The notes beneath the pieces are model-generated. The model did no database searches. It was not told the DNA's origin and saw only the letters and a program-made list of their open reading frames with translations. Made by a program: the position numbers and the translations under genes. Positions 1 through 64,000 of a stretch of 64,000 nucleotides of DNA are shown one piece after another. The DNA is from a bacterium (GTDB lineage Bacteria; Hinthialibacterota; Hinthialibacteria; Hinthialibacterales; Hinthialibacteraceae), in contig CAXXMV010000006.1 of NCBI GenBank assembly GCA_963662285.2, positions 1,792,001 through 1,856,000 of the forward strand, read 5' to 3'. Each line of letters starts with the position of its first letter. Positions within the stretch are counted from its first letter, which is position 1.

Positions 1-1
1 A

Positions 2-1810
2 ATATCACCTATTGCTTTGTTGTTTCCTATTGTTTTGGGTAATAATATATTTATGTCTTTGACTACGTATCAAATGCTTAATATTCATTTACTCTATGCA
101 GCAACGGTTATTACCATTCTGGTCATTCTATGCTTATCGCGATTACAACCGCAAATGAATTTAGGTTTTGATAAATACCATGATCGTTTGGATGATTTAT
201 TTACAAAATTATTAACGCCATTGAGCCGGGTAATGGGGAATCCTCTGTTTCTGATTTTTTTTACTCTGACTCTATATGGATTATGGTCTTTCATATACAT
301 TTTCAATAATTCACATATCGGTTTTGTTCCTAATCCTGATTTTAATTGCATAATTTTGTTGATAATGTGCATTGCGGTTGGCTTGTTTTTTCCTTTATGT
401 TGCAGCGTTAAATATTATCTTCTATGGAAAGAGGAACCCTGGGATAAAATCGGTTCGACTCCGCAAAGTTTGCGCCGATTTCTCTTTCATCAATACAAAG
501 AACCATTGAAAACGTTTTTTATTCTGTATTTAGTTTTCAGCCCATTGCTTGGATATTTTGCATTTATATCTCCTATAATTTTATATTTTAGAATAGGATC
601 ATTCCTTTTTTTCACTGAAGGAGTTTTGGCTATTGCCGTAATCTGCATGTGCTGTTCGTTGATGGTGAAAAGACTGCTATCAGTTTTCCTTCTTTCAATA
701 GTGGGCTGTTTATCATATTTCCTTTTCGCTCCCTTATTATTTATACCTGCAAGTGAAGATTTGGGTTCTGCTATATCGCCAGTTTCTTTAGCCATGCAAG
801 TTCTGAAAGAACCATCAGCAATTTGGTATTTAATGTCCACTAATTTGCTTTATTCAGTAATCTTGTTCGTATCAGCCGTTCTCTTTTGCCAATGGAGAGT
901 ATTGCAATTAGCAGGGCAATTCGAGGAAGAATCGGTTATGCAATGGTTTAAGCGTACTATTTATAATAAGATTCCCAAAATCCAACGCACCGCCCGAAGA
1001 ATCAGCATCCCCTTTTTCCCAGATAACCGGAATCCCATAATGATCAGGGAACTGCGTGAATCATTTCTTTATAAACGTAAGAATCTAGTTAGAATGTTAT
1101 TATTTTTATTTCTTGGCAGTTCGTTGTTTTTCTGTTTTATTCCTATGACATTAAGGTCAAAATATACTTCGCTTTTGCATGGGATTAATTACATACTGAT
1201 ATGGGCTGTATTGTTTATTCCGTTCTTTGTCGCTCCCTTTGCAGCTAGTTCATTCAGGAAAGAACGGGATCAATCCACCTGGGATTTGATTTGTACAACA
1301 ACTCTCTCACCGCTGAAAATCCTCCATGGCAAAATATTGGCTTCGTTCAGCCATTCAATAGTACGCTATGCAGTTTTCTTCTTTCCAATTGCTATAACTG
1401 CCTGGATTGCAGTATCTTATGCTGGCCGTGACAGTGCTCGAATTATCGAGATTTTTTATAATTCCATCATAATTTCGCTGGTCTTCGCCAGTTTTATGTT
1501 GATGTTTTCCATCATGATGTCGGTAATAATGGATAAGACGGTTGGAACTTATATCGCTTCTTTTTTCGTAGGAATTTTAATCATGGCATGTCCCATTATC
1601 TTATTTGCACTCTTTGGACAGACTATTAAAATGATGGAACTGGCAAGTAAAATATCTCCCCCATTTTTAATAGGTTCATTAGCATGGGAGAATAACTCAA
1701 GTTGGATAACGTCATCTTATCATACCTTCCTAGTGTCATACAGCATCCTCACAATCCTTTGCTATTTTCTCAGCCTGTTTTATATAAAACGCTATGAATA
1801 CCGGGATTGA
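2..1810 (+). CDS. ABC-2-type permease-like multi-pass membrane protein (probably 5'-partial)
   Basis: Many TM segments. Motifs NPIMIRELRE and FRKERDQSTWDLICTTTLSP..ILHGK are typical of ABC-2 permease-like families. The frame is open from base 2, so the true start may lie upstream of the window. Confidence 0.7.
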   Translation: MSPIALLFPIVLGNNIFMSLTTYQMLNIHLLYAATVITILVILCLSRLQPQMNLGFDKYHDRLDDLFTKLLTPLSRVMGNPLFLIFFTLTLYGLWSFIYIFNNSHIGFVPNPDFNCIILLIMCIAVGLFFPLCCSVKYYLLWKEEPWDKIGSTPQSLRRFLFHQYKEPLKTFFILYLVFSPLLGYFAFISPIILYFRIGSFLFFTEGVLAIAVICMCCSLMVKRLLSVFLLSIVGCLSYFLFAPLLFIPASEDLGSAISPVSLAMQVLKEPSAIWYLMSTNLLYSVILFVSAVLFCQWRVLQLAGQFEEESVMQWFKRTIYNKIPKIQRTARRISIPFFPDNRNPIMIRELRESFLYKRKNLVRMLLFLFLGSSLFFCFIPMTLRSKYTSLLHGINYILIWAVLFIPFFVAPFAASSFRKERDQSTWDLICTTTLSPLKILHGKILASFSHSIVRYAVFFFPIAITAWIAVSYAGRDSARIIEIFYNSIIISLVFASFMLMFSIMMSVIMDKTVGTYIASFFVGILIMACPIILFALFGQTIKMMELASKISPPFLIGSLAWENNSSWITSSYHTFLVSYSILTILCYFLSLFYIKRYEYRD

Positions 1811-1897
1811 CATGGCGCCGGAAAGTTAATGAAATACACATGATGAAATTAGCGTATAATATTATGAAGAAGGCATTCCGATATTGAGGAGTTATTC

Positions 1898-2122
1898 ATG
1901 TTTGACGAAATTACAAGCAAGCGGGTGAAATTGATATCGCTTTGCATAGTTCTCTTGATGTTTGGAGTTTTTCTGGGCAAGAACTATACTCCGACAGCGG
2001 TCTGGATATTCTTCTGGACTCCCACTGTTCCCCTGATCGTAATCGCGTTGTTATGTTTCCTGCTGGGAGGCTTCTGCGGTTGGGCGTTAACTTATTTCAT
2101 GAAAAAACGGATTGATTTTTAA
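1898..2122 (+). CDS. Small two-TM protein, LapA/DUF1049-like
   Basis: TM-N..P..V.IFFW...PL-TM(GF.GW) pattern; GAGGAG RBS upstream. Confidence 0.6.
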   Translation: MFDEITSKRVKLISLCIVLLMFGVFLGKNYTPTAVWIFFWTPTVPLIVIALLCFLLGGFCGWALTYFMKKRIDF

Positions 2123-2218
2123 CCTTGGCGGCCACGCAGAAGAAAGTTATACATAGATATCTTGCTGGTTACCGATATAAAATTTCAGAACCGCTTTATT
2201 CCTCGATTGTTTGATCTT

Positions 2219-2551
2219 CTATTTAACTGAATCGACCGCCGACTCAACCGACTCGAACATAGGAAACATAGAATCCAGATTAGTTGTATGGAAAATCCTG
2301 CTGACATGTTCATTGGCGTTGGCAAATACAATCTTACCGTCTCCAAGAGACTTATAAGCAGATAGAAAAATAGATAATGCCTTACTATTTAAACTATCCA
2401 TCTGTTGGCAATCAACAACTATCTTTTTTTTCCCTTCACGCAGCACCCGGTTAAGAGCTGATTTTAATGTCGATACATCTGAAAACGATATTGACCCAGA
2501 AACCTTGAACAGCGTCACATCTCCAACAGCAGATTTCTCTAGGCGCATCAT
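2219..2551 (-). CDS. STAS-domain anti-sigma factor antagonist
   Basis: 110 aa STAS pattern (IVVDCQQMDSLNSKALS ... HTTNLD.MFP.FESVE.A). Confidence 0.85.
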   Translation of the reverse strand: MMRLEKSAVGDVTLFKVSGSISFSDVSTLKSALNRVLREGKKKIVVDCQQMDSLNSKALSIFLSAYKSLGDGKIVFANANEHVSRIFHTTNLDSMFPMFESVESAVDSVK

Positions 2552-2841
2552 AGCCCGAACCTCAACTTAATTAACCCAATTTTTGATTAACAGTATTGAA
2601 TACTCTCCAATCAATACCCTTATTTCAACATAAAATTGATAAATTAGCAATCGATATTTTCAAAAGATTGGAAAAAGTTAGAATATTTCCTACCTATCTA
2701 TAAAAAAATCATAACTTATACTGCAAAGTAAGGCGTTTTTCTGCATGCAGCCATAGATTATGAAGATATATTTTGCTTACCATAATATAATTATTGTTAT
2801 AATAATGTTCACGTTTGGCCATTATTCATAGGAGTTTTATT

Positions 2842-5412
2842 ATGTCGCGGCGTAATCATCTATTATTATTCTTGTTATTGATTCTTAGTGCACCGGCCAT
2901 AAGCGCTGATATACCAGCCCCTAAAGATGCTATTGGATTTGAGGTTGGCGCTGATTATAAATTAGCCCGCTGGGAGCAAATCGTAGACTATTTTAAGGCG
3001 GTCGGCTCTCAATCAGATAGGGTATTAGTCAATGAAATTGGCCGTAGTACTGAAGATAATCCCTATATTATGGCTGCCATCGCCTCTCCGGATGTGATTA
3101 AGCAACTAGATAAATACCAGGACATGCAGCAGAAACTGTCTCATCCAGGCGGTTTAAGTGAAGATGAGAAGCAAAATCTACTAAAAAAATCCAAATCTGT
3201 GATTATGGTCTCATGCGCTTTACATTCAAACGAGATTGCTTCCTCGCAGATGGCTATGGAACTGTTGTATGAATTAGCCACCCGGAATGATGCCAAAACC
3301 AAGGAAATACTTGATAATACTATTGTTCTGCTGGTTCCTTCCGCTAATCCTGACGGCATCAACAAAATTATCGATTGGTATGAAAGCAGTTTGGATAAAC
3401 CTTGGGAAGGCAGCGGTATGCCCTGGTTGTATCAAAAGTACTGTGGACATGATAACAACCGCGACTGGTTTATGCTTTCTCAGAAAGAATCACAAATTCT
3501 GACCAAAGTGTTATATCACCAATGGTATCCAAGCATCATTTATGACATTCATCAGATGGGCAGCGAGGGCTGCCGCTTTTTCGTTCCCCCGTTTTTTGAT
3601 CCGATCAGCCCCAATGTCGACCCATTAATACACGAGTCGCTTAAATTGATCGGCGGCGCCATGACTTCCCAGTTTGCTGCAGAAGGTAAAAGAGGAATAA
3701 TCAGCAATGCTATCTACGATAACTGGTGGCATGGCGGCAACCGTACTACGCCCTATCGCCATAATATTGTGGGACTTCTGACCGAAGCGGCCAGCCCGCG
3801 CGTCGCTTCGCCGATTTTCCAACGCGAATCAGACCTCTCAGGACATTCGCGCGGTCTGCCTAAATATAGTCCCCAGGTTAACTTCGCCGATCCCTGGCCG
3901 GGAGGCTGGTGGCGTCTGCGGGATGTTGTTGAATATGAAAAGACCGCCTGTTACGCCTTATTCACGCTTGGGGCGCGTTATCGCTCTGAATTCAACCGTA
4001 ATTATATGGCAATGGGAGAAAAAGCCATCCGCTTGGGTAAGGAAGAACCGCCTTTCGCTTACCTTGTTCCACCAACCCAACGAGATTTCCCCTCAGCTAT
4101 ACGCTTGTTACAGATACTTCATTTGGGCGGTATTGAGATAGATATCGCTCAGGAATCGTTCAAAGCGGATGGCGTTGAGTATCCTAAAGATACGTATGTC
4201 ATCTATGCCGCGCAACCCTATCGCAACCATATCCGCGACTTGCTTGATCCCCAGGAGTATCCTGACCGGAAGCAATATCCTGGCGGCCCGGCGGAAGCGC
4301 CATATGATATGGCTGGTTGGACATTGTCTTACCAAATGGGAGTTAGGGCCGTCCGGATTAAAAGCGTTTTTGAAGCCAAGACGCAGCATTTGGATCGCAT
4401 CGAACAACCCAAAGGCTCTATCACGGGTGAGGGAACTATCTTTTTATCTACCAATCAAACCACCAACGATTTTATCATGTTGAATCGTGCGCTGAAGAAA
4501 GATATTCATACGGTTGTTTTGAAAGGACTTAAAACAGAAGAAAAGCTTAATACTTCAGGATCAATCGTATATCTACCTAAAGCAGACGCAGAACATTGGA
4601 TTAAAGAATGGGCTGAAGAATTGGGATTACATCTGCAATCAATGAAAAACGTTCCCAGCGGTTTTGATTCAATCAAGATAGAAAAACCGCGCATCGCTTT
4701 GTATCAACCTTGGACGGCCAGCATGGATGAAGGCTGGACCCGTTTTAGCCTGGAGCAATTTGAATTTGATTATACATCATTGCACAATGCAGAAATTCAG
4801 GCGGGTGAATTGAACCAACGCTATGACGTGATCCTGATTCCCGACCTGGGAATCAGCAGCATCCTCGATGGACTCAAAACTAATACCACTGCTCCACAAT
4901 ATACTGGCGGCATAGGTGAAGAGGGCGTTGCTCAATTACAAAAATTTGTCGCTAATGGAGGGCGCTTGTTGTGTATTGATAGTTCAACAGCCTTTGCTAT
5001 AAAGTATTTTGACTTGCCAGTCAAGAATGTACTAGCCGGATTGAAAAGCACTGATTTTTATTGTCCCGGATCGATCCTGCGCATCAGCCTTGATCAAGAA
5101 CTACCGATTGCTTATGGCATGGATCAATACGCCGGGGCCTGTTTCAAGCATTCGTTAGCCTATGAAGCGATCGAGACTAAAAAGAATTTGACCGGAGTAA
5201 AAGTTGGTAATCCAATTATCTCAGCAGTGTACGATAATACCTTGCCGTTGATGAGCGGTTGGGTTCTAGGCGCTCATCATCTACACGGGAAAGCTGCAAT
5301 TATGACGGTTCCCTATGGTGAAGGGGATATTGTACTGTATGGCTTCCGTGTGCAGAACCGCGCTCAAACGCATGGGACGTACCGCTTGTTATTTAACGGA
5401 TTGCTGTATTAG
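2842..5412 (+). CDS. Secreted M14-family zinc carboxypeptidase with C-terminal glutamine-amidotransferase-like domain
   Basis: Signal peptide; LHSNE (HxxE), NPDG, GHDNNRDW, DIHQMG motifs; AGGAG RBS before ATG 2842. Confidence 0.85.
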   Translation: MSRRNHLLLFLLLILSAPAISADIPAPKDAIGFEVGADYKLARWEQIVDYFKAVGSQSDRVLVNEIGRSTEDNPYIMAAIASPDVIKQLDKYQDMQQKLSHPGGLSEDEKQNLLKKSKSVIMVSCALHSNEIASSQMAMELLYELATRNDAKTKEILDNTIVLLVPSANPDGINKIIDWYESSLDKPWEGSGMPWLYQKYCGHDNNRDWFMLSQKESQILTKVLYHQWYPSIIYDIHQMGSEGCRFFVPPFFDPISPNVDPLIHESLKLIGGAMTSQFAAEGKRGIISNAIYDNWWHGGNRTTPYRHNIVGLLTEAASPRVASPIFQRESDLSGHSRGLPKYSPQVNFADPWPGGWWRLRDVVEYEKTACYALFTLGARYRSEFNRNYMAMGEKAIRLGKEEPPFAYLVPPTQRDFPSAIRLLQILHLGGIEIDIAQESFKADGVEYPKDTYVIYAAQPYRNHIRDLLDPQEYPDRKQYPGGPAEAPYDMAGWTLSYQMGVRAVRIKSVFEAKTQHLDRIEQPKGSITGEGTIFLSTNQTTNDFIMLNRALKKDIHTVVLKGLKTEEKLNTSGSIVYLPKADAEHWIKEWAEELGLHLQSMKNVPSGFDSIKIEKPRIALYQPWTASMDEGWTRFSLEQFEFDYTSLHNAEIQAGELNQRYDVILIPDLGISSILDGLKTNTTAPQYTGGIGEEGVAQLQKFVANGGRLLCIDSSTAFAIKYFDLPVKNVLAGLKSTDFYCPGSILRISLDQELPIAYGMDQYAGACFKHSLAYEAIETKKNLTGVKVGNPIISAVYDNTLPLMSGWVLGAHHLHGKAAIMTVPYGEGDIVLYGFRVQNRAQTHGTYRLLFNGLLY

Positions 5413-6151
5413 CCAGTTCAACCACCCGGCTAATACGCTCCTGGTCGGTAATGGAGATTTCATATTCTGAATTATCCGGGTGACCTCCCATGGAAACATG
5501 GGGATTGCGATAGGTCATTTGGCTATTGATGGTTTTACGGCAGGATGCGTGACATTCTCTTACGCCAGTTTTTTGAATGATTTCGACGATGTTATCTTCA
5601 TTAACGCCGCTGCCCGGCATAATGCGGATGCGTCCGGCGGAGCATTGAACCAGCCGGGCGATTAATTCGATCCCATCGATGGCTTGGTTCCTCTGGCCGG
5701 AAGTGAGGATGCGATCCAGCCCCAGCTCAATCAGGTCATCAAGCGCTTTGAGCGGATCAGAGGTCATATCGAAAGCCCGATGAAAGGTGGTTTGCATGGG
5801 ATGCGCCAGCTCGACAAGTTTACGGTTGCGCGGCATATCGATCTGACCATCAGGCGTCAATATACCAAACACCACCCCGTCGCAACCGCAGTCTTTAGCG
5901 GTTTGAATATCGCGCTGCATGATATCGAATTCAATTTGTGAATAACAGAAATCGCCGCCCCTAGGACGTATAATGGGGAAAACTTGAATCTGTAATTTCT
6001 CCCGCGCTGTTTGCATGGCGCCTGAACTGGGAGTCGTCCCGCCTTCGATCAGGTTATCACACAATTCAATTCTCCCGGCGCCGCCGTGCTGGGCGGCCAG
6101 AGCGGATTCCACAGAATTAGCGCATACTTCCAATGTGAAAATATCAGGCAT
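5393..6151 (-). CDS. cutC: Copper homeostasis protein CutC
   Basis: LEVCA, RIELC..L..GGTTPS, IRPRGGDF, TFHRAFD, RILTSG motifs. Confidence 0.95.
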   Translation of the reverse strand: MPDIFTLEVCANSVESALAAQHGGAGRIELCDNLIEGGTTPSSGAMQTAREKLQIQVFPIIRPRGGDFCYSQIEFDIMQRDIQTAKDCGCDGVVFGILTPDGQIDMPRNRKLVELAHPMQTTFHRAFDMTSDPLKALDDLIELGLDRILTSGQRNQAIDGIELIARLVQCSAGRIRIMPGSGVNEDNIVEIIQKTGVRECHASCRKTINSQMTYRNPHVSMGGHPDNSEYEISITDQERISRVVELANTAIR

Positions 6152-6335
6152 AATAGTCTTTCTTGATAGGATGGTTTTTAAGATTTTATCTTGAAATAAA
6201 TTCCAATACCAGAAGCAGAATAAATCATACGATATTATATATTAATCATATTGACTTATCTATATTTATGTTTTAGATTACAAATCATGTTGCTTTATAA
6301 TATTGTGATGCAAAATTAAAGGGGTTGCGCTTCTC

Positions 6336-7296
6336 ATGGTTAGACAAGGAAATATCACAACTGAAGCGCTGAATGTTTTGGCCTCACGTATTCTGGCGCT
6401 CCTTAGTTCAGGCAAGCCCACAGAGAGGATGATTACCGATGTCGTTTTGCTGGTGCAGGAAGCGACCGGAATGGAAAGCGTTGGTCTGCGTCTGGCGCAA
6501 GAACCGGATTTCCCCTATTACTATACCAGTGGTTTTGATCAGGATTTCGTAGAGAAGGAGATGCACCTCTGCGCGGTGGATCAGTTAGGGGAAATCATCC
6601 GTGACTCAGATGGCAATCCCGTGCTCGAATGCATGTGCGGCAACGTCATCTGCGGAAGGACGAATCCATCACTGCCGTTTTTTACAGAAGGGGGCAGTTT
6701 CTGGTCGAACTGTACAACTGAATTGCTGGCTTCGACCACAGAAGAGGATCGCCAGTCAAGAACCAGGAACCGCTGTAATAGCGAAGGATACGAATCAGTT
6801 GCTCTTATCCCTGTTAAGGCTGCTGGGAAATGCTTCGGGCTTCTGCAACTCAATGATCACCGCAAGGATATGTTCACAAAAGAACTGATTTGCTTCCTTG
6901 AAGGAGTGACCGTGAATATCGGTCTCCTTTTCTCAATGCATAAGATGACGGAACAACTGGCGAAGAAACAGCCAGGCTGCTGATATCAGCCGCACCGTAA
7001 CCGTGCGAAGTGAATTGCTGAAAAGACTGGCCGATGAACTCAAGGGGAAAAGTAAAGAACTGACCGCTAAACGTAAAGAGAGCATACTGACCAAAATCGA
7101 CTCTATCCTGGATGAAGTGGAAACCCTGCAAGGAATAGTGCCGATATGCTGCGTCTGCAAGCGCGTCAGGATTGACACGGACTACTGGACCCAGGTGGAA
7201 GCATTCGTCCGTAACAGAAGCAAACTGGAATTTTCCCATACCTACTGCCCGGTATGCGCCGCCAAAGCGCTTGAGGAACTGGATAAGAAGGAGTAG
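6336..7296 (+). pseudogene. Cys-rich GAF sensor plus C-terminal CxxC...HxxCPxC module, split by a net +1 frameshift near 6950-6980
   Basis: ORF 6336..6983 is a GAF domain. The frame of ORF 7003..7296 is open back to 6949 (…SQAADISRTV…) and ends in LQGIVPICCVCKRVR…FSHTYCPVC, a module normally C-terminal on sensor proteins. Confidence 0.65.
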
Positions 7297-7326
7297 TAAC
7301 AACTTTTAGGCTGCATAAAACTCAAT

Positions 7327-7791
7327 ATGCTAAAAATCAAACCGCATCATTTCATAGACATCATAACCAAATTCGGAGACGGCTGCGAGAAATTTAATCC
7401 GCATCCTTATGGTCATGCGGTGCATAGTGTGGCAGAGGAAATTCTGGCTGACCGGGATATTGATATTTGCATTGAACTGGGGATTGATGATATCTGCCTT
7501 CCTTGCAGCCATAATATTGATGGGCGCTGTGATGATATAATCGACGTTTCGTTCAGGCCGCAGGCGCCTGAGTCTAAGCATGACTATAACCTGATCATTG
7601 ATATGCGTTGGTGCGAGCGGCTTGGGCTACTGCAGGATGAGCAGTTAACCGCCCGTGAGTTTTGTTTACGCATCCGGGATTACGCTGGCGACATTGAAGA
7701 TATTTACCGGGAAACTCCTGTAGATCGAACATTGGAAAGACAGGGTAAAATGCGGAAGGGAATTGCGAAGTTTTTGGAACAAGCGAAGTAG
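7327..7791 (+). CDS. DUF1284-like His/Cys protein
   Basis: N-terminal KIKPHH, DDICLPC, C-terminal Cys; resembles DUF1284. Confidence 0.55.
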   Translation: MLKIKPHHFIDIITKFGDGCEKFNPHPYGHAVHSVAEEILADRDIDICIELGIDDICLPCSHNIDGRCDDIIDVSFRPQAPESKHDYNLIIDMRWCERLGLLQDEQLTAREFCLRIRDYAGDIEDIYRETPVDRTLERQGKMRKGIAKFLEQAK

Positions 7792-7840
7792 GATGTGATG
7801 GCGACTCAGGCTCAGTTATACCGCCGTTGCCGCCGTCATC
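7781..7840 (+). repeat. Degenerate long-loop GTAG REP
   Basis: AAGCGAAGTAGGATG followed by an imperfect stem TGATGGCGAC…GCCGCCGTCA; the first 12 nt are identical to 8621-8632. Confidence 0.45.
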
Positions 7841-7893
7841 GATATAGCATTTTGATGCTGCTTAATAAAAGGTTAATAATTAGAAGAGGCCTT

Positions 7894-7918
7894 ATGTGTA
7901 ACACATTGGTTTACACAT
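7894..7918. promoter_or_regulatory. Probable HigA operator (inverted repeat)
   Basis: ATGTGTAA-N9-TTACACAT immediately upstream of higB. Confidence 0.6.
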
Positions 7919-7943
7919 TAAGCGATTTGTGGTAACATTAAAT

Positions 7944-8219
7944 ATGATTAAGAGTTTCAGTCATATAGGTTTAAAGACACTCTTTTTGAAGGGAATCAGT
8001 TCTAAAGTGGATGCCTCTCTTCAACAACGATGTCTTATTCGTCTGGATGCAATAGACCAAGCTGAAAAATTGGCAGAACTCAACATTCCTGGATTTGATT
8101 TTCATGGTTTAGGGGGGAAACCAAAACGGTACTGCATCCATGTTAATGGTCCATGGTGTATTACTTTTGAGTGGATCGAGGGGGATGCATGGAGAGTGGA
8201 TTTAGAGCAATATCATTAG
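7944..8219 (+). CDS. higB: HigB-like RelE/ParE family toxin
   Basis: MIKSF.H.GLK, PG..FH.L.G, IHVNGPWCITFEW, VDLEQYH terminus. Confidence 0.92.
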   Translation: MIKSFSHIGLKTLFLKGISSKVDASLQQRCLIRLDAIDQAEKLAELNIPGFDFHGLGGKPKRYCIHVNGPWCITFEWIEGDAWRVDLEQYH

Positions 8220-8228
8220 GAGAACAAA

Positions 8229-8552
8229 ATGGTGGAAGAGTACTTGATTAATAAACGTCCAACCCGTGAGCCGACGCATCCGGGCGTAATTTTACGGGAC
8301 GATGTACTTCCTGCACTTGAATTGAGCGTAAGCGAAGCGGCCCGTCAACTTAGAGTATCCAGACAGACTTTACACCGTATTATGAAAGGCTCTCATGCCA
8401 TCTCTCCAGATATGGCAGTTAGATTGGGGAAATTTTGTGGAAATGGTCCAGGACTCTGGCTTCGTATGCAAATCAATTATGACTTATGGCATGCAGAAAA
8501 TGCTTTGAGAAAAGAAGTCAATATGATTCCTGCCCACACAATTAATGATTAA
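8229..8552 (+). CDS. higA: HigA antitoxin (Xre HTH)
   Basis: PTHPG.IL, LSVSEAA..L.VSRQTL, MA.RL.K.G.P..WL.MQ..YDL; toxin-first order. Confidence 0.92.
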   Translation: MVEEYLINKRPTREPTHPGVILRDDVLPALELSVSEAARQLRVSRQTLHRIMKGSHAISPDMAVRLGKFCGNGPGLWLRMQINYDLWHAENALRKEVNMIPAHTIND

Positions 8553-8608
8553 TTTATAAAAATAATCTCATTATAACTTTCGCCCATTGCCAACCGCCGG
8601 AGAATTTA

Positions 8609-8749
8609 TATTCAGCGAAGAAGCGAAGTAGGGACAAAGCAATTTAAACTCTCTCTATTTTAAGCACCTTGGCAGCGTTTCCCATCAAAACCACTGATTA
8701 GTTCAACACGATGGGACACGCTGGCGCTTTGTCCCATCCAACTTCGCTA
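8609..8749. repeat. REPIN (inverted REP doublet), GTAG family A
   Basis: Ends AGCGAAGTAGG / CCAACTTCGCT; hairpins GGGACAAAGC…GCGTTTCCCATC and GATGGGACACGC…GCTTTGTCCCATC; the left part matches 42984-43078. Confidence 0.75.
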
Positions 8750-8781
8750 ACGGCTTTGTCAGGTGCAAACTCTTGTTAGAT
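8745..8781 (-). other. Truncated attC site (cassette 4)
   Basis: Minus strand ATCTAAC AAGAGTTTGCACCTGACAAAGCC GTTAGCG (37 bp). R'' contains the gene's TAA; only the left arm is recognisable; it abuts the REPIN. Confidence 0.6.
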
Positions 8782-9247
8782 GATGCTACCGCCTTTTGGC
8801 ATCTTCAGTGCCTTCTTCAAATTCTTCGAATTGTCCGGCTTTTTGTGCATTACGAGTTTGACGTAGTACGGCATTTTCGCCTCTGTTAAGTAGGCGGTGA
8901 CCTTATAGAGCGTATCGCTAAGAAACACTTCAGCTTGACCCTCGCGAGTTGGGTAGCCGTTTTTCGATGGGCGTATTTTGCCAAATGGAATAACAGTTCC
9001 GGCAGCCTTCAGATAAGTATTCAAACCGTCCGGCAGCGGCAGACCGTTCTGCGAATATTCATAAAATGGATTCCCCGCTTTGCTCTTCTTTTGGTGCACC
9101 GCGATACGGAAAGGATCAGAGTACCGCGCACTTTCGATATGATTTTCGTCGAGAAACTCCGTCCCCAAGTCGATAAGACGAACAGGGTCTCCTGAAGAGT
9201 GCAAAAACTCGACAACTACCGATTCTGGTGCTTCGGATATTAAACAT
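8776..9247 (-). CDS. Cassette 4 hypothetical protein (start uncertain)
   Basis: ORF 8776..9204 is open upstream as LISEAPESVVVEF. The nearest ATG (9247, after AGGGGG) is one base out of frame. The stop lies inside attC R''. Confidence 0.65.
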
Positions 9248-9275
9248 ACCCCCTACTTGTAATTGACTCACATTC

Positions 9276-9347
9276 ACCTAACGACCAAGCTCACCGGCGG
9301 CAATGGAGCGCAGCGGAATTGCCGTCCGGTGGAGCGCCTTGTTAGCC
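9276..9347 (-). other. attC site (72 bp, cassette 3)
   Basis: Minus strand GGCTAAC AAGGCGCTCCACCGGACGGCAAT…ATTGCCGCCGGTGAGCTTGGTC GTTAGGT: imperfect palindrome with extrahelical bases. Confidence 0.92.
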
Positions 9348-10592
9348 ACTCTTTTTTCGCCTCATCAGATTTCGAACCTTTTGCCACCAAGTAATCTTTC
9401 GTGGCGCAGGAGACTCCGAAAACGATACTGCACTGGTGTTGTATGCAAAGCGATACTTGCATTTTGGACAAGTTGCGATCAAGTCACCCGAATTCTCGGG
9501 TAGCCTTAACTTTGTACCATCTTGTGGGCATACCACAATATTGAACATCGCTGATGACGGAGGCGGAAAACTGTGCCCATTTCGGGAGAGATGGTGGCTG
9601 ATCTGTCTGGCGTGCTTGAGAAATCCATCTGCTTCTTGTGAGATTGAACGGACTCTCTCGCTTAGGCGATCAATCTCGAACTCGATCTTTATTGCCTGAA
9701 GAAACCGCAGGGCCGGGTCTGCTGTGGTCTCATTGATCATCGCAACAGCGTTCTGGAGCAGCGTGCCAATCTTCTTGTGTTCAGCCTTGAGAAATGCGTT
9801 GACGGTCTCGCAAAAGCTTCTGCGGACGTATGTCAGGTGCTTGTCCAAGTCTGCCATAATGTATTGTGTCTGAGTTACCTCACCCTTGAACCCATCGATA
9901 CTCCTCCGTGAAGCCTCTCTCTGGTGAAAGTTAGGTGAATAATGATGTCCGTATGATGAGTTGCAGGTTCTAAATGCGTGTGTCGCTTCAGCATTAAGAC
10001 CCTGCATGAAGTCTGAAGAAGGAATCTTTCGCATTGCACAGACCAAGTTATAGACGAAGGCGAGTTGGTCACGGTCGAGGTAGCCAGCCGTCATGGCCTC
10101 TGTGATGGTTCGTGTGCCGTTGGGTATGGTTTCATACCTTACGTTTTCAGTCCTGCAACCGTTGAGCATGATCTTACCGAAGCCAAGAAAGACACTGGTG
10201 ATATCCGTTAGGATTTCGTTGTCGATCTCTATGGCAGAGCGGATTCCGTTGCTTTGAAGCCACTTGTGGCATATTTCATGACACAGCGTAGCACCAACAG
10301 AGTCAGGGAATTTCATCATTTCGGGGTCGATTTCGACGAAAACACTTGTCCCCTCGGTAGAGAGGTCAATATGGCCTCCGACCTTTTCCTTCTGCTTCGC
10401 TATTGCGACAATAAAAGTATAGTCGGTCAGCCCGATGAACTCAGCAATATCTTTAGCTGTGCCCTGAATAGACAAATGATCATGAAATGGTGTCGTAAAT
10501 GGTTGCATGACCCGGTACTGCACGCTGGCACCGGTCTTCTGCTCCAGCAGGATCAACTTGTCAACAAAGGCTTCTACAAATCGTTCGGACAT
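9342..10592 (-). CDS. Cassette 3: HExxH (ImmA/IrrE-like) metallopeptidase domain + helical region + C-terminal zinc ribbon
   Basis: ATLCHEICHKWL…NEILTD…LGFG; CPQD…CPKC at the C terminus; stop codon inside attC R''. Confidence 0.7.
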   Translation of the reverse strand: MSERFVEAFVDKLILLEQKTGASVQYRVMQPFTTPFHDHLSIQGTAKDIAEFIGLTDYTFIVAIAKQKEKVGGHIDLSTEGTSVFVEIDPEMMKFPDSVGATLCHEICHKWLQSNGIRSAIEIDNEILTDITSVFLGFGKIMLNGCRTENVRYETIPNGTRTITEAMTAGYLDRDQLAFVYNLVCAMRKIPSSDFMQGLNAEATHAFRTCNSSYGHHYSPNFHQREASRRSIDGFKGEVTQTQYIMADLDKHLTYVRRSFCETVNAFLKAEHKKIGTLLQNAVAMINETTADPALRFLQAIKIEFEIDRLSERVRSISQEADGFLKHARQISHHLSRNGHSFPPPSSAMFNIVVCPQDGTKLRLPENSGDLIATCPKCKYRFAYNTSAVSFSESPAPRKITWWQKVRNLMRRKKSG

Positions 10593-10614
10593 CGTCGTGT
10601 GATTCTTTCCATGT

Positions 10615-10678
10615 GGCTAACGCTTGGGCTCAGGGGCGTGCGGCGAAGCGGAGCGTCCCTTGGAGCCCATTGTTATGC
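10615..10678 (-). other. attC site (64 bp, cassette 2)
   Basis: Minus strand GCATAAC AATGGGCTCCAAGGGACGC…GCACGCCCCTGAGCCCAAGC GTTAGCC. Confidence 0.9.
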
Positions 10679-10680
10679 GA

Positions 10681-11337
10681 TTAATGCCCAAAGGAGGCGA
10701 TGTCGAATTGTGCAGCGAAACCTTTTGCTAGTGATTTAGGATCGACACCATCTCTGAACGCTCGCTTAAAGGGCTCGTGTTCCATAAAATCAATGAGGCT
10801 ATTCCCTTCCTCATTTGCTTCCAGTTGCGGATTTTCCTTACCTGCTTCGATCTTGAAAACCCGGTACCACTCTTCCCACGTAGAATGCTCAGATGACGCC
10901 ATGATCTCATCGATTTCATCTGCGATGGGTGATTCCGAAAACTCTTTGGCTATCTCTGCGAAGATAGACATAGATGCCTCAAGGAGTTGGTGATCAAGGC
11001 TGTTGAGTGTATATAGCCTGCCATTAGTTTCTAGTTCTGAGAGTATATTGCCGAGAGATAAGACAAGAGCATTTCTATTCAGATCGCCATCCTCGAACAG
11101 CTCAATTCCATTTGCCAGCGCAGAAGCTGCCACCGTTATTTTGTGCGGGCGCTGACCGAATTTTCCATCAAAAACATCTGGCTTTGAGTCCCACACAACC
11201 TCTACCAATTTGTTTGCGAACTTCGCTGGATCTAGGTCTAAAAGCCCTACCTTAGCTTGATGCTCAAGTAAGTTCTGAACGACAACAGCTGACTCGCTCT
11301 TTTTATATGTTCTCTTGATTCCGCTAAAGAGACCCAT
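10681..11337 (-). CDS. Cassette 2 hypothetical alpha-helical protein
   Basis: 218 aa ORF with AAGGAG RBS, filling the space between two attC sites. Confidence 0.8.
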   Translation of the reverse strand: MGLFSGIKRTYKKSESAVVVQNLLEHQAKVGLLDLDPAKFANKLVEVVWDSKPDVFDGKFGQRPHKITVAASALANGIELFEDGDLNRNALVLSLGNILSELETNGRLYTLNSLDHQLLEASMSIFAEIAKEFSESPIADEIDEIMASSEHSTWEEWYRVFKIEAGKENPQLEANEEGNSLIDFMEHEPFKRAFRDGVDPKSLAKGFAAQFDIASFGH

Positions 11338-11359
11338 GATTACTCCTTCTGGCTTTTAC

Positions 11360-11410
11360 GCCTAACGATGCTCCTCAGTAGCGGCGTCTCATTGCAGGGG
11401 CTGGTTATGA
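11360..11410 (-). other. Short attC site (51 bp, cassette 1)
   Basis: Minus strand TCATAAC CAGCCCCTGCAATGAG ACGCCG CTACTGAGGAGCATC GTTAGGC. Confidence 0.75.
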
Positions 11411-11905
11411 TTTATTAATGATACCTAGAGCTTCTTCTCCGATAGCCGAGGTATCTTTAAAGAGAGCAAGCAACTCGGTATAATGCCCAATTAGCTGTTC
11501 CCTGGATATCTCATCAATATTCAAATTTTCGATTTGTTTGATGTCCTCTAGGATTGCGAAACATTGTGTATAAAATGTTGCTATCAATTTAGGCAACGGA
11601 CTTGACAGGCTTCCTAGTTTGTCTACGTTGCTCTTGTATACGCTGAAGTAGTCGTAAGTGACATGGAAATAGAACATAATCATCAACTCGAAATCAGGCT
11701 TCTGCATTTTAGCAATTAGCTGTTCGAGATGTTCAACGTACTGTCGTTTTTTGACGATTTCTATTATTGCTTCAATTTCTCCTGCAAAACCACCAGCAAG
11801 GCTTTTTCTATTCATCTTCTGTTGAGACGTTAACGCGATATAATTAGCAATGATACCACCAGCTATTGCAAGCACACCACCAATCAATACTCCGACTATT
11901 TCCAT
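11405..11905 (-). CDS. Cassette 1 hypothetical protein with N-terminal TM helix
   Basis: IVGVLIGGVLAIAGGIIA N-terminal anchor; stop in attC R''. Confidence 0.8.
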   Translation of the reverse strand: MEIVGVLIGGVLAIAGGIIANYIALTSQQKMNRKSLAGGFAGEIEAIIEIVKKRQYVEHLEQLIAKMQKPDFELMIMFYFHVTYDYFSVYKSNVDKLGSLSSPLPKLIATFYTQCFAILEDIKQIENLNIDEISREQLIGHYTELLALFKDTSAIGEEALGIINKS

Positions 11906-11929
11906 AAGATCATCCCTTTAGGTACTGGA

Positions 11930-11956
11930 TCATAACAATTTATTCAATGGTTTCCG
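11930..11956 (-). other. attI-like site
   Basis: Minus strand CGGAAACC ATTGAAT AAATT GTTATGA. GTTATGA is the exact complement of cassette-1 R'' TCATAAC, and there is no attC hairpin upstream. Confidence 0.65.
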
Positions 11957-11957
11957 A

Positions 11958-11986
11958 ACTTTATGCCATATTGTTTTGATCGTCAA
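11958..11986 (-). promoter_or_regulatory. Pc-like sigma70 promoter for the cassette array
   Basis: Minus strand TTGACG-N17-TAAAGT directly upstream of the attI-like site. Confidence 0.6.
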
Positions 11987-12396
11987 TACAATTTCGTATA
12001 ATTTTTTGAAATATTCTAACCGTTATTTATTACAAATTAACTTTAATCCGGAAAACTATTGTTTATGAAAATGTATCACTCCACATTAACGCCCAGCATA
12101 TACCAGAATACGTTTTCAGCGATGATTCGGGTGTTGTAGTCTCTTGCTTTTTTTGCTTTGCCTGAGAGGGTATTGGGATCAGCGACTACAAGCATATCCA
12201 ATTTTTTTATTACAGATTTTTACAATAAGCCCATCTTACCTTTTATAATCCCACACCCAATCAATAAAATATAGGGCATTGCTGTATAAATATCATACTA
12301 CTAACTAATAAGTAGACATGTTTATGTTGTTGTTGCCAAAAAACAGCATAGGTGATGGAGTTGAGAATTTGGAAGATGGAAAGATATAGGTAATCC

Positions 12397-12431
12397 CGAT
12401 GGGACACGCTGGCGCTTTGTCCCATCCTACG
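12397..12431 (-). repeat. GTAG-family REP (family A)
   Basis: CGATGGGACACGCTGGCGCTTTGTCCCATCCTACG; 31 nt identical to 8709-8739. Confidence 0.85.
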
Positions 12432-12497
12432 ATTTATGAAATTTTCGAGGATTTTAATCTTTTATCTGAAAGACCTAAGCCTGGGGAATTTGAAGTT

Positions 12498-12570
12498 CAG
12501 GCGCGGAGGGATTTGAACCCCCAACCTGCTAATTTGGAGTCAGCTGCTCTGCCAATTGAGCCACGCGCCT
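12498..12570 (-). tRNA. trnW: tRNA-Trp (CCA)
   Basis: AGGCGCG acceptor stem, GCTC/GAGC D arm, GCTGA-CTCCAAA-TTAGC anticodon arm, GGTTCAAATCC T arm; 3' CCA not encoded. Confidence 0.95.
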
Positions 12571-12847
12571 ATAAACAGGGATTACTATAACTTTACTGGG
12601 TTTGGTGTCAAGTACTATTCTGGCATATATTTAACATATCTTTATACAATCCAGCTGATCTCACAATATTTCTTATAACAATCCGTCCGAAATATCTATC
12701 TTGGAATATATCTTTTATCGCTCTAATCAATCTTGTAAAAACCAAAAAAATCATGCTTCTTCCGTGCTGCTTGGTTTATAAATTTTAGTTTATATAATTG
12801 TGTGATTATAATTTCTCACTTAATTTCAAAACTCTGGATATTTATCA

Positions 12848-14314
12848 ATGACAGAACCATATCAATTGACTGCCTGTGAAGCGGCGGAAGCGTTGCAAAA
12901 CGGCTCGCTATCCTCATCAGAGTTGACTCGTTCAGTGCTGGACCGGATCGAAAGCCTTGATGCCAAAGTAAAAGCTTTTCAGACAGTTATGCCCGAAAAA
13001 GCGTTAACCATGGCCCAAGAGATCGATGAGCGACGCACCAAGGGGGAAGAGTTGCATCCCTGGGCGGGCGTACCCATCGCGCTCAAGGATAATTTCTGCC
13101 TCAAAGAGGCGCCATGCACCTGTTCATCCAAAATTCTGGAAACTTTCATCCCGCCATATAACGCTACGGTGGTTGATAAAATGCTGGCCGCCGGGCTGAT
13201 TCCCATAGGCAAGACCAATCTGGATGAATTCGCCATGGGGTCATCGACCGAAAACTCAGCCTATAAAACTACCGGCAATCCCTGGGACCTGGAGCGGGTT
13301 CCCGGAGGTTCGAGCGGCGGCTCGGCGGCGGCGGTTATTGCTGATGAGACCATACTTGCGGTTGGTTCTGATACGGGCGGCTCAATACGTCAACCAGCCG
13401 CTTTCTGTTCGATTACCGGAATGAAACCGACTTATGGGCGCATATCCCGTTATGGTCTGGTGGCCTTCGCATCATCGCTGGATCAGATAGGCCCCATGAC
13501 CAAAGATGTGCGTGATGCAGCTGGGTTATTAGAGATCATGTCCGGCGTCGATCCGCATGATTCAACTTCTATAGATCAACCAGTGCCGCATTATCTGAAT
13601 GAACTTACGGGAGATGTAAAGGGACTGAAAATCGGCATCCCCAAGGAATATTCGATTGACGGCATGAATCCTGAGATCAAAGAGGTTTGGGACAACGCAG
13701 CCAAATTTTATGAAGAGCAGGGAGCTGAATGCCGTGAAATTTCCTTGCCGCATACTGAATATGCTATCGCTACTTACTATATGATCAGCACGGCGGAAGC
13801 ATCCAGCAATCTGGCGCGCTATGATGGCGTCGTCTATGGTTACCGCTCTGAAGGCCCACATGATAATATTGTAGATATGTACTGCAAATCGCGCAGCGAA
13901 GGTTTTGGCGCAGAAGTCAAGCGCCGCATCATGTTGGGAACCTATGTGCTCAGCGCCGGATTTTACGACGCCTATTACCGCCGCGCTCAGCGGGTAAGAA
14001 CTTTGATCAAGAACGATTTTGACGCCGCATTCAAAGAAGTAGATATAGTATTATGTCCGGCTACGCCGTCTACTCCATTTAAGGCGGGAGAGAAAACTGG
14101 CGATCCTCTTGAAATGTACCTTTCCGATGTATTTACGGCGCCATTGAACTTGGCCGGGCTTCCGGGAATCGTTATTCCCGGTGGTTTCAGCAGCGATGGT
14201 CTGCCTATTTCGATTCAGATGATAGGACCAGCCTTACAAGAGAGTCTACTGCTGAATACTGCCCATTGTTATCAGTTAGGTACGGATCATCACCATAAAA
14301 GACCAACGTTATAA
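12848..14314 (+). CDS. gatA: Asp/Glu-tRNA amidotransferase subunit A
   Basis: GKTNLDEFAMGSSTENS, PGGSSGGSAAAV, GSDTGGSIRQPA, EVKRRIMLGTY. Confidence 0.97.
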   Translation: MTEPYQLTACEAAEALQNGSLSSSELTRSVLDRIESLDAKVKAFQTVMPEKALTMAQEIDERRTKGEELHPWAGVPIALKDNFCLKEAPCTCSSKILETFIPPYNATVVDKMLAAGLIPIGKTNLDEFAMGSSTENSAYKTTGNPWDLERVPGGSSGGSAAAVIADETILAVGSDTGGSIRQPAAFCSITGMKPTYGRISRYGLVAFASSLDQIGPMTKDVRDAAGLLEIMSGVDPHDSTSIDQPVPHYLNELTGDVKGLKIGIPKEYSIDGMNPEIKEVWDNAAKFYEEQGAECREISLPHTEYAIATYYMISTAEASSNLARYDGVVYGYRSEGPHDNIVDMYCKSRSEGFGAEVKRRIMLGTYVLSAGFYDAYYRRAQRVRTLIKNDFDAAFKEVDIVLCPATPSTPFKAGEKTGDPLEMYLSDVFTAPLNLAGLPGIVIPGGFSSDGLPISIQMIGPALQESLLLNTAHCYQLGTDHHHKRPTL

Positions 14315-14525
14315 TATTATTTCGTTAATATATAACTTTTTTTTAACCGCTGTATAACTGTTAAAAGTTTATTATTGCAAACTCATTAAACAATGTAAAA
14401 AATACTGCTTTTGACAATCGATATTAATTTCTTTATTTTTATGGCAGCGAATAAGTATCTGGGATTTTTACTGGCGGCAAAAGAACCATAATTCTGTGTT
14501 AGGACTATTAAACTAAAGATTAATT

Positions 14526-15470
14526 ATGACCGAACCTTTTCGTATTTTATTCGTATGTACTGGCAATAGCTGCCGTAGCCCGGTTGGCGAAGCAATTCTT
14601 CGTAAGAGACTTGATGAAAGAAATCTTTCTGACTCGGTCGAAGTGCTTTCTGCTGGAACTTTCGCTTTGGATGGTAAAGACGCTTCAGAAGAAGCGGTGG
14701 TCGCGGTTGAGAAATTCGGAACGTCTCTGCAAGGCTTTAAATCGCATACGCTTACCGATGAAATAATGGATAGCGTCCATTTGGTACTGGTGATGGAACA
14801 TGCCCATCTGGACCTCATTGAGGAGCATTACCCTCACTCCGCCGATAAAGTGCGAATTTTAGGACAGTATCTTTATCCAACCGGTCCGGAAGAAATTCCC
14901 GATCCAGTTGGAGGACCACAGGACTTGTTTGATGAAATCGCCGCATTGATCGAAGAGTGCATCTATAATCTGCTGCGCGAATGGGATGAGGTTGTGACAA
15001 GGTATCACCATCCTAAGCGCAAGGTTATATCTGTTGGCGTAGATCATCGCGGCTTTGGTCATAAAGAGTGGTTGATAAAAACCCTGGAATCCATGAACGT
15101 TACAGTGATTGATTGCGGGACCAACTCAACCGCATCGTGCGACCACCCCGATATTGCGTTTAAGACGGCGGGCTTGGTATCATGGCGCAAAGCGGATCGC
15201 GCCGTACTGCTATGCTCTACTGGACATGGAATGCTGCTTTCAGCCAATAAGGTATTGGGCGTTCGCGCTGTAATGCCGGTGAATGAAGAACATGCCAAAC
15301 TCTCCTGTATGCACAATAATTCTAATGTATTGGCTTTTGGCGCCGATTTCCATTCTAAAGAACAGATGGAAAATATCATCCGGACATGGTTGAATACAGA
15401 ATATCTGGGTGGAAGATATCAATGGCGAATTAGAAAAATCACCAATTATGAGTGTTTTAACCGGGGCTGA
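14526..15470 (+). CDS. Fusion: low-molecular-weight (YwlE-like) protein phosphatase + RpiB/LacA-B sugar-phosphate isomerase
   Basis: N-terminal FVCTGNSCRS…IPDPVGG; C-terminal GVDHRG, CSTGHGM…ANKV.GVRA, HNNSNVL, GGRY. Confidence 0.88.
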   Translation: MTEPFRILFVCTGNSCRSPVGEAILRKRLDERNLSDSVEVLSAGTFALDGKDASEEAVVAVEKFGTSLQGFKSHTLTDEIMDSVHLVLVMEHAHLDLIEEHYPHSADKVRILGQYLYPTGPEEIPDPVGGPQDLFDEIAALIEECIYNLLREWDEVVTRYHHPKRKVISVGVDHRGFGHKEWLIKTLESMNVTVIDCGTNSTASCDHPDIAFKTAGLVSWRKADRAVLLCSTGHGMLLSANKVLGVRAVMPVNEEHAKLSCMHNNSNVLAFGADFHSKEQMENIIRTWLNTEYLGGRYQWRIRKITNYECFNRG

Positions 15471-15624
15471 TATAGCGACTCTTCTTTTGTTTCGCGTATA
15501 TTTCCCGTAATATTATGTATAAACAGTGATCGATTGTTTAAGTACTTAGATTTTAGATATAAATCAGTTAATTAAAAAATAATTATTAATCTTAAATAGA
15601 TTTTATCGAAAAGGAGTATCGATT

Positions 15625-16881
15625 GTGTTAGAGCAACTGCGAAGCGTAGATCCGGAAATCTATAGCGCCATTCTAAAAGAGACCAGGCGTCAGCATGATA
15701 AACTTGAATTGATTGCCTCTGAGAATTTCGTTTCAGAAGCCGTTCTGGAAGCCATGGGAACTCCTTTGACTAACAAATACGCTGAGGGTTATCCCGGTAA
15801 GCGCTATTATGGCGGATGCGAGTGCGTCGATATCGCAGAACAATTGGCGATTGACCGGGCCAAGCAATTATTCGGCGCCGATAATGCCAATGTGCAGCCT
15901 CATTCCGGTTCGCAAGCCAATATGGCTTCATACATGGCCTTGATTGAGCCTGGTTCAAAAATTATGGGGATGGACTTGTCGCAAGGCGGGCATCTGACTC
16001 ATGGCAGTCCGGTCAATTTTTCCGGCAGACTTTTTGAAGTTCAATCATACGGCGTTAACCGCGAAACCAATCAGATCGAAGCAGATGAATTTAGGAAACA
16101 AGTCGAAGAGTTTAAGCCGGCTATGGTCATTCTTGGAGCATCGGCTTATCCCCGTGAAATAGATTTTGAAACTTTAGGCGAGATTATTCACAGCGTCGGC
16201 GCTAAAGCAGTAGCCGATATTGCCCACATTGCCGGTATGGTTGCCGTGGGTCTGCATTCTGATCCGATCCCTCATATGGATATTGTCACCACCACCACTC
16301 ATAAAACGCTGCGCGGGCCGCGCGGCGGCTTGATTCTTTGTAAGGAAGAGTATACCAAAGCAGTCAATAAACATATCTTCCCCGGCAGCCAGGGTGGTCC
16401 ATTGATGCATGTCATCGCGGCTAAAGCGGTTGCTTTCCATGAAGCGCTTCAACCGGAATTCAAAACTTATCAGCAACAGATTCTGGATAACGCCAAAGCT
16501 ATGGAAGAGACCTTCCGCCAACGCGACATTCGTATGATTTCCGGCGGTACGGATAATCATCTACTCCTGCTGGATGTGGGACATAACGGTCTAACAGGTA
16601 AAGCCACCGAAAAAGTATTGGATCGCGCATCAATAACAGTCAACAAAAACATGATTCCGTTTGATGAGCAGACGCCTTTTGTTACCAGTGGTATACGAAT
16701 CGGCGCTCCGGCATTGACCAGCCGAGGTTTGAAGCAGGATGATATGAAGAAAATCGCTAATTGGATCGCCGATATTATTGAATCAAAACTGGATGAATCA
16801 GTCACTGAATCGGTAGCCAGACAGGTCAAGGAATTTGTAGTTGATTTCCCGTTATATACCCGTTGGCGCGAACTATCTTAA
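15625..16881 (+). CDS. glyA: Serine hydroxymethyltransferase
   Basis: [36 protein letters not shown]. Confidence 0.98.
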
Positions 16882-16932
16882 TATATTCTTATACGATAAA
16901 TAATATCTCTGATTGTAAAGGAGACCTGGTTT

Positions 16933-17418
16933 GTGAAATGTCCTTTCTGCGGTTCTGAAAAACATCATGTCGTAGATTCGCGCACCACCTCTGAAGGTGA
17001 AATTCGGCGGAGACGTGAATGTCAATCATGCGATAATCGCTTCACTACCTATGAACGGGTTGTAGAAGTCCAATTGAGAATTATTAAACGGGATAAACGG
17101 CGTGAAGATTATAACAGCGAAAAAATATCCAAAAGCATCCGCATCGCTTGTCAAAAGCGCCCTGTTTCAGAAGAACAGATTCAGGAATTGACCAATCGGA
17201 TCGAACATAGTTTGTTTTCAAAGGGTGAAAGAGAAATTCCCAGTGAATTCATCGGCGAAGAGGTCATGCGGGAACTGATGGATATGGATCATGTCGCCTA
17301 TGTCCGTTTCGCTTCCGTTTACCGACAATTCAAGGATTTGAATCAATTTATTGATGAACTATCTAACTTAATGAACAAGAAAATGAATTTTCAAACAGAT
17401 AATAATCCATCATCCTGA
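16933..17418 (+). CDS. nrdR: Transcriptional repressor NrdR
   Basis: MKCPFCG…DSR…RRRREC..C..RFTTYE, ATP cone, VAYVRFASVY. Confidence 0.98.
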   Translation: MKCPFCGSEKHHVVDSRTTSEGEIRRRRECQSCDNRFTTYERVVEVQLRIIKRDKRREDYNSEKISKSIRIACQKRPVSEEQIQELTNRIEHSLFSKGEREIPSEFIGEEVMRELMDMDHVAYVRFASVYRQFKDLNQFIDELSNLMNKKMNFQTDNNPSS

Positions 17419-17480
17419 TATCTGGATATTGTATGCATTTAACCCAATCCAGAACACGATTTTGATTATCGCTCTAATAT

Positions 17481-19451
17481 TTGTTCATTATTCACAGTTT
17501 TTTATATAGAATGGCTGGTATAATGCAGAATCATCTGGAAGAAAACCTGAAGCTTCTCGAGTTATATGATGCTGAATTAGCTGATCGATTACGCAATCAT
17601 AATCCATCCAATCGCATTGAAACTTTTATAACGCCGCAGAATTTCATCTCTCTTCGCGCAAAAACCGGAAACGGCGTTCAACTGATTCATAGCGGGCAGG
17701 AACCTATCAGAGAAGCTGAGCGATGGATGAGTACGTTAGATATCCAAAATCCATATAATATTATGGTTTTTGGCTGTGGTCTCTTTTATCATTCCTTTCA
17801 GCTGGTTAAACATTACCATTCAAATCTTCGTCATCTGGTTATCGTCGAAAAAGATATTGATATACTTCACACCTCATTTTCCGCAGTTGATATCTCTAAT
17901 TTTCTTAGAACAAAAATGACGTATTTTATTACTGAACCTTCTCCTGCTGATATTAGAAAGTTCATGAATCAGCATCTTACATCTTTTACGATAGATGGGC
18001 TTTCCATAGTTGAGCATCCGGCATCCTGTTCTTTATATCCTGAATTTTATAAAGAAACCAAAAGCATAATTGATGAATGCCTGCAGAATGGAACAATTCT
18101 GCTTCGTACCAAAGTGGCTCTTGGTGGAATGATACAGGAAAACATTATCAGGAATTCTCCTAATATATTCAGTCTTCCATCCATATCAGTCTTCAGCGGC
18201 ATGTTTCCCAACATTCCCGCTTTCATCATTGGCGCCGGACCGTCTCTCGATAAAAATATTGAACAGTTAGCTGCGGTACAAGATAAAGGCGTCATTATTG
18301 CCGCCGATACGGTATTGAAGCCCTTACGTGAACGTGGCATCCATCCTCATATCGTGATTTCTACTGATCCCACCGAACTCAATAACAAACATTTTGAAGG
18401 AATCAATGATTTAGGCGAAACCATTCTGGCTTTTGCTCTATCAGTTAATTCCAAAATTCCCAAGGATATTACAGGTACTAAAGTAGTCATTCCAACCCAA
18501 AACTCCAGACTTCTATCTTTGTTTAATAAGGTTAAACAGGAAACCAATCCACTTCAGACCGGTGTTAATGTAGGGCAGACCTGTTTCAATCTGGCCAAAT
18601 ATCTTGGTTGTGATCCCATCGTTATGGTTGGCTTGGATTTCTCTTTCCCGGTAGAAGGCGGAACAACTCATGCATCGGGTACGGCATTGCAAAGACCGAT
18701 TATTAAATCTGAAACGCCAGGCAAGATGAAAGTCGAACTACTCGACGCCCAACGCTCATTGGAAGAATTCGATCCTATACTGATACCTGGCAGTTACGTC
18801 AATCAAGTAGCAACCAACAAGTTTTGGCTGGCTTATCTAAGATCAATGGAACAGGCCATCAGCAATACTTCAGCGCGGGTTATCAATTGCACTGAAGGCG
18901 GCGCGCTGGTAGAAGGAGCGCAAAACAGAAAATTAGCAGATGTGATTAACGATGTATGCATCAATGATGCGCAAGCGCGCAGCAATCTACATGCGGTAGT
19001 GGGCTTTTTCTTTGGCGAGCCGCTCGATGAAGGCATTCAAATTCTAAATGAATGCTTAACTATTCTAAAAACCGCTATTAAATATGCTGATAAGGGTTTA
19101 CAGGAATTATCAGCTCTGAAGACGGTTGCCCACAGCGTTTCACCGGATAAAGGTATTCTACAGGAGAAACTGGATGCCATTACCGAAGCGCATAAACAAC
19201 TTGTGCAGGATCATAAAGTTTATATCGTTTTAGATGAAGCCGCCGATGCCATTCTTCATCCTTTCCTGCAACAGAACAAAAGACCGAGCGGTAATCTTGT
19301 TTCGGAAGAGAATATTCAAATCTCGATTGAGCGATATACTCCATATTTTGAAAATATCAAAGATATCTGCGAGCGTTATTCCGCTATAATTAGTGAAACG
19401 ATTGAATCTATGGAATCTACTGGAAGCAACTTATCTGATTTTAGTTTTTAA
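17481..19451 (+). CDS. Motility-associated factor (Maf/DUF115, MptE-like) glycosyltransferase family protein
   Basis: IIGAGPSLDKN, GCDPIVMVGLDFS, VINCTEGGA motifs; the true start may be 17511 or 17523. Confidence 0.85.
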   Translation: MFIIHSFLYRMAGIMQNHLEENLKLLELYDAELADRLRNHNPSNRIETFITPQNFISLRAKTGNGVQLIHSGQEPIREAERWMSTLDIQNPYNIMVFGCGLFYHSFQLVKHYHSNLRHLVIVEKDIDILHTSFSAVDISNFLRTKMTYFITEPSPADIRKFMNQHLTSFTIDGLSIVEHPASCSLYPEFYKETKSIIDECLQNGTILLRTKVALGGMIQENIIRNSPNIFSLPSISVFSGMFPNIPAFIIGAGPSLDKNIEQLAAVQDKGVIIAADTVLKPLRERGIHPHIVISTDPTELNNKHFEGINDLGETILAFALSVNSKIPKDITGTKVVIPTQNSRLLSLFNKVKQETNPLQTGVNVGQTCFNLAKYLGCDPIVMVGLDFSFPVEGGTTHASGTALQRPIIKSETPGKMKVELLDAQRSLEEFDPILIPGSYVNQVATNKFWLAYLRSMEQAISNTSARVINCTEGGALVEGAQNRKLADVINDVCINDAQARSNLHAVVGFFFGEPLDEGIQILNECLTILKTAIKYADKGLQELSALKTVAHSVSPDKGILQEKLDAITEAHKQLVQDHKVYIVLDEAADAILHPFLQQNKRPSGNLVSEENIQISIERYTPYFENIKDICERYSAIISETIESMESTGSNLSDFSF

Positions 19452-19481
19452 TTTTTCATATTTTTTGGAAGAGCAAATAAC

Positions 19482-20051
19482 ATGTTGATCAAACGTGAAG
19501 ACAATGGCGACGTAACCATTCTAAAAGTTTTTGGAGAAATCAACCGCACCGATACCGGTGATTTAAGAAAATCTTTGGAAAAAATTTTAGACGAAGAACG
19601 TACCAATGTTATATTGGATATGGAAGAAATAAAATTTGTCAGCAGTTTTATGATTATGATGCTGCTGCGCTTGAATCGTGAATTTCTTGCTGCAGGAGGC
19701 GGTATTAAATTGCTTAAGCCGAGGAGCGTGGTGAAACGCTTTTTAAGTATTGGCCGCGTGCTTGAATTGTTCGAGAGTTTTGATACTCGCATCGATGCCT
19801 TAAAATCTTTTCAAGTCAACATAAACAATGAATCATCCAAGCCGGAAAATAAAATTAAAAAGGCCGGGCATGATCAACGCGCCGTTATGCTCCGGTTGAT
19901 TGAGATGCTGCAAGAGAAGGGCGTGATAGATAGTAAAGAGTTCGATAATGAAATGAATCTCTCTTCGCGTTTGGTATTCCAGGTTTTCCGCCAGGGAATA
20001 CTGGATGACCCGCTTAAACCTGATAGCCCTGCCAGAAAGAAACAGGCATAG
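19482..20051 (+). CDS. STAS-domain protein with C-terminal helical extension
   Basis: VILDMEEIKFVSS…GGGIKLL..P; extra ~75 aa (LIEMLQEKGVI). Confidence 0.8.
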   Translation: MLIKREDNGDVTILKVFGEINRTDTGDLRKSLEKILDEERTNVILDMEEIKFVSSFMIMMLLRLNREFLAAGGGIKLLKPRSVVKRFLSIGRVLELFESFDTRIDALKSFQVNINNESSKPENKIKKAGHDQRAVMLRLIEMLQEKGVIDSKEFDNEMNLSSRLVFQVFRQGILDDPLKPDSPARKKQA

Positions 20052-20055
20052 TGCA

Positions 20056-20700
20056 TTACCATTCCGTGGCCTGCTCTGGAGCATCGGCCAGCGTGTTGCA
20101 TATCCAATCGGCGCCGCCGAGTTGTTCGGCGCTGAAACTGGTCATCAGCGCCAGACATTTGCTTCCAGCCGCTTTGGCTGCTGCAACTCCTGAAATAGCG
20201 TCTTCAACCACCAGAGCGTTTTGCGGGGCAACGCCGATTCTCTCGGCGGCGAACAGAAAGATGTCGGGGTGGGGTTTTTTCTTTTCCACTTCCAGACCAT
20301 TAACGCAGGCATTGAAACTTTGCTCGGACAGACCCATCTCACGCAGGTTAATCTCCATTTTAGTACGGTCGGCGCTGGTGGCGACGGCGGTTTTTAGCCC
20401 CAGCGTCTTACAGCGAGCCAGAAAATCCATAACGCCATCCAGGGGATCAATGCGCCCGCGGACGATCTCATCATATATCTCATAAGTCCGGGTTTTAGCG
20501 CTGGTGATCTCTATTTCCACGCCGTATTTTTCCGCCACGCCGCCGATGTAGCGGTTCTCTCCCATACCAACGAAATCCAGAAAATCTTCGGCTTTAACGG
20601 TGACGCCTAATTCAGCGAAATACTTCATCGCCGCTTCACAAATAAACTCTTCCGTGTCCACTAAAACGCCGTCCATGTCGAAGATAACCGCTTCTATCAC
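20056..20700 (-). CDS. HAD family phosphatase (beta-PGM/CbbY-like)
   Basis: AVIFDMDGVLVDTE, KKPHPDIFL, VVEDA..GV.AA; AAGGAG RBS before GTG 20700. Confidence 0.9.
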   Translation of the reverse strand: MIEAVIFDMDGVLVDTEEFICEAAMKYFAELGVTVKAEDFLDFVGMGENRYIGGVAEKYGVEIEITSAKTRTYEIYDEIVRGRIDPLDGVMDFLARCKTLGLKTAVATSADRTKMEINLREMGLSEQSFNACVNGLEVEKKKPHPDIFLFAAERIGVAPQNALVVEDAISGVAAAKAAGSKCLALMTSFSAEQLGGADWICNTLADAPEQATEW

Positions 20701-20741
20701 AATGAAATGCTCCTTTATTGTCAGTTGCTTATAGCATTTAG

Positions 20742-20831
20742 ATTCCTCCCCCAAGCAGGGGGAGGTTAGGAGGGGGTTGTTTGGATGAAACGCAACCCCT
20801 CTCTAACTCCCCCCAGGCTTGGGGGGAGAAT
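20742..20831. repeat. Inverted doublet of CCCCTC-type palindromic repeat (family C)
   Basis: ATTCCTCCCCCAAGCAGGGGGAGGTTAGGAGGGGGTTG…CAACCCCTCTCTAACTCCCCCCAGGCTTGGGGGGAGAAT; relatives at 49181-49320 and 49391-49430. Confidence 0.75.
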
Positions 20832-20885
20832 GTTTTCATCAATGCCTAATTATAATACCCCGGCTCAAGTTGGTAATTAAGGCGC

Positions 20886-22310
20886 TCACCAGTTTTTGCC
20901 TGAATGAAAATGCTCGTTGCGGATTTTCCATGCTTCAGTCAGGTTCAATTCTTCAAGCATCTCCGCTTCAGGCGCGAAGCGGTCATTTAAGCGATGCAGC
21001 CATTGTTGCAGTTCATCCTCCATTTTGCTGCGCAGGGATGAGTAGTTATTATCATCAATCAGGTTATTCATTTGATATGGGTCTTTCTTGTTATCATAGA
21101 GCACCCAGCCTTTGTCGCGCCACCGCGCATAGGTGTATCGGTCAGTACGCACGCCCCGCCAGGGACGTCCGTTCCACAACCGCGACTGATCGCAGCGCAG
21201 GTAATCCATCAGTGGAACAGAGGTGTGCTTCTCGCCAGTTCCATGCAGAACCTGTTGGCTCAGGTCTAGCCCCTGCATCTCATCGGGGATATCTGAACCG
21301 CTCAGCGATAATAATGTAGGCGCCAGGTCAGCAGTGCAAAACAGGCTTTCGTTTTGCTGGTTGGGCTGAATCTGTTTGGGGTGACTTATCAGCAGCGGCA
21401 CGTTGATTGATTCTTCCCAGGGCTGCTGTTTTTTTACGCGGTCATGAGACCAGAGCATGTCTCCGTGATCCGAGGTGAATACTACTATGGTATCATCGCG
21501 CAGGCTTAGATTTTCCAAGGTTTTCATCAGGCGTCCAACGCAGACGTCGAGCGCTGTGATATGTGAATAATATCCGGCGATCTTGTTACGTTCGGGATTC
21601 TTGCAATTAAACCGGATCGGTATTTTATCAGGATCATAAAAAGCCTTGTAATTATCGGGAACCATTTCATAAGGCGCATGGGGCGTTCCATAGGATACGG
21701 TCAGGAAGAATGGATCATCCTGATGCTCCTGAATGAAATCAATAGCCAGATCAGTCTGGATGTTTGGTTCATATCCATCGCGTTGGATCAATTCCGGCGT
21801 ATCCAGGAAATACTTGGTTTTGTAATAATTGTGATGACAGTTATATACCGCCCAGAAATCATCGAAACCCTGCCGCCGCGGCCCGGGGGGAGTGAACTTA
21901 TGGCGCGAGATTCCATCCAGATGCCATTTGCCGATATATCCGGTTTTGCATCCATCATTCTTAAGCGCCGTGGCGATGGTTGACTGTCCGGTTGGCAAGG
22001 GGAGATCATTGGATATGCAACGGTTGGCGGTGGGATACTTGCCGGTTAGGAATATAGCGCGGCTGGGAGTGCACAATGGAGCATTGGCGATAGAGTTATT
22101 AAAGCGAACGCCCGAACTGGCCAGCTGATCCAGATTAGGCGTCAGCAAATCAGAGTTGCCCGCGCAGTTCAAATCCATCCCGCGATGCTGATCTGCCAGG
22201 ATAAACAAAATATTAGGCTTACGCGTCTTGGCCTCAGCATGAGCGTTAAGCGACCCCAGCGCTAATCCCGCTCCAGCAGTCTTAATGAAATCTCTACGGG
22301 TTGTTTTCAT
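20886..22310 (-). CDS. Tat-exported formylglycine-dependent sulfatase
   Basis: TRRDFIK Tat motif; PNILFILADQHR, CTPSRA (CxPxR), GKWHL, TSDHG. Confidence 0.93.
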   Translation of the reverse strand: MKTTRRDFIKTAGAGLALGSLNAHAEAKTRKPNILFILADQHRGMDLNCAGNSDLLTPNLDQLASSGVRFNNSIANAPLCTPSRAIFLTGKYPTANRCISNDLPLPTGQSTIATALKNDGCKTGYIGKWHLDGISRHKFTPPGPRRQGFDDFWAVYNCHHNYYKTKYFLDTPELIQRDGYEPNIQTDLAIDFIQEHQDDPFFLTVSYGTPHAPYEMVPDNYKAFYDPDKIPIRFNCKNPERNKIAGYYSHITALDVCVGRLMKTLENLSLRDDTIVVFTSDHGDMLWSHDRVKKQQPWEESINVPLLISHPKQIQPNQQNESLFCTADLAPTLLSLSGSDIPDEMQGLDLSQQVLHGTGEKHTSVPLMDYLRCDQSRLWNGRPWRGVRTDRYTYARWRDKGWVLYDNKKDPYQMNNLIDDNNYSSLRSKMEDELQQWLHRLNDRFAPEAEMLEELNLTEAWKIRNEHFHSGKNW

Positions 22311-22397
22311 TATCAATTATCTTTCTATATATGAATATGGATATAGTTTTGAGTATAATCTTATTGTTTCATAATTTGTTGATGATTTCAAACTGTG
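22233..22397. repeat. 165-bp direct repeat, copy 1 (sulfatase 5' end and upstream DNA)
   Basis: Colinear and ungapped with 23293-23457 (offset 1060), e.g. AATCCCGCTCCAGCAGTCTT and GATGATTTCAAACTGTG. Confidence 0.9.
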
Positions 22398-22444
22398 GAG
22401 GTGATTTTGATTTTTAACTGATTTTTCTTTCGACTTTTTAAGTA

Positions 22445-22474
22445 TTGACACAAGAGAACAAATGTGGGTACAAT
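22445..22474 (+). promoter_or_regulatory. sigma70-like promoter of the TA operon
   Basis: TTGACA-N18-TACAAT upstream of the antitoxin. Confidence 0.55.
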
Positions 22475-22502
22475 TAGTTGGGTTGAAAATGAGGGAATTA
22501 AA

Positions 22503-22793
22503 ATGACTATGGACATCCGAAAAGATAATACTCTTAAGATTCGTATGGATTCGATCACTTTAGACATGATGGAAAAAGCCAGGACGTATTTGAAACTGGA
22601 TAAAAGCAAATTCATCCGGCAAAGCATCCGCCAAATGTCGCAAACAGTTATTGCGGATCATGAACAAACCAGGTTCAACGAAGAAGACTGGCGGGCTTTT
22701 TTTGAAATGGTAGAAAATCCTCCTGAACCAACAGAGCGAATGAAGAAATCCGCCCGAAAATATCGCGAGATCACAAACGGCCATGAAGTTTGA
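22503..22793 (+). CDS. DUF1778 (RHH) antitoxin, TacA/AtaR-like
   Basis: KD.TL.IR, KA…SKFIR, F…VENPPEPTE.M; overlaps the GNAT start. Confidence 0.85.
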   Translation: MTMDIRKDNTLKIRMDSITLDMMEKARTYLKLDKSKFIRQSIRQMSQTVIADHEQTRFNEEDWRAFFEMVENPPEPTERMKKSARKYREITNGHEV

Positions 22794-23274
22794 GATTCTA
22801 AATCCGAAAAGGCATAATCGAAATGATTTTGATTGCGGCGTAAAAGCGTTAAACCTTTATCTGCAAAAATTCGCCAACCAGGATCAAAAGCGTAGCCTGA
22901 CCAAAGTATATGTTCTGGCGGATGAAGAGACCATTATTGGTTATTATTCGATCAGCGCCCATTCGGTTTTTCGTGACAATCTACCCGAAAACAAAAAAAT
23001 CGGCGCCTACCAAAACCTCCCGTTTCTTTTATTAGGCAGGCTGGCGGTGGATAAGCGGCGTCAAGGTCATGGTTATGGGGATGTTCTAATTCACCATGCC
23101 TTTGAAACGACGCTCTATGCGGCGGAAGCCATTGGAATCATGGGTATGGTGGTTGATACTAAGAATGAAAAGGCTCTCGCCTTTTATGAAGAATTCGGAT
23201 TCAAACGGTTATTGGGAACCAAAAACAGGCTGATGTTGCCGCTGGCAGCCATCAAAAAAGCCATCGAGCAATAA
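22783..23274 (+). CDS. GNAT acetyltransferase toxin, TacT/AtaT-like
   Basis: FDCG..ALN.YL, IIGYYS, LLGRLAVD..QG.GYG, VVDTKNEKA..FY..FGF. Confidence 0.9.
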   Translation: MKFEILNPKRHNRNDFDCGVKALNLYLQKFANQDQKRSLTKVYVLADEETIIGYYSISAHSVFRDNLPENKKIGAYQNLPFLLLGRLAVDKRRQGHGYGDVLIHHAFETTLYAAEAIGIMGMVVDTKNEKALAFYEEFGFKRLLGTKNRLMLPLAAIKKAIEQ

Positions 23275-23370
23275 TCAATAATTAAAGCCACTCTCAGCCT
23301 GAGCATGTAGTATCCCCAACGCCAATCCCGCTCCAGCAGTCTTCATAAAATCTCTACGGGGTGTTTTCAT
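23275..23370 (-). pseudogene. Orphan Tat signal-peptide remnant of a sulfatase-like gene
   Basis: Translates MKTPRRDFMKTAGAGLALGILHAQAESGFNY*, nearly the same as the sulfatase N terminus MKTTRRDFIKTAGAGLALGSLNAHAE. Confidence 0.8.
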
Positions 23371-23457
23371 AATCTATTATCTCACTATATAAGAATAAGG
23401 GCGTAATTTTGAATACATTCCTATTCTTTCATAATTCTTGGATGATTTCAAACTGTG
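23293..23457. repeat. 165-bp direct repeat, copy 2
   Basis: See copy 1. Confidence 0.9.
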
Positions 23458-23580
23458 TAGTTTAATTTATTGTGTTATGTAAATGAATCGTTTTATCTAT
23501 GGAGTATTCCAGTTAACATTCCATCATATCTATTATAAACTAAAACATTATATTTATTCAAACAACCAAGGAGCGCAACA

Positions 23581-24636
23581 ATGTCTCTCTTAACTAGACT
23601 ATGTCTATGTTTTTGTATTATATTTTCTTCATCTACTTTTACATTTGGATGTTCGGCTTTCTTGATACAAGATGATAATCACACTTTATTTGGAAGAAAT
23701 TATGATTGGAACAGATTAACAAAACCTTTAATTAGCATTAATCGCAGAGACATTGCAAAAAAAGCAATACCTTTCTTCATTACAACGAAGTCCGCAGAAT
23801 GGTCTTCAAAATATGGAAGCGTAACGTTTTGTAAAGGAGATACTGCACTTCCTTCAGATGGAATGAACGAAAAAGGGCTAGTGATTGCAATTCTGGCAAC
23901 ACCTCCCACTAAGATAATTGAAGATGATGATCGTCTAGGAGTTGGAATGCTAGAATGGATACAATACATGCTTGACACATGCGCTACTATACAAGATGTA
24001 GTTAACGCTGACAAGAAAGTTCGTCTCGCTTCAACTGGATTACTACAACATTATTTTATTAGCGACCGCAATGGAGATTCAGCGTTAGTCGAGTTTCATG
24101 AAGGCAAAACAGTATTTTATCGTGATCAAAGTTTGCCTGTCAAAGTTGCAACTAATTCATTCTACGACGAGTCGATTGAAGCATTGCAATCAGGCAAAGA
24201 GTATCTTAAAAATGATAAAGATTCTTTGGCGCGTTTCGTTAATCTTTCTAAGTCAGTTGACAATTGTACAGCGAAAACAATTGACGAAAAAATAAATTGC
24301 GCGTTTGACATGCTTAAAATGGTCTCCCGTCATTCTGAAAAATCAAAAACAGAATGGAGCGTAGTTTATAATATTAAAGAAGGACGTATTGATTTCAAAA
24401 CGTTTGATTCCAACAATGTTTGCACGATTGATCTAAAGCAAATCGATTTTTCTCATGATGCCGAGAGGAAATTAATGCGGCTGAATCAAAAGAAAAATGG
24501 CAATGTATTACCTTTATTCGAACCATGGACAGCATCAGTAAACTATGATTCTATACTTAGAGCTATTGATAGTATCCCAAAAAAATTAGAATCAGAGAGA
24601 AAAGGTTTGAAACTTTATCTTGAGCAATTCAAGTAA
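23581..24636 (+). CDS. Secreted linear amide C-N hydrolase (penicillin V acylase/choloylglycine hydrolase family)
   Basis: Signal peptide followed by CSAF (Ntn Cys), GRNYDW, DGMNEKGL, ATNS. Confidence 0.88.
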   Translation: MSLLTRLCLCFCIIFSSSTFTFGCSAFLIQDDNHTLFGRNYDWNRLTKPLISINRRDIAKKAIPFFITTKSAEWSSKYGSVTFCKGDTALPSDGMNEKGLVIAILATPPTKIIEDDDRLGVGMLEWIQYMLDTCATIQDVVNADKKVRLASTGLLQHYFISDRNGDSALVEFHEGKTVFYRDQSLPVKVATNSFYDESIEALQSGKEYLKNDKDSLARFVNLSKSVDNCTAKTIDEKINCAFDMLKMVSRHSEKSKTEWSVVYNIKEGRIDFKTFDSNNVCTIDLKQIDFSHDAERKLMRLNQKKNGNVLPLFEPWTASVNYDSILRAIDSIPKKLESERKGLKLYLEQFK

Positions 24637-24912
24637 CAAAGCAGGCTAAATCAATATTACATCGCCATATTTAAGAACTTTTTTTTTGCAAACCGATGGA
24701 TCACGTTAGCGTTATATCGTCGCATCTTACCAGATATGGAAACTATAAATGTTGATTGAAGGCAAGTTTGTCTTGACATGGTGAAGACTAACATGAGAAA
24801 ATGAAATAATAGAAAAAGGTGAAATTCTCGGCTCAATATGAAATCCCTGTTATTACTATTGAGAATATTCAGTCCCATTCAATTATTAAACTATGGCGGG
24901 AGACTTGAATTC

Positions 24913-25731
24913 ATGAATAAAATTATTTTCATTTTAGTGATTTTATTAAGTTGTCCTTTTTGTTATGCTGCTGTTCCAGAAATTGATTTAACTGGATTGA
25001 CAGAAAGTGATGTTAAAGCTAATGGGATTAGTATTCATTACATCCGTTCGGGTGGAGACAAACCACCACTAATATTGGCTCATGGTATGACTGGAAATTA
25101 CAAAGCAATGATGTTATACGCAAATGCCTTTAAGAACGAATACGATGTTATTGCATACGATGCCCGGGGGCATGGGGAATCTAGCCGGACTGATAAACAG
25201 TATTCCTACCAAGATAGTGCTGAGGATATTTTGGGATTGATAAAGGCCTTGCAATTAAAGAAGCCGATATTAATTGGACATTCTATGGGATCTTATTCTT
25301 GTGGGTTGTTTTCTGCGAAATATCCTGAAATACCAAAATCTGTAATACTTGAAGATCCTCCTCTTGGTATAGCTAAACCTGAAGATAAAGAACGGTTTGA
25401 GGCGCATATAAAACAAATATCTGATGTTAAAAAGCATTTGCTAAGTTTTCCAAATAAAACTTTTGATCCTGATGTTACTCTTATGCTAGATGAGATGATG
25501 GGAAAATTTTATTTGGAAGAATATTTCCCAACGATTGAATGTCCAACGCTCATTTTGAAATCCGGCAAGGGCATAACAAAAGACTATCGTATTCGAGTTA
25601 ATAAAATTGCAGAACGTTTATCCAAGGGTAAACTCATTTACTTTGATGATGCTGGTCATGGTATCCATTTTGAGCAGCCAGAGAAAACGATCAAAATTGT
25701 TAAACAGTTTTTGAATTCTTTAAACAACTAA
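24913..25731 (+). CDS. Secreted alpha/beta hydrolase
   Basis: Signal peptide, LAHG, DARGHGES, GHSMG nucleophile elbow, AGHGIH.EQP. Confidence 0.88.
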   Translation: MNKIIFILVILLSCPFCYAAVPEIDLTGLTESDVKANGISIHYIRSGGDKPPLILAHGMTGNYKAMMLYANAFKNEYDVIAYDARGHGESSRTDKQYSYQDSAEDILGLIKALQLKKPILIGHSMGSYSCGLFSAKYPEIPKSVILEDPPLGIAKPEDKERFEAHIKQISDVKKHLLSFPNKTFDPDVTLMLDEMMGKFYLEEYFPTIECPTLILKSGKGITKDYRIRVNKIAERLSKGKLIYFDDAGHGIHFEQPEKTIKIVKQFLNSLNN

Positions 25732-25910
25732 TACTCTTGCTGGGCAATGAAAACTAGCAACAGGAATAAATATTGTTCATGTTATTAATCTTTTTGTATT
25801 TTCATTTATTGCGTTTGCTCGTATACCGATGGGACGCTAGTCCGACATGGTGAATCGCTTATTTCCGAACAACTATTTAATTATTAAATTCGTTTTACGA
25901 GAGAAAAATC

Positions 25911-26921
25911 ATGAAAACACAAATACTAACCGCATTCTTCGTTCTGGGAATAATTAGTTCCGGTTTTACATCCACCCAAAATATTAACCCGGCCAAACTG
26001 CCTGATGAAGTCAGGGCGCAGCAAGTCAAGGATATGAAATGGGGCATGTTTATCTGCTGGTCGTTCAGCACTTTTTATGGATCAGAATGGACTCCAACTC
26101 AAGGGAAGGATGCCAGTTATTTCAAGGCCACGGGTTGCGATACTGACCAATGGTGTGAGACGGCTAAGGCCGCAGGGATGAATTACATCCTCTTCCTGAC
26201 CAAACACCACGACGGATTCTGCCTCTGGGACACGGCCACTACTGACAAGAAAGTCACCAATAGCCCCCTTGGCATCGACGTGCTGGCTCAACTGCGGAAA
26301 TCATGCGACAAGTACGGCGTTAAACTGGCGCTGTATTTTTCTGAAGGAGACTGGAATTGGCCTGAAGCAGTCGACGGCAAGAGCGGTAAGGGAGGTAATA
26401 ACCCTCAGTTAAAGAAAGCCCAGCTGAAGGAACTTCTAACCCAATATGGCCCCATTGAATTCTGGTGGATGGATCACGCCATTGGAACCGGAGGCTTGCC
26501 GCATAAGGAAACGGTTGAATGGATGCACAAATTCCAGCCGAACACCTTTGTCGGTTTCAATCACGGAACCCCGGCGGGAAGACTTTGCCTGCGGGAGCGG
26601 GGCAAACCAGGCAAACTGGGTGACGCCAGCTCAACCAAGTACAACAAAGAGGCGGAAACCTCATACAAAGGCTACCACGTCGCAGAGTTTACATATCCCA
26701 TCCTGCCGCCGCACAAAGGCGGGGCGGATTGGTTCTACTCTCTACCCAAGCACGACAATCTCTGCCACCCAGCGGAAAAACTATACGAGGATTACCTGGG
26801 AGCAGTGAAGCACGAAAATATCTTCTCTATAAATGTCGGCCCCAATTACCAGGGACGGCTGCGGGATATTGACGTGAAGACTCTCAAACGGGTTGGAGAA
26901 ATGATAAAATCTGGAGCATAG
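25911..26921 (+). CDS. Secreted alpha-L-fucosidase-like protein (GH29)
   Basis: KWGMFI.W, AK.AGM.Y..FLTKHHDGFCLW, WWMD, INVGP..G. Confidence 0.85.
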   Translation: MKTQILTAFFVLGIISSGFTSTQNINPAKLPDEVRAQQVKDMKWGMFICWSFSTFYGSEWTPTQGKDASYFKATGCDTDQWCETAKAAGMNYILFLTKHHDGFCLWDTATTDKKVTNSPLGIDVLAQLRKSCDKYGVKLALYFSEGDWNWPEAVDGKSGKGGNNPQLKKAQLKELLTQYGPIEFWWMDHAIGTGGLPHKETVEWMHKFQPNTFVGFNHGTPAGRLCLRERGKPGKLGDASSTKYNKEAETSYKGYHVAEFTYPILPPHKGGADWFYSLPKHDNLCHPAEKLYEDYLGAVKHENIFSINVGPNYQGRLRDIDVKTLKRVGEMIKSGA

Positions 26922-26930
26922 CTAGAAGCC

Positions 26931-27317
26931 ATGTCACAGATCAAGTTAAAACTAAGTGTTCTTGAAGGTCTTTTCACGGTTCATCAATTTTCCACCCATC
27001 GTGAAATTCCAATCCAGGTCTATAAGGATGGATTCTACAGCATTAGCAAGACTGAAGACGAATTGTCAATAGTATGCAGTTCTTCCATCCTGCTGGATTC
27101 AGAAAAGTCTGAAACCGGTTGGTCTTGTATCAAGGTCGTTGGGTCTTTGGACTTTTCTTTAACTGGCATCTTGGCGGAAATCTCAGCAGTTCTTGCCAAG
27201 GAGGGAATAAGCATTTTTGCAATATCAACCTTTGATACAGATTATATCCTGGTCAAATCAGAGAAACTACCGCTTGCCCGCGAAGCGCTGCTGGCATCCG
27301 GACATTCTTTCATATAG
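26931..27317 (+). CDS. ACT-domain protein (ACT_7/CASTOR-like)
   Basis: T.DELSIVC, LDFSLTGILA, ISIFAISTFDTDYILVK. Confidence 0.9.
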   Translation: MSQIKLKLSVLEGLFTVHQFSTHREIPIQVYKDGFYSISKTEDELSIVCSSSILLDSEKSETGWSCIKVVGSLDFSLTGILAEISAVLAKEGISIFAISTFDTDYILVKSEKLPLAREALLASGHSFI

Positions 27318-27350
27318 TAGAAAAAATTCTTCTTCTGCACGAACACAGAT

Positions 27351-27968
27351 TTATGTAATCAAATCCGTTAGGGCTTGAAGGAATTCCTGGATGCCCCGTT
27401 TTTTGGGTACTGAGGTGAGGATGCATGGTTCATCTTGTTGGATATCCAAAACGGCGATAGTGTTTTTGAGAGATTTGGCTATATCGTTTTGTTTGAGTTT
27501 ATCGACTTTGGTGATGATGGTGATGACGGGTATTTTGCTATGTACAATCCATTCCCGCATTTGAATATCAAGGTCGGATGGATCGTGACGGGCGTCGATC
27601 AGATGCAGCATTCCTTTCAAAGGTCGTTGGGTCAAGAAATCCTGCATGGCCTTGCGCCATTCAGATTGAATGGCTTTGCCCGCTTTTGAAAAGCCATATC
27701 CGGGAAGGTCGATCAAATGAAGATGGGCGTCTCCCGGTTCGATGCGCAGGTGAAAGAAATTGATGAGCCGCGTCTTTCCGGGGGTGCTGGAAGTTTTGGC
27801 AAGGTTGCGCCTGTTGCATAGCATATTGATAAGACTTGACTTACCTACGTTAGAACGCCCTGCGATAGCGATTTCGGGCAATTCCTGTTCGGGACACAGT
27901 TTCAGGTTGGGGGCGCTGATGACGAATGATGCTTCGACTACTCTAAGGATATCTTTTGTACTATTCAT
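27351..27968 (-). CDS. engB: Ribosome biogenesis GTPase YihA/YsxC
   Basis: GRSNVGKSSLIN, SSTPGKT, DLPGYG, TKVDK. Confidence 0.96.
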   Translation of the reverse strand: MNSTKDILRVVEASFVISAPNLKLCPEQELPEIAIAGRSNVGKSSLINMLCNRRNLAKTSSTPGKTRLINFFHLRIEPGDAHLHLIDLPGYGFSKAGKAIQSEWRKAMQDFLTQRPLKGMLHLIDARHDPSDLDIQMREWIVHSKIPVITIITKVDKLKQNDIAKSLKNTIAVLDIQQDEPCILTSVPKKRGIQEFLQALTDLIT

Positions 27969-27973
27969 AAGTT

Positions 27974-28894
27974 TTAACTCAAGTATTGTACTTCTCGCTC
28001 CAGGGTAACGCCGAATTTATCTTTGACGCGCCGCGCCATTTCATCGGCCAGATTGTTGACGTCAGCAGCAGTGGCGCCTCCGTAATTTACAATAATATTG
28101 GCATGTTTCTCAAATATTCCAGCTCCGCCAAAACGGAGTGGTTTAACGCCAGCCTCTTCAAGCAGCTTGCCTGCCGGAGTGCGGCGTTCGCCCGGCTGAG
28201 AAGGCGCCAGGTTTTTGAAGAAGGAGCCGGCGCAGGGCAGGTCGATTGATGGATGCTTAAGTTCACGCTCTTCGAGCAGTTTATGGCATGTTTCCATTAA
28301 TTCTACGGGGTCGACAGGCTTAAAGTTTCCCAGTGTAGCATACAGCATGATGCTATTGTGTTTTTTTAGAGAACTGGTTCGGTATTCAATATCAAGTTCC
28401 TTGCTCTGAATCGTTTTAACTGTACCATCATCTTCAAGGATATTAGCATCAATTAAAAACTCGCAAACCAGATGACCATAAGCTCCTGCCCCGCCAGCTA
28501 ATGCGGCGCCGATTGAACCGGGGATTCCGGCTGCGAAACTAAGGTTTCCCCAGCCGCGTTGCGATACTTCAACAACCAGTTGATTAAGATTATAACCGCT
28601 GTCGACTTGAACCGAATAATCGTCGCACCATTCGATTGATGATGTCTTGTTAATAACCACCAATCCAGGCAATCCATCATCACTGATCAACACATTGGAG
28701 CATCCCGCCAGGAAATAGAAAGGGATGTTTATCTTAATCGCCAGCCGTTTCGCTTCAATAATATCATCGGTAGAAGTTGCTTCCAGCAGATACTCTGCCG
28801 GGCCGCCGATTTTGAATGCAGTATAGCAGGCCAGCGTTTTTCCACGCTTAATCCGGTCGCCAAAGCGGGAAAGTATTTTATCTTCTATAGTCAT
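27974..28894 (-). CDS. murB: UDP-N-acetylmuramate dehydrogenase
   Basis: FKIGGPA, SNVL.SD.G, GIPGS.G, AGSFFKN, KHAN..VN.G.ATA, LEREV. Confidence 0.93.
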   Translation of the reverse strand: MTIEDKILSRFGDRIKRGKTLACYTAFKIGGPAEYLLEATSTDDIIEAKRLAIKINIPFYFLAGCSNVLISDDGLPGLVVINKTSSIEWCDDYSVQVDSGYNLNQLVVEVSQRGWGNLSFAAGIPGSIGAALAGGAGAYGHLVCEFLIDANILEDDGTVKTIQSKELDIEYRTSSLKKHNSIMLYATLGNFKPVDPVELMETCHKLLEERELKHPSIDLPCAGSFFKNLAPSQPGERRTPAGKLLEEAGVKPLRFGGAGIFEKHANIIVNYGGATAADVNNLADEMARRVKDKFGVTLEREVQYLS

Positions 28895-28905
28895 AATGAA
28901 TAGTT

Positions 28906-29490
28906 TTATTTCAACAGAATTTTCAACCAGGAGTTCATCAGCCGGTCTTCGCCTTGCAGCAGCAATCCTGGAGAAGTCTTTTTTATCTCTTCGATCAGCA
29001 TGGATAGTTGTTGATCCATACCCTTGAATTCTTTGACGATATATTGCAAAAGAGTAATCGCCGGACCGGTCATGATAAGGGGAATAGGTACACTGAAATC
29101 TTGAGTACTAATGTATAAACGGGATGACGTCAGTGGTTCATCTGGTTTCTCTTTTTCAAATTTGCGTATAACAAGGTGAATATCGTTAATGGTAACATCG
29201 AACAATTCGTTGGTTTCCATAGCGTCTACGGCAGTGAATATAGCCGGAACATCGAAGCCCGATTCCTTGGTTTCTTTGAGATATTTCGATGGAACCGCCT
29301 GCACAATCGCCTTGACCAGATTCAAAGGCATGGTCGCGTAGCCTATTATGGGCGATGCCGCTTTGATCTCTTCCAGTGAACCGCTAAGCCATATTTCTTC
29401 CTGCGCCGCTTCAGAACTGAATGATGCGAAACTAATAATTAGTAATGCTATACCATAAGTAATTATTCTTTTCATACCCCAAGCGATCAT
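28906..29490 (-). CDS. Secreted hypothetical protein
   Basis: AAGGGG RBS before ATG 29490 (alternative 29475); signal peptide MKRIITYGIALLIISFASFSSEA. Confidence 0.7.
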   Translation of the reverse strand: MIAWGMKRIITYGIALLIISFASFSSEAAQEEIWLSGSLEEIKAASPIIGYATMPLNLVKAIVQAVPSKYLKETKESGFDVPAIFTAVDAMETNELFDVTINDIHLVIRKFEKEKPDEPLTSSRLYISTQDFSVPIPLIMTGPAITLLQYIVKEFKGMDQQLSMLIEEIKKTSPGLLLQGEDRLMNSWLKILLK

Positions 29491-29596
29491 GTTTATCCCC
29501 TTTGAGGAAAATTGTGTATTCGGAATGGCCGAATTTGAATAATCCGGGCAGTGATATTCACCGCCCGGAGGTGCATCGCTTGTAATATCCTGATGT

Positions 29597-30193
29597 TTAC
29601 CAACCTTTAATGATTGGTTCCAGGCGGCCAAAGATTTCATCAATCCCGCCTAAACCTTCAATGGCGATCAGTTGACCTTTTTCTTTGAAATAATCTTCCA
29701 GAGGAGCGGTTTTTTCCTGATAGACGCGCATACGCTCGCGGATAATATCTTCGGTATCGTCGGCGCGTTTTTCAATTACAGCGCGTTTAAGAAGTCTTTG
29801 CACCAGTTCTTCCTGGTTGACTTGCAGGCTGACGCAGCCAGTGAAACGCAGTTCCAGTTCATTAAGTATGCCTTCCAGCATAGCCGCCTGACCCAGTGTG
29901 CGGGGAAAACCGTCAAGAATAACGCCTTGAGGATCAGTTGCTTCGTCAATGATAGATTTCAACTGAGGAACCAGCATATTGCGGATAGTATCATCTGGAA
30001 CCAGTTCGCCTTTTTCCATCAATTCTTTGGCTTTCAAAGCGTTGGGATCATCTTTAGCGAGAGCAGCGCGAAAGATATCGCCAGTGCTGACGTGGAGATA
30101 ATTGAGCCGTTCTTTGATCAATGCCGCCTGAGTACCTTTACCGCATCCCGGAGGGCCAAAAATAGTAAAGGCCGGAATGGACTGATTAGTCAT
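29597..30193 (-). CDS. adk: Adenylate kinase (short, LID-less type)
   Basis: GPPGCGKGTQA, STGDIFR, GELVPD, LDGFPRT, R.DD. Confidence 0.96.
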   Translation of the reverse strand: MTNQSIPAFTIFGPPGCGKGTQAALIKERLNYLHVSTGDIFRAALAKDDPNALKAKELMEKGELVPDDTIRNMLVPQLKSIIDEATDPQGVILDGFPRTLGQAAMLEGILNELELRFTGCVSLQVNQEELVQRLLKRAVIEKRADDTEDIIRERMRVYQEKTAPLEDYFKEKGQLIAIEGLGGIDEIFGRLEPIIKGW

Positions 30194-30404
30194 GAAAATA
30201 ATTCCTTTCAACAAAAAAAGTATGTAAATTATACCGCCCTGTATGAGGGATATGTATTTTTGAGCAGCACTATATTAAATGCTTGATATATTTTAAGAAC
30301 AGATGCTTAATAGGAAAGGGGGGAGTGATTTCACTCGCTTTTGAGTTTCCCCGTGTCTACTGTATAATACCTCGAATATTATATTTGACGTTAATATTCA
30401 AAGG

Positions 30405-31361
30405 ATGATTCAAATGGAATCTAAATTATCCCAGACTGAGGGATTCTCTTTTGCCCGGACAATAGAAGGCCGCGCCATATTAGTGTCGTTAGTAATTGGT
30501 TTGATTATAGTTATAATAAAAACCAGTGCTTATTTAACCTCCGGTTCAATGGCGGTTATGGCTGATATGCTGGAGTCGTGCGTCCATAATTTAGCCATTC
30601 TATTCGTGGCCTATTGCCTATGGTTCAGTCACCGTCCAGCCGATGATAACCACCTTTATGGTCATGGAAAGAGCCAGTTTTTATCTGCAGCGGTTGAAGG
30701 AGCGTTTGTTTGCGGGGCGGCTTTGTTGATTATTATCAACTGCGGTAAAGCCTATTGGGTTGGATATTCATTACTGAATGTCTCGCAGGGTGCAGGTTTA
30801 TCGGCTTTGGCCGGTGTTATTAATGCAATATTGGGCGCCTGGATGATCCATACAGGGAAACGGCAAAATGCAATTATACTGGTTGCGCATGGTAAGCATG
30901 TTATGTCTGACGTGATTACCACAGCCGCTGCTATGGCAGGATTGTTGGTCGCCTGGATAACCAATTTGATCTACATAGACCTGATCGTCGCTTTGCTGGG
31001 AGGTCTATACATATTCTATGAAGGATTAAAATTACTCAGGCAATCAATAGCCGGATTGCTTGATGAAGCCAATATGGAAGTTGACCGGAAATTACGCAAG
31101 ATTTTGAAAGATGAATCAATCGAACATCTGGTCAGTTATCATCAATTACGGCATCGTTCAGAGGGCAATAAACATTGGATGGAACTCCATCTGGTAATGG
31201 ATGACGACCTGGCTCTTCAAGAAGCGCATGACTTGGCGTCGCATATCGAGTCGGTGATTCGTTCTTCAATATCTGAACCAATTACCATAACAACCCATCT
31301 TGAACCAAAATCGTCATTGAAAGAAACTTTCGTTAAAAATGAATTAAAAACTGCAGAATAG
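30405..31361 (+). CDS. Cation diffusion facilitator (FieF-like) transporter
   Basis: PADDNHLYGHGK, H..SD, six TMs, C-terminal AHD.AS.IE…THLEP. Confidence 0.9.
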   Translation: MIQMESKLSQTEGFSFARTIEGRAILVSLVIGLIIVIIKTSAYLTSGSMAVMADMLESCVHNLAILFVAYCLWFSHRPADDNHLYGHGKSQFLSAAVEGAFVCGAALLIIINCGKAYWVGYSLLNVSQGAGLSALAGVINAILGAWMIHTGKRQNAIILVAHGKHVMSDVITTAAAMAGLLVAWITNLIYIDLIVALLGGLYIFYEGLKLLRQSIAGLLDEANMEVDRKLRKILKDESIEHLVSYHQLRHRSEGNKHWMELHLVMDDDLALQEAHDLASHIESVIRSSISEPITITTHLEPKSSLKETFVKNELKTAE

Positions 31362-31370
31362 AGGCGTTCG

Positions 31371-31733
31371 ATGGAAAATACTAAAAGATATACTGTTAGA
31401 AGAGTTTCTGAAACCGAAAAAGAGCGCAGCACATGCGGCTGGCGTCAAAGACTTTTTACGACTGGTGATGACACGCCCCTTTTTGCTCATCTGGTTAAAA
31501 TTCAGGATTCCAAGGCTCATTATCATAAACGGGCCACTGAATTTTATTATGTTATGGAAGGCGATGGAGTCATGATGGTTGATGGCGAATCGTTTGATAT
31601 CGGGCCGGGAACCATTGTTAAACTTGATCCATTATCAGTTCATTCATCCAAGGGAGACCTGTTGGTATTGGTTATTGGAGTTCCCGATATCCTGGAAGAT
31701 GATATTTTCTTCCCAGAAAGCGAATCATGCTAA
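31371..31733 (+). CDS. Cupin domain protein
   Basis: HYHKRATEFYYV..G.G…H cupin motif. Confidence 0.85.
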   Translation: MENTKRYTVRRVSETEKERSTCGWRQRLFTTGDDTPLFAHLVKIQDSKAHYHKRATEFYYVMEGDGVMMVDGESFDIGPGTIVKLDPLSVHSSKGDLLVLVIGVPDILEDDIFFPESESC

Positions 31734-31866
31734 TTCTATACCTACACCAAATGCGATAAACTTATTTTATTTAGCTATAGCCTTTATATTTCATCATGAT
31801 TATAGTATTTTAATAGTATATTATTAGAAATTTTTTATTAGACGGAAGTATATAAGGGAAGGTACA

Positions 31867-32445
31867 ATGAACAGACGAAGAGGATTTACGTTAATTGAGT
31901 TATTGATTGTTGTGGCTATTATCGGAATATTGGCGGCGATAGCGGTTCCCAATTTTTTGAACGCACAGGTAAGAGCCAAACTGGCTAACTGCGTATCTGA
32001 TATGCGGGCGTTGGACACGGCGCTAGAAATGTACCGTATGGATAACAGCCATTATCCATTCTGGCGGGATTCAGCCGGAACCAATATCAATCCGGTCAAC
32101 CGTAGATTAATCCCACTTACCTCTCCCATGTCATACATGAGCGCCGTTCCCCAGGATCCGTTCATCTATGGCGCTCCAGGCGCTCGTTTGGACGATTCAC
32201 AGCATGAAGCTTATGTTACATACGATTATGTCGAAGCCGATTCAGCCAGACGACTGGGCGTCACTTCGCTGGGTGCAGGCTGGAGATGCGGCACGTGGCG
32301 TCTCAATGGATATGGTCCTGATGGAACTAATAATACTGGAACAGTTACCTATCAAGCTTCCAATGGCTTGCGCAGCGTTGGCGATGTCATTCGCTTGGGA
32401 CCACGGGCGAGTCTCCCCTGTGATGATTCAATGGTCAACAGGTAA
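31867..32445 (+). CDS. Prepilin-type (type IV pilin / T2SS pseudopilin-like) protein
   Basis: RRG|FTLIELLIVVAIIGILAAIAVP class III signal; DPF and GPD motifs. Confidence 0.92.
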   Translation: MNRRRGFTLIELLIVVAIIGILAAIAVPNFLNAQVRAKLANCVSDMRALDTALEMYRMDNSHYPFWRDSAGTNINPVNRRLIPLTSPMSYMSAVPQDPFIYGAPGARLDDSQHEAYVTYDYVEADSARRLGVTSLGAGWRCGTWRLNGYGPDGTNNTGTVTYQASNGLRSVGDVIRLGPRASLPCDDSMVNR

Positions 32446-32472
32446 TAATAGATTTACTGATATAATTATCTT

Positions 32473-32514
32473 AAACGGGTGGGCTTGCGTTTAGCGCAGT
32501 CCACCCGTTTTTTT
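32473..32514 (+). terminator. Rho-independent terminator
   Basis: ACGGGTGGGC…GTCCACCCGT + T run after the pilin gene. Confidence 0.8.
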
Positions 32515-32613
32515 ATATGCGGCTGTAATAAAAATGCATTAGTGCGTCCATCAAAATGCTTATCCTCGAATATCACTATACGCAATATTATGAAAATAAT
32601 TATCCCTTTTTAT

Positions 32614-32658
32614 AAAAAAAACCCGCCGCCGGGAGGTAACTGGCTTCCGGCGGCGGGT
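32614..32658 (-). terminator. Rho-independent terminator
   Basis: ACCCGCCGCCGG…CCGGCGGCGGGT stem with U run on the minus strand. Confidence 0.8.
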
Positions 32659-32685
32659 GAATCATCTTTTGACTATAGTTTCAAG

Positions 32686-33342
32686 TCATTGATCTTTACT
32701 CGATTCGTTATCGCTGGGCTTCTCTTTAGGTGCATCATCAAATTCAAAATACTTATGATCATAGGGTGGAAGAATGATATCCGAATCATCCTTGGTTGAT
32801 GGATTCTCATTCAAGATTTTGATTTGGATTGAATTTGTCTTAGGGTTGGAAGCAGTGCTAGTTTTATAATCCAAACAAGCAAAACTGGCTGAGATTATAT
32901 AATCTCCACTCATAGACATATCGTACATTCGGTCAATCTGAAATTTCTTGGTATACGTATCATCAGGTTTGAATTTCAAGAAATGTCCAGACAAACTTCC
33001 TGGGATTAGATTCTTGTACAATGCCCACCCATAACTAGTTACATTGGATACTTTGTTTTCTGAATTGTTTTTGACAGAAAAAGTGAATTGATCTTCTCCA
33101 AAAGAAGGAGGCAGAAAAAACGTCATTGTTGAATCCGTGATGTTAGTTGCCGTTATCGAAAGTATGATCGGTTCGCATGGCGTATAAACATCTTTATCGG
33201 AGGTTAACAATAACTCAACTTGCTTATCATCACTCACTGCCTTTTTTTCTGTTTTGGTTGATTTGAATTCAGCAGAAAAAATGAGTAATGGAATAAACAT
33301 GAATAATGATTGGATAAATATTAACGATTTTATTTTTGACAT
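32686..33342 (-). CDS. Secreted Ig-like hypothetical protein
   Basis: Signal peptide; SDK.VY…EPI.LSITATN…YDMS..G.Y.I.A beta-sandwich pattern. Confidence 0.7.
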   Translation of the reverse strand: MSKIKSLIFIQSLFMFIPLLIFSAEFKSTKTEKKAVSDDKQVELLLTSDKDVYTPCEPIILSITATNITDSTMTFFLPPSFGEDQFTFSVKNNSENKVSNVTSYGWALYKNLIPGSLSGHFLKFKPDDTYTKKFQIDRMYDMSMSGDYIISASFACLDYKTSTASNPKTNSIQIKILNENPSTKDDSDIILPPYDHKYFEFDDAPKEKPSDNESSKDQ

Positions 33343-33360
33343 TACTAGTCTTCTCCTTTA

Positions 33361-34752
33361 TTATAATTTACACCCATCCCAAATTGGAAAGGAAAATGTA
33401 TCTACTCCAGTTGGGTTGATAGTGAATTGCCTTGCTATTTGAGTCCATGGTGCTGTTACTATTGCTTTCCATTGCCAATTTAAGCGACGGATTGGTACAT
33501 AAATTGAGTTTGCTGAAGTTGGTTTGAACATCAACCATAAACTAAAATTATCATCAACACATATACCATCATATATATTAGTATCTGCGTCTTGAAAAGG
33601 GGAATCTGATAGATGAGGATATGGTATTGCTTTATCCAGCATATTGGTTATTGTACCACTTGTATATTCATTTGAACCTATCGGTTTTTTTCCGCGAGTT
33701 GAACTGATGATAGTTTGTATGAAAGATAAATTACCATCAGCACCATTTGACATAGAATTTGAAAGATTGTATGAAATACCTGCTTGAACGGGTGCATTAT
33801 TTCCAAATACTAATCTTCTCACTTGTCCATTTGGAATAACGATTATCGTAGAAGTTATTGATGTCAAATCCGCAGATGGCCGTTTAACATCACAATATGC
33901 TTCAATTCCAAAAGCTCTATTGCCAAGTTCAACTACGTACGTGACTTGTTGATCTTCTCCGCCGTTTACCCAATAATAATTGACTGATGTGTTCTCTAAA
34001 TCCGCAGGTTCGAGAGGAACTACACGGCCTTCCGTAGTATCAGCAATATAATTCTTGACCTTTTTGGTTCCTTGAATCGTCCATTGGTTAGAAGAAACAA
34101 AAGCATTTGCAGCGCTCGGTTCGACTGTACCCGTCAGACTGATTTTCTCGCCGACTGAGACAGTTGGATCATTCGATACTATTGAAACTCCATTACGTTT
34201 GATATCCACTTTCACGACATAGACATCCATGTGAACAGTTGAGTAGTTGTGGATGACATACGATCCATACCCATCTTTCTCGCAATTCCAGCCGGTGTGA
34301 GTTCCCTGTACATAACCTGCAAGAGCTTGCTGGTCATTGTAATTAACCGTAAAAGTATTCAAGAGTCTGGTTCCGCTACCACCACTATTTGTGAAAGTGC
34401 TGTCTTTAGCAGTGCAATCTCCACACTCCGTTGAAGCCGTTCCATACGAATAATCAAACTGTGTTACAAATGGTAAATAATTATTGTTATTAAAAGGATC
34501 TATTACTTGACCAATTAGAATGTACTTAACGGTATGAGGAACTGAATAGTAATCCAAATATACGTTTTCACTTAATTCTGATTGTGCGATAATATAACCG
34601 CCTTTTTCCGCCCACATTACATATCTATCCGGCGTGTCGCAATCGGGCGGCGGCGCGCAGGCGTTAATTGATGATACGCCAAAAGCAATAATTATAAAGA
34701 AGGGAATTATTGCAAGTAGTGGTTTTCTTATATTGATGTTATCTATAAACAT
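33361..34752 (-). CDS. Secreted/lipoprotein beta-rich hypothetical protein
   Basis: Hydrophobic signal followed by INAC; Cys-containing N region; C-terminal DSP…WLMFKP…YVP..LNWQW…FPIW. Confidence 0.7.
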   Translation of the reverse strand: MFIDNINIRKPLLAIIPFFIIIAFGVSSINACAPPPDCDTPDRYVMWAEKGGYIIAQSELSENVYLDYYSVPHTVKYILIGQVIDPFNNNNYLPFVTQFDYSYGTASTECGDCTAKDSTFTNSGGSGTRLLNTFTVNYNDQQALAGYVQGTHTGWNCEKDGYGSYVIHNYSTVHMDVYVVKVDIKRNGVSIVSNDPTVSVGEKISLTGTVEPSAANAFVSSNQWTIQGTKKVKNYIADTTEGRVVPLEPADLENTSVNYYWVNGGEDQQVTYVVELGNRAFGIEAYCDVKRPSADLTSITSTIIVIPNGQVRRLVFGNNAPVQAGISYNLSNSMSNGADGNLSFIQTIISSTRGKKPIGSNEYTSGTITNMLDKAIPYPHLSDSPFQDADTNIYDGICVDDNFSLWLMFKPTSANSIYVPIRRLNWQWKAIVTAPWTQIARQFTINPTGVDTFSFPIWDGCKL

Positions 34753-34770
34753 AGTTGTTTTCTCCTTTGG

Positions 34771-35583
34771 TTAGTTAGATTGTTGATCCCTACGCTTTTG
34801 GATCTCATCTTGCCGTCTCTGTAATCTTTCTTCCCGTGTTTCGTTTTTGCGTCTCTCTTTCATAGATTTGTACTCATCATCCATCCGTTTGTACTCTTCC
34901 ATTTTGGAGATGGATTGTTCCATGCCTTGGGCCATATCGAGACACTGCTTGAATTCGGGTGTGGGGTGTGGCGGGATCAAAGCGTAGACCTGTTTTAGAG
35001 CTTCACGGGCTTCATTATACCTAGCGGTCATTGACAGATATTTGGCTTTGAGGCGGAGAACGTGAGGCATGATCTCATCATAAGGCGCATTCTCAAGGAT
35101 ATCGTTCAGGTAATCCAACGCTAAGGCGACGTCGCGGCCTCCGGGGTTATTCTTCGACGCGGTATAAACCGCCTTGCTCATCAGAGCGCTGGCGCCGGTG
35201 ATGGTATGGGGATAATAGTCCTGGAACAGTTGATCCCAGATTATCACGGCGTTCTGCCAATCGAATTTCCAGGAAAGGCTGTGGGCGTGCAGTTCAAGAA
35301 CGTGGGCGTAGAGGTCGGCGGGCATCTTGGCTTTCATTAGCGGATTGCTCTGCACTTCGGCATTGAGTCGCGCGCGGATTTTCTCATCTTCAAACATCTC
35401 GCTATTCAAGAGATACTCTGTTACCTCGCATATCTTGTGGCGCATATTTACGAGCCGTTCAAAATAATATGCGATGCGCAGAATGCGTCCTAAAGCATGT
35501 CCTGGGTCTTCGGCGTTGCGCTCGTAAAAGAGTTCGTCTTGCTTGTAATTGATTCTAGTGGATAGAAATAAAACACATTTCAC
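34771..35583 (-). CDS. TPR-like helical protein (possibly 5'-truncated)
   Basis: Helical repeats with A/Y/L pattern, charged coiled tail; GC-rich body with AT-rich first codons. Confidence 0.55.
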   Translation of the reverse strand: MKCVLFLSTRINYKQDELFYERNAEDPGHALGRILRIAYYFERLVNMRHKICEVTEYLLNSEMFEDEKIRARLNAEVQSNPLMKAKMPADLYAHVLELHAHSLSWKFDWQNAVIIWDQLFQDYYPHTITGASALMSKAVYTASKNNPGGRDVALALDYLNDILENAPYDEIMPHVLRLKAKYLSMTARYNEAREALKQVYALIPPHPTPEFKQCLDMAQGMEQSISKMEEYKRMDDEYKSMKERRKNETREERLQRRQDEIQKRRDQQSN

Positions 35584-35946
35584 CCCTCCCTAATGATATA
35601 TGCAAGTCACTGTGCTTTATGTTTTAAAAAAAGCATGTAATTTTATAAGCTTCAAGTAAGAATTGTAATTTAAATCAAAATATCAAAATAACTGTTATGT
35701 TATAACATTATAATATTTATTTATAAGTATATGATAAATGCATATATTAAGCGTAGTTGTAGTAAACAAATATATTTATAGTATATCGAATGAACATTAT
35801 AGCATCTATTTATTAATGCATATTCAGCTGGAGGTGGGTAGAGAATAATTAAAAATATAGCGTAGTTTTACACGTAACTGTAAAATCTCCGTTATATATG
35901 TTAAGTTATTGGATGTTATACATTATTTAATTAAGGAGATATTAGA

Positions 35947-36498
35947 ATGAAATCTTATCGAGTATGGAATGCAAGAACAGTTTTTGTTTTGGGATTAATT
36001 ATAGTATGCATAGGCGCAACCAGCGTTTTTGCCCAAGAGCCTGAACCGCCATTCACCTGGAAAGGCGAGGGGACAGCCTTGATTGTAGGCGAAGAAGGGA
36101 TTAAAGAGATTTCTTTCACCGCCAAAGTGGATGTTGATTCTGATGGTTGGGTTAATGGAAAATTATGTGATGGTGATGATTGCGCCACAATAGAAAGAGT
36201 TTACTATGCTCCGTTTATAGAAGGCGCCCAGAAACTCTACATCGTTCTATCGGTTAAAGATGGTGAAAAAGATAAACTTGTGTTGCTTGATTGCCGTATG
36301 ATTGCTGGAATGTTATTGTATGGCGAAATCTTAATTAAAGACTTCGTTAAAGAGGGAGAGATCGAAAAAGGTCTAAGCATCGGCGATAAAGTCGCTCAGG
36401 AGATTTATGAAGACTATATGCCTACCGGATTAAAGAAGGCGCTAAAGGCTTTCAAACCATGCGGAGCGATGGCCATAAAAGGCAATTTCGTGAAATAA
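35947..36498 (+). CDS. Secreted hypothetical protein
   Basis: AAGGAG RBS; signal peptide ending VFA. Confidence 0.75.
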   Translation: MKSYRVWNARTVFVLGLIIVCIGATSVFAQEPEPPFTWKGEGTALIVGEEGIKEISFTAKVDVDSDGWVNGKLCDGDDCATIERVYYAPFIEGAQKLYIVLSVKDGEKDKLVLLDCRMIAGMLLYGEILIKDFVKEGEIEKGLSIGDKVAQEIYEDYMPTGLKKALKAFKPCGAMAIKGNFVK

Positions 36499-36533
36499 TG
36501 ATAAATTGACCCATTATTATAATGTCAAATATC

Positions 36534-36573
36534 GGCCCGGTTATGAGACTCCTTCTCATAACCGGGCCTTTTT
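36534..36573 (+). terminator. Rho-independent terminator
   Basis: GGCCCGGTTATGAGA…TCTCATAACCGGGCC + TTTTT. Confidence 0.85.
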
Positions 36574-36782
36574 GTATTTTTCCTTAAAATTGGGCGAAAA
36601 ACGATTTTGATCAGTGACAAACTTAATAATTATTCGAATCAAATATTTTCTCCTAAACATATTTCAGTAAAACAACCATTTATGCTATTATGTTAGGGAT
36701 TGATAATCTAAATATTTATTAAAGAAACAATTCTAAACTTAATATTGGCGGTGGAAGCAATAATCGCTGGTCTGTTGGTATA

Positions 36783-37034
36783 ATGATCGATTACAGTAAG
36801 TTTTTTTCAAATTATAAATGCCCTAAATGTTTAGGGAAAACCTGCATCACTTCCGAGACATCAATCGGGAGTCTTCACCGGCGCCTCTTTTTCCGGACTC
36901 ATGATGATCGGTATCTGGTGGCTACATGCGCATTATGCGGCTATAGCGAATTGTATAGCTTAAAAGTTCTCGCCGCTGGAAAGAGCGAGATTCCCGCCAA
37001 AAAAACCAATCCGGCTATCGAAAATGCTGAATAA
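36783..37034 (+). CDS. Zinc-ribbon protein (DUF2082-like)
   Basis: YKCPKC…C..CGYSELY. Confidence 0.75.
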   Translation: MIDYSKFFSNYKCPKCLGKTCITSETSIGSLHRRLFFRTHDDRYLVATCALCGYSELYSLKVLAAGKSEIPAKKTNPAIENAE

Positions 37035-37064
37035 AATAAGCCTTAATAAAATGGAGTTGGATAT

Positions 37065-37985
37065 ATGAAATATAGAACAACCTTGCTATGCCTGCTTTTA
37101 TTAGCAGGATCAACTGCCTGTCAAAAGAAACAAGATAGCATTAATACTCCACTTTCTGATATTAAGAGCATCAATACTCCTGTCCATGAACCTGAATTGA
37201 TTGCATTGAATGATATCAAGTCTCTTGATGAAAAATCTGTAGCGCGAATCGATGATAAAGATTTGGAAGAATTATCAGGTATGACTATCGCTATGCAGAA
37301 AAATCAGTTCTGGGGACATAACGATAAAGGCAATGATTCAGAGTTGTTTCGTTTCGATCTTGATGGCAAAGTGCTCCAAAAAGTAAAACTCAAAGGCGTT
37401 AAAAATGATGATTGGGAAGCCATCGAGCGTGATAATAAGGGTAATCTGTATATCGGTGGTATTGGCGACAACGAAGAAAAGAGAAAAGTCTACCGGATTC
37501 ATAAAATAAAAGAACCAATTGTTACAGCCAAAAAGATTGAAGAAATAGAAACGTACTCTTTCTTTTATGCTGACCATAAATCTCATAATTGCGAGGCGTT
37601 TTTTATTTTCAATGATATTTTCTATTTGATCACCAAAGTTGATAACAAGCGTAAATCCACCCAGCCGGAAATATACCGTTTAGAAAACCTAAAAGAAAAC
37701 CTAATCAATACTGCGGATAGAATAGGAACATTTAGTATTGGTGGAGAGGTTACCGATGCAATGTATTTGGATGCTTATAAATGCTTGCTTGTTCTTACAT
37801 ATTCAAAAATCGCTTTATATAGCGTCGAACAAGAGACCGATCTTCTATCAAAACCCATTTCCGTAATTGATATCGATTTTGGTCAATGCGAAGCAATCGG
37901 TTTTAATGGAAGTGATATTGTAATCACCAATGAGAAGGGTGAAATATGGAAATACGGTATTGATCGTTTTATAATTAAAAAATGA
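37065..37985 (+). CDS. Lipoprotein with beta-propeller-like domain
   Basis: Lipobox STAC; ELSG, WGHNDKG, DWEAI, GGIGDN, NCEA, QCEAI…ITNE repeats. Confidence 0.75.
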   Translation: MKYRTTLLCLLLLAGSTACQKKQDSINTPLSDIKSINTPVHEPELIALNDIKSLDEKSVARIDDKDLEELSGMTIAMQKNQFWGHNDKGNDSELFRFDLDGKVLQKVKLKGVKNDDWEAIERDNKGNLYIGGIGDNEEKRKVYRIHKIKEPIVTAKKIEEIETYSFFYADHKSHNCEAFFIFNDIFYLITKVDNKRKSTQPEIYRLENLKENLINTADRIGTFSIGGEVTDAMYLDAYKCLLVLTYSKIALYSVEQETDLLSKPISVIDIDFGQCEAIGFNGSDIVITNEKGEIWKYGIDRFIIKK

Positions 37986-38079
37986 TAATTAGAATTATTT
38001 ATGGTATTCTCGCAATACCCACAAAAGTGTTTTAATATGCTGCTAACTACTATTGAATCGTTGAGGTAAATAACTAATA

Positions 38080-38913
38080 ATGAACCGCAAAGATATTCCA
38101 CTGATAATCGCCTGTTGTTTCATCTTCATGGTAGGATTTATGGATCGTTCAATGGCTAAACAAGCGCCTTTGAAAATTGCTATCTGTCAGATTTTCGCCT
38201 TGGATGGAGACCGGGAAGGCAACTTTGTCCGGATTGAAAACGCCATCATTGAAGCGAAAGAACAGGGCGCCAAAATTGCCTGCTTGCCCGAAACCACTAT
38301 CCTGGGTTGGGTGAATCCCGATGCGCATCAACGGGCTTTCGCCATACCCGGCGACGATTCAAACAGGTTATGCGAGTTGGCTCGCAAACACGAAATCTAT
38401 GTCTCAGCCGGGCTGGCGGAGAAAGATGGCGACAATCTTTATGACTCGGCATTATTGATTGATGATGGCGGCAATATCCTGATCAAACATCGTAAGATCA
38501 ATACTCTGACTGAACTCATGGATCCGCCTTATACACGGGGTGAAGATGTACAAACGGCTGACACGCCATTGGGGCGCATCGGTCTGCTGATCTGCGCCGA
38601 TAGTTTTGACAATGATGTACTGAAACGCATGGCTGATTTAAAACCTGATATAATGCTGGTTCCTTATGGCTGGGCGGCTAAGGAAGATGCATGGCCGGAA
38701 CATGGCAAAGCGTTGGCTAACACAGTCTCCAACGCCGCTAAAGTAATTGGCGCCCCATTGATCGGAACCGACCTGGTTGGTGAAATTTCTCATGGCCCCT
38801 GGACGGGACAGATTTATGGAGGACAGAGCGTAGCGGCTGATAAAAATGGAACTATTTTAAATATTGCCAAAGACCGTGACCGGGATATCCTTCTACTGTC
38901 TCTTCACCGATAA
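38080..38913 (+). CDS. Carbon-nitrogen hydrolase (nitrilase superfamily), signal peptide
   Basis: CLPE, HRK, GLLICAD = Glu-Lys-Cys triad. Confidence 0.9.
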   Translation: MNRKDIPLIIACCFIFMVGFMDRSMAKQAPLKIAICQIFALDGDREGNFVRIENAIIEAKEQGAKIACLPETTILGWVNPDAHQRAFAIPGDDSNRLCELARKHEIYVSAGLAEKDGDNLYDSALLIDDGGNILIKHRKINTLTELMDPPYTRGEDVQTADTPLGRIGLLICADSFDNDVLKRMADLKPDIMLVPYGWAAKEDAWPEHGKALANTVSNAAKVIGAPLIGTDLVGEISHGPWTGQIYGGQSVAADKNGTILNIAKDRDRDILLLSLHR

Positions 38914-38953
38914 TATCTTTTTATATTGAAATTAAACTGAATAGGAAAATAAA

Positions 38954-39883
38954 ATGAAACGAAGAACCGCGCTTCAGGCTTTGACTGCTTCTTTACTGTA
39001 TCCTGCTCTATCTTCGAGCGCTTCATCATCAACCAAGAAATGCAAAACAGCTATTGGGCTGAATGGTTTTGAGTCTGTTGCGAGAAAAAATAAAAAAGAC
39101 TTCCCTATTTGGGAAATTCTAGATTTTGCATCAAACACAGGATTCGATGGCGTGGAACTGGTTGATAATTGGCCTATGGGCGCCTATCCAAAAGCAGCTG
39201 AGCAGGAGCGAATTCGTACATTGCGCCGCTTGTATGATCAATACGGTCTGCAAATATTCTCAATCCAAAATGGCGCGGGCGACGCCTTTGATCCCGATGC
39301 GGATAAGCGCAAAGCCTGGATCGCTCTGATGAGAGACCGGCTGCAATTCGCCAAAAGTGCAGGCTGCGATTGCTTCGGCATGTGGCCCGGAGGCGGCTTG
39401 CGCGGACAGATCATGAAGCAGGCCATCGAGAACCTATCGAGTTCATTCCGTGAGGTAGGCAAAATGGCAGCTGATCTTGGAATTATGGCCGCTTTTGAGA
39501 TTGAACCGCCCTTTGTATTTAATACGGAAAAACAATTAATTGCAATTCTGGAACAAGTCAATCATCCATCGTTGAAGACCATTTATGATCCAAGCCACTT
39601 TGATCTGATGAACGGCTCGACAGGCAAACCGCATGAGATGTTAGAACGTATTGGCGTATCCAATATCGGCTACGTCCATTTCACCGATACAGACGGAACC
39701 CTTCGTGATGGCGGGACATCCAAACACCTACCGTGTGGAGACGGGCATGTTGATATTCCCAAATCGCTATCAACGCTGCTGAAAGGCGGTTTCAACGGTT
39801 GGATTATGATTGACGAATGGGAAATCCCTGATCCCTATGACGCCTGCATCAAAGGCAAAAAGGCCATAGATAAGGTATTTTAG
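38954..39883 (+). CDS. Sugar-phosphate isomerase/epimerase (xylose-isomerase-like TIM barrel), Tat-like signal
   Basis: KRRTALQ; GFDGVEL, FEIEP, YDPSH, HFTD, G.G.VD, MIDEW. Confidence 0.85.
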   Translation: MKRRTALQALTASLLYPALSSSASSSTKKCKTAIGLNGFESVARKNKKDFPIWEILDFASNTGFDGVELVDNWPMGAYPKAAEQERIRTLRRLYDQYGLQIFSIQNGAGDAFDPDADKRKAWIALMRDRLQFAKSAGCDCFGMWPGGGLRGQIMKQAIENLSSSFREVGKMAADLGIMAAFEIEPPFVFNTEKQLIAILEQVNHPSLKTIYDPSHFDLMNGSTGKPHEMLERIGVSNIGYVHFTDTDGTLRDGGTSKHLPCGDGHVDIPKSLSTLLKGGFNGWIMIDEWEIPDPYDACIKGKKAIDKVF

Positions 39884-39952
39884 TTGTATTTGAAATGATA
39901 TCGACAAGCATATACCAAGAAAAATTGATCAAATAATCATAGGAGGTTTATT

Positions 39953-40873
39953 ATGAAATTAGGTTTTGTAAGCGCTATTTTAGAGGAATTATCATTGGAA
40001 GAACTGGTCAAGTTTGCTGCTGCGGAAGATTATGATTGCGTCGAACTGATGTGTTGGCCCAAGGGTAAGGCCGAACGTCGCTATGCAGGCGTAACCCATG
40101 TTGATGTAGCCGATTTCAGCGAAGATGACGCCAAGAAGACCAACGAGATCATGAACAACGCCGGCGTCTCAATCAGCGGTTTGGGTTATTATCCCAATCC
40201 TTTGACTCCAGATGCGGCTGAAGCTGATACTTATATCCAGCAGATAAAAAGAGTTATCCGCGCATCAGGTCTGTTGGGCGTCAATCAGATGAACACCTTT
40301 ATCGGTCGCGACTGGACTAAATCGGTTGATGACAATTGGCCAAAATTCCTGGAAGTATGGAAGCCATTGATTGCCTACGCTGAAGAACAAGGCGTCCGCA
40401 TCGGCATCGAAAACTGCCCCATGTCTTTCAGTAAAGACGAGTGGCCCGGCGGTAAAAACCTGGGAACCAGTCCAGCTATTTGGCGTAAGATGTATCAGGA
40501 TATCCCCAGCGATAATTTCGGCTTGAATTATGATCCGTCGCACATGATCTGGCAGCACATGGATTATCTCAAACCTATGAAAGAATTCAGCAATAAACTA
40601 TTCCATGTCCACGCCAAAGACGTTCGCATCGACCGCGATAAACTTGATGACGTTGGCATCATGGCTATGCCTGCTCAATACCATACGCCAAAGTTGCCTG
40701 GCATGGGTGATGTAGACTGGGGACAATTCTTCTCTGTATTGACTGATACCGGCTATGATGGCCCGGTTTGCGTTGAAGTCGAAGACCGCGCATTTGAAGG
40801 CTCTCTGGAAAACCGTAAAGCGTCACTAAGACAAAGCGCAACATATCTGCGTCAGTTTTTACCCAAGAGATAA
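39953..40873 (+). CDS. Sugar-phosphate isomerase/epimerase (TIM barrel)
   Basis: [30 protein letters not shown]. Confidence 0.9.
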
Positions 40874-40885
40874 TTGAAGCCTAAT

Positions 40886-41004
40886 GTAGGGTGCGCCCCT
40901 TGTGGGCGCCCGGTACAACACAATTACGTAGGGTGGGTCACGCCTTACCGACCCACCGATGATGCATAAATTCGGTGGGTCAAAAAAACGCGACCCACCC
41001 TACG
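40886..41004. repeat. GTAG REP plus REPIN (family B)
   Basis: GTAGGGTGCGCCCCTTGTGGGCGCCC, then CGTAGGGTGGGTCACG…CGACCCACCGA / TCGGTGGGTC…CGACCCACCCTACG, between convergent genes. Confidence 0.85.
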
Positions 41005-41016
41005 GGTTGATCCAAA

Positions 41017-41484
41017 TCATTTCAACAAATCATAGCGGATTTTTATAACCACTTTTTTGATATTCTCTGTTTTATCATCAATCTTCAATTGCGGCATGTG
41101 GGCGTCGTCCGGGAATAACGCAACGAAAAGATCGGGATTGATGATTAATTTCCCTGGAGCATCCGGTGAAGGTTCAAAAAAGATAACATCGTCATCATCG
41201 CTATAAGGAGTCTTTATATCAGGAACCAGGGTAGGGAACCATCCCATGGCTTCTTCTCCAGACAGCGTTGTCTGAATATCGACGTATTGCATGTGAGCTT
41301 CCAGTTTGGCTTCTTCAACAGGAATAGTGTCATAACTCATTACCCGCGCAAAGATGTCAGTTCCATCGATGGGGTATTCCCCCTCTTCTGTATCTGGCGT
41401 AAGAGTAACCAGGAAATTGAAGGCTTTTTCCCAAGCTGGACCGAATTTGTATAATTTCCAATTACTTATCTGATCAAATATCAT
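41017..41484 (-). CDS. YhcH/YjgK/YiaL (NanQ/TabA) family protein
   Basis: EAH..YVDIQ..L.GEE, FP.DAH.P, IKKVVIK. Confidence 0.9.
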   Translation of the reverse strand: MIFDQISNWKLYKFGPAWEKAFNFLVTLTPDTEEGEYPIDGTDIFARVMSYDTIPVEEAKLEAHMQYVDIQTTLSGEEAMGWFPTLVPDIKTPYSDDDDVIFFEPSPDAPGKLIINPDLFVALFPDDAHMPQLKIDDKTENIKKVVIKIRYDLLK

Positions 41485-41613
41485 TTGCTTACTCCATATC
41501 TATAAGTATAGTTACGTTAATAATACGTGTTCTACAACTTTCTTTTCTAATTATAAATTTTATAAACTATACACCAAAACCAAAGCAAATCACACGTCAA
41601 ATAACCTGTCAAA

Positions 41614-42961
41614 TCATCTAGGGAAGATCTTTGCGTATTCCGAGCCATCCCATTTTATCTTCCAAACGGCGCCTTCTCCATAGAATAGGAGGTATTGATC
41701 ATCCAAAGTAGATATTACTATGCTATCCACTTTGAATGGAATATTTACGGTTTTGATCTTCTCACAGAATCGATCCTTGTCGCCGTTTTCTATTATTGAT
41801 GGCTTATAAATATCAAATGACGGATAATCTAAATTGTACCGTTTGTTCTTAAAATCGTATTCTGGTGAGAATGAGATAATCACTTGATTATTGTTCATTG
41901 ACAGAAGCGTTGACCATCTATTTTCCTTCTTTGGAATTGATCCACAGAATTTGAAGATATCATTGAATTCTCCATCTTTGATGCGACTGGTATTGATTTT
42001 AATAACCGGACAACGATCCCATTTACCAACCTGTGAGTAGATATAAGGTGATCGGCCATTGCTATTGTCGCATGATGAAAAATTATTAATGTATTCTTTC
42101 CACGTTACAAGTTCTGGGAGAAAACCACGCAGGTTATCAAAAGAGAATGCGGTCGTTTGAGGATTACCAGGAGAAAAGAAATAGAATTCTTTTTCAAATG
42201 GATTGGAACTTAAATAACATCCATTATCAAGATTTATAAGAGATTGCAGCCTATCACTGCTTTTCCACTCATTCAATAAAAGAAGTTGGCCTTGCTTTAA
42301 TGAATATTCCCTAAGTAAATCATACTTAAAACCTTGTGAAATTTCCTGGGCGACAATTTTGTTCTCACCTGCTACAGGAAAAAAGTAATTGGGAAAATCA
42401 TACTTCTTTTCAAGATTTCCGGAGATGCCGACATAGTAGAACTCATTTTCACTCTTCTGATAATATTTATTATTACGCAATTTTTTGGGTAATAACGGTA
42501 TCGACATGTAAATGGGATAATTTGAAGTTTGATGCACGAATTGAATAACAGGTTCACCATTTAAAGCAAAAAATCTTTGGGGGCTCCAAGATTCACTCTC
42601 TATTGTTTCCCCATCTACAATATATTCTTTGTTATTCCACTCACCGTTTAAGACGCTTACCGCTCTCGAACTATCGATCAAGAAACTACGGTATCTCATG
42701 ATCAGAGAGCCATCGTAATCTCTTGATGGCCAACAATAGTCGTTATAATAAAAACAGCAAAAGATATAGGGAGTACCTCTGATAGGTTTAATAGAAGTGC
42801 AGGTGAATCGTTCTTGATCTTCCTGCGTCCAACCGAAATCGTTTTTTTCTTCCGTGTTAAAATCTAATATAAACAGGATTATTAAAATAGTTATAATATA
42901 TCCCGCCGATCAGCGAAGAAACGATAAGACCCCAAAGAAGCCAACGGTATTTTTTTTGCAT
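41614..42961 (-). pseudogene. Frameshifted paralogue of 43118..44455
   Basis: Starts MQKKYRWLLWGL… at 42961 and stops after PVYIRF. The +1 frame continues FNTEEKNDFGW…GTPYIFC into ORF 41614..42699. Confidence 0.8.
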
Positions 42962-42983
42962 TTAGCATCTCCATAACTGGGAC

Positions 42984-43078
42984 TATTCAGGGAAGTAGGA
43001 TGGGACAAAGCAATTGAAATTCTCTTCTTTTCAACTACCCTGGCAGCGTGTCCCATCAAAACCACTCATGTTCCAACA
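42984..43078 (+). repeat. Long-loop GTAG REP (family A)
   Basis: TATTCAGGGAAGTAGGATGGGACAAAGC…GCGTGTCCCATCAAAACCACT, homologous to 8609-8708. Confidence 0.8.
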
Positions 43079-43117
43079 GTGATTCTAAATTGGTCTATTA
43101 AGCAATATAAACGTCTA

Positions 43118-44455
43118 TCATTTCGGAAAAACTTTGGCGTATTCCGAGCCATCCCATTTCATTTTCCAAATGGCGCCTTTGCCGTAGAATAAGATGTATT
43201 GATCATCCAATGTGGAAATCTCACGGCTATCCACTTTAAATGGAATATCGACGGTCTTAATCTTCTCGCAGAATCGATTATTATCGCCGTTTTCTATTAT
43301 TGAGGGCTTATAAATATCAAATGACGGGGAAATAAATTGCTTGTTATTGATATCAAATTCAGGGCAGAATGATATAATAAATTGATCATTGTTCAACGCC
43401 AAAATCGTTGACCATTTATCTTTCTCTTTAGGAATTGATCCACAGAATTTGAAGATATCATTAAACCCGCCATCTTTAATGCGACTGGAATTGATTTTAA
43501 CAACCGGACAACGATCCCATCCTCCTTCCTGTAAATAAAAACAAGAAGAACAATCACCATGTTGGTCGCATGAAGAAACATGCAAATATTTTCCCATTTG
43601 AAGATCAGGAAGAATATCGTAAAGATTATTTAAGTCGAATGAGATAGTTTTAGGAGACGAACCAGTTGTAAAGCAATATAATTTCTTCTGTTCTTGATCT
43701 TCAAAACTGAAATAGCATCCATCATCAAGAGTTATAAGGTTATAGAGATATTTACCGGTTTTCCATTCATTCAATAAGTTAAGTTTATCTTCACCATAAC
43801 TGTATTCCTTCATTCCATCTTCAAAAATCCTATTGTGCATATTTGGAACGACGATTTTATTCTCGCCTGCAATGGGGAAAAAGTGTTCGGGAATTTCTTT
43901 CTTCGATTCTATGTTTCCTGCAATATCGACTAACATATATTCATGTTCAGATTTTTTACATAGATTACGAAAATCATGGGGCAATAAAGGTAATGACGCA
44001 TAAATTGGTAATTTGGTTGTTGAATGAAGAAATTGTAATATTGGTTCACGGTTAATGGAAAAAGATTTTTTATGAAACCACGTTTCACCATCCATCACTA
44101 AACCCGATTCTACATAATATTTAGAAGTCCATTCTCCGTTTAAAACGCTTAACGACCTTGAATTATCGATTAGAAATCCACGATATAATAAGGTTGTATA
44201 GCCATAGTTCCACCTACCTGAAGACTGTGGATAGCCGTTATCGTGAAACCGGCAGAATATATAAGGCGTTCCTCTGATCGGTATGATTGATTCACAATAG
44301 AACCGATCTTCATCTTTCTGCGACCAACCAAAATCGCTTTGCTCTTGCGCGTTGAATTCAATATAAATCGGGAAATAGATAAAGAAATAATAAAAACCGC
44401 CAATCAGCAAAGCGACGAGAAGAATCCTAAGTAACCATCGATATTTTTTCTGCAT
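43118..44455 (-). CDS. Membrane-anchored beta-rich hypothetical protein
   Basis: N-terminal TM; C terminus GAIWKMKWDGSEYAKVFP resembles a propeller blade; tandem paralogue downstream. Confidence 0.8.
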   Translation of the reverse strand: MQKKYRWLLRILLVALLIGGFYYFFIYFPIYIEFNAQEQSDFGWSQKDEDRFYCESIIPIRGTPYIFCRFHDNGYPQSSGRWNYGYTTLLYRGFLIDNSRSLSVLNGEWTSKYYVESGLVMDGETWFHKKSFSINREPILQFLHSTTKLPIYASLPLLPHDFRNLCKKSEHEYMLVDIAGNIESKKEIPEHFFPIAGENKIVVPNMHNRIFEDGMKEYSYGEDKLNLLNEWKTGKYLYNLITLDDGCYFSFEDQEQKKLYCFTTGSSPKTISFDLNNLYDILPDLQMGKYLHVSSCDQHGDCSSCFYLQEGGWDRCPVVKINSSRIKDGGFNDIFKFCGSIPKEKDKWSTILALNNDQFIISFCPEFDINNKQFISPSFDIYKPSIIENGDNNRFCEKIKTVDIPFKVDSREISTLDDQYILFYGKGAIWKMKWDGSEYAKVFPK

Positions 44456-44565
44456 GAATAATCTCCATCAAAAAGTTGAATTCAACCTCAATAAATTAAC
44501 GAGTAACATAGTGGTTTATTACGGTTTAGAGACTAGAAAGTGGAACTAAAGCAGATAGCAGGTTA

Positions 44566-45570
44566 TTAAGACGCCATGCGGGATACTTCAATAGCAGGGA
44601 TATTGGATATTTTCAGGGCTGGTTCGCGCCAGGATTGGTCATCGCGTATATTGGCGTCAACCAAATGTCCTTGTCGCGTACCGCGACGGGCGAATTCATC
44701 TTCGATTGACTGATAGACGGCTTTACGATCCAGACACCAATCAGGCGCCACTAATACATTAGGCGGAGCGTCGGCGGTGAGACGTTGTACGCTGACATCA
44801 TCGGGGATGCGTTCCAGAAAATCGCAGACGATCCTGGCGTATTCTTCCATACCGAACATCTTGAATTTCCCCTCAAGATAATCCTTCTCCATTTGGGTAT
44901 TCTTCATAACATGAAGCAGGTGAACCTTAATGCTGTGGAAGGGAAGTATCGCAATACGCTCAGCGGTCAGCATCATGTCTTCCCACGATTCACCGGGCAA
45001 TCCGAGAATAACGTGGATGCAAATCTTTAGGTCACGCTGCGAGGCCTGATGCATTCCCCAGATGAAGCGTTCATAGGTGTCGCAACGGTTGATGCTCTCT
45101 AAAGTCCGGTTATGACTGGATTGCAGGCCATACTCCACCCAAACCTCGAAACGTTCCGAGTATGATTCTAGTAAGTCAAGTGTTTTCAATGACACGCAGT
45201 CAGGACGGGTGCCGACGGCGAAGGAGACAATATCTTCATAAGGAAGGATATGGTCATAGATTTCTTTCAATTGTGGAATGGGAGCGAAGGTGTTGGTATA
45301 GGCCTGAAAATAGGCCAGAAATTTCTTGGCTTTGAACCTGCCGCGCTGAAATTCCATACCATTTTCAATTTGTTCAGTAATGGGCAGAACTGGAACGCGG
45401 GAATTATAACTGAAACCTTCGTTATTACAGTAGGAGCAGCCGCCTTCTCCCTTGGTTCCGTCTATATTGGGACATGTAAAACCGGCGTCGATGGCCAATT
45501 TATGCACGCGGCAGCCAAAGCGCTCTTTAAGATAACTTCCAAATGTAAAATAAGGCTTTTCAATCAACAT
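44566..45570 (-). CDS. Radical SAM protein, TIGR01212/YhcC family
   Basis: DAGFTCPNIDG..G.GGCSYC, YFQAYTNT, GTRPDC, EYGLQS. Confidence 0.92.
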   Translation of the reverse strand: MLIEKPYFTFGSYLKERFGCRVHKLAIDAGFTCPNIDGTKGEGGCSYCNNEGFSYNSRVPVLPITEQIENGMEFQRGRFKAKKFLAYFQAYTNTFAPIPQLKEIYDHILPYEDIVSFAVGTRPDCVSLKTLDLLESYSERFEVWVEYGLQSSHNRTLESINRCDTYERFIWGMHQASQRDLKICIHVILGLPGESWEDMMLTAERIAILPFHSIKVHLLHVMKNTQMEKDYLEGKFKMFGMEEYARIVCDFLERIPDDVSVQRLTADAPPNVLVAPDWCLDRKAVYQSIEDEFARRGTRQGHLVDANIRDDQSWREPALKISNIPAIEVSRMAS

Positions 45571-45571
45571 G

Positions 45572-47170
45572 CTATTTCCGCTCGAAGAAGGATATGAATC
45601 CAAATCGAGTCTCTTCAGTGCGATATTCGTATAACTGGTGAAAGCGTTGATCCTGCCACATATCCATCTGGGCCGGATAGGTGAGCATATCAACCAACTT
45701 ATCTTCAGGATAAGGTTGGGAGGTAAAAAACAGAAGGGGAAAGAGTTGTATCAATCGGGGCTTACGTTCTAAAACATAGTCCGAATTACTCTTATCATGT
45801 CCGGGAAGACACAGGTTTTCGTATTTTAACGGGGTGTGAGCGATGGTGCTGTCGTTTAATCCCAGCATATCAATACAGCGCAATTCGCAATGATATGGAA
45901 TAGCCCCGGCGTTAATAACCGCAATCAGAGTTTCCGGAGGATATTTTTCTTTCAGCCATATACCCACGTTAGCCCAACTGCGGGTCCATTTTACCGTTGA
46001 AAGATGATATTTAGCTCCTTGAGCGAAGCGGCACGGCGTATCAACTTTAAACTCGGTAAGCTGCATTCCATGAGCGGGGATTAAGATTAATACAATAACC
46101 GCTATAACAGAGTTAATTACAAATTTACAAAAATAAGAAGGATTCACAAACTTTGTCATGATCAACTGATCAATGCATAATTGCAAACCGCGAATACTCA
46201 GGATTGAGAAGAAAGCGATAGCGGGAATCAGGAACCGGTGCAGCGTAAAATGGTCTCCGCCTTCCATGGTGACTAACGCAGTATGCAATAAGACAAACAT
46301 TAATGCGACTAAACTGGAGGGGCGGTATGCTTTACGCTCCAGCAATAATCCGAAAACAGCGAATAAAAATAGTGGACGGGGACGGAAAAAGTAGTAGGTA
46401 TATTCCAATCCACGCCATGCCAGATGCAGGCCTCCAAAATTATGCTTAGCGTAAAATGTGTTAGGAAGCGGTTGTCCAAAATAAAACAGCCGGAATCCAA
46501 TAAAAAGAGAGTAGGGAACTATCACAGTTGCGATGAATAAGAGGATAAGCGATTTAGAGAGACGTTTCTGCAAGAACCAGTAAGACAGACACAGGAACCA
46601 GAAAGCCGGTCCCTCTGGCCGGATCAATGAAACAAACAACATAAGAAGACAGACTGCGATATCCGGCCAGCGCCTGATCAGCGCATAGCATAGTAAAAGT
46701 AGGACGAATGAATAAGCGGTAGTCTCCATCCCCGAAAGAGAGTAGGCCGCTAATGATACATCGCTGGCTACTGCCAATCCTGCGGCAAGCGGCCAAAAGA
46801 GGGCATTAAAAATAATCCCGGATTTTTGATCATAAAATATGTTTCGATAGGAGAAAATGGATAAAACAATCAGAGCAAATGCTGATAGCAGGCTGGTTGC
46901 TTGAGAAACAATGGCTAACGGCAAACGGCATAACGCGCATAGAGTCAACCAGAAAGTCCAAAGCGGGCTGGTGTAGCCTTCAATTTTCTCTCCACCGGGA
47001 TAGAACACAATGCCATGCCCCTGAGCAATGTTACGCGCATAGGTCATAGGGATATATCCATCGTCAACCAGTCCGAAATCCCAAACTGAAAACCAGCAAG
47101 AGAAAAGAACTACCGTTATCAGTGCGATTATGATTAAAATAAAAGTTTGGCGTTTGGATGACATAAACAA
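45572..47170 (-). CDS. GT-C-type membrane glycosyltransferase-like protein
   Basis: VDDGYI..YARN…G.G.VF…EGYTSPLW, SGMET, RPEG, LPNTFYAK, AGAIPY, IDMLGL.D, PGH. Confidence 0.75.
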   Translation of the reverse strand: MFMSSKRQTFILIIIALITVVLFSCWFSVWDFGLVDDGYIPMTYARNIAQGHGIVFYPGGEKIEGYTSPLWTFWLTLCALCRLPLAIVSQATSLLSAFALIVLSIFSYRNIFYDQKSGIIFNALFWPLAAGLAVASDVSLAAYSLSGMETTAYSFVLLLLCYALIRRWPDIAVCLLMLFVSLIRPEGPAFWFLCLSYWFLQKRLSKSLILLFIATVIVPYSLFIGFRLFYFGQPLPNTFYAKHNFGGLHLAWRGLEYTYYFFRPRPLFLFAVFGLLLERKAYRPSSLVALMFVLLHTALVTMEGGDHFTLHRFLIPAIAFFSILSIRGLQLCIDQLIMTKFVNPSYFCKFVINSVIAVIVLILIPAHGMQLTEFKVDTPCRFAQGAKYHLSTVKWTRSWANVGIWLKEKYPPETLIAVINAGAIPYHCELRCIDMLGLNDSTIAHTPLKYENLCLPGHDKSNSDYVLERKPRLIQLFPLLFFTSQPYPEDKLVDMLTYPAQMDMWQDQRFHQLYEYRTEETRFGFISFFERK

Positions 47171-47373
47171 TATTATTTCTTGGATTTTATTGAGTTCAAT
47201 CGTTGTAGAGTAATTATCTTACAACAAATTCATCATACCACTGAAAAGTTATATGTCGGAGGTTTGAAAAACCACTTCTATAGTAATCCATGCTTAGACG
47301 AATGCGTCAGTTAAGGCTAGAATAGTTTTATGAATTTAGTCTTCAAAGATATTAGATTGTGAGGTTCACCATT

Positions 47374-49035
47374 ATGAGAAGTGATATAATGAAGACCGGA
47401 GTGGAAAAAGGTCCACACCGGAGTCTATGGTATGCAACTGGTTTATCAAAAACTGATTTAGATAAACCAATCATCGGCATCGCCAATTCTTTCAATGAAA
47501 TTGTTCCCGGTCATGTTGAGTTGAACAAAATAGCCAATGCAGTTAAACGAGGCATTTTGATGTCCGGTGGAACTCCGGTTGAATTCAACACAATCGCCGT
47601 AGACGATGGCATTGCCATGAATCATAAGGGAATGCGCTATTCGCTGGTCAGCCGTGAAAATATCGCTGATAGCGTCGAAATTATGGCTACAGCGCATCCG
47701 TTTGACGCTCTCGTTCTGGTATCCAATTGCGACAAGATAACACCGGGAATGCTGATGGCGGCCGCCCGGCTTAATATTCCAGCTATCCTTATTACAGGCG
47801 GTCCCATGCTGGCGGGATATGACCGTGGCGAGAAGGTCGGTCTGGATAAAATGTTCGACCGCATCGCTCCAACCAAAAATGGCGAAATTTCTGAGCCGGT
47901 GTTTGAAGAATCCTGCGCCGCCGCTTGTCCCGGAACCGGTTCATGCTCCGGCATGTTCACCGCCAACTCCATGAACTGCGTGGCCGAAGCATTAGGTATG
48001 GCGTTGCCCGGCAACGGAACTATTCCCGCCGTTTTCGCCGATAGAATCCGTCTGGCGCAAGAAGCGGGCGTCAAGATTATGGACTTGATTAAGAACGATC
48101 TCAAACCGCGCGATATCATGACCCGTGAAGCATTTCATAATGCCATTGCGCTTGATATGGCTTTCGGCGGCTCTACCAACACATCGCTCCATATTCCCGC
48201 CATTGCTCATGAAGCGGGCGTTAAACTGACCTTGAAGGATTTCAACGAGGTCAGCGACCGGACTCCGCATATCTGTAATATGGCGCCTGCCGGTCCATTC
48301 CACATGGAAGACCTGGATCAGGCGGGAGGCGTCTCTTCTATTCTTAACACCATAGCCCAGAAAAACCTGCTCAACCTGGATACCAAGACTGTCACTGGTA
48401 AAACTCTGGGCGAAAACATTAAAGATTCTCCCATAGGAAACAGCGACGTCATCCGACCGCTGGATAATCCATATCACGAAACCGGTGGATTGTGCTGCCT
48501 CTTCGGCAACCTGGCGCCAGACGGCAGTGTAGTCAAAGCCGCCGCCGTAGCCCCTGAAATGATGAAACACAGCGGCCCCGCCCGGATATATAAATCAGAA
48601 TCCGAAGCGGTTAAAGCCATACTGAGCAAGGAAATCAAAGAAGGCGACGTGGTCGTCATCAGTTACGAAGGCCCCAAGGGCGGTCCGGGAATGCCGGAAA
48701 TGCTGACGCCCACCTCAGTTGTAAAAGGTATGGGAATGGCCTCTAAAGTTGCGCTGATAACAGACGGACGATTTTCAGGCGCTACCTCAGGCGCATCAAT
48801 CGGCCATATATCACCTGAAGCGATGGAAGGCGGCCCGATTGGACTACTCGAAGAAGGCGACATCATTGAAATCGATATCCCTAACCGTAGTTTGAGCGTT
48901 AAACTTTCTGATGAAGAATTACAGAAACGCCGTGATGCTTGGGTTAAACCTGAACCGAAAATCAAAGGTGGAGTCATTGCGCGTTACGCAAAAATGGTCT
49001 CTTCCGCCGCAAGCGGAGCTGTATTCTTTGATTAA
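47374..49035 (+). CDS. ilvD: Dihydroxy-acid dehydratase
   Basis: NCDKITPG, GSCSGMFTANSM, GGSTN, YEGPKGGPGM, ITDGRFSG. Confidence 0.97.
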   Translation: MRSDIMKTGVEKGPHRSLWYATGLSKTDLDKPIIGIANSFNEIVPGHVELNKIANAVKRGILMSGGTPVEFNTIAVDDGIAMNHKGMRYSLVSRENIADSVEIMATAHPFDALVLVSNCDKITPGMLMAAARLNIPAILITGGPMLAGYDRGEKVGLDKMFDRIAPTKNGEISEPVFEESCAAACPGTGSCSGMFTANSMNCVAEALGMALPGNGTIPAVFADRIRLAQEAGVKIMDLIKNDLKPRDIMTREAFHNAIALDMAFGGSTNTSLHIPAIAHEAGVKLTLKDFNEVSDRTPHICNMAPAGPFHMEDLDQAGGVSSILNTIAQKNLLNLDTKTVTGKTLGENIKDSPIGNSDVIRPLDNPYHETGGLCCLFGNLAPDGSVVKAAAVAPEMMKHSGPARIYKSESEAVKAILSKEIKEGDVVVISYEGPKGGPGMPEMLTPTSVVKGMGMASKVALITDGRFSGATSGASIGHISPEAMEGGPIGLLEEGDIIEIDIPNRSLSVKLSDEELQKRRDAWVKPEPKIKGGVIARYAKMVSSAASGAVFFD

Positions 49036-49045
49036 GCCATAACTC

Positions 49046-49079
49046 ATCCGGTAGCAGGCATACAATCCTGCTGCCGGAT
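49046..49079 (+). terminator. Hairpin, probable terminator after ilvD
   Basis: ATCCGGTAGCAGG…CCTGCTGCCGGAT; weak U tail. Confidence 0.55.
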
Positions 49080-49129
49080 TATAATTCTTCTCCAAGTTGG
49101 GTGAGAGGGAATTCTTATAAGTGGGTGAT

Positions 49130-49432
49130 TCTTTGGTGGGTCGATGAGGCGTGACCCACCCTACGCGTGGGTGGCGTCAAATTCCTCTCCCAAGATTGGG
49201 AGAGGTAAGGAGAGGGTTGATAATATCCCCTTTTGCGTCAGAAAGATCATAAATTGACGATAAACTTGTAGATAACAACCCCCTCTTTAATTCTCCCCCA
49301 GGCTTGGGGGAGAGGGGTTTTGTGAAATAACAAGGTTTATCTTTGGTGGATCGATGAGGCGTGACCCACCCTACGCGTGGGCGCCATCACATTCCTCTCC
49401 CAAGATTGGGAGAGGTTAGGAGAGGGTTGATA
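49130..49432. repeat. Composite REP cluster with ~93-bp direct repeat (49130-49222 / 49340-49432)
   Basis: Each unit = family B REP (GGTGGGTCGATGAGGCGTGACCCACCCTACG) + family C palindrome (CCTCTCCCAAGATTGGGAGAGG); inverted family C copy at ~49275-49320. Confidence 0.85.
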
Positions 49433-49529
49433 TCGGTCATCTTCTAAGATAAATAACTCTATATAGCAACCTTGGTTTCCATGATTAAGAAAACACATAT
49501 TACGTTACCTTAAGAATCGCTCTGAATTT

Positions 49530-50648
49530 ATGAAAACGATTTCGCGCTGGATTATCATTGATATGCTTAAAGCCGTTGCTGAAGGGGCGGTATTGTTTTC
49601 ATTTATCTTTCTTTTAAAGCGGTTGTACGATCTTACCGACCTTTTCGCCGCAGGCTCAGCAACTCTTATTACGACATGCCAGTTGCTTTTTTCCATCCTG
49701 CCGACCATCATGCTGCTTACCTTTCCCATGGCATCGCTTCTAGCCGCGATGATGGTATATGGGCGTATCGCCCAGGATAATGAATTAACCGCATTACAGG
49801 CGGCGGGGTATTCAACACGCCAATTATTGGTTCCAGCCTTGATAATCGGTTTGCTTATGACAGGTCTATTACTTTGGTGGGCGAATCGAATCGCACCCAA
49901 AGGGCTGAGGCTTTTTGGCGACATCGCATCAAATATCATACAGGATTCAAGCACTGTGGGATTAATGCCCGGCGCGTTCAATGCCTTGGGAAATTTCACT
50001 CTGGCGCCCAGTTCTATCGATGAATCCGGTACAATGCGTAATATACGTTTATTTGAACAAAAAGAGGGAAGGATTTCGAGTATAATTTCCGCTCCTTCTG
50101 GAACTATACTATATGCTCCCAGAGAAAATTCCATAATCTTAAATTTGGAAAAAGGGAATTTGCATAAAACATCTTCAGATAATAAAAATATGGGAATTAG
50201 ATTCAATGAGTTTCATTTCTCTGTCGGGATACCAAAACTACTAAGCGAACTGGCTCAACCGGAACGCAGGGAAAACCAATTACGAAACGCCGATTTAGTA
50301 TTTACATTAAACACTTATCCGCAAAAGCCGGATGCCGAACGGACTCGTGATTTGGATCGTTGGTACCATAGATGTCAAATCGAATTAAACCGACGGTATG
50401 CATTGCCATGCGCATGTTTGATCATGGCGCTGTTGGGCGCCTTATTGGGAATCCAATCCAATAGAGGTAAGCGGTCTTCATGTTACGCCATGACAGTCTT
50501 TATTATTTTTGTGTATTACATCCTGTTGAGCTTCGGTAAGACAGCAGCGTTATCAGGTTCATTACCAGCGTGGTTATGCCTTTGGATTCCTAATATGGTC
50601 GCAATGATTTTTGGATCATATATTTATTATCGATCCAATCGCGTCTAG
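49530..50648 (+). CDS. lptF: LPS export permease LptF
   Basis: P.A.L.A…YGR.AQDNELTALQAAG, NRRYALP.ACL, KR…YY.L. Confidence 0.85.
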   Translation: MKTISRWIIIDMLKAVAEGAVLFSFIFLLKRLYDLTDLFAAGSATLITTCQLLFSILPTIMLLTFPMASLLAAMMVYGRIAQDNELTALQAAGYSTRQLLVPALIIGLLMTGLLLWWANRIAPKGLRLFGDIASNIIQDSSTVGLMPGAFNALGNFTLAPSSIDESGTMRNIRLFEQKEGRISSIISAPSGTILYAPRENSIILNLEKGNLHKTSSDNKNMGIRFNEFHFSVGIPKLLSELAQPERRENQLRNADLVFTLNTYPQKPDAERTRDLDRWYHRCQIELNRRYALPCACLIMALLGALLGIQSNRGKRSSCYAMTVFIIFVYYILLSFGKTAALSGSLPAWLCLWIPNMVAMIFGSYIYYRSNRV

Positions 50649-50707
50649 AAGGCTATAAACAATATGCGTTCAAAATCATTAATCAAACTTATAATATCTA
50701 TTAACCA

Positions 50708-51818
50708 ATGAATCCAATATCATATAAAACCTATACCGCAGATTTTTATCTTCTTAAGACATTCTTGAATGCTTTTGCATTTGTATTTTCATTATTTTTC
50801 GCTATTGCATTTGTATTAATTCTATTCGAAGAGTTGGATGTACTTTTAAAATTCAATGCCTCGTTCGGCGTTGGATTAACCTATGTATTTCTGCGCATTC
50901 CTCATGAACTGGTTAAAGCGACGCCTATGGTGGTGGTGCTCGCCATGGTCAGCGCCATGGGAAACCTGCTTCGTCATAATGAGATGTTGATGTTATATAT
51001 CGCCGGATATACACCGGTGCGTCTTGCTGCCCCATTAGCGCTTTTTATGGTTTTGTTGTTATCAATCATATTTATTTTTAACGAAAAAATAAGCGGTCCA
51101 TTTGCAGCGCAAGCAGAGACGTTGATGGCTATTCGCATTAAGGGAGTCACTCAAGGCGTCTCACGTTCTGGTGGAATCTGGATGCATGGGCAAGAGAATA
51201 GAATCTTTCATGCCCAGACCTTTTACCCTAAGATTAACCCGATTGGATGATTTAACTATTATAGTTCAGGATAAAAACCAACTGCTAACCAAACGAATTG
51301 ACGCTGAAAGCGCTCTTTGGGATAAAGATCAGGAGAAATGGTCTTTGAAGAATGCGATGGTCTATACATTTCCAAGTGATGATAGTCCTATGCATTCTGA
51401 AAAACATGAACTACTGCTTTATTCATTGGGCCGGACTCCAAAAGATTTCAGCTCCGCCACTCAGAATATCGAACAAATGTCTCATGGAGATTTAAGCAAT
51501 ATGGTAAATTCCGTCCGGCAGGCGGGAGAGAATCCCCGAAAGTATCTGCCTGACCTTCGCATCAAAGAAGCTTTCCCATTTGCCGTATTTTTTCTAGGGC
51601 TTCTGGCTTATGCCATGATGCTCTATATGGGATCATCAGGAAAAGCATCGGGTATTGGATTGGGATTGCTTGCAGTGATACTTTATTTCATGTCGCTATC
51701 TTTAGGTAAGAGTTTTGCAGCGGAAATGATCCCACCATGGTTGGGCGCCTGGGCGCCCAACATAATATGTTTCATGTTAACCGTATATTTCTTTAATAAA
51801 TTACGCACTGAGATATAG
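50708..51818 (+). CDS. lptG: LPS export permease LptG, split by a +1 frameshift at ~51238-51240
   Basis: ORF 50708..51250 (L.RHNEM…AG) and 51171..51818 (PPWLGAWAPN) join as FYPKIN-RLDDL if one C of AACCCGA is removed. Confidence 0.8.
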
Positions 51819-51821
51819 GAA

Positions 51822-52337
51822 TCAACCACCCCAGCGCTCTTTCATAACGATCTCTTCCATCGACAGGCGATTCTTAACGGTTGGAGTATCAGCGGGATAT
51901 CCAATGGTCAATAATTCAACCACGCGGATTTCCGGTGGGATTTCAAGCAACTCTTTAACCGGGATTTCATGAAAAGCGCCGATCCAGCAGGTTCCAAGAC
52001 CTTCTTCGACTGCTTGTAAACAGATGTGTTCCATAGCAATCGCTACATCAATCGGATAGCACAATTGGCCGCAAGCCATTACGTGATTTGTGGTTTTAGC
52101 GCAGCAGGCTAAAACCACCGGCGCCTGACCGACGAATTCCTGATTCTTGGCCGCTTTCATCAATTCCTGGCGTTTATTGGCATCTTGCACTACAATAAAC
52201 CGCCATTCCTGACGATTCATCGCTGATGGCGCCAGCCGTGCAGCCTCCAGCAAACGCAGTAGTTTTTCTTCTTCAACATCACGGTCTTGATATTTTCTAA
52301 CGCTATAACGTTCTTTTATAGTTTCCATTACATTCAT
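51822..52337 (-). CDS. Nitroreductase family protein
   Basis: RYSVRKY, APSAMNRQ.W.FIVV, GLGTCWIG, IGYP. Confidence 0.93.
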   Translation of the reverse strand: MNVMETIKERYSVRKYQDRDVEEEKLLRLLEAARLAPSAMNRQEWRFIVVQDANKRQELMKAAKNQEFVGQAPVVLACCAKTTNHVMACGQLCYPIDVAIAMEHICLQAVEEGLGTCWIGAFHEIPVKELLEIPPEIRVVELLTIGYPADTPTVKNRLSMEEIVMKERWGG

Positions 52338-52393
52338 TATTGCTCTCCAAATTTTTTTGAAAAATTGACATCTCAATGTACATCATCTTATTT

Positions 52394-53764
52394 TTATTCA
52401 GCAGCAGTACTGCCAAAAATCTTATATGGCGCAGTAAAGCGATCCAGTTCTCGCAACGGTTTCCAGTTTGAATCAACCAATACCATCCGGATAGAATGCA
52501 CTTCATCATCTACCAGTTTTTGATATGTATTAATTTCATCATGAAAATCTTCAGGAGATAAAACCCATGCCATATGAGTTAGTAATGTAGGCAAAAATGG
52601 AGTCACTTCAAAGGGGCGAATCTTGCTTTTAATATGTATTATCATTAAATGATCTTTTTGATCGCCATTCTCGGTAATGGTTTTTTTTACTTCACCTTTT
52701 TGATTGTAATATTGAAAACCGATTCTACCTTCCTGTGGAACGCCAAAATTGGCGAAATTTGCGAAACCACCATTACCGGGATGGAATTGAACTTCAAGCC
52801 GCTTGTTAAATACGATGCTATCTTTAACATCCACTATGGGGCCGTCGCAAACCACTGAATTCCATCGGGTAGAATAAGTTAATGATCGTCCAGGTTGCAG
52901 AACTACTTTACCTAAAACATAAGTTGCTTGCATATATGGATTAAATGCAGAAGATTTAGAATTTTGAGTTGCCAGGTCATCAACGCCATTTATATGTAAA
53001 ATCAGGTTATCTTTAACTGGAGAAATATCTTTTTCTGGAAACTCAAATTCAACTGCGCATACTGTACCGCCATTGATCTTTTTTTTACTTATGAGGTTTT
53101 GAATGGCGAACCAGTTTTTGTTGTTGGTAAGTTTAATTACGGCGTTATTCAGCATATAACGGGTGAGGAAAAGATTGTGTTCTGGCATATACGAATACAA
53201 TGAAGAATTGGTTTCTCCCTTAATTAAATCAAATCCTTTTTTGTTTCCAGCGCTTGGTGAATAAAAATACATGGCGGTATTGGGGATATTGTTACGGATA
53301 GCGGCCTTAAAAGTAATTTCTTCAGTGGGATAAAACTCAATACTTTTTTTACTGTTGTTGGTGATGGTAGTAGTGGATTTTAAGGTTGACTCCAGGTGAT
53401 TGATCCGATAATCACGGCTGATGGATACTAAAGTTGCAGTAACTGATTTAACTTGAATAACTGTCTCTGAAGGGCTTTTTAATGCATAATCAGCAACATA
53501 AGATTCCGGCATGGCAATGGTCTTGGATGATTTCAATGGATGATTGGTATATAAAAAAAGAGAGGAGGGAAGACTCTTTGCTTTGTCTTGAATCCAGAGA
53601 ACCGGTTCCTGGTGGGCGTAAAACTGCGATACTGATAGACCATCAGGTGCGCCGATCTCAGCGTGAATCCATTTATTTGAAAATGAATGGACTTTAGGTT
53701 TATAAGTTTCTGAATTAGCAGTAGTTACAGTTAATGAAAATAATAACATCAACAAAAATGGCAT
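52394..53764 (-). CDS. Secreted hypothetical protein (beta-supersandwich-like)
   Basis: GGAGG RBS, signal peptide, LQPG.SL.Y…W motif. Confidence 0.65.
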   Translation of the reverse strand: MPFLLMLLFSLTVTTANSETYKPKVHSFSNKWIHAEIGAPDGLSVSQFYAHQEPVLWIQDKAKSLPSSLFLYTNHPLKSSKTIAMPESYVADYALKSPSETVIQVKSVTATLVSISRDYRINHLESTLKSTTTITNNSKKSIEFYPTEEITFKAAIRNNIPNTAMYFYSPSAGNKKGFDLIKGETNSSLYSYMPEHNLFLTRYMLNNAVIKLTNNKNWFAIQNLISKKKINGGTVCAVEFEFPEKDISPVKDNLILHINGVDDLATQNSKSSAFNPYMQATYVLGKVVLQPGRSLTYSTRWNSVVCDGPIVDVKDSIVFNKRLEVQFHPGNGGFANFANFGVPQEGRIGFQYYNQKGEVKKTITENGDQKDHLMIIHIKSKIRPFEVTPFLPTLLTHMAWVLSPEDFHDEINTYQKLVDDEVHSIRMVLVDSNWKPLRELDRFTAPYKIFGSTAAE

Positions 53765-53951
53765 CGTTTTCCTCCAACCAGCATATATGTTTACATAATA
53801 ACGATTTATCAGGTTAATTGTATCGTAGAACAAAGCAGTTTATTAAAAAAGTGGGAGAGACTTTGATTTTTCAAGAAATAGTGACATATTGAATCTGCCT
53901 TGAATAATTCACGTAAAAATCTCTTTATAGGAATTAAATATTCAAATAATT

Positions 53952-54551
53952 ATGATAGATATTCAAACTAGAATTACAGAAATACTCCAAAAAGAAGCGC
54001 AAGCCATTACAGCCATAGAGGTGACGCCTGATTTTGAAAAAGCGTTATATACGCTGAAAGATTGCCGGGGCAAAATTCTGACTACCGGCATCGGCAAGGC
54101 CGGGCATATTGCGCGGAAATTTGCGGCCACTTTGTGTTCCACCGCCACGCCCGCCGATTTCATCCATCCGGGTGAAGCCGCTCATGGCGACTTAGGATTG
54201 GCGTCTAAAGATGACGTCATCGTGGCATTCTCAACTAGTGGAAAATCGAACGAAGTAATCGAGATGCTTGAACTGAGCAGGCACCTGGGAGTGGATAAGG
54301 TAATTGGAATCACTTCACATCCAGATTCACCCCTGAGAGATTTGTGCGACATTGTTCTGGATATGGGAGAAATCGAAGAGCCATGTCCATTAGGATTAAC
54401 TCCCACATCAAGCGTTGTGGTAATGCTGGCCATCAGCGATGCGCTGGCATTAACTTTGATGGAACTAAAAGGAGTGACTAAAGAAGATTACGGTCTACGT
54501 CATCATGGCGGATATTTAGGAAGACAAGCCCGTATAGATAACCAGCCTTAG
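53952..54551 (+). CDS. SIS-only arabinose-5-phosphate isomerase (KdsD/KpsF/GutQ family)
   Basis: TGIGKAGHIARK.AAT, HPGEAAHGDLG, STSGKSNE, EPCPLGLTPTSS, HHGG.LG; no CBS domains. Confidence 0.88.
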   Translation: MIDIQTRITEILQKEAQAITAIEVTPDFEKALYTLKDCRGKILTTGIGKAGHIARKFAATLCSTATPADFIHPGEAAHGDLGLASKDDVIVAFSTSGKSNEVIEMLELSRHLGVDKVIGITSHPDSPLRDLCDIVLDMGEIEEPCPLGLTPTSSVVVMLAISDALALTLMELKGVTKEDYGLRHHGGYLGRQARIDNQP

Positions 54552-54719
54552 AATAAAATCCCTGGGGAATGCGAAAGAGCAATATATCTCCACCGCAGGA
54601 AAATCTATATACATGTTCGCATAAGATATATTATGTAAACTTGTATAATCTTAAAAACTCTCTGAAATGATTTAACTTGTGTAATTTTACCATTCCAGAG
54701 AGTATATTTTTTATATTAG

Positions 54720-55163
54720 TTACATTCTTCTCAGAATTTCCTCGACTTGATCTTTAAGTTGAGCAATATCTCTATCTATGCTATCCAGTTTTGAAGATGT
54801 TTCTTTCATATAGTCCATTATCATGGATATCTTTTGATCTACTGATCCAGATTTCCCCGGATTGTTTTCGGGTTCGGGATTGTCGTTATCAACATTTTCT
54901 TCATCTTCTTCACCGCCATGATATTTGTAGAAAAGTTTCTTTGCGTCTTTTTTTGTTAATCCCCATTTGTTGCGTAACATCAATAATATCTCCTGGTTAT
55001 TAAAACTTTCTGAGATGGATTCCATGAATACTACTAATTTATCCCGGATAACCAAGGCTTCTCGTTGAACTTCAGAGAGCCGATCAAGCAATCCGCTGAT
55101 AAGTTCGATGTCTTCCATTTTGAAGACTAAAGAATTGGATACAGCTAAATTATCACTCAACAT
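54720..55163 (-). CDS. Hypothetical protein (acidic linker, C-terminal coiled coil)
   Basis: 147 aa ORF with AGGGG RBS, following the TPR gene. Confidence 0.65.
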   Translation of the reverse strand: MLSDNLAVSNSLVFKMEDIELISGLLDRLSEVQREALVIRDKLVVFMESISESFNNQEILLMLRNKWGLTKKDAKKLFYKYHGGEEDEENVDNDNPEPENNPGKSGSVDQKISMIMDYMKETSSKLDSIDRDIAQLKDQVEEILRRM

Positions 55164-55198
55164 GCAACCCCTAAACTCATATTTACAAAGTATTTATA

Positions 55199-56242
55199 TT
55201 AATAAGCCAAACGTCGAAGTTTGCTTATTCGTTGTTTAGCAAAACTGGTATACGAACTGGTAGAATCCATTTCGATATACTTTTCGTATAACTCTACAGA
55301 TTCTTTATACTTACCTTGCTTTTCATTGAGAAGCGCCAAATTAAAGTATGCATCTTGATTTGGCCCTAAATCAATAGCTTTTTGATAGGCTTTAATCGCC
55401 TCTCCGGTCTTTTGCTTCTTTTCTAAAACAACTCCTAAATCGTTATAGGCGGAAATCAATCCCGGATCAAGTTCAATTGCTTTTTTAATAGCAGTCTCGG
55501 CAATGTCCAACTTATTGAGTTGAAAACTTACATAACCATAATCATACAGATTTTTCGCATTATCGGGAAGTTTTTTTAGGATTTTATCATAATTATTGAA
55601 AGCGATATCCCATTTACCTGAAGCGCTCGCTTCTTTTGCCTCTTTCAACCAATTATCGATTTCATCATCTTTTTTTTTAGCTGCTATTCCAGAATTTTCT
55701 GACGAAATTGATTGCTGAGCAGTCTTGGTCTCTTGATTCTGATTAGAGAGAATAGGACTTGCGTCAGGCGAATCGATTGCAATTGGAGTAACAATTTCTA
55801 CTTTGTCAGGCGATTGAATCGTTTTGGGACGTTGTAGAAGGCTGGTTTGGTTATCAGATGCGGCGGATTTTCCACTGAGCCTCATCTCCAATCGCTCTTT
55901 TAATAATAAAACTCGATGATATTTCGGGTTGAGTTTCATAGCTTTATCTAAAGAAGCTAAAGCTTCTTCAGTGCGTCCCGTTTCTTCTTGAATAAGCGCT
56001 AAAAAATAATAAGCACTGGGGCGTGGAGATATCTCTATTGAAGCAAGATATTCTCTTTCAGCATCTTCGAATTCATTTTTTAATAGATGCTGCTCGCCTT
56101 TATAAAAATGCTCCAATGCTAAAGTGACTTTTTCTTTCCAACCCTGGTCTTGTTGAGTCTGGCAAGCGACCAGAGAAAAAGCGCAAAGTACAAAAACGGA
56201 TGGGATTAGTTTTTTCCATGCATCTCGAGTATGCCTATTCAT
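55199..56242 (-). CDS. TPR-repeat lipoprotein
   Basis: Lipobox LVAC; multiple TPRs (AYNDLGV, AYFNLA). Confidence 0.88.
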   Translation of the reverse strand: MNRHTRDAWKKLIPSVFVLCAFSLVACQTQQDQGWKEKVTLALEHFYKGEQHLLKNEFEDAEREYLASIEISPRPSAYYFLALIQEETGRTEEALASLDKAMKLNPKYHRVLLLKERLEMRLSGKSAASDNQTSLLQRPKTIQSPDKVEIVTPIAIDSPDASPILSNQNQETKTAQQSISSENSGIAAKKKDDEIDNWLKEAKEASASGKWDIAFNNYDKILKKLPDNAKNLYDYGYVSFQLNKLDIAETAIKKAIELDPGLISAYNDLGVVLEKKQKTGEAIKAYQKAIDLGPNQDAYFNLALLNEKQGKYKESVELYEKYIEMDSTSSYTSFAKQRISKLRRLAY

Positions 56243-56586
56243 AAATTAAATCACCTTTTCAATTAGAGCGATTATCAAAATCATGTTCGATTATTATTAC
56301 GTATAGTATTAAAAAAGCCAATCATTTTTAGTTTTTTCAAATCGTGAATCAAAACCCTATTATGAAAACCACTCTAAACATAATGAATATAATCGCATTA
56401 AATCACAAAGATCACTCTTTAGCAACGATTACGTTGAGAAGCCCTTCATAAAACAAAGCATACTAATGAATAATTTATTCATTAGGTTTCGACAAACAAG
56501 TATATAAGACTTTGCAATTGGATCATTTATAGGCCATAATTAATAATATCGATATTTTATAGGATTTCAAACTGGATGGTGATTGA

Positions 56587-57243
56587 ATGTCTCCTTCTTC
56601 ACATCGAAAAGAACTCGAAGATATCCTGGAAGCAAAGATTCTTCAAGCGCAGCCCGCTGTGCAATCGAATCCTGATATCCAAAAGATGGTAACTCAACTA
56701 CGTTCATTATATCAAGATAATCAAGAAGATTTTATGTTTGCATTAGGGGCTGGTCCACCGCCAGCGCAGGCTAAGCAGAAACCTCAAAATGTTGTACAAG
56801 CCAAAGTTCCCCAATCGCGCATTCCTGAACTTTTATTCTTGTTAAATGCTGTAACTTCTGGAGAAAGCGTATCTCTGCCTCCTTCATTTAAAAACCAACC
56901 GGGAGGAATGCCCTCCCCTTTAGTAAATTCAACTCTGCAAATTGAGAAATTGCCAGGTGGAAATACGGCTAATCGGCGGAATAGACCGGTTTCTCCAGCG
57001 CGCCGTCAATCAAGGATGAAGGAACTTGAAGAGATCGAAACGATTGATGCGGCAATTCAGGAAGCCGAAGACATATTAATTATGATTAAAAAAGATGAAG
57101 AAGCGATTAAACAAAAAACTGGTAAATACGCCATAGCAGTCGAGCGATTGAAAGCGGAGCGTATCCTCAGAGAAATTCCCGGCAGTATCGAGCGATTAAT
57201 TTATCAAAAACGTTTGCTGGAAGAGCAAATTAAAGAATCCTAA
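56587..57243 (+). CDS. Hypothetical protein (P/Q-rich linker, C-terminal coiled coil)
   Basis: 218 aa ORF upstream of dtd. Confidence 0.7.
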   Translation: MSPSSHRKELEDILEAKILQAQPAVQSNPDIQKMVTQLRSLYQDNQEDFMFALGAGPPPAQAKQKPQNVVQAKVPQSRIPELLFLLNAVTSGESVSLPPSFKNQPGGMPSPLVNSTLQIEKLPGGNTANRRNRPVSPARRQSRMKELEEIETIDAAIQEAEDILIMIKKDEEAIKQKTGKYAIAVERLKAERILREIPGSIERLIYQKRLLEEQIKES

Positions 57244-57276
57244 CACTTTTTATATATCTTATTTTCTGGAGAAGCA

Positions 57277-57720
57277 ATGAAAGCAGTTATTCAACGGGTC
57301 TCCCGCGCCTCAGTACGGGTTGATGGGGAGACAATTGGCAAGATCAATCGTGGTTATACTGTGTTACTGGGCATTGCCCAGGGTGATCAGGATAAAGACC
57401 TGGAATGGATAGTAGATAAAATTTGCAACCTTCGCGTCTTCCCGAACAATATTGGAAAATTCGATAAATCCCTACTGGATATTAATGGAGAAGTCTTGTT
57501 GGTTTCTCAATTCACCTTATTTGGCGACTGCCGTAAAGGAAGACGTCCTGGATTTGATTCCGCCGCTCCTCCTGAAATTGCAATTCCCTTCTATGAAAAA
57601 TCAATCTCATTATTTAAAGCAAAAGGCGTTAAAACCGAATGCGGCAAGTTCGCTGCTATGATGGAAGTGGAACTGATTAATGATGGTCCCGTAACTTTGA
57701 TACTTGATTCTAATGAATGA
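57277..57720 (+). CDS. dtd: D-aminoacyl-tRNA deacylase
   Basis: MKAVIQRV, SQFTL, KGRRP, NDGPVT. Confidence 0.97.
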   Translation: MKAVIQRVSRASVRVDGETIGKINRGYTVLLGIAQGDQDKDLEWIVDKICNLRVFPNNIGKFDKSLLDINGEVLLVSQFTLFGDCRKGRRPGFDSAAPPEIAIPFYEKSISLFKAKGVKTECGKFAAMMEVELINDGPVTLILDSNE

Positions 57721-57777
57721 CATTGTGCTAGTTTCGTCTTTCATCCACTTGTTTTTACCCATACCATTGGATGCACT

Positions 57778-57809
57778 AAAAAAGCCCGGAGCAACCGCTC
57801 CGGGCTTTT
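57778..57809. terminator. Bidirectional terminator
   Basis: AAAAAAGCCCGGAGC-AACC-GCTCCGGGCTTTT between convergent genes. Confidence 0.9.
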
Positions 57810-57833
57810 GAATTACTATAAGGTTGAAAACTG

Positions 57834-60437
57834 TTAATGCAGCATCCAACTATTAACAGAAACAGCGCTTCCATCGAACTGTGGATTATTGAATAATCCT
57901 TGCGATGTGGCGCCGGATGTATGCGAAGTAACCGCAATACCCAAATAAATGGGATCAGTCATGGCAACTTCATATTCATACTGCAACCTGTCTTCACCGT
58001 CATAGACATACCAGAGAGTAAATAGATCGTCTTCACGGGTTATTTTGATTGTACCGCCACGGGTTAGATCTGATTCGGCTGGATTCGTAATACCCGCTGA
58101 ATCGGGATCATAATCCGGATTCCAAACATCCACGTTTGTCTCCGAACCATCCGTCGAGGCCGCATCCACGCCATCGGAGTCACGCCATTGCAACAACAAC
58201 GCCTGATCCGAACTGCGGATCGCGCCGATTACATAGGCCGAAGAAGCAGTCAATTCCTGGCGAACCATGATACCCATTTTCTGCCAATCATTGCTGCTGG
58301 GATTCGTGCCATAGGCTCCGATGTACGGATCGTCTATGCTGAACGTAAAATCGCCGGATACGCGCATCCATAGGTAATGGAAATTATCCGCTGTACCCCA
58401 GATATCCGCTCCGCTGCCGACAACCTGGTAAGCATCTCCATTAATATTGATATTACCTGCTGCGCCAGGATCACCGATATCATCATGTCCCTGGAAAATA
58501 CCCATATTTTCAACTTCAACCGGAAGAGAGGTAAGTCCCGTTTCGCCGGTATATTCATTGCCATCATCATAGGTTCCGCTTAGTTCCACAAAACTTTCCG
58601 CGAAATCAGATGGGACATCCACGGTAAATGATAACGCAACAGTCCCTTCCGCACCGGCGAGTTCCCATTTAATGGCTGAACCATCGTCTGTAGCGGTTCC
58701 CGCATTGGCGGTCAAACCGGATATGGTCGTACCAGCCTGATACTTCTCAATGATTGTGGCTTTGCCGGGAGTTCCTTCACGAATATCCACGGTAATTTCT
58801 ACATCCACGGAACTGCCCGTTTTTACAGATTCGGCCTCAATTGTTTTGATAACCTGCATCGGATAAAGAGTAATTTCCAAATTATCATACTCACCCACTG
58901 AATATAAACCATCATCATGCGATGTGATTGACAGGCCGACATAAACTGGATCGGTCAACTGAATGGTTTGTTCGGAACTCAAAACCCACTCGCCATCATC
59001 GCCTATGTAATAGGCTTTGACATTTTGACCGGAACGCACGAGACGGACATCGCCTATCTCATAGTCACTGGCGCCGACATTATATGACGTTGCATTTTGT
59101 TCTGTTCGCCATTGCGCATCATACTGCCCGTCAAAGGCGCGGGTCAGAGAATGCATGTGAGGCGAACCGGCGGTCAGGTTGTCACGCACCATCAAACCGG
59201 CTTTGGACCATTCGCTTGTAGCATCGTCGTTGTAGCTCCAAACATTGGCTTGAATACTGAAAGCGCCAGACAGTTTCTTGTAAACGAAATGGAACTCATC
59301 AGCATTGCCCCAAATATCGGCGCCGCTTCCTGTAGTCCAATACCGGTTTAAGTCTTCTATATATTCAGCATCGCCAGCTGCTCCAACATCACCGACATCC
59401 AGATGATGATCGAAAATTCCGATTGGTTGAGGAGCGGTTAATGAACTATCCCCGAAAATGGAGGCATCGTCCACCATACCAGAGAACAAAACATCTTCGG
59501 TAGTTCCATCAGGAGGAGTAACAACATACGAAACCGCTTGGGCTTCGTTCAAATTCCATGTGATGGTTCCATCGCTTTCCGAACCGCCATCTGAAATATC
59601 GCTCACAATCCATCCAGCAGGAGGGGTTTCTGTAACAGTCAATGCGCCAGTACCGCCGCCCACAGTGATGTATACGGTGATCGGGTCGCCCGAGATATAC
59701 ACGGGATCATCCTGAGAGAACGTCCGCGCGCCCGCCGCTGTCACGGTTTCAGAAAACTGAACATCCGTTACGGTGGCTTCGGCCAGTAATTCGTTATCCA
59801 CGTGGTTGGTAATGACTAAACCAAAGGCGATAGAATCCTCGAAGGTCATCTCCTGTCCATGCGAGAAAACCCAGTTGGTTCCATCCAGGGAATATTCACT
59901 GATCACAAAACCGGTATCCGCCAAACGGGAAACCCGCAGCCAGACTCCATCACCAGGATCGCCAATAGAAACGCCATTAGCCTGAATTTCCACATTGTTA
60001 GAACTGCCGCTTTCAGCAATCCGCCACTGCGCGTCAATCCGATCGCCCAGGTTGGCGTCATCCGAGCCGGAGCGCAATTCAGTCCAATAATGACGCGATG
60101 TGGAAGAACCACCGTCTTCGCGCATCATAACGCCAACTTTGGCCCATTCGTTATCGCCGCCGCGGTCGTTCCATTTAACTTTTCCACTTAGCGAGCATGT
60201 GCCGGTTTTCTCTGTATACACAAAGAAACCCTCGTCTTGAGTGCCCCAAATGTCGTCTCCATTTCCCTGTATGGTATATTCATCACCGGAAACAGAAACG
60301 CCGCCTTCAGCTTTATAATCAGTAACCATTCCCCAATCAGCAGTCTGATCGAATATGCCATACTGAGCAAAAGCTTGACTCCCTGCCATTAGAATCACAA
60401 ATGACAGCCCTAGAAAAATGTGTATTTTTCTTCTCAT
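57834..60437 (-). CDS. Secreted multi-domain protein with three DUF1349/ConA-like repeats and two Ig-like spacers
   Basis: Signal peptide; three units GIF…D.G…GxGxDIWG..D.F.F/Y…K.G.M.R…QWR…Y.G.A.T(S/N)H. Confidence 0.8.
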   Translation of the reverse strand: MRRKIHIFLGLSFVILMAGSQAFAQYGIFDQTADWGMVTDYKAEGGVSVSGDEYTIQGNGDDIWGTQDEGFFVYTEKTGTCSLSGKVKWNDRGGDNEWAKVGVMMREDGGSSTSRHYWTELRSGSDDANLGDRIDAQWRIAESGSSNNVEIQANGVSIGDPGDGVWLRVSRLADTGFVISEYSLDGTNWVFSHGQEMTFEDSIAFGLVITNHVDNELLAEATVTDVQFSETVTAAGARTFSQDDPVYISGDPITVYITVGGGTGALTVTETPPAGWIVSDISDGGSESDGTITWNLNEAQAVSYVVTPPDGTTEDVLFSGMVDDASIFGDSSLTAPQPIGIFDHHLDVGDVGAAGDAEYIEDLNRYWTTGSGADIWGNADEFHFVYKKLSGAFSIQANVWSYNDDATSEWSKAGLMVRDNLTAGSPHMHSLTRAFDGQYDAQWRTEQNATSYNVGASDYEIGDVRLVRSGQNVKAYYIGDDGEWVLSSEQTIQLTDPVYVGLSITSHDDGLYSVGEYDNLEITLYPMQVIKTIEAESVKTGSSVDVEITVDIREGTPGKATIIEKYQAGTTISGLTANAGTATDDGSAIKWELAGAEGTVALSFTVDVPSDFAESFVELSGTYDDGNEYTGETGLTSLPVEVENMGIFQGHDDIGDPGAAGNININGDAYQVVGSGADIWGTADNFHYLWMRVSGDFTFSIDDPYIGAYGTNPSSNDWQKMGIMVRQELTASSAYVIGAIRSSDQALLLQWRDSDGVDAASTDGSETNVDVWNPDYDPDSAGITNPAESDLTRGGTIKITREDDLFTLWYVYDGEDRLQYEYEVAMTDPIYLGIAVTSHTSGATSQGLFNNPQFDGSAVSVNSWMLH

Positions 60438-60811
60438 AATTAACCTCTCTAATATAGTTGTTGAAATGGAATACGTAATGAATCCATACATAAATTCTAA
60501 ATCAATTGGTAGTAATATAATTGAAGTAAATGAACATAATGCTAATAGGCATAATAAATCATTGTACCCTTTTACACAATAACGTTAATCTAAAAATCTA
60601 CCCCAGATTAAATGTCGCCAAATAAATCGGGTGGGAGATAAAGACGCTGCTACCGTTATCCTGATACATTTCCAAGCGTGAACCTTTTCCAAGTTGCGTT
60701 TCATCAGTTTTTTGACGCGCCTATCCATACTCTCACGGATTATGTCAGTTTCCATCATAGGTAGGTGTAGGTAACTCAACTTTTAAGTCGATGCTACCTG
60801 CCGTGCGTACT

Positions 60812-60849
60812 AAAAAAATCCCTCAGTAAATTATATACCGAGGGATTTT
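60812..60849 (-). terminator. Terminator after trpB2
   Basis: AAAATCCCTC…GAGGGATTTT with U run on the minus strand. Confidence 0.75.
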
Positions 60850-60868
60850 ATAGTATTTAGTGGAATTA

Positions 60869-62224
60869 CTAGCCGATTTTGGGAAGGTTGGCTAATGCTT
60901 CTTTGATTTTCTCTAATGGATATTCGTAATCTTGTATATCACCAGCCAGGAATCGATCATAAGACGCCATATCGAAATGTCCATGTCCACTGAAGTTAAA
61001 GAAGATAGTCTTTTCTTTGCCTTCTTCTTTAGCTTTCAAGGCTTCTTCGATTACTGCTGCAATGGCATGCGAGGTTTCCGGGGCTGGAATGATGCCTTCG
61101 GTGCATGCAAAAGTGAGGGCTGCTTTGAAGGCAGCGGTCTGATGAACGGCGCGCGGCTCGATAAGGCCTTCTTCAATGGCTGCTGACACGAGAGGAGCGC
61201 ATCCATGATAGCGTAAACCGCCAGCGTGGATGCCAGGCGGTACGAAATCGTGTCCCAAAGTGTGCATGCGCATGAGAGGAGTCATTTTGGCTGTGTCGCC
61301 AAAGTCGTAAGTGAGCTCGCCCTTGGTCATAGTCGGGCAGGCATAAGGTTCAACAGCGATTATTTTGATATCCTGACCATGAGCCTTATCAACCACATAA
61401 GGGAAAGCGGCGCCAGCGAAGTTGCTTCCGCCGCCTACGCATCCAATAACGATATTGGGAGAATCTTCAACCATATCGAATTGTTTTTTGGCTTCAAGAC
61501 CAATGATGGTTTGATGATGAAGAACGTGATTCAGCACGCTGCCCAGAGCATATTTGGTATCATCATGCATTGCCGCATCTTCAACCGCTTCACTGATGGC
61601 CATGCCGAGGCTGCCCGGAGTATCAGGGTCTTTTTCTAACATAGCGCGTCCGGCATTGGTTTGATTGGATGGGCTGGGGAAAATTTCCGCTCCCCAAGTG
61701 TTGATCATTGATTTACGGTATGGTTTTTGTTCATAACTGATTTTTACCATATAGACAGTGCATTCCAAGCCGAAATGGTTGCAGGCGTATGATAAAGCGC
61801 TGCCCCACTGCCCTGCTCCAGTTTCTGTGGAAAGACGTTTAACGCCTTCTTGCTTGTTGTAGTAAGCTTGAGCAACAGCCGTATTTGGCTTGTGACTTCC
61901 CGCAGGACTTAGGCTCTCGTTTTTGAAATAAATCTTGGCTGGAGTTCCCAAGGCTTTTTCAAGATTATATGCGCGCACTAAAGTCGTAGGACGCCATAAT
62001 GAGAGAACATCAAGGATTTCTTCGGGAATATCGATCCATGGATCGGGGCTCATTTCTTGTTGAAGCAAACTCATAGGGAAAAGTACGGCCATTTTCTCAG
62101 GCGCCATTGGTTCACCCGATGAAGGATCGAGATAGGGAGCCGGTGGGTTTTTCAAATATGGAGTAAGATTCAACCATTTCTTAGGTATTTGATCTTCGCT
62201 GAGTACAATTCGTCTATGCAACAT
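60869..62224 (-). CDS. trpB2: TrpB-like PLP enzyme (TrpB2)
   Basis: [44 protein letters not shown]; no trpA adjacent. Confidence 0.95.
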
Positions 62225-62597
62225 ATTTCCTACCTCTGTTCAAGAATTTCCCTTAATTGCCACCGGTTAATAATTTGAATGGTGGTTGAAATAAGGGTGA
62301 AAAAATAAGTTACACAACATTACATGAACCAAAGTAGATTGCATAGAGGAAAGGATGATTATGAGTAAAATTTTTACGCCCTTTTTGCAAAGAACAAGCA
62401 TTGTGACTGTAACTTGTTGTAAGATAAGATATATTTGCGCCTTTTACCAATAGTCAATGATAAGAATTGTTCAAAACTATATTGTCAAAATGCTGGTCTA
62501 ATAAATTGATTTATGTTAGAGTAATTTTCATCAATAGAAATAAGCCAAAAGACATGAAATGCGGATTAATCGGTAAAAAAATAAAGGGAGATTTCAA

Positions 62598-64000
62598 ATG
62601 ATTAAACGATCAATTATAAAAATAACCGTTTTTGTATCATTTTTTTGTATTTTTTTAACCGCATCATTGGCTGATGCTCCAGAACCAACGTTTGATCAAC
62701 CCAATAATATACGTACATATCTTACAAAAGCAGCAAGCAAAATTACGCATGATTCATTAAGCAATATAAAAACATTATCAGATTGGAAAGAAGTACGGGA
62801 CGAGCGTTATAATCAATTTATCGAAATGATGGGTTTAACCGATGTGCCTTTGCAGGGTGAACGTCCTCCGCTTAATGTTCAGATTGTTGGAACTATGCAA
62901 CAAAAGGGCTATAAAATAGTCAAACTTTATTATGAATCGCTGCCTGATTTGTACGTTCCCGCTGATTTATATATTCCCGATAATATTACCAAACCGGTAC
63001 CCGCCGTATTATACGTTTGCGGGCATTCACGCACTCAGAAAGTACATTATCAGGCTCATCCGAGAAAATGGGCGCAGTTAGGATTCGTTTGCCTTATTAT
63101 TGAAACCATTCAATGGCACGAAGTGTTGGGGGAACATTGGGGCTGTTATGCGCGAGGTTGGTTCAATTGGTACAGTAGAGGTTATAATCCCGGCGGCGTT
63201 GAATTGTGGAATGCCATCCGGGGTCTTGATCTTCTCTGCCAAAGAAAAGAAGTTGATGCCTCTCGTCTTGGAGTAACCGGCATATCCGGCGGCGGTTCGC
63301 AGAGTTTTTATATTGCAGCGGCTGATCCCCGAATTAAAGTAGCTGCGCCGGTATGCGGCGGATGCACCCTTGAAGCGCAAGTCGGTCAGCATGTTTTGGA
63401 TGGACATTGCGATTGTATGATGCCTATTAACACATACTTGATAGATTTCCATGATATCGGGGCCTTGGTAGCGCCACGGCCATTTATGATTGCTCAGGCC
63501 AATCGAGACGGCCTGAATCCGATTGAATCCACCAGACAAACCTATCAGTATATTAATAATATCTACGATCTATATGGAGCAGGTGAAAATTGCGTCTTTG
63601 TAGAGACTCCCGGCCCTCATTCATATCATGAAATTTCACGAACTCGTATTTTTTCATTTTTCATTAAGCATTTGATGGGTAAAGATGTTCCGCCTGAAGA
63701 GGTTGGTGATATTGATGAGTCAGACAGCGCCATGTTGTCGGTTGAAGAACTGAGTATATATAACGGCAAGCCGCCGGAAGATGACCGGACGACAACCATC
63801 CAGGATTCATTCCAAACAATGGCTCAACCTCCAGTGATCAAAAACATGGCGGAACTGTTAATCCATAAGAAGAAAGTCAAGCATTTTTTGAAAGAAAAAA
63901 CCTTCCGCGCCTTCCCGGCGGTTTCTGGAGAATTGGATATAAAAAAAGAGTATCGCGCTCATGAAGGCAGTGGAGGCAACGTTGTTTATAGTTTTACTCC
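62598..64000 (+). CDS. Secreted acetylxylan-esterase-like alpha/beta hydrolase (3'-partial; absent from the ORF track)
   Basis: ATG 62598 after GGGAG; MIKRSIIKITVF… signal, YYESLP..YVPA.LY.P, PAVLYVCGH, GVTGISGGG; appears to continue to the window end. Confidence 0.85.
   Translation, partial: MIKRSIIKITVFVSFFCIFLTASLADAPEPTFDQPNNIRTYLTKAASKITHDSLSNIKTLSDWKEVRDERYNQFIEMMGLTDVPLQGERPPLNVQIVGTMQQKGYKIVKLYYESLPDLYVPADLYIPDNITKPVPAVLYVCGHSRTQKVHYQAHPRKWAQLGFVCLIIETIQWHEVLGEHWGCYARGWFNWYSRGYNPGGVELWNAIRGLDLLCQRKEVDASRLGVTGISGGGSQSFYIAAADPRIKVAAPVCGGCTLEAQVGQHVLDGHCDCMMPINTYLIDFHDIGALVAPRPFMIAQANRDGLNPIESTRQTYQYINNIYDLYGAGENCVFVETPGPHSYHEISRTRIFSFFIKHLMGKDVPPEEVGDIDESDSAMLSVEELSIYNGKPPEDDRTTTIQDSFQTMAQPPVIKNMAELLIHKKKVKHFLKEKTFRAFPAVSGELDIKKEYRAHEGSGGNVVYSFT

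Follow-up and report, generated by a model that had tools for sequence, protein, structure and literature searches.

In the 64,000-nucleotide stretch of DNA analysed here (the window, to which all unprefixed coordinates refer), an integron-like cassette array without an integrase gene lies between two identical REP hairpins next to a tRNA-Trp gene, which raises the question of whether the REPs took part in bringing the array to this place or in mobilising it. The original prediction was that the platform, served in trans by an integrase encoded elsewhere, had possibly been delivered, delimited or trimmed by REP-directed recombination. The analysis points instead, with good confidence, to a decayed chromosomal integron, or CALIN, that has kept its attI site and a putative Pc promoter, and flanking REPs that belong to a genome-wide family and had no role in delivery or mobilisation. 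The comparisons are with 40 genomes of relatives, all from other genera. The features are listed in Table 1.

Table 1 Features of the cassette array and its flanks, in window coordinates.
Feature	Position	Strand	Basis or remark
REP-C (long-loop REP variant), left half of REPIN-like doublet	8622..8695	+	blastn and MAFFT against own genome
REP-A, left copy	8709..8749	-	hairpin 8710-8738; exact 31-nt match
attC4 remnant (last attC)	8745..8781	-	37 nt; model R1 with filters off
Cassette 4 ORF, 142 aa	8776..9204	-	no Pfam, PADLOC or NCBIfam family matched
attC3, 72 nt, canonical attC	9276..9347	-	R2 91.1 bits, E 2.6e-28; fold z -2.71
Cassette 3 ORF, 416 aa	9342..10592	-	no known family
attC2, 64 nt	10615..10678	-	R2 45.1 bits, E 2.4e-12; fold z -2.24
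Cassette 2 ORF, 218 aa	10681..11337	-	no known family; PADLOC matches all sub-threshold (E 0.005-0.007)
attC1, 51 nt, degenerate	11360..11410	-	R2 22.2 bits, E 2e-4
Cassette 1 ORF, 166 aa	11405..11905	-	no known family in profile searches including PADLOC; N-terminus hydrophobic
attI and divergent promoter region	11934..12064		homology to relatives' copies
Pc-like promoter facing attI and cassettes	11958..11986	-	TTGACG, 17 nt, TAAAGT
Conserved TATAAT, likely -10 box of former intI promoter	11997..12002	+	conserved columns; inferred
Last intI trace, start codon and 4 nt (ATGAAAA)	12065..12071	+	end of homology to relatives
AT-rich filler, 325 nt, at expected intI place	12072..12396		no intI similarity
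REP-A, right copy, singlet	12397..12431	-	GTAG head 12428-12431, minus strand
tRNA-Trp (CCA)	12497..12571	-	adjoins gatA

The segment 8745-12071 is a real cassette array, which lies on the minus strand. An attC-type site follows each of four minus-strand ORFs (11905-11405, 11337-10681, 10592-9342 and 9204-8776), the stop codon falls inside the R'' box in three of the four cassettes, as read from the sequence, and the first six bases of the cassettes agree with their own R'' boxes at 6/6, 5/6, 6/6 and 5/6 positions, which bears out the self-matching GTT cores that had been proposed. Covariance model R2 was trained on 14 attC sites, all taken from relatives and none from the window; 85.6% of cells in its alignment are paired and 12 of the 21 pairs show compensatory change on both sides. 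Applied to the whole 64-kb window, it returned attC3, attC2 and attC1, all on the minus strand and spaced 1.3 and 0.7 kb apart, close enough to make up a CALIN, which takes two or more attC sites separated by at most 4 kb. Three of the four attC sites first put forward are therefore accepted by a model built from relatives alone, and the fourth is a remnant, at 11.5 bits and E 0.19 in model R1 with filters off.

attC2 and attC3 are related to each other and fold into the bulged hairpin of R''/R' and L''/L' boxes that characterises attC, with z scores of -2.2 and -2.7 and duplex energies beyond those of 300 shuffles. A site 92% identical to attC3 is found in the array of genome G019 beside an intact intI. 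attC1 keeps its R'' and R' boxes and scored 19.5 bits with R1, from whose training set it was absent; its inner stems are weak and its pairing is no better than that of shuffles. The attC4 remnant was not found by R2 at E<=5 and its fold is likewise no better than shuffles: the R'' box (ATCTAAC) contains the stop codon of the cassette 4 ORF and the 5' half is similar to the attC consensus, there are no inner stems, and the remnant has the R'-like GTTAGCG in common with the REP tail. Both attC1 and attC4 are already decaying.

Cassette 3 also occurs elsewhere. Positions 9321-10622 are 99.4% identical (8 differences) to marine metagenome contigs of runs X1, X2 and X3, from three studies, and these contigs diverge directly past 10622, the attC2 crossover. 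Because homology stops at an attC crossover, the alignments indicate that cassette 3 is a discrete mobile cassette. For its protein there are 246 homologues that have no Pfam domain, and seven contigs encode a 99% identical one; a HEICH (HExxH-like) string and a C-terminal CxxD...CPKC string were both recognised by eye.

At the other end of the array, the attI/promoter region (11934-12071) has at least 14 homologous copies in related genera, and the 27 matches listed for the attI element fall in nine of the 40 relatives. In an alignment of 14 relatives' copies with the window, conservation begins exactly at AAC/GTT (11934-11936) and runs to ATGAAAA, ending at 12071, with no conservation left of 11934, on the variable cassette side. 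The attI crossover lies at 11936/11935 (minus strand ...AAATTG|TTATGA). The relatives' platform loci have attC matches on the cassette side, in cassette orientation, in 10 of 13 cases, and their intI remnants come after the attI element. A G|TT crossover next to a former intI indicates that the attI site is real. The TTGACG-17-TAAAGT sequence, read on the minus strand from 11986 to 11958, has 9 of 12 consensus matches in a consensus scan and both of its hexamers lie in conserved columns of the attI element, which makes it a putative Pc-like promoter; a conserved palindrome at about 11976-11986 reads TTGACnGTCAA in relatives. TATAAT was not listed by the scan, since no good -35 is present, and is likely to be the -10 box of the former intI promoter. 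The integrase-less platform with attI and a putative Pc has far stronger homology evidence in its favour than the original prediction could have had.

The nature of the lost integrase can be read from the relatives. Their ORF after the attI element continues MKKLNQELIHTYSEQL... past the start, as the N-terminus of an extended integron integrase, and matches P0001, the integrase of this lineage. The core of P0001 scored 149.8 bits against the integron-integrase profile (profile positions 2-135) and shares 39% identity with the intact G019 IntI, and intact relatives (415-583 aa) were above the TIGR02249 cut-off in six of six cases tested. These matches indicate that the lost integrase came from a sub-lineage whose members carry an additional domain of about 110-130 aa at the N-terminus. 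In the window, ATGAAAA alone is left at 12065-12071. The roughly 400 bp where intI was said to be missing indeed hold no plus-strand ORF of at least 40 aa between 12071, where the start remnant ends, and 12397, where the right REP begins; the filler has no match in the 40 relatives, and its only ORF is one of 41 aa on the minus strand.

An integrase acting in trans, as originally proposed, was sought in the whole assembly. The best TIGR02249 match was 73.6 bits against a cut-off of 265, to a 315-aa Xer-type gene, and tblastn with P0001 gave nothing at E<1, in a 7.3-Mb genome that is 92.5% complete and may hold an intI in its missing part. The locus thus lacks the intI above the TIGR02249 cut-off that a complete integron has and, as in a CALIN, no intI lies nearby. 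It is unlikely that an integrase encoded in the unassembled 7.5% or on a transient mobile element still acts on attI and the good attC sites, so that the array would still gain and lose cassettes. This explanation draws on the intact state of attI, attC2 and attC3, on the near-identity of cassette 3 in other marine samples, which points to a recent transfer, and on the conservation of orphan platforms across genera (71-82% identity, and 84-94% between copies over the initial ~92 nt of the intI remnant). Against it stand the absence of an intI from the genome searched, the decay of attC1 and attC4, which is unexpected under ongoing recombination, and the finding that intI above the cut-off is present in only one of 19 same-family genomes, a genome that gave no match to the intI remnant of the platform.

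The REPs fit the decayed integron as neighbours of the array. As had been noted, the window holds two exact plus-strand copies of a 31-nt REP string, at 8709-8739 and 12397-12427, and no others (0 such pairs expected from 100 shuffles), and the left copy does lie within a REPIN that abuts the truncated last attC: it is the right half of a doublet at 8622-8749, of which REP-C is the left half. REP-C reads AGCGAAGTAG, GGACAAAGC, a ~32-nt loop, GCGTTTCCCATC and AAAACCAC, and has four more copies in the genome (C2:1175329, C2:783677, C2:854551 and C6:1834984). The left REP-A has GTTG in place of GTAG at its head on the minus strand, and its DNA folds at -9.4 kcal/mol (z -2.85). Its tail, AGCGAAG, overlaps the R' box of the attC4 remnant and starts directly after the GTT, such that the REP boundary is the end of the array within a few bases; a local insertion or deletion of the REPIN at the attC4 end of the array is possible, and pairing of the REPIN left flank with the attC4 remnant is no better than in shuffles. 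The right REP-A lies 70 nt from the tRNA-Trp 3' end, and the endpoint of the intI deletion (12071) is 325 nt from it.

The REP-A family has 62 copies in this genome, GTAG-headed palindromes outside genes, and families A and B together occupy about 73 hairpin places. The exact 29-nt core is common to only five of the 62 copies, which, like the identity of the two flanking REPs and the REP boundary at the array end, counts against REPs that had no role. REP-A copies are clustered: 26 of 62 have a neighbour within 4 kb, against a mean of 4.0 and a maximum of 14 under uniform placement (2000 trials), and 14 of the 16 adjacent pairs are direct, two of the 16 with identical cores. Six clusters were examined and all are flanked by long ORFs of 100-550 aa on both strands, not by cassette arrays; the genome-wide attC model searches, in which 150 of 1008 and 150 of 1987 first-look candidates were scored, gave no match at these clusters. 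Among the candidates so scored, there are two other attC loci in the genome, neither with a REP-A within 4 kb, and no other REP-A site is beside an attC match. The proposed link between the REP and attC hairpins is not supported by this distribution.

The search for RAYT genes that the original prediction called for gave six Y1_Tnp matches and four RAYT-like genes, and the two of these that were tested, the ORFs of L012 and L015, scored 107 and 104 bits on NF047646 (cut-off 80). The REP/REPIN family was probably spread by such RAYT genes. No cognate RAYT can be named, because the 1.5 kb on either side of each of the six Y1_Tnp matches contain no GTAG-GATGGG-type hairpin.

It is accordingly quite doubtful that the 3.7-kb REP-to-REP segment entered, or can leave, by homologous recombination between the REPs of a circle or by a RAYT reaction, with the REPs as the ends of a mobile unit containing attI and the cassettes. 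The identical direct copies at both ends, with partly alike flanks (89% over 44 nt), the presence of RAYT genes above the NF047646 cut-off and a location of the platform unlike that in all relatives examined, where tRNA-Trp/gatA and platform loci are on different contigs (tRNA-Trp adjoins gatA in nine of 10 of the relatives' loci), are what this explanation would expect. The genome has, however, 15 other adjacent REP-A pairs within 4 kb, and since the clusters examined bracket long ORFs, direct pairs are a habit of the family; the Y1_Tnp matches lack a REP nearby, and the ends are asymmetric, a doublet on the left and a singlet on the right. In the contigs there is a single REP-to-REP joint; its short side, at 30 letters, is just as long as the repeat that the copies share, so that the joint is an alignment or assembly effect.

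Capture at a secondary site, in which IntI recombined an attC with the GTT of a REP tail (TTAGCGAAGTAG) and the REP was the insertion target and not the agent, is very improbable. In its favour, the sequence at the junction is CCGTT|AGCGAAGTTGGATGGG, and TTAGCGAAG precedes the hairpin in several other REP-A copies, so that some REP tails contain a GTTAGC-like core; integrase-mediated insertion outside att sites has also been reported (bioRxiv 10.1101/2022.09.11.507474). Against it, attC4 has no inner stems where a fresh product would keep the whole attC, this is the one junction of its kind, and among the attC candidates scored none lies beside another REP-A site.

The decayed integron can be placed among known systems. 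In the passages of Cury et al. 2016 (PMC4889954) that deal with CALINs, these are clusters of attC sites without an integron integrase, loss of intI is one proposed route to them, and recognisable intI pseudogenes were near only 15 of 279. The array here is like a CALIN in its attC spacing, in an intI found neither nearby nor elsewhere in the genome and in the obscure functions of its cassettes, and differs in the sub-lineage of its lost integrase and in keeping a recognisable attI, Pc region and first 7 nt of intI, by which the loss route is directly documented. Integrons with an inactivated intI, such as In0, also persist as platforms after integrase inactivation. They usually keep most of intI as a pseudogene, whereas here the coding sequence is gone down to 7 nt. 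With sedentary chromosomal integrons (Vibrio-type superintegrons and those of environmental bacteria), the array shares a chromosomal location, cassettes of obscure function with stop codons in R'', related attC sites within the array and a toxin-antitoxin pair (HigB/HigA) at its edge. It differs from them in having four cassettes and no integrase, in heterogeneous attC sites of 51, 64 and 72 nt, and in the place of higBA, past the last attC remnant and on the far side of the REPIN, with no attC on its flanks in a search with R1, filters off.

The repeats resemble REP/REPIN-RAYT systems in being intergenic imperfect palindromes with GTAG heads, in two families, with doublets in inverted orientation and RAYT-like genes, and are unlike a classical REPtron in that no REP is beside any RAYT gene. 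IntI/attC and TnpA-REP/REP are treated as an analogy between folded-single-strand systems, with no functional link reported, in the relevant passage of Corneloup et al. 2021 (PMC8266576), and no such link was found in the present analysis.

We infer the following order of events for the decayed integron. An integron with an N-terminally extended integrase would once have sat at this locus, and IntI would have inserted cassettes at the attI crossover, giving four cassettes that have no promoters of their own and depend for minus-strand transcription on a Pc within the attI-intI intergenic region. Later, intI would have been deleted and its start followed by unrelated AT-rich DNA. The REP family, which colonises neighbouring intergenic spaces in direct orientation, would have placed one doublet at or against the array end and one singlet behind tRNA-Trp; this colonisation of the flanks was probably incidental, and the REPs would neither have delivered nor mobilised the array. 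As no other integron integrase was found in the 92.5%-complete genome, the array would now be frozen: transcription from Pc may still be possible, and excision and reshuffling would not be unless an outside integrase arrives.

Orphan attI platforms with a truncated intI are multi-copy across the bacterial family, a side finding that may merit follow-up.

The genome (7.29 Mb in 8 contigs, 44% G+C, 92.5% complete) carries an array of four minus-strand cassettes at 8745-12071, flanked by a HigB/HigA pair on one side and by tRNA-Trp and gatA on the other. The integrase-less array described in the original prediction was confirmed by attC covariance models, by homology of the attI region and by an exact pair of REP sequences. 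As read from the sequence, a RYYYAAC...GTTRRRY site comes after each of the four cassette ORFs, and three of these ORFs have their stop codon within the first box of the site that follows. Searches of the four cassette proteins against Pfam, PADLOC and NCBIfam gave no significant family, and an Rfam scan returned tRNA only. Upstream of higB, which encodes a HigB-like toxin and is paired with an HTH antitoxin gene, there is a palindrome (TGTGTAACACA...TTTACACA); the models found no attC site around this pair.

Features of the cassette array and its flanks (R1 and R2 are the attC covariance models; R2 scores are from the search of the 64-kb window)
Feature	Position	Strand	Remarks
HigB/HigA	7929-8552	+	One flank of the array region, directly beyond the REPIN
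attC4 remnant	8745-8781		37 nt; R1 with filters off, 11.5 bits, E 0.19
Cassette 4 ORF	9204-8776	-	ORF call
attC3	9276-9347	-	R2, 91.1 bits
Cassette 3 ORF	10592-9342	-	ORF call; 416 aa
attC2	10615-10678	-	R2, 45.1 bits
Cassette 2 ORF	11337-10681	-	ORF call
attC1	11360-11410	-	R2, 22.2 bits, E 2e-4
Cassette 1 ORF	11905-11405	-	ORF call
tRNA-Trp	12497-12571	-	Other flank of the array region
gatA	12848-14314		Beyond tRNA-Trp, same flank

The attC sites were assessed with two covariance models. The training set of the first model (R1) included attC2 and attC3, and the second (R2) was therefore built from 14 sites of relatives only; because RNAalifold, run on the first MAFFT alignment, gave the R stem alone, the structures of both models were written by hand. 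The paired cells of the R2 alignment amount to 85.6%, compared with 21-42% in slid controls, and 12 of the 21 pairs have changes on both sides. Four attC sites had been claimed, and the relatives-only model accepts three of them in the window; the fourth is a stump, as had been said, and has no R2 match. attC2 and attC3 fold into bulged hairpins (z of -2.2 and -2.7) with half-to-half pairing far above that of shuffled sequences (0 of 300 equal), while attC1 keeps its boxes and has stem pairing at chance level. A loose sequence pattern resembling attC2 and attC3 matched 98 places in the genome, of which only the two window sites look genuine. The genome searches with R1 and R2, in each of which only 150 first-look candidates were scored, gave two further hits outside any array, C1:772067-772141 (R2, 55.4 bits) and C1:180741-180807 (R2, 28.4 bits). 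The first of these lies a short way downstream from a Xer-type recombinase gene, between ORFs of 78 and 163 aa. Within the window, a weak R2 match (58378-58446, plus strand; 15.5 bits, E 0.043) is distant from the array.

The region at the head of the array has homologues in other genera. When positions 7300-13400 were searched against 40 relatives, all belonging to other genera, the stretch 11926-12071 had matches at 27 listed places (70-91% identity), spread over 9 of the 19 same-family genomes in the search, several of which carry multiple copies. To the left of tRNA-Trp no synteny with any of the 40 relatives was found. The near-full-length copies that were fetched are 71-82% identical to the window element, across genera. 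Thirteen such platform loci (attI/promoter elements), comprising 15 copies, were fetched and 14 copies were aligned with the window. Conservation has a sharp edge at 11934-11936 (AAC; GTT on the cassette strand), with none on the cassette side of this point in the alignment. The conserved run includes the palindrome TTGACnGTCAA, a TATAAT box and a pair of TTGTTTAT repeats, and extends to an ATG, a pattern characteristic of an attI crossover. A sigma-70-like promoter directed toward the cassettes (TTGACG-17-TAAAGT, 11986 to 11958) lies in conserved columns and is the putative Pc. In 10 of the 13 platform loci R1 attC hits are found on the cassette side and in cassette orientation; L031, L033 and L040 have no R1 hit at E<=5, and L036 and L041 have hits on the other side as well, which is consistent with tandem arrays. 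The homologous element in relatives and the promoter match in conserved columns thus bear out the claim that attI and a Pc-like promoter are retained on an integrase-less platform, and they illustrate how comparative alignment makes attI sites recognisable in non-clinical integron lineages.

In the relatives, the ORF that starts at the ATG of the element reads MKKLNQELIHTYSEQLTNH... and gives weak, sub-threshold hits to PF13495, the integrase SAM-like domain. Its sole longer homologue among 5.8 billion proteins is P0001, whose core matches the integron-integrase profile at 149.8 bits (profile positions 2-135) and shares 39% identity with the intact IntI found in the same-family genome G019. 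A full HMMER search recovered many relatives in a single stretch, of 415-452 aa. The six proteins scanned all score above the TIGR02249 cut-off (290-428 bits), with the profile starting at residue 113-134 in five of them (P0011, P0013, P0014, P0016 and P0035; 415-452 aa) and at residue 272 in P0002 (583 aa). This homology to integrases identifies the element as the attI/promoter region of an integron lineage with an N-terminally extended integrase. In such integrases about 110-130 aa at the N-terminus form an additional domain, weakly similar to the SAM-like domain. A search of genome contigs with P0001 gave only the truncated platform L061, which is identical to the copy of genome G012, and an unrelated C-terminal match.

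All that is left of this gene in the window is ATGAAAA (12065-12071). The 325 nt that follow have no match among the 40 relatives and no plus-strand ORF of at least 40 aa. A 41-aa ORF at 12076-12201 was considered as a BRCT C-terminus and rejected, as Pfam was empty even at E<=10. Genome-wide, a Xer-type gene has the highest TIGR02249 score, 73.6 bits (cut-off 265), and tblastn with P0001 found nothing; the predicted absence of intI from the site therefore holds, and profile search and tblastn extend it to the genome at 92.5% completeness.

The locus satisfies the working definition of a CALIN. In the passages of Cury et al. 2016 (PMC4889954) consulted, loss of intI is proposed as a route to CALINs, and nearby pseudogenes are given for only 15 of 279 CALINs. 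Compared with the CALINs described there, the present locus documents this route: the loss is shown directly, because the retained attI, putative Pc and start codon can be traced to homologous platforms in relatives. The window is thus a clean documented case of CALIN origin.

One cassette also occurs away from this locus. The whole stretch is contained in one pair of public runs from a single study, probably its source, and at least eight other runs contain about a quarter of it; runs with small shares were left out. Three of these eight or more, from three marine or seawater studies (X1, X2 and X3), contain 9321-10622 with 8 differences (99.4% identity), on contigs of about 1430 nt in which the letters become unlike right after 10622, within 2 nt of the R' crossover of attC2. 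The left end of the match is uninformative because it lies within attC3, a repeat that these runs contain in many contexts, and stretches uncovered there are no evidence of absence. A 99% identical record of the cassette 3 protein is found on seven contigs from several sources. Near-identical copies ending at the attC2 crossover, together with this record, indicate that cassette 3 is a discrete, recently shared cassette. Its family, with proteins of some 416 aa, has at least 246 unannotated members that come mostly from short contigs; the cassette 3 protein carries an HExxH-like string.

The original prediction also proposed that the array, bracketed by identical REPs, had been captured or mobilised by REP-directed recombination. 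The 31-nt REP is indeed exact at 8709-8739 and 12397-12427. It belongs to a GTAG-headed hairpin family (REP-A) with 62 sites in the genome, and the left copy is one half of a doublet whose partner (8622-8695) is a long-loop variant (REP-C) with four other copies. Another REP-C copy lies in the window at about 42984-43069, and a second family, REP-B (GTAGGATGGGTC...GACCCATCAAAAAnCCACC), has about 25 copies (e.g. C2:837842, C6:217028 and C8:857080). REP-A sites are strongly clustered, with 26 of the 62 having a neighbour within 4 kb; in 2000 trials of uniform placement the number of such sites averaged 4.0 and never exceeded 14. Of the 16 neighbouring pairs no more than 4 kb apart, 14 are direct; two of the 16 have identical cores, namely the integron pair and one on C8. 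Six other mapped clusters have ORFs on both strands around them (100-550 aa) and are not cassette arrays; by eye these ORFs resemble sulfatase, flagellar and other housekeeping genes. At one mapped cluster (C8:889413-889972) there are three tandem units of about 178 bp with frames of 64-67 aa (VVFKGRK.TTLG.RALLPLAFEH...). The clustering, the direct pairs and the non-cassette clusters together show that bracketing is a general habit of REP-A and no property of the integron. At the two other attC hits, C1:772067 and C1:180741, which came from searches scoring 150 first-look candidates each, the nearest REP-A sites are 8.7 kb and 85 kb away, outside a 4-kb range. These findings lend no support to REP-linked capture or mobilisation.

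Other contacts between the two systems were sought. The genome has six Y1_Tnp hits, two tested ORFs of which pass NF047646 as RAYTs, and all six lack a REP within 1.5 kb. At C7:4931-5110 there is overlap between a degenerate REP-A-like site and a broken Y1_Tnp fragment (a 66-aa frame with one TAG), the only REP-like and RAYT-like contact seen. At the attC4 stump, the GTT is immediately followed by the outer AGCGAAG of the REPIN. This REPIN may have been inserted into the last attC, may have taken the place of the distal half of that attC or may have stood beside the original attI before cassettes arrived. A split attC4, with its other half beyond the REPIN, was rejected (duplex of -9.4 compared with -7.4 +/- 1.7 kcal/mol for shuffles, 66 of 500 equal). 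The end of the intI deletion is 325 nt from the right REP, and the deletion therefore did not occur at the REP. Joints in contigs of the source-like run X23 (8738 to 12397, skipping 3658; 8749 to 8708; 9348 to 9278) were dismissed as evidence of circles or deletions, since these are contigs built with 31-letter words, not reads, and the short sides of the REP joints (30 and 41 letters) are the repeat itself. REP-like hairpins lie 0.4-2.5 kb from 3 of the 13 relatives' platform loci, a raw, uncalibrated count; a fourth locus with a hit, L054, is a duplicate of L033. The literature searched on integrons, RAYTs and attC reports no functional link, and in the passages of Corneloup et al. 2021 (PMC8266576) consulted integrons serve only as an analogy for the recognition of folded single strands. 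The proposed functional REP/RAYT-integron recombination link is removed for the present locus.

Platforms without an integrase recur across the family. They were recorded at L029 (G014:C112, 1-132 and 1846-1983), L033 (G001:C63), L030-L043, L052, L055, L056 and L061, with L052 and L061, the same record, counted once; two genomes have tandem platforms 1.35-1.85 kb apart. No intI remnant beside the 15 copies at 13 loci extends past residue 131 of P0001. The truncation endpoints span from 5 to about 230 nt past the ATG: 5-15 nt in the window and four others, 33-42 nt in two copies, 88-105 nt in five and 196-232 nt in four distinct copies. A protein search found remnants in 8 of the 19 same-family genomes, the longest open frame being 116 aa. 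No intact integrase of the N-extended lineage was found in the platform-bearing genomes; intact ones occur elsewhere. An intI above the cut-off is present in only one of the 19 genomes, G019, a genome that gave no match to the platform remnant. This intI (G019:C28, L038/L044; 484 bits) is intact and lies in an 'inverted' layout, its attC sites being on the same strand as the gene and downstream of its 3' end; one such site shares about 92% identity with attC3 of the window.

The orphan platforms may be the debris of a recently mobile integron lineage. Synonymous differences between genera are low (pS 0.11-0.72) and pN/pS over the first 31 codons of the intI remnant is about 0.4, both from small, non-independent samples. 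It seems improbable that integrase-less attI-Pc platforms are instead a maintained, perhaps propagating, state in the family rather than random wreckage. Under selection, attI and Pc may be retained as an expression and landing pad while a costly integrase is dropped, or truncated platforms may be copied in their own right, for instance when captured within arrays; under such propagation, the REPs beside some platforms could be more than bystanders. The locus itself is ordinary for a specialist and the comparative pattern around it is modestly interesting. If the family-wide pattern of orphan platforms were selected, it would bear on why many genomes have integrase-less cassette arrays.
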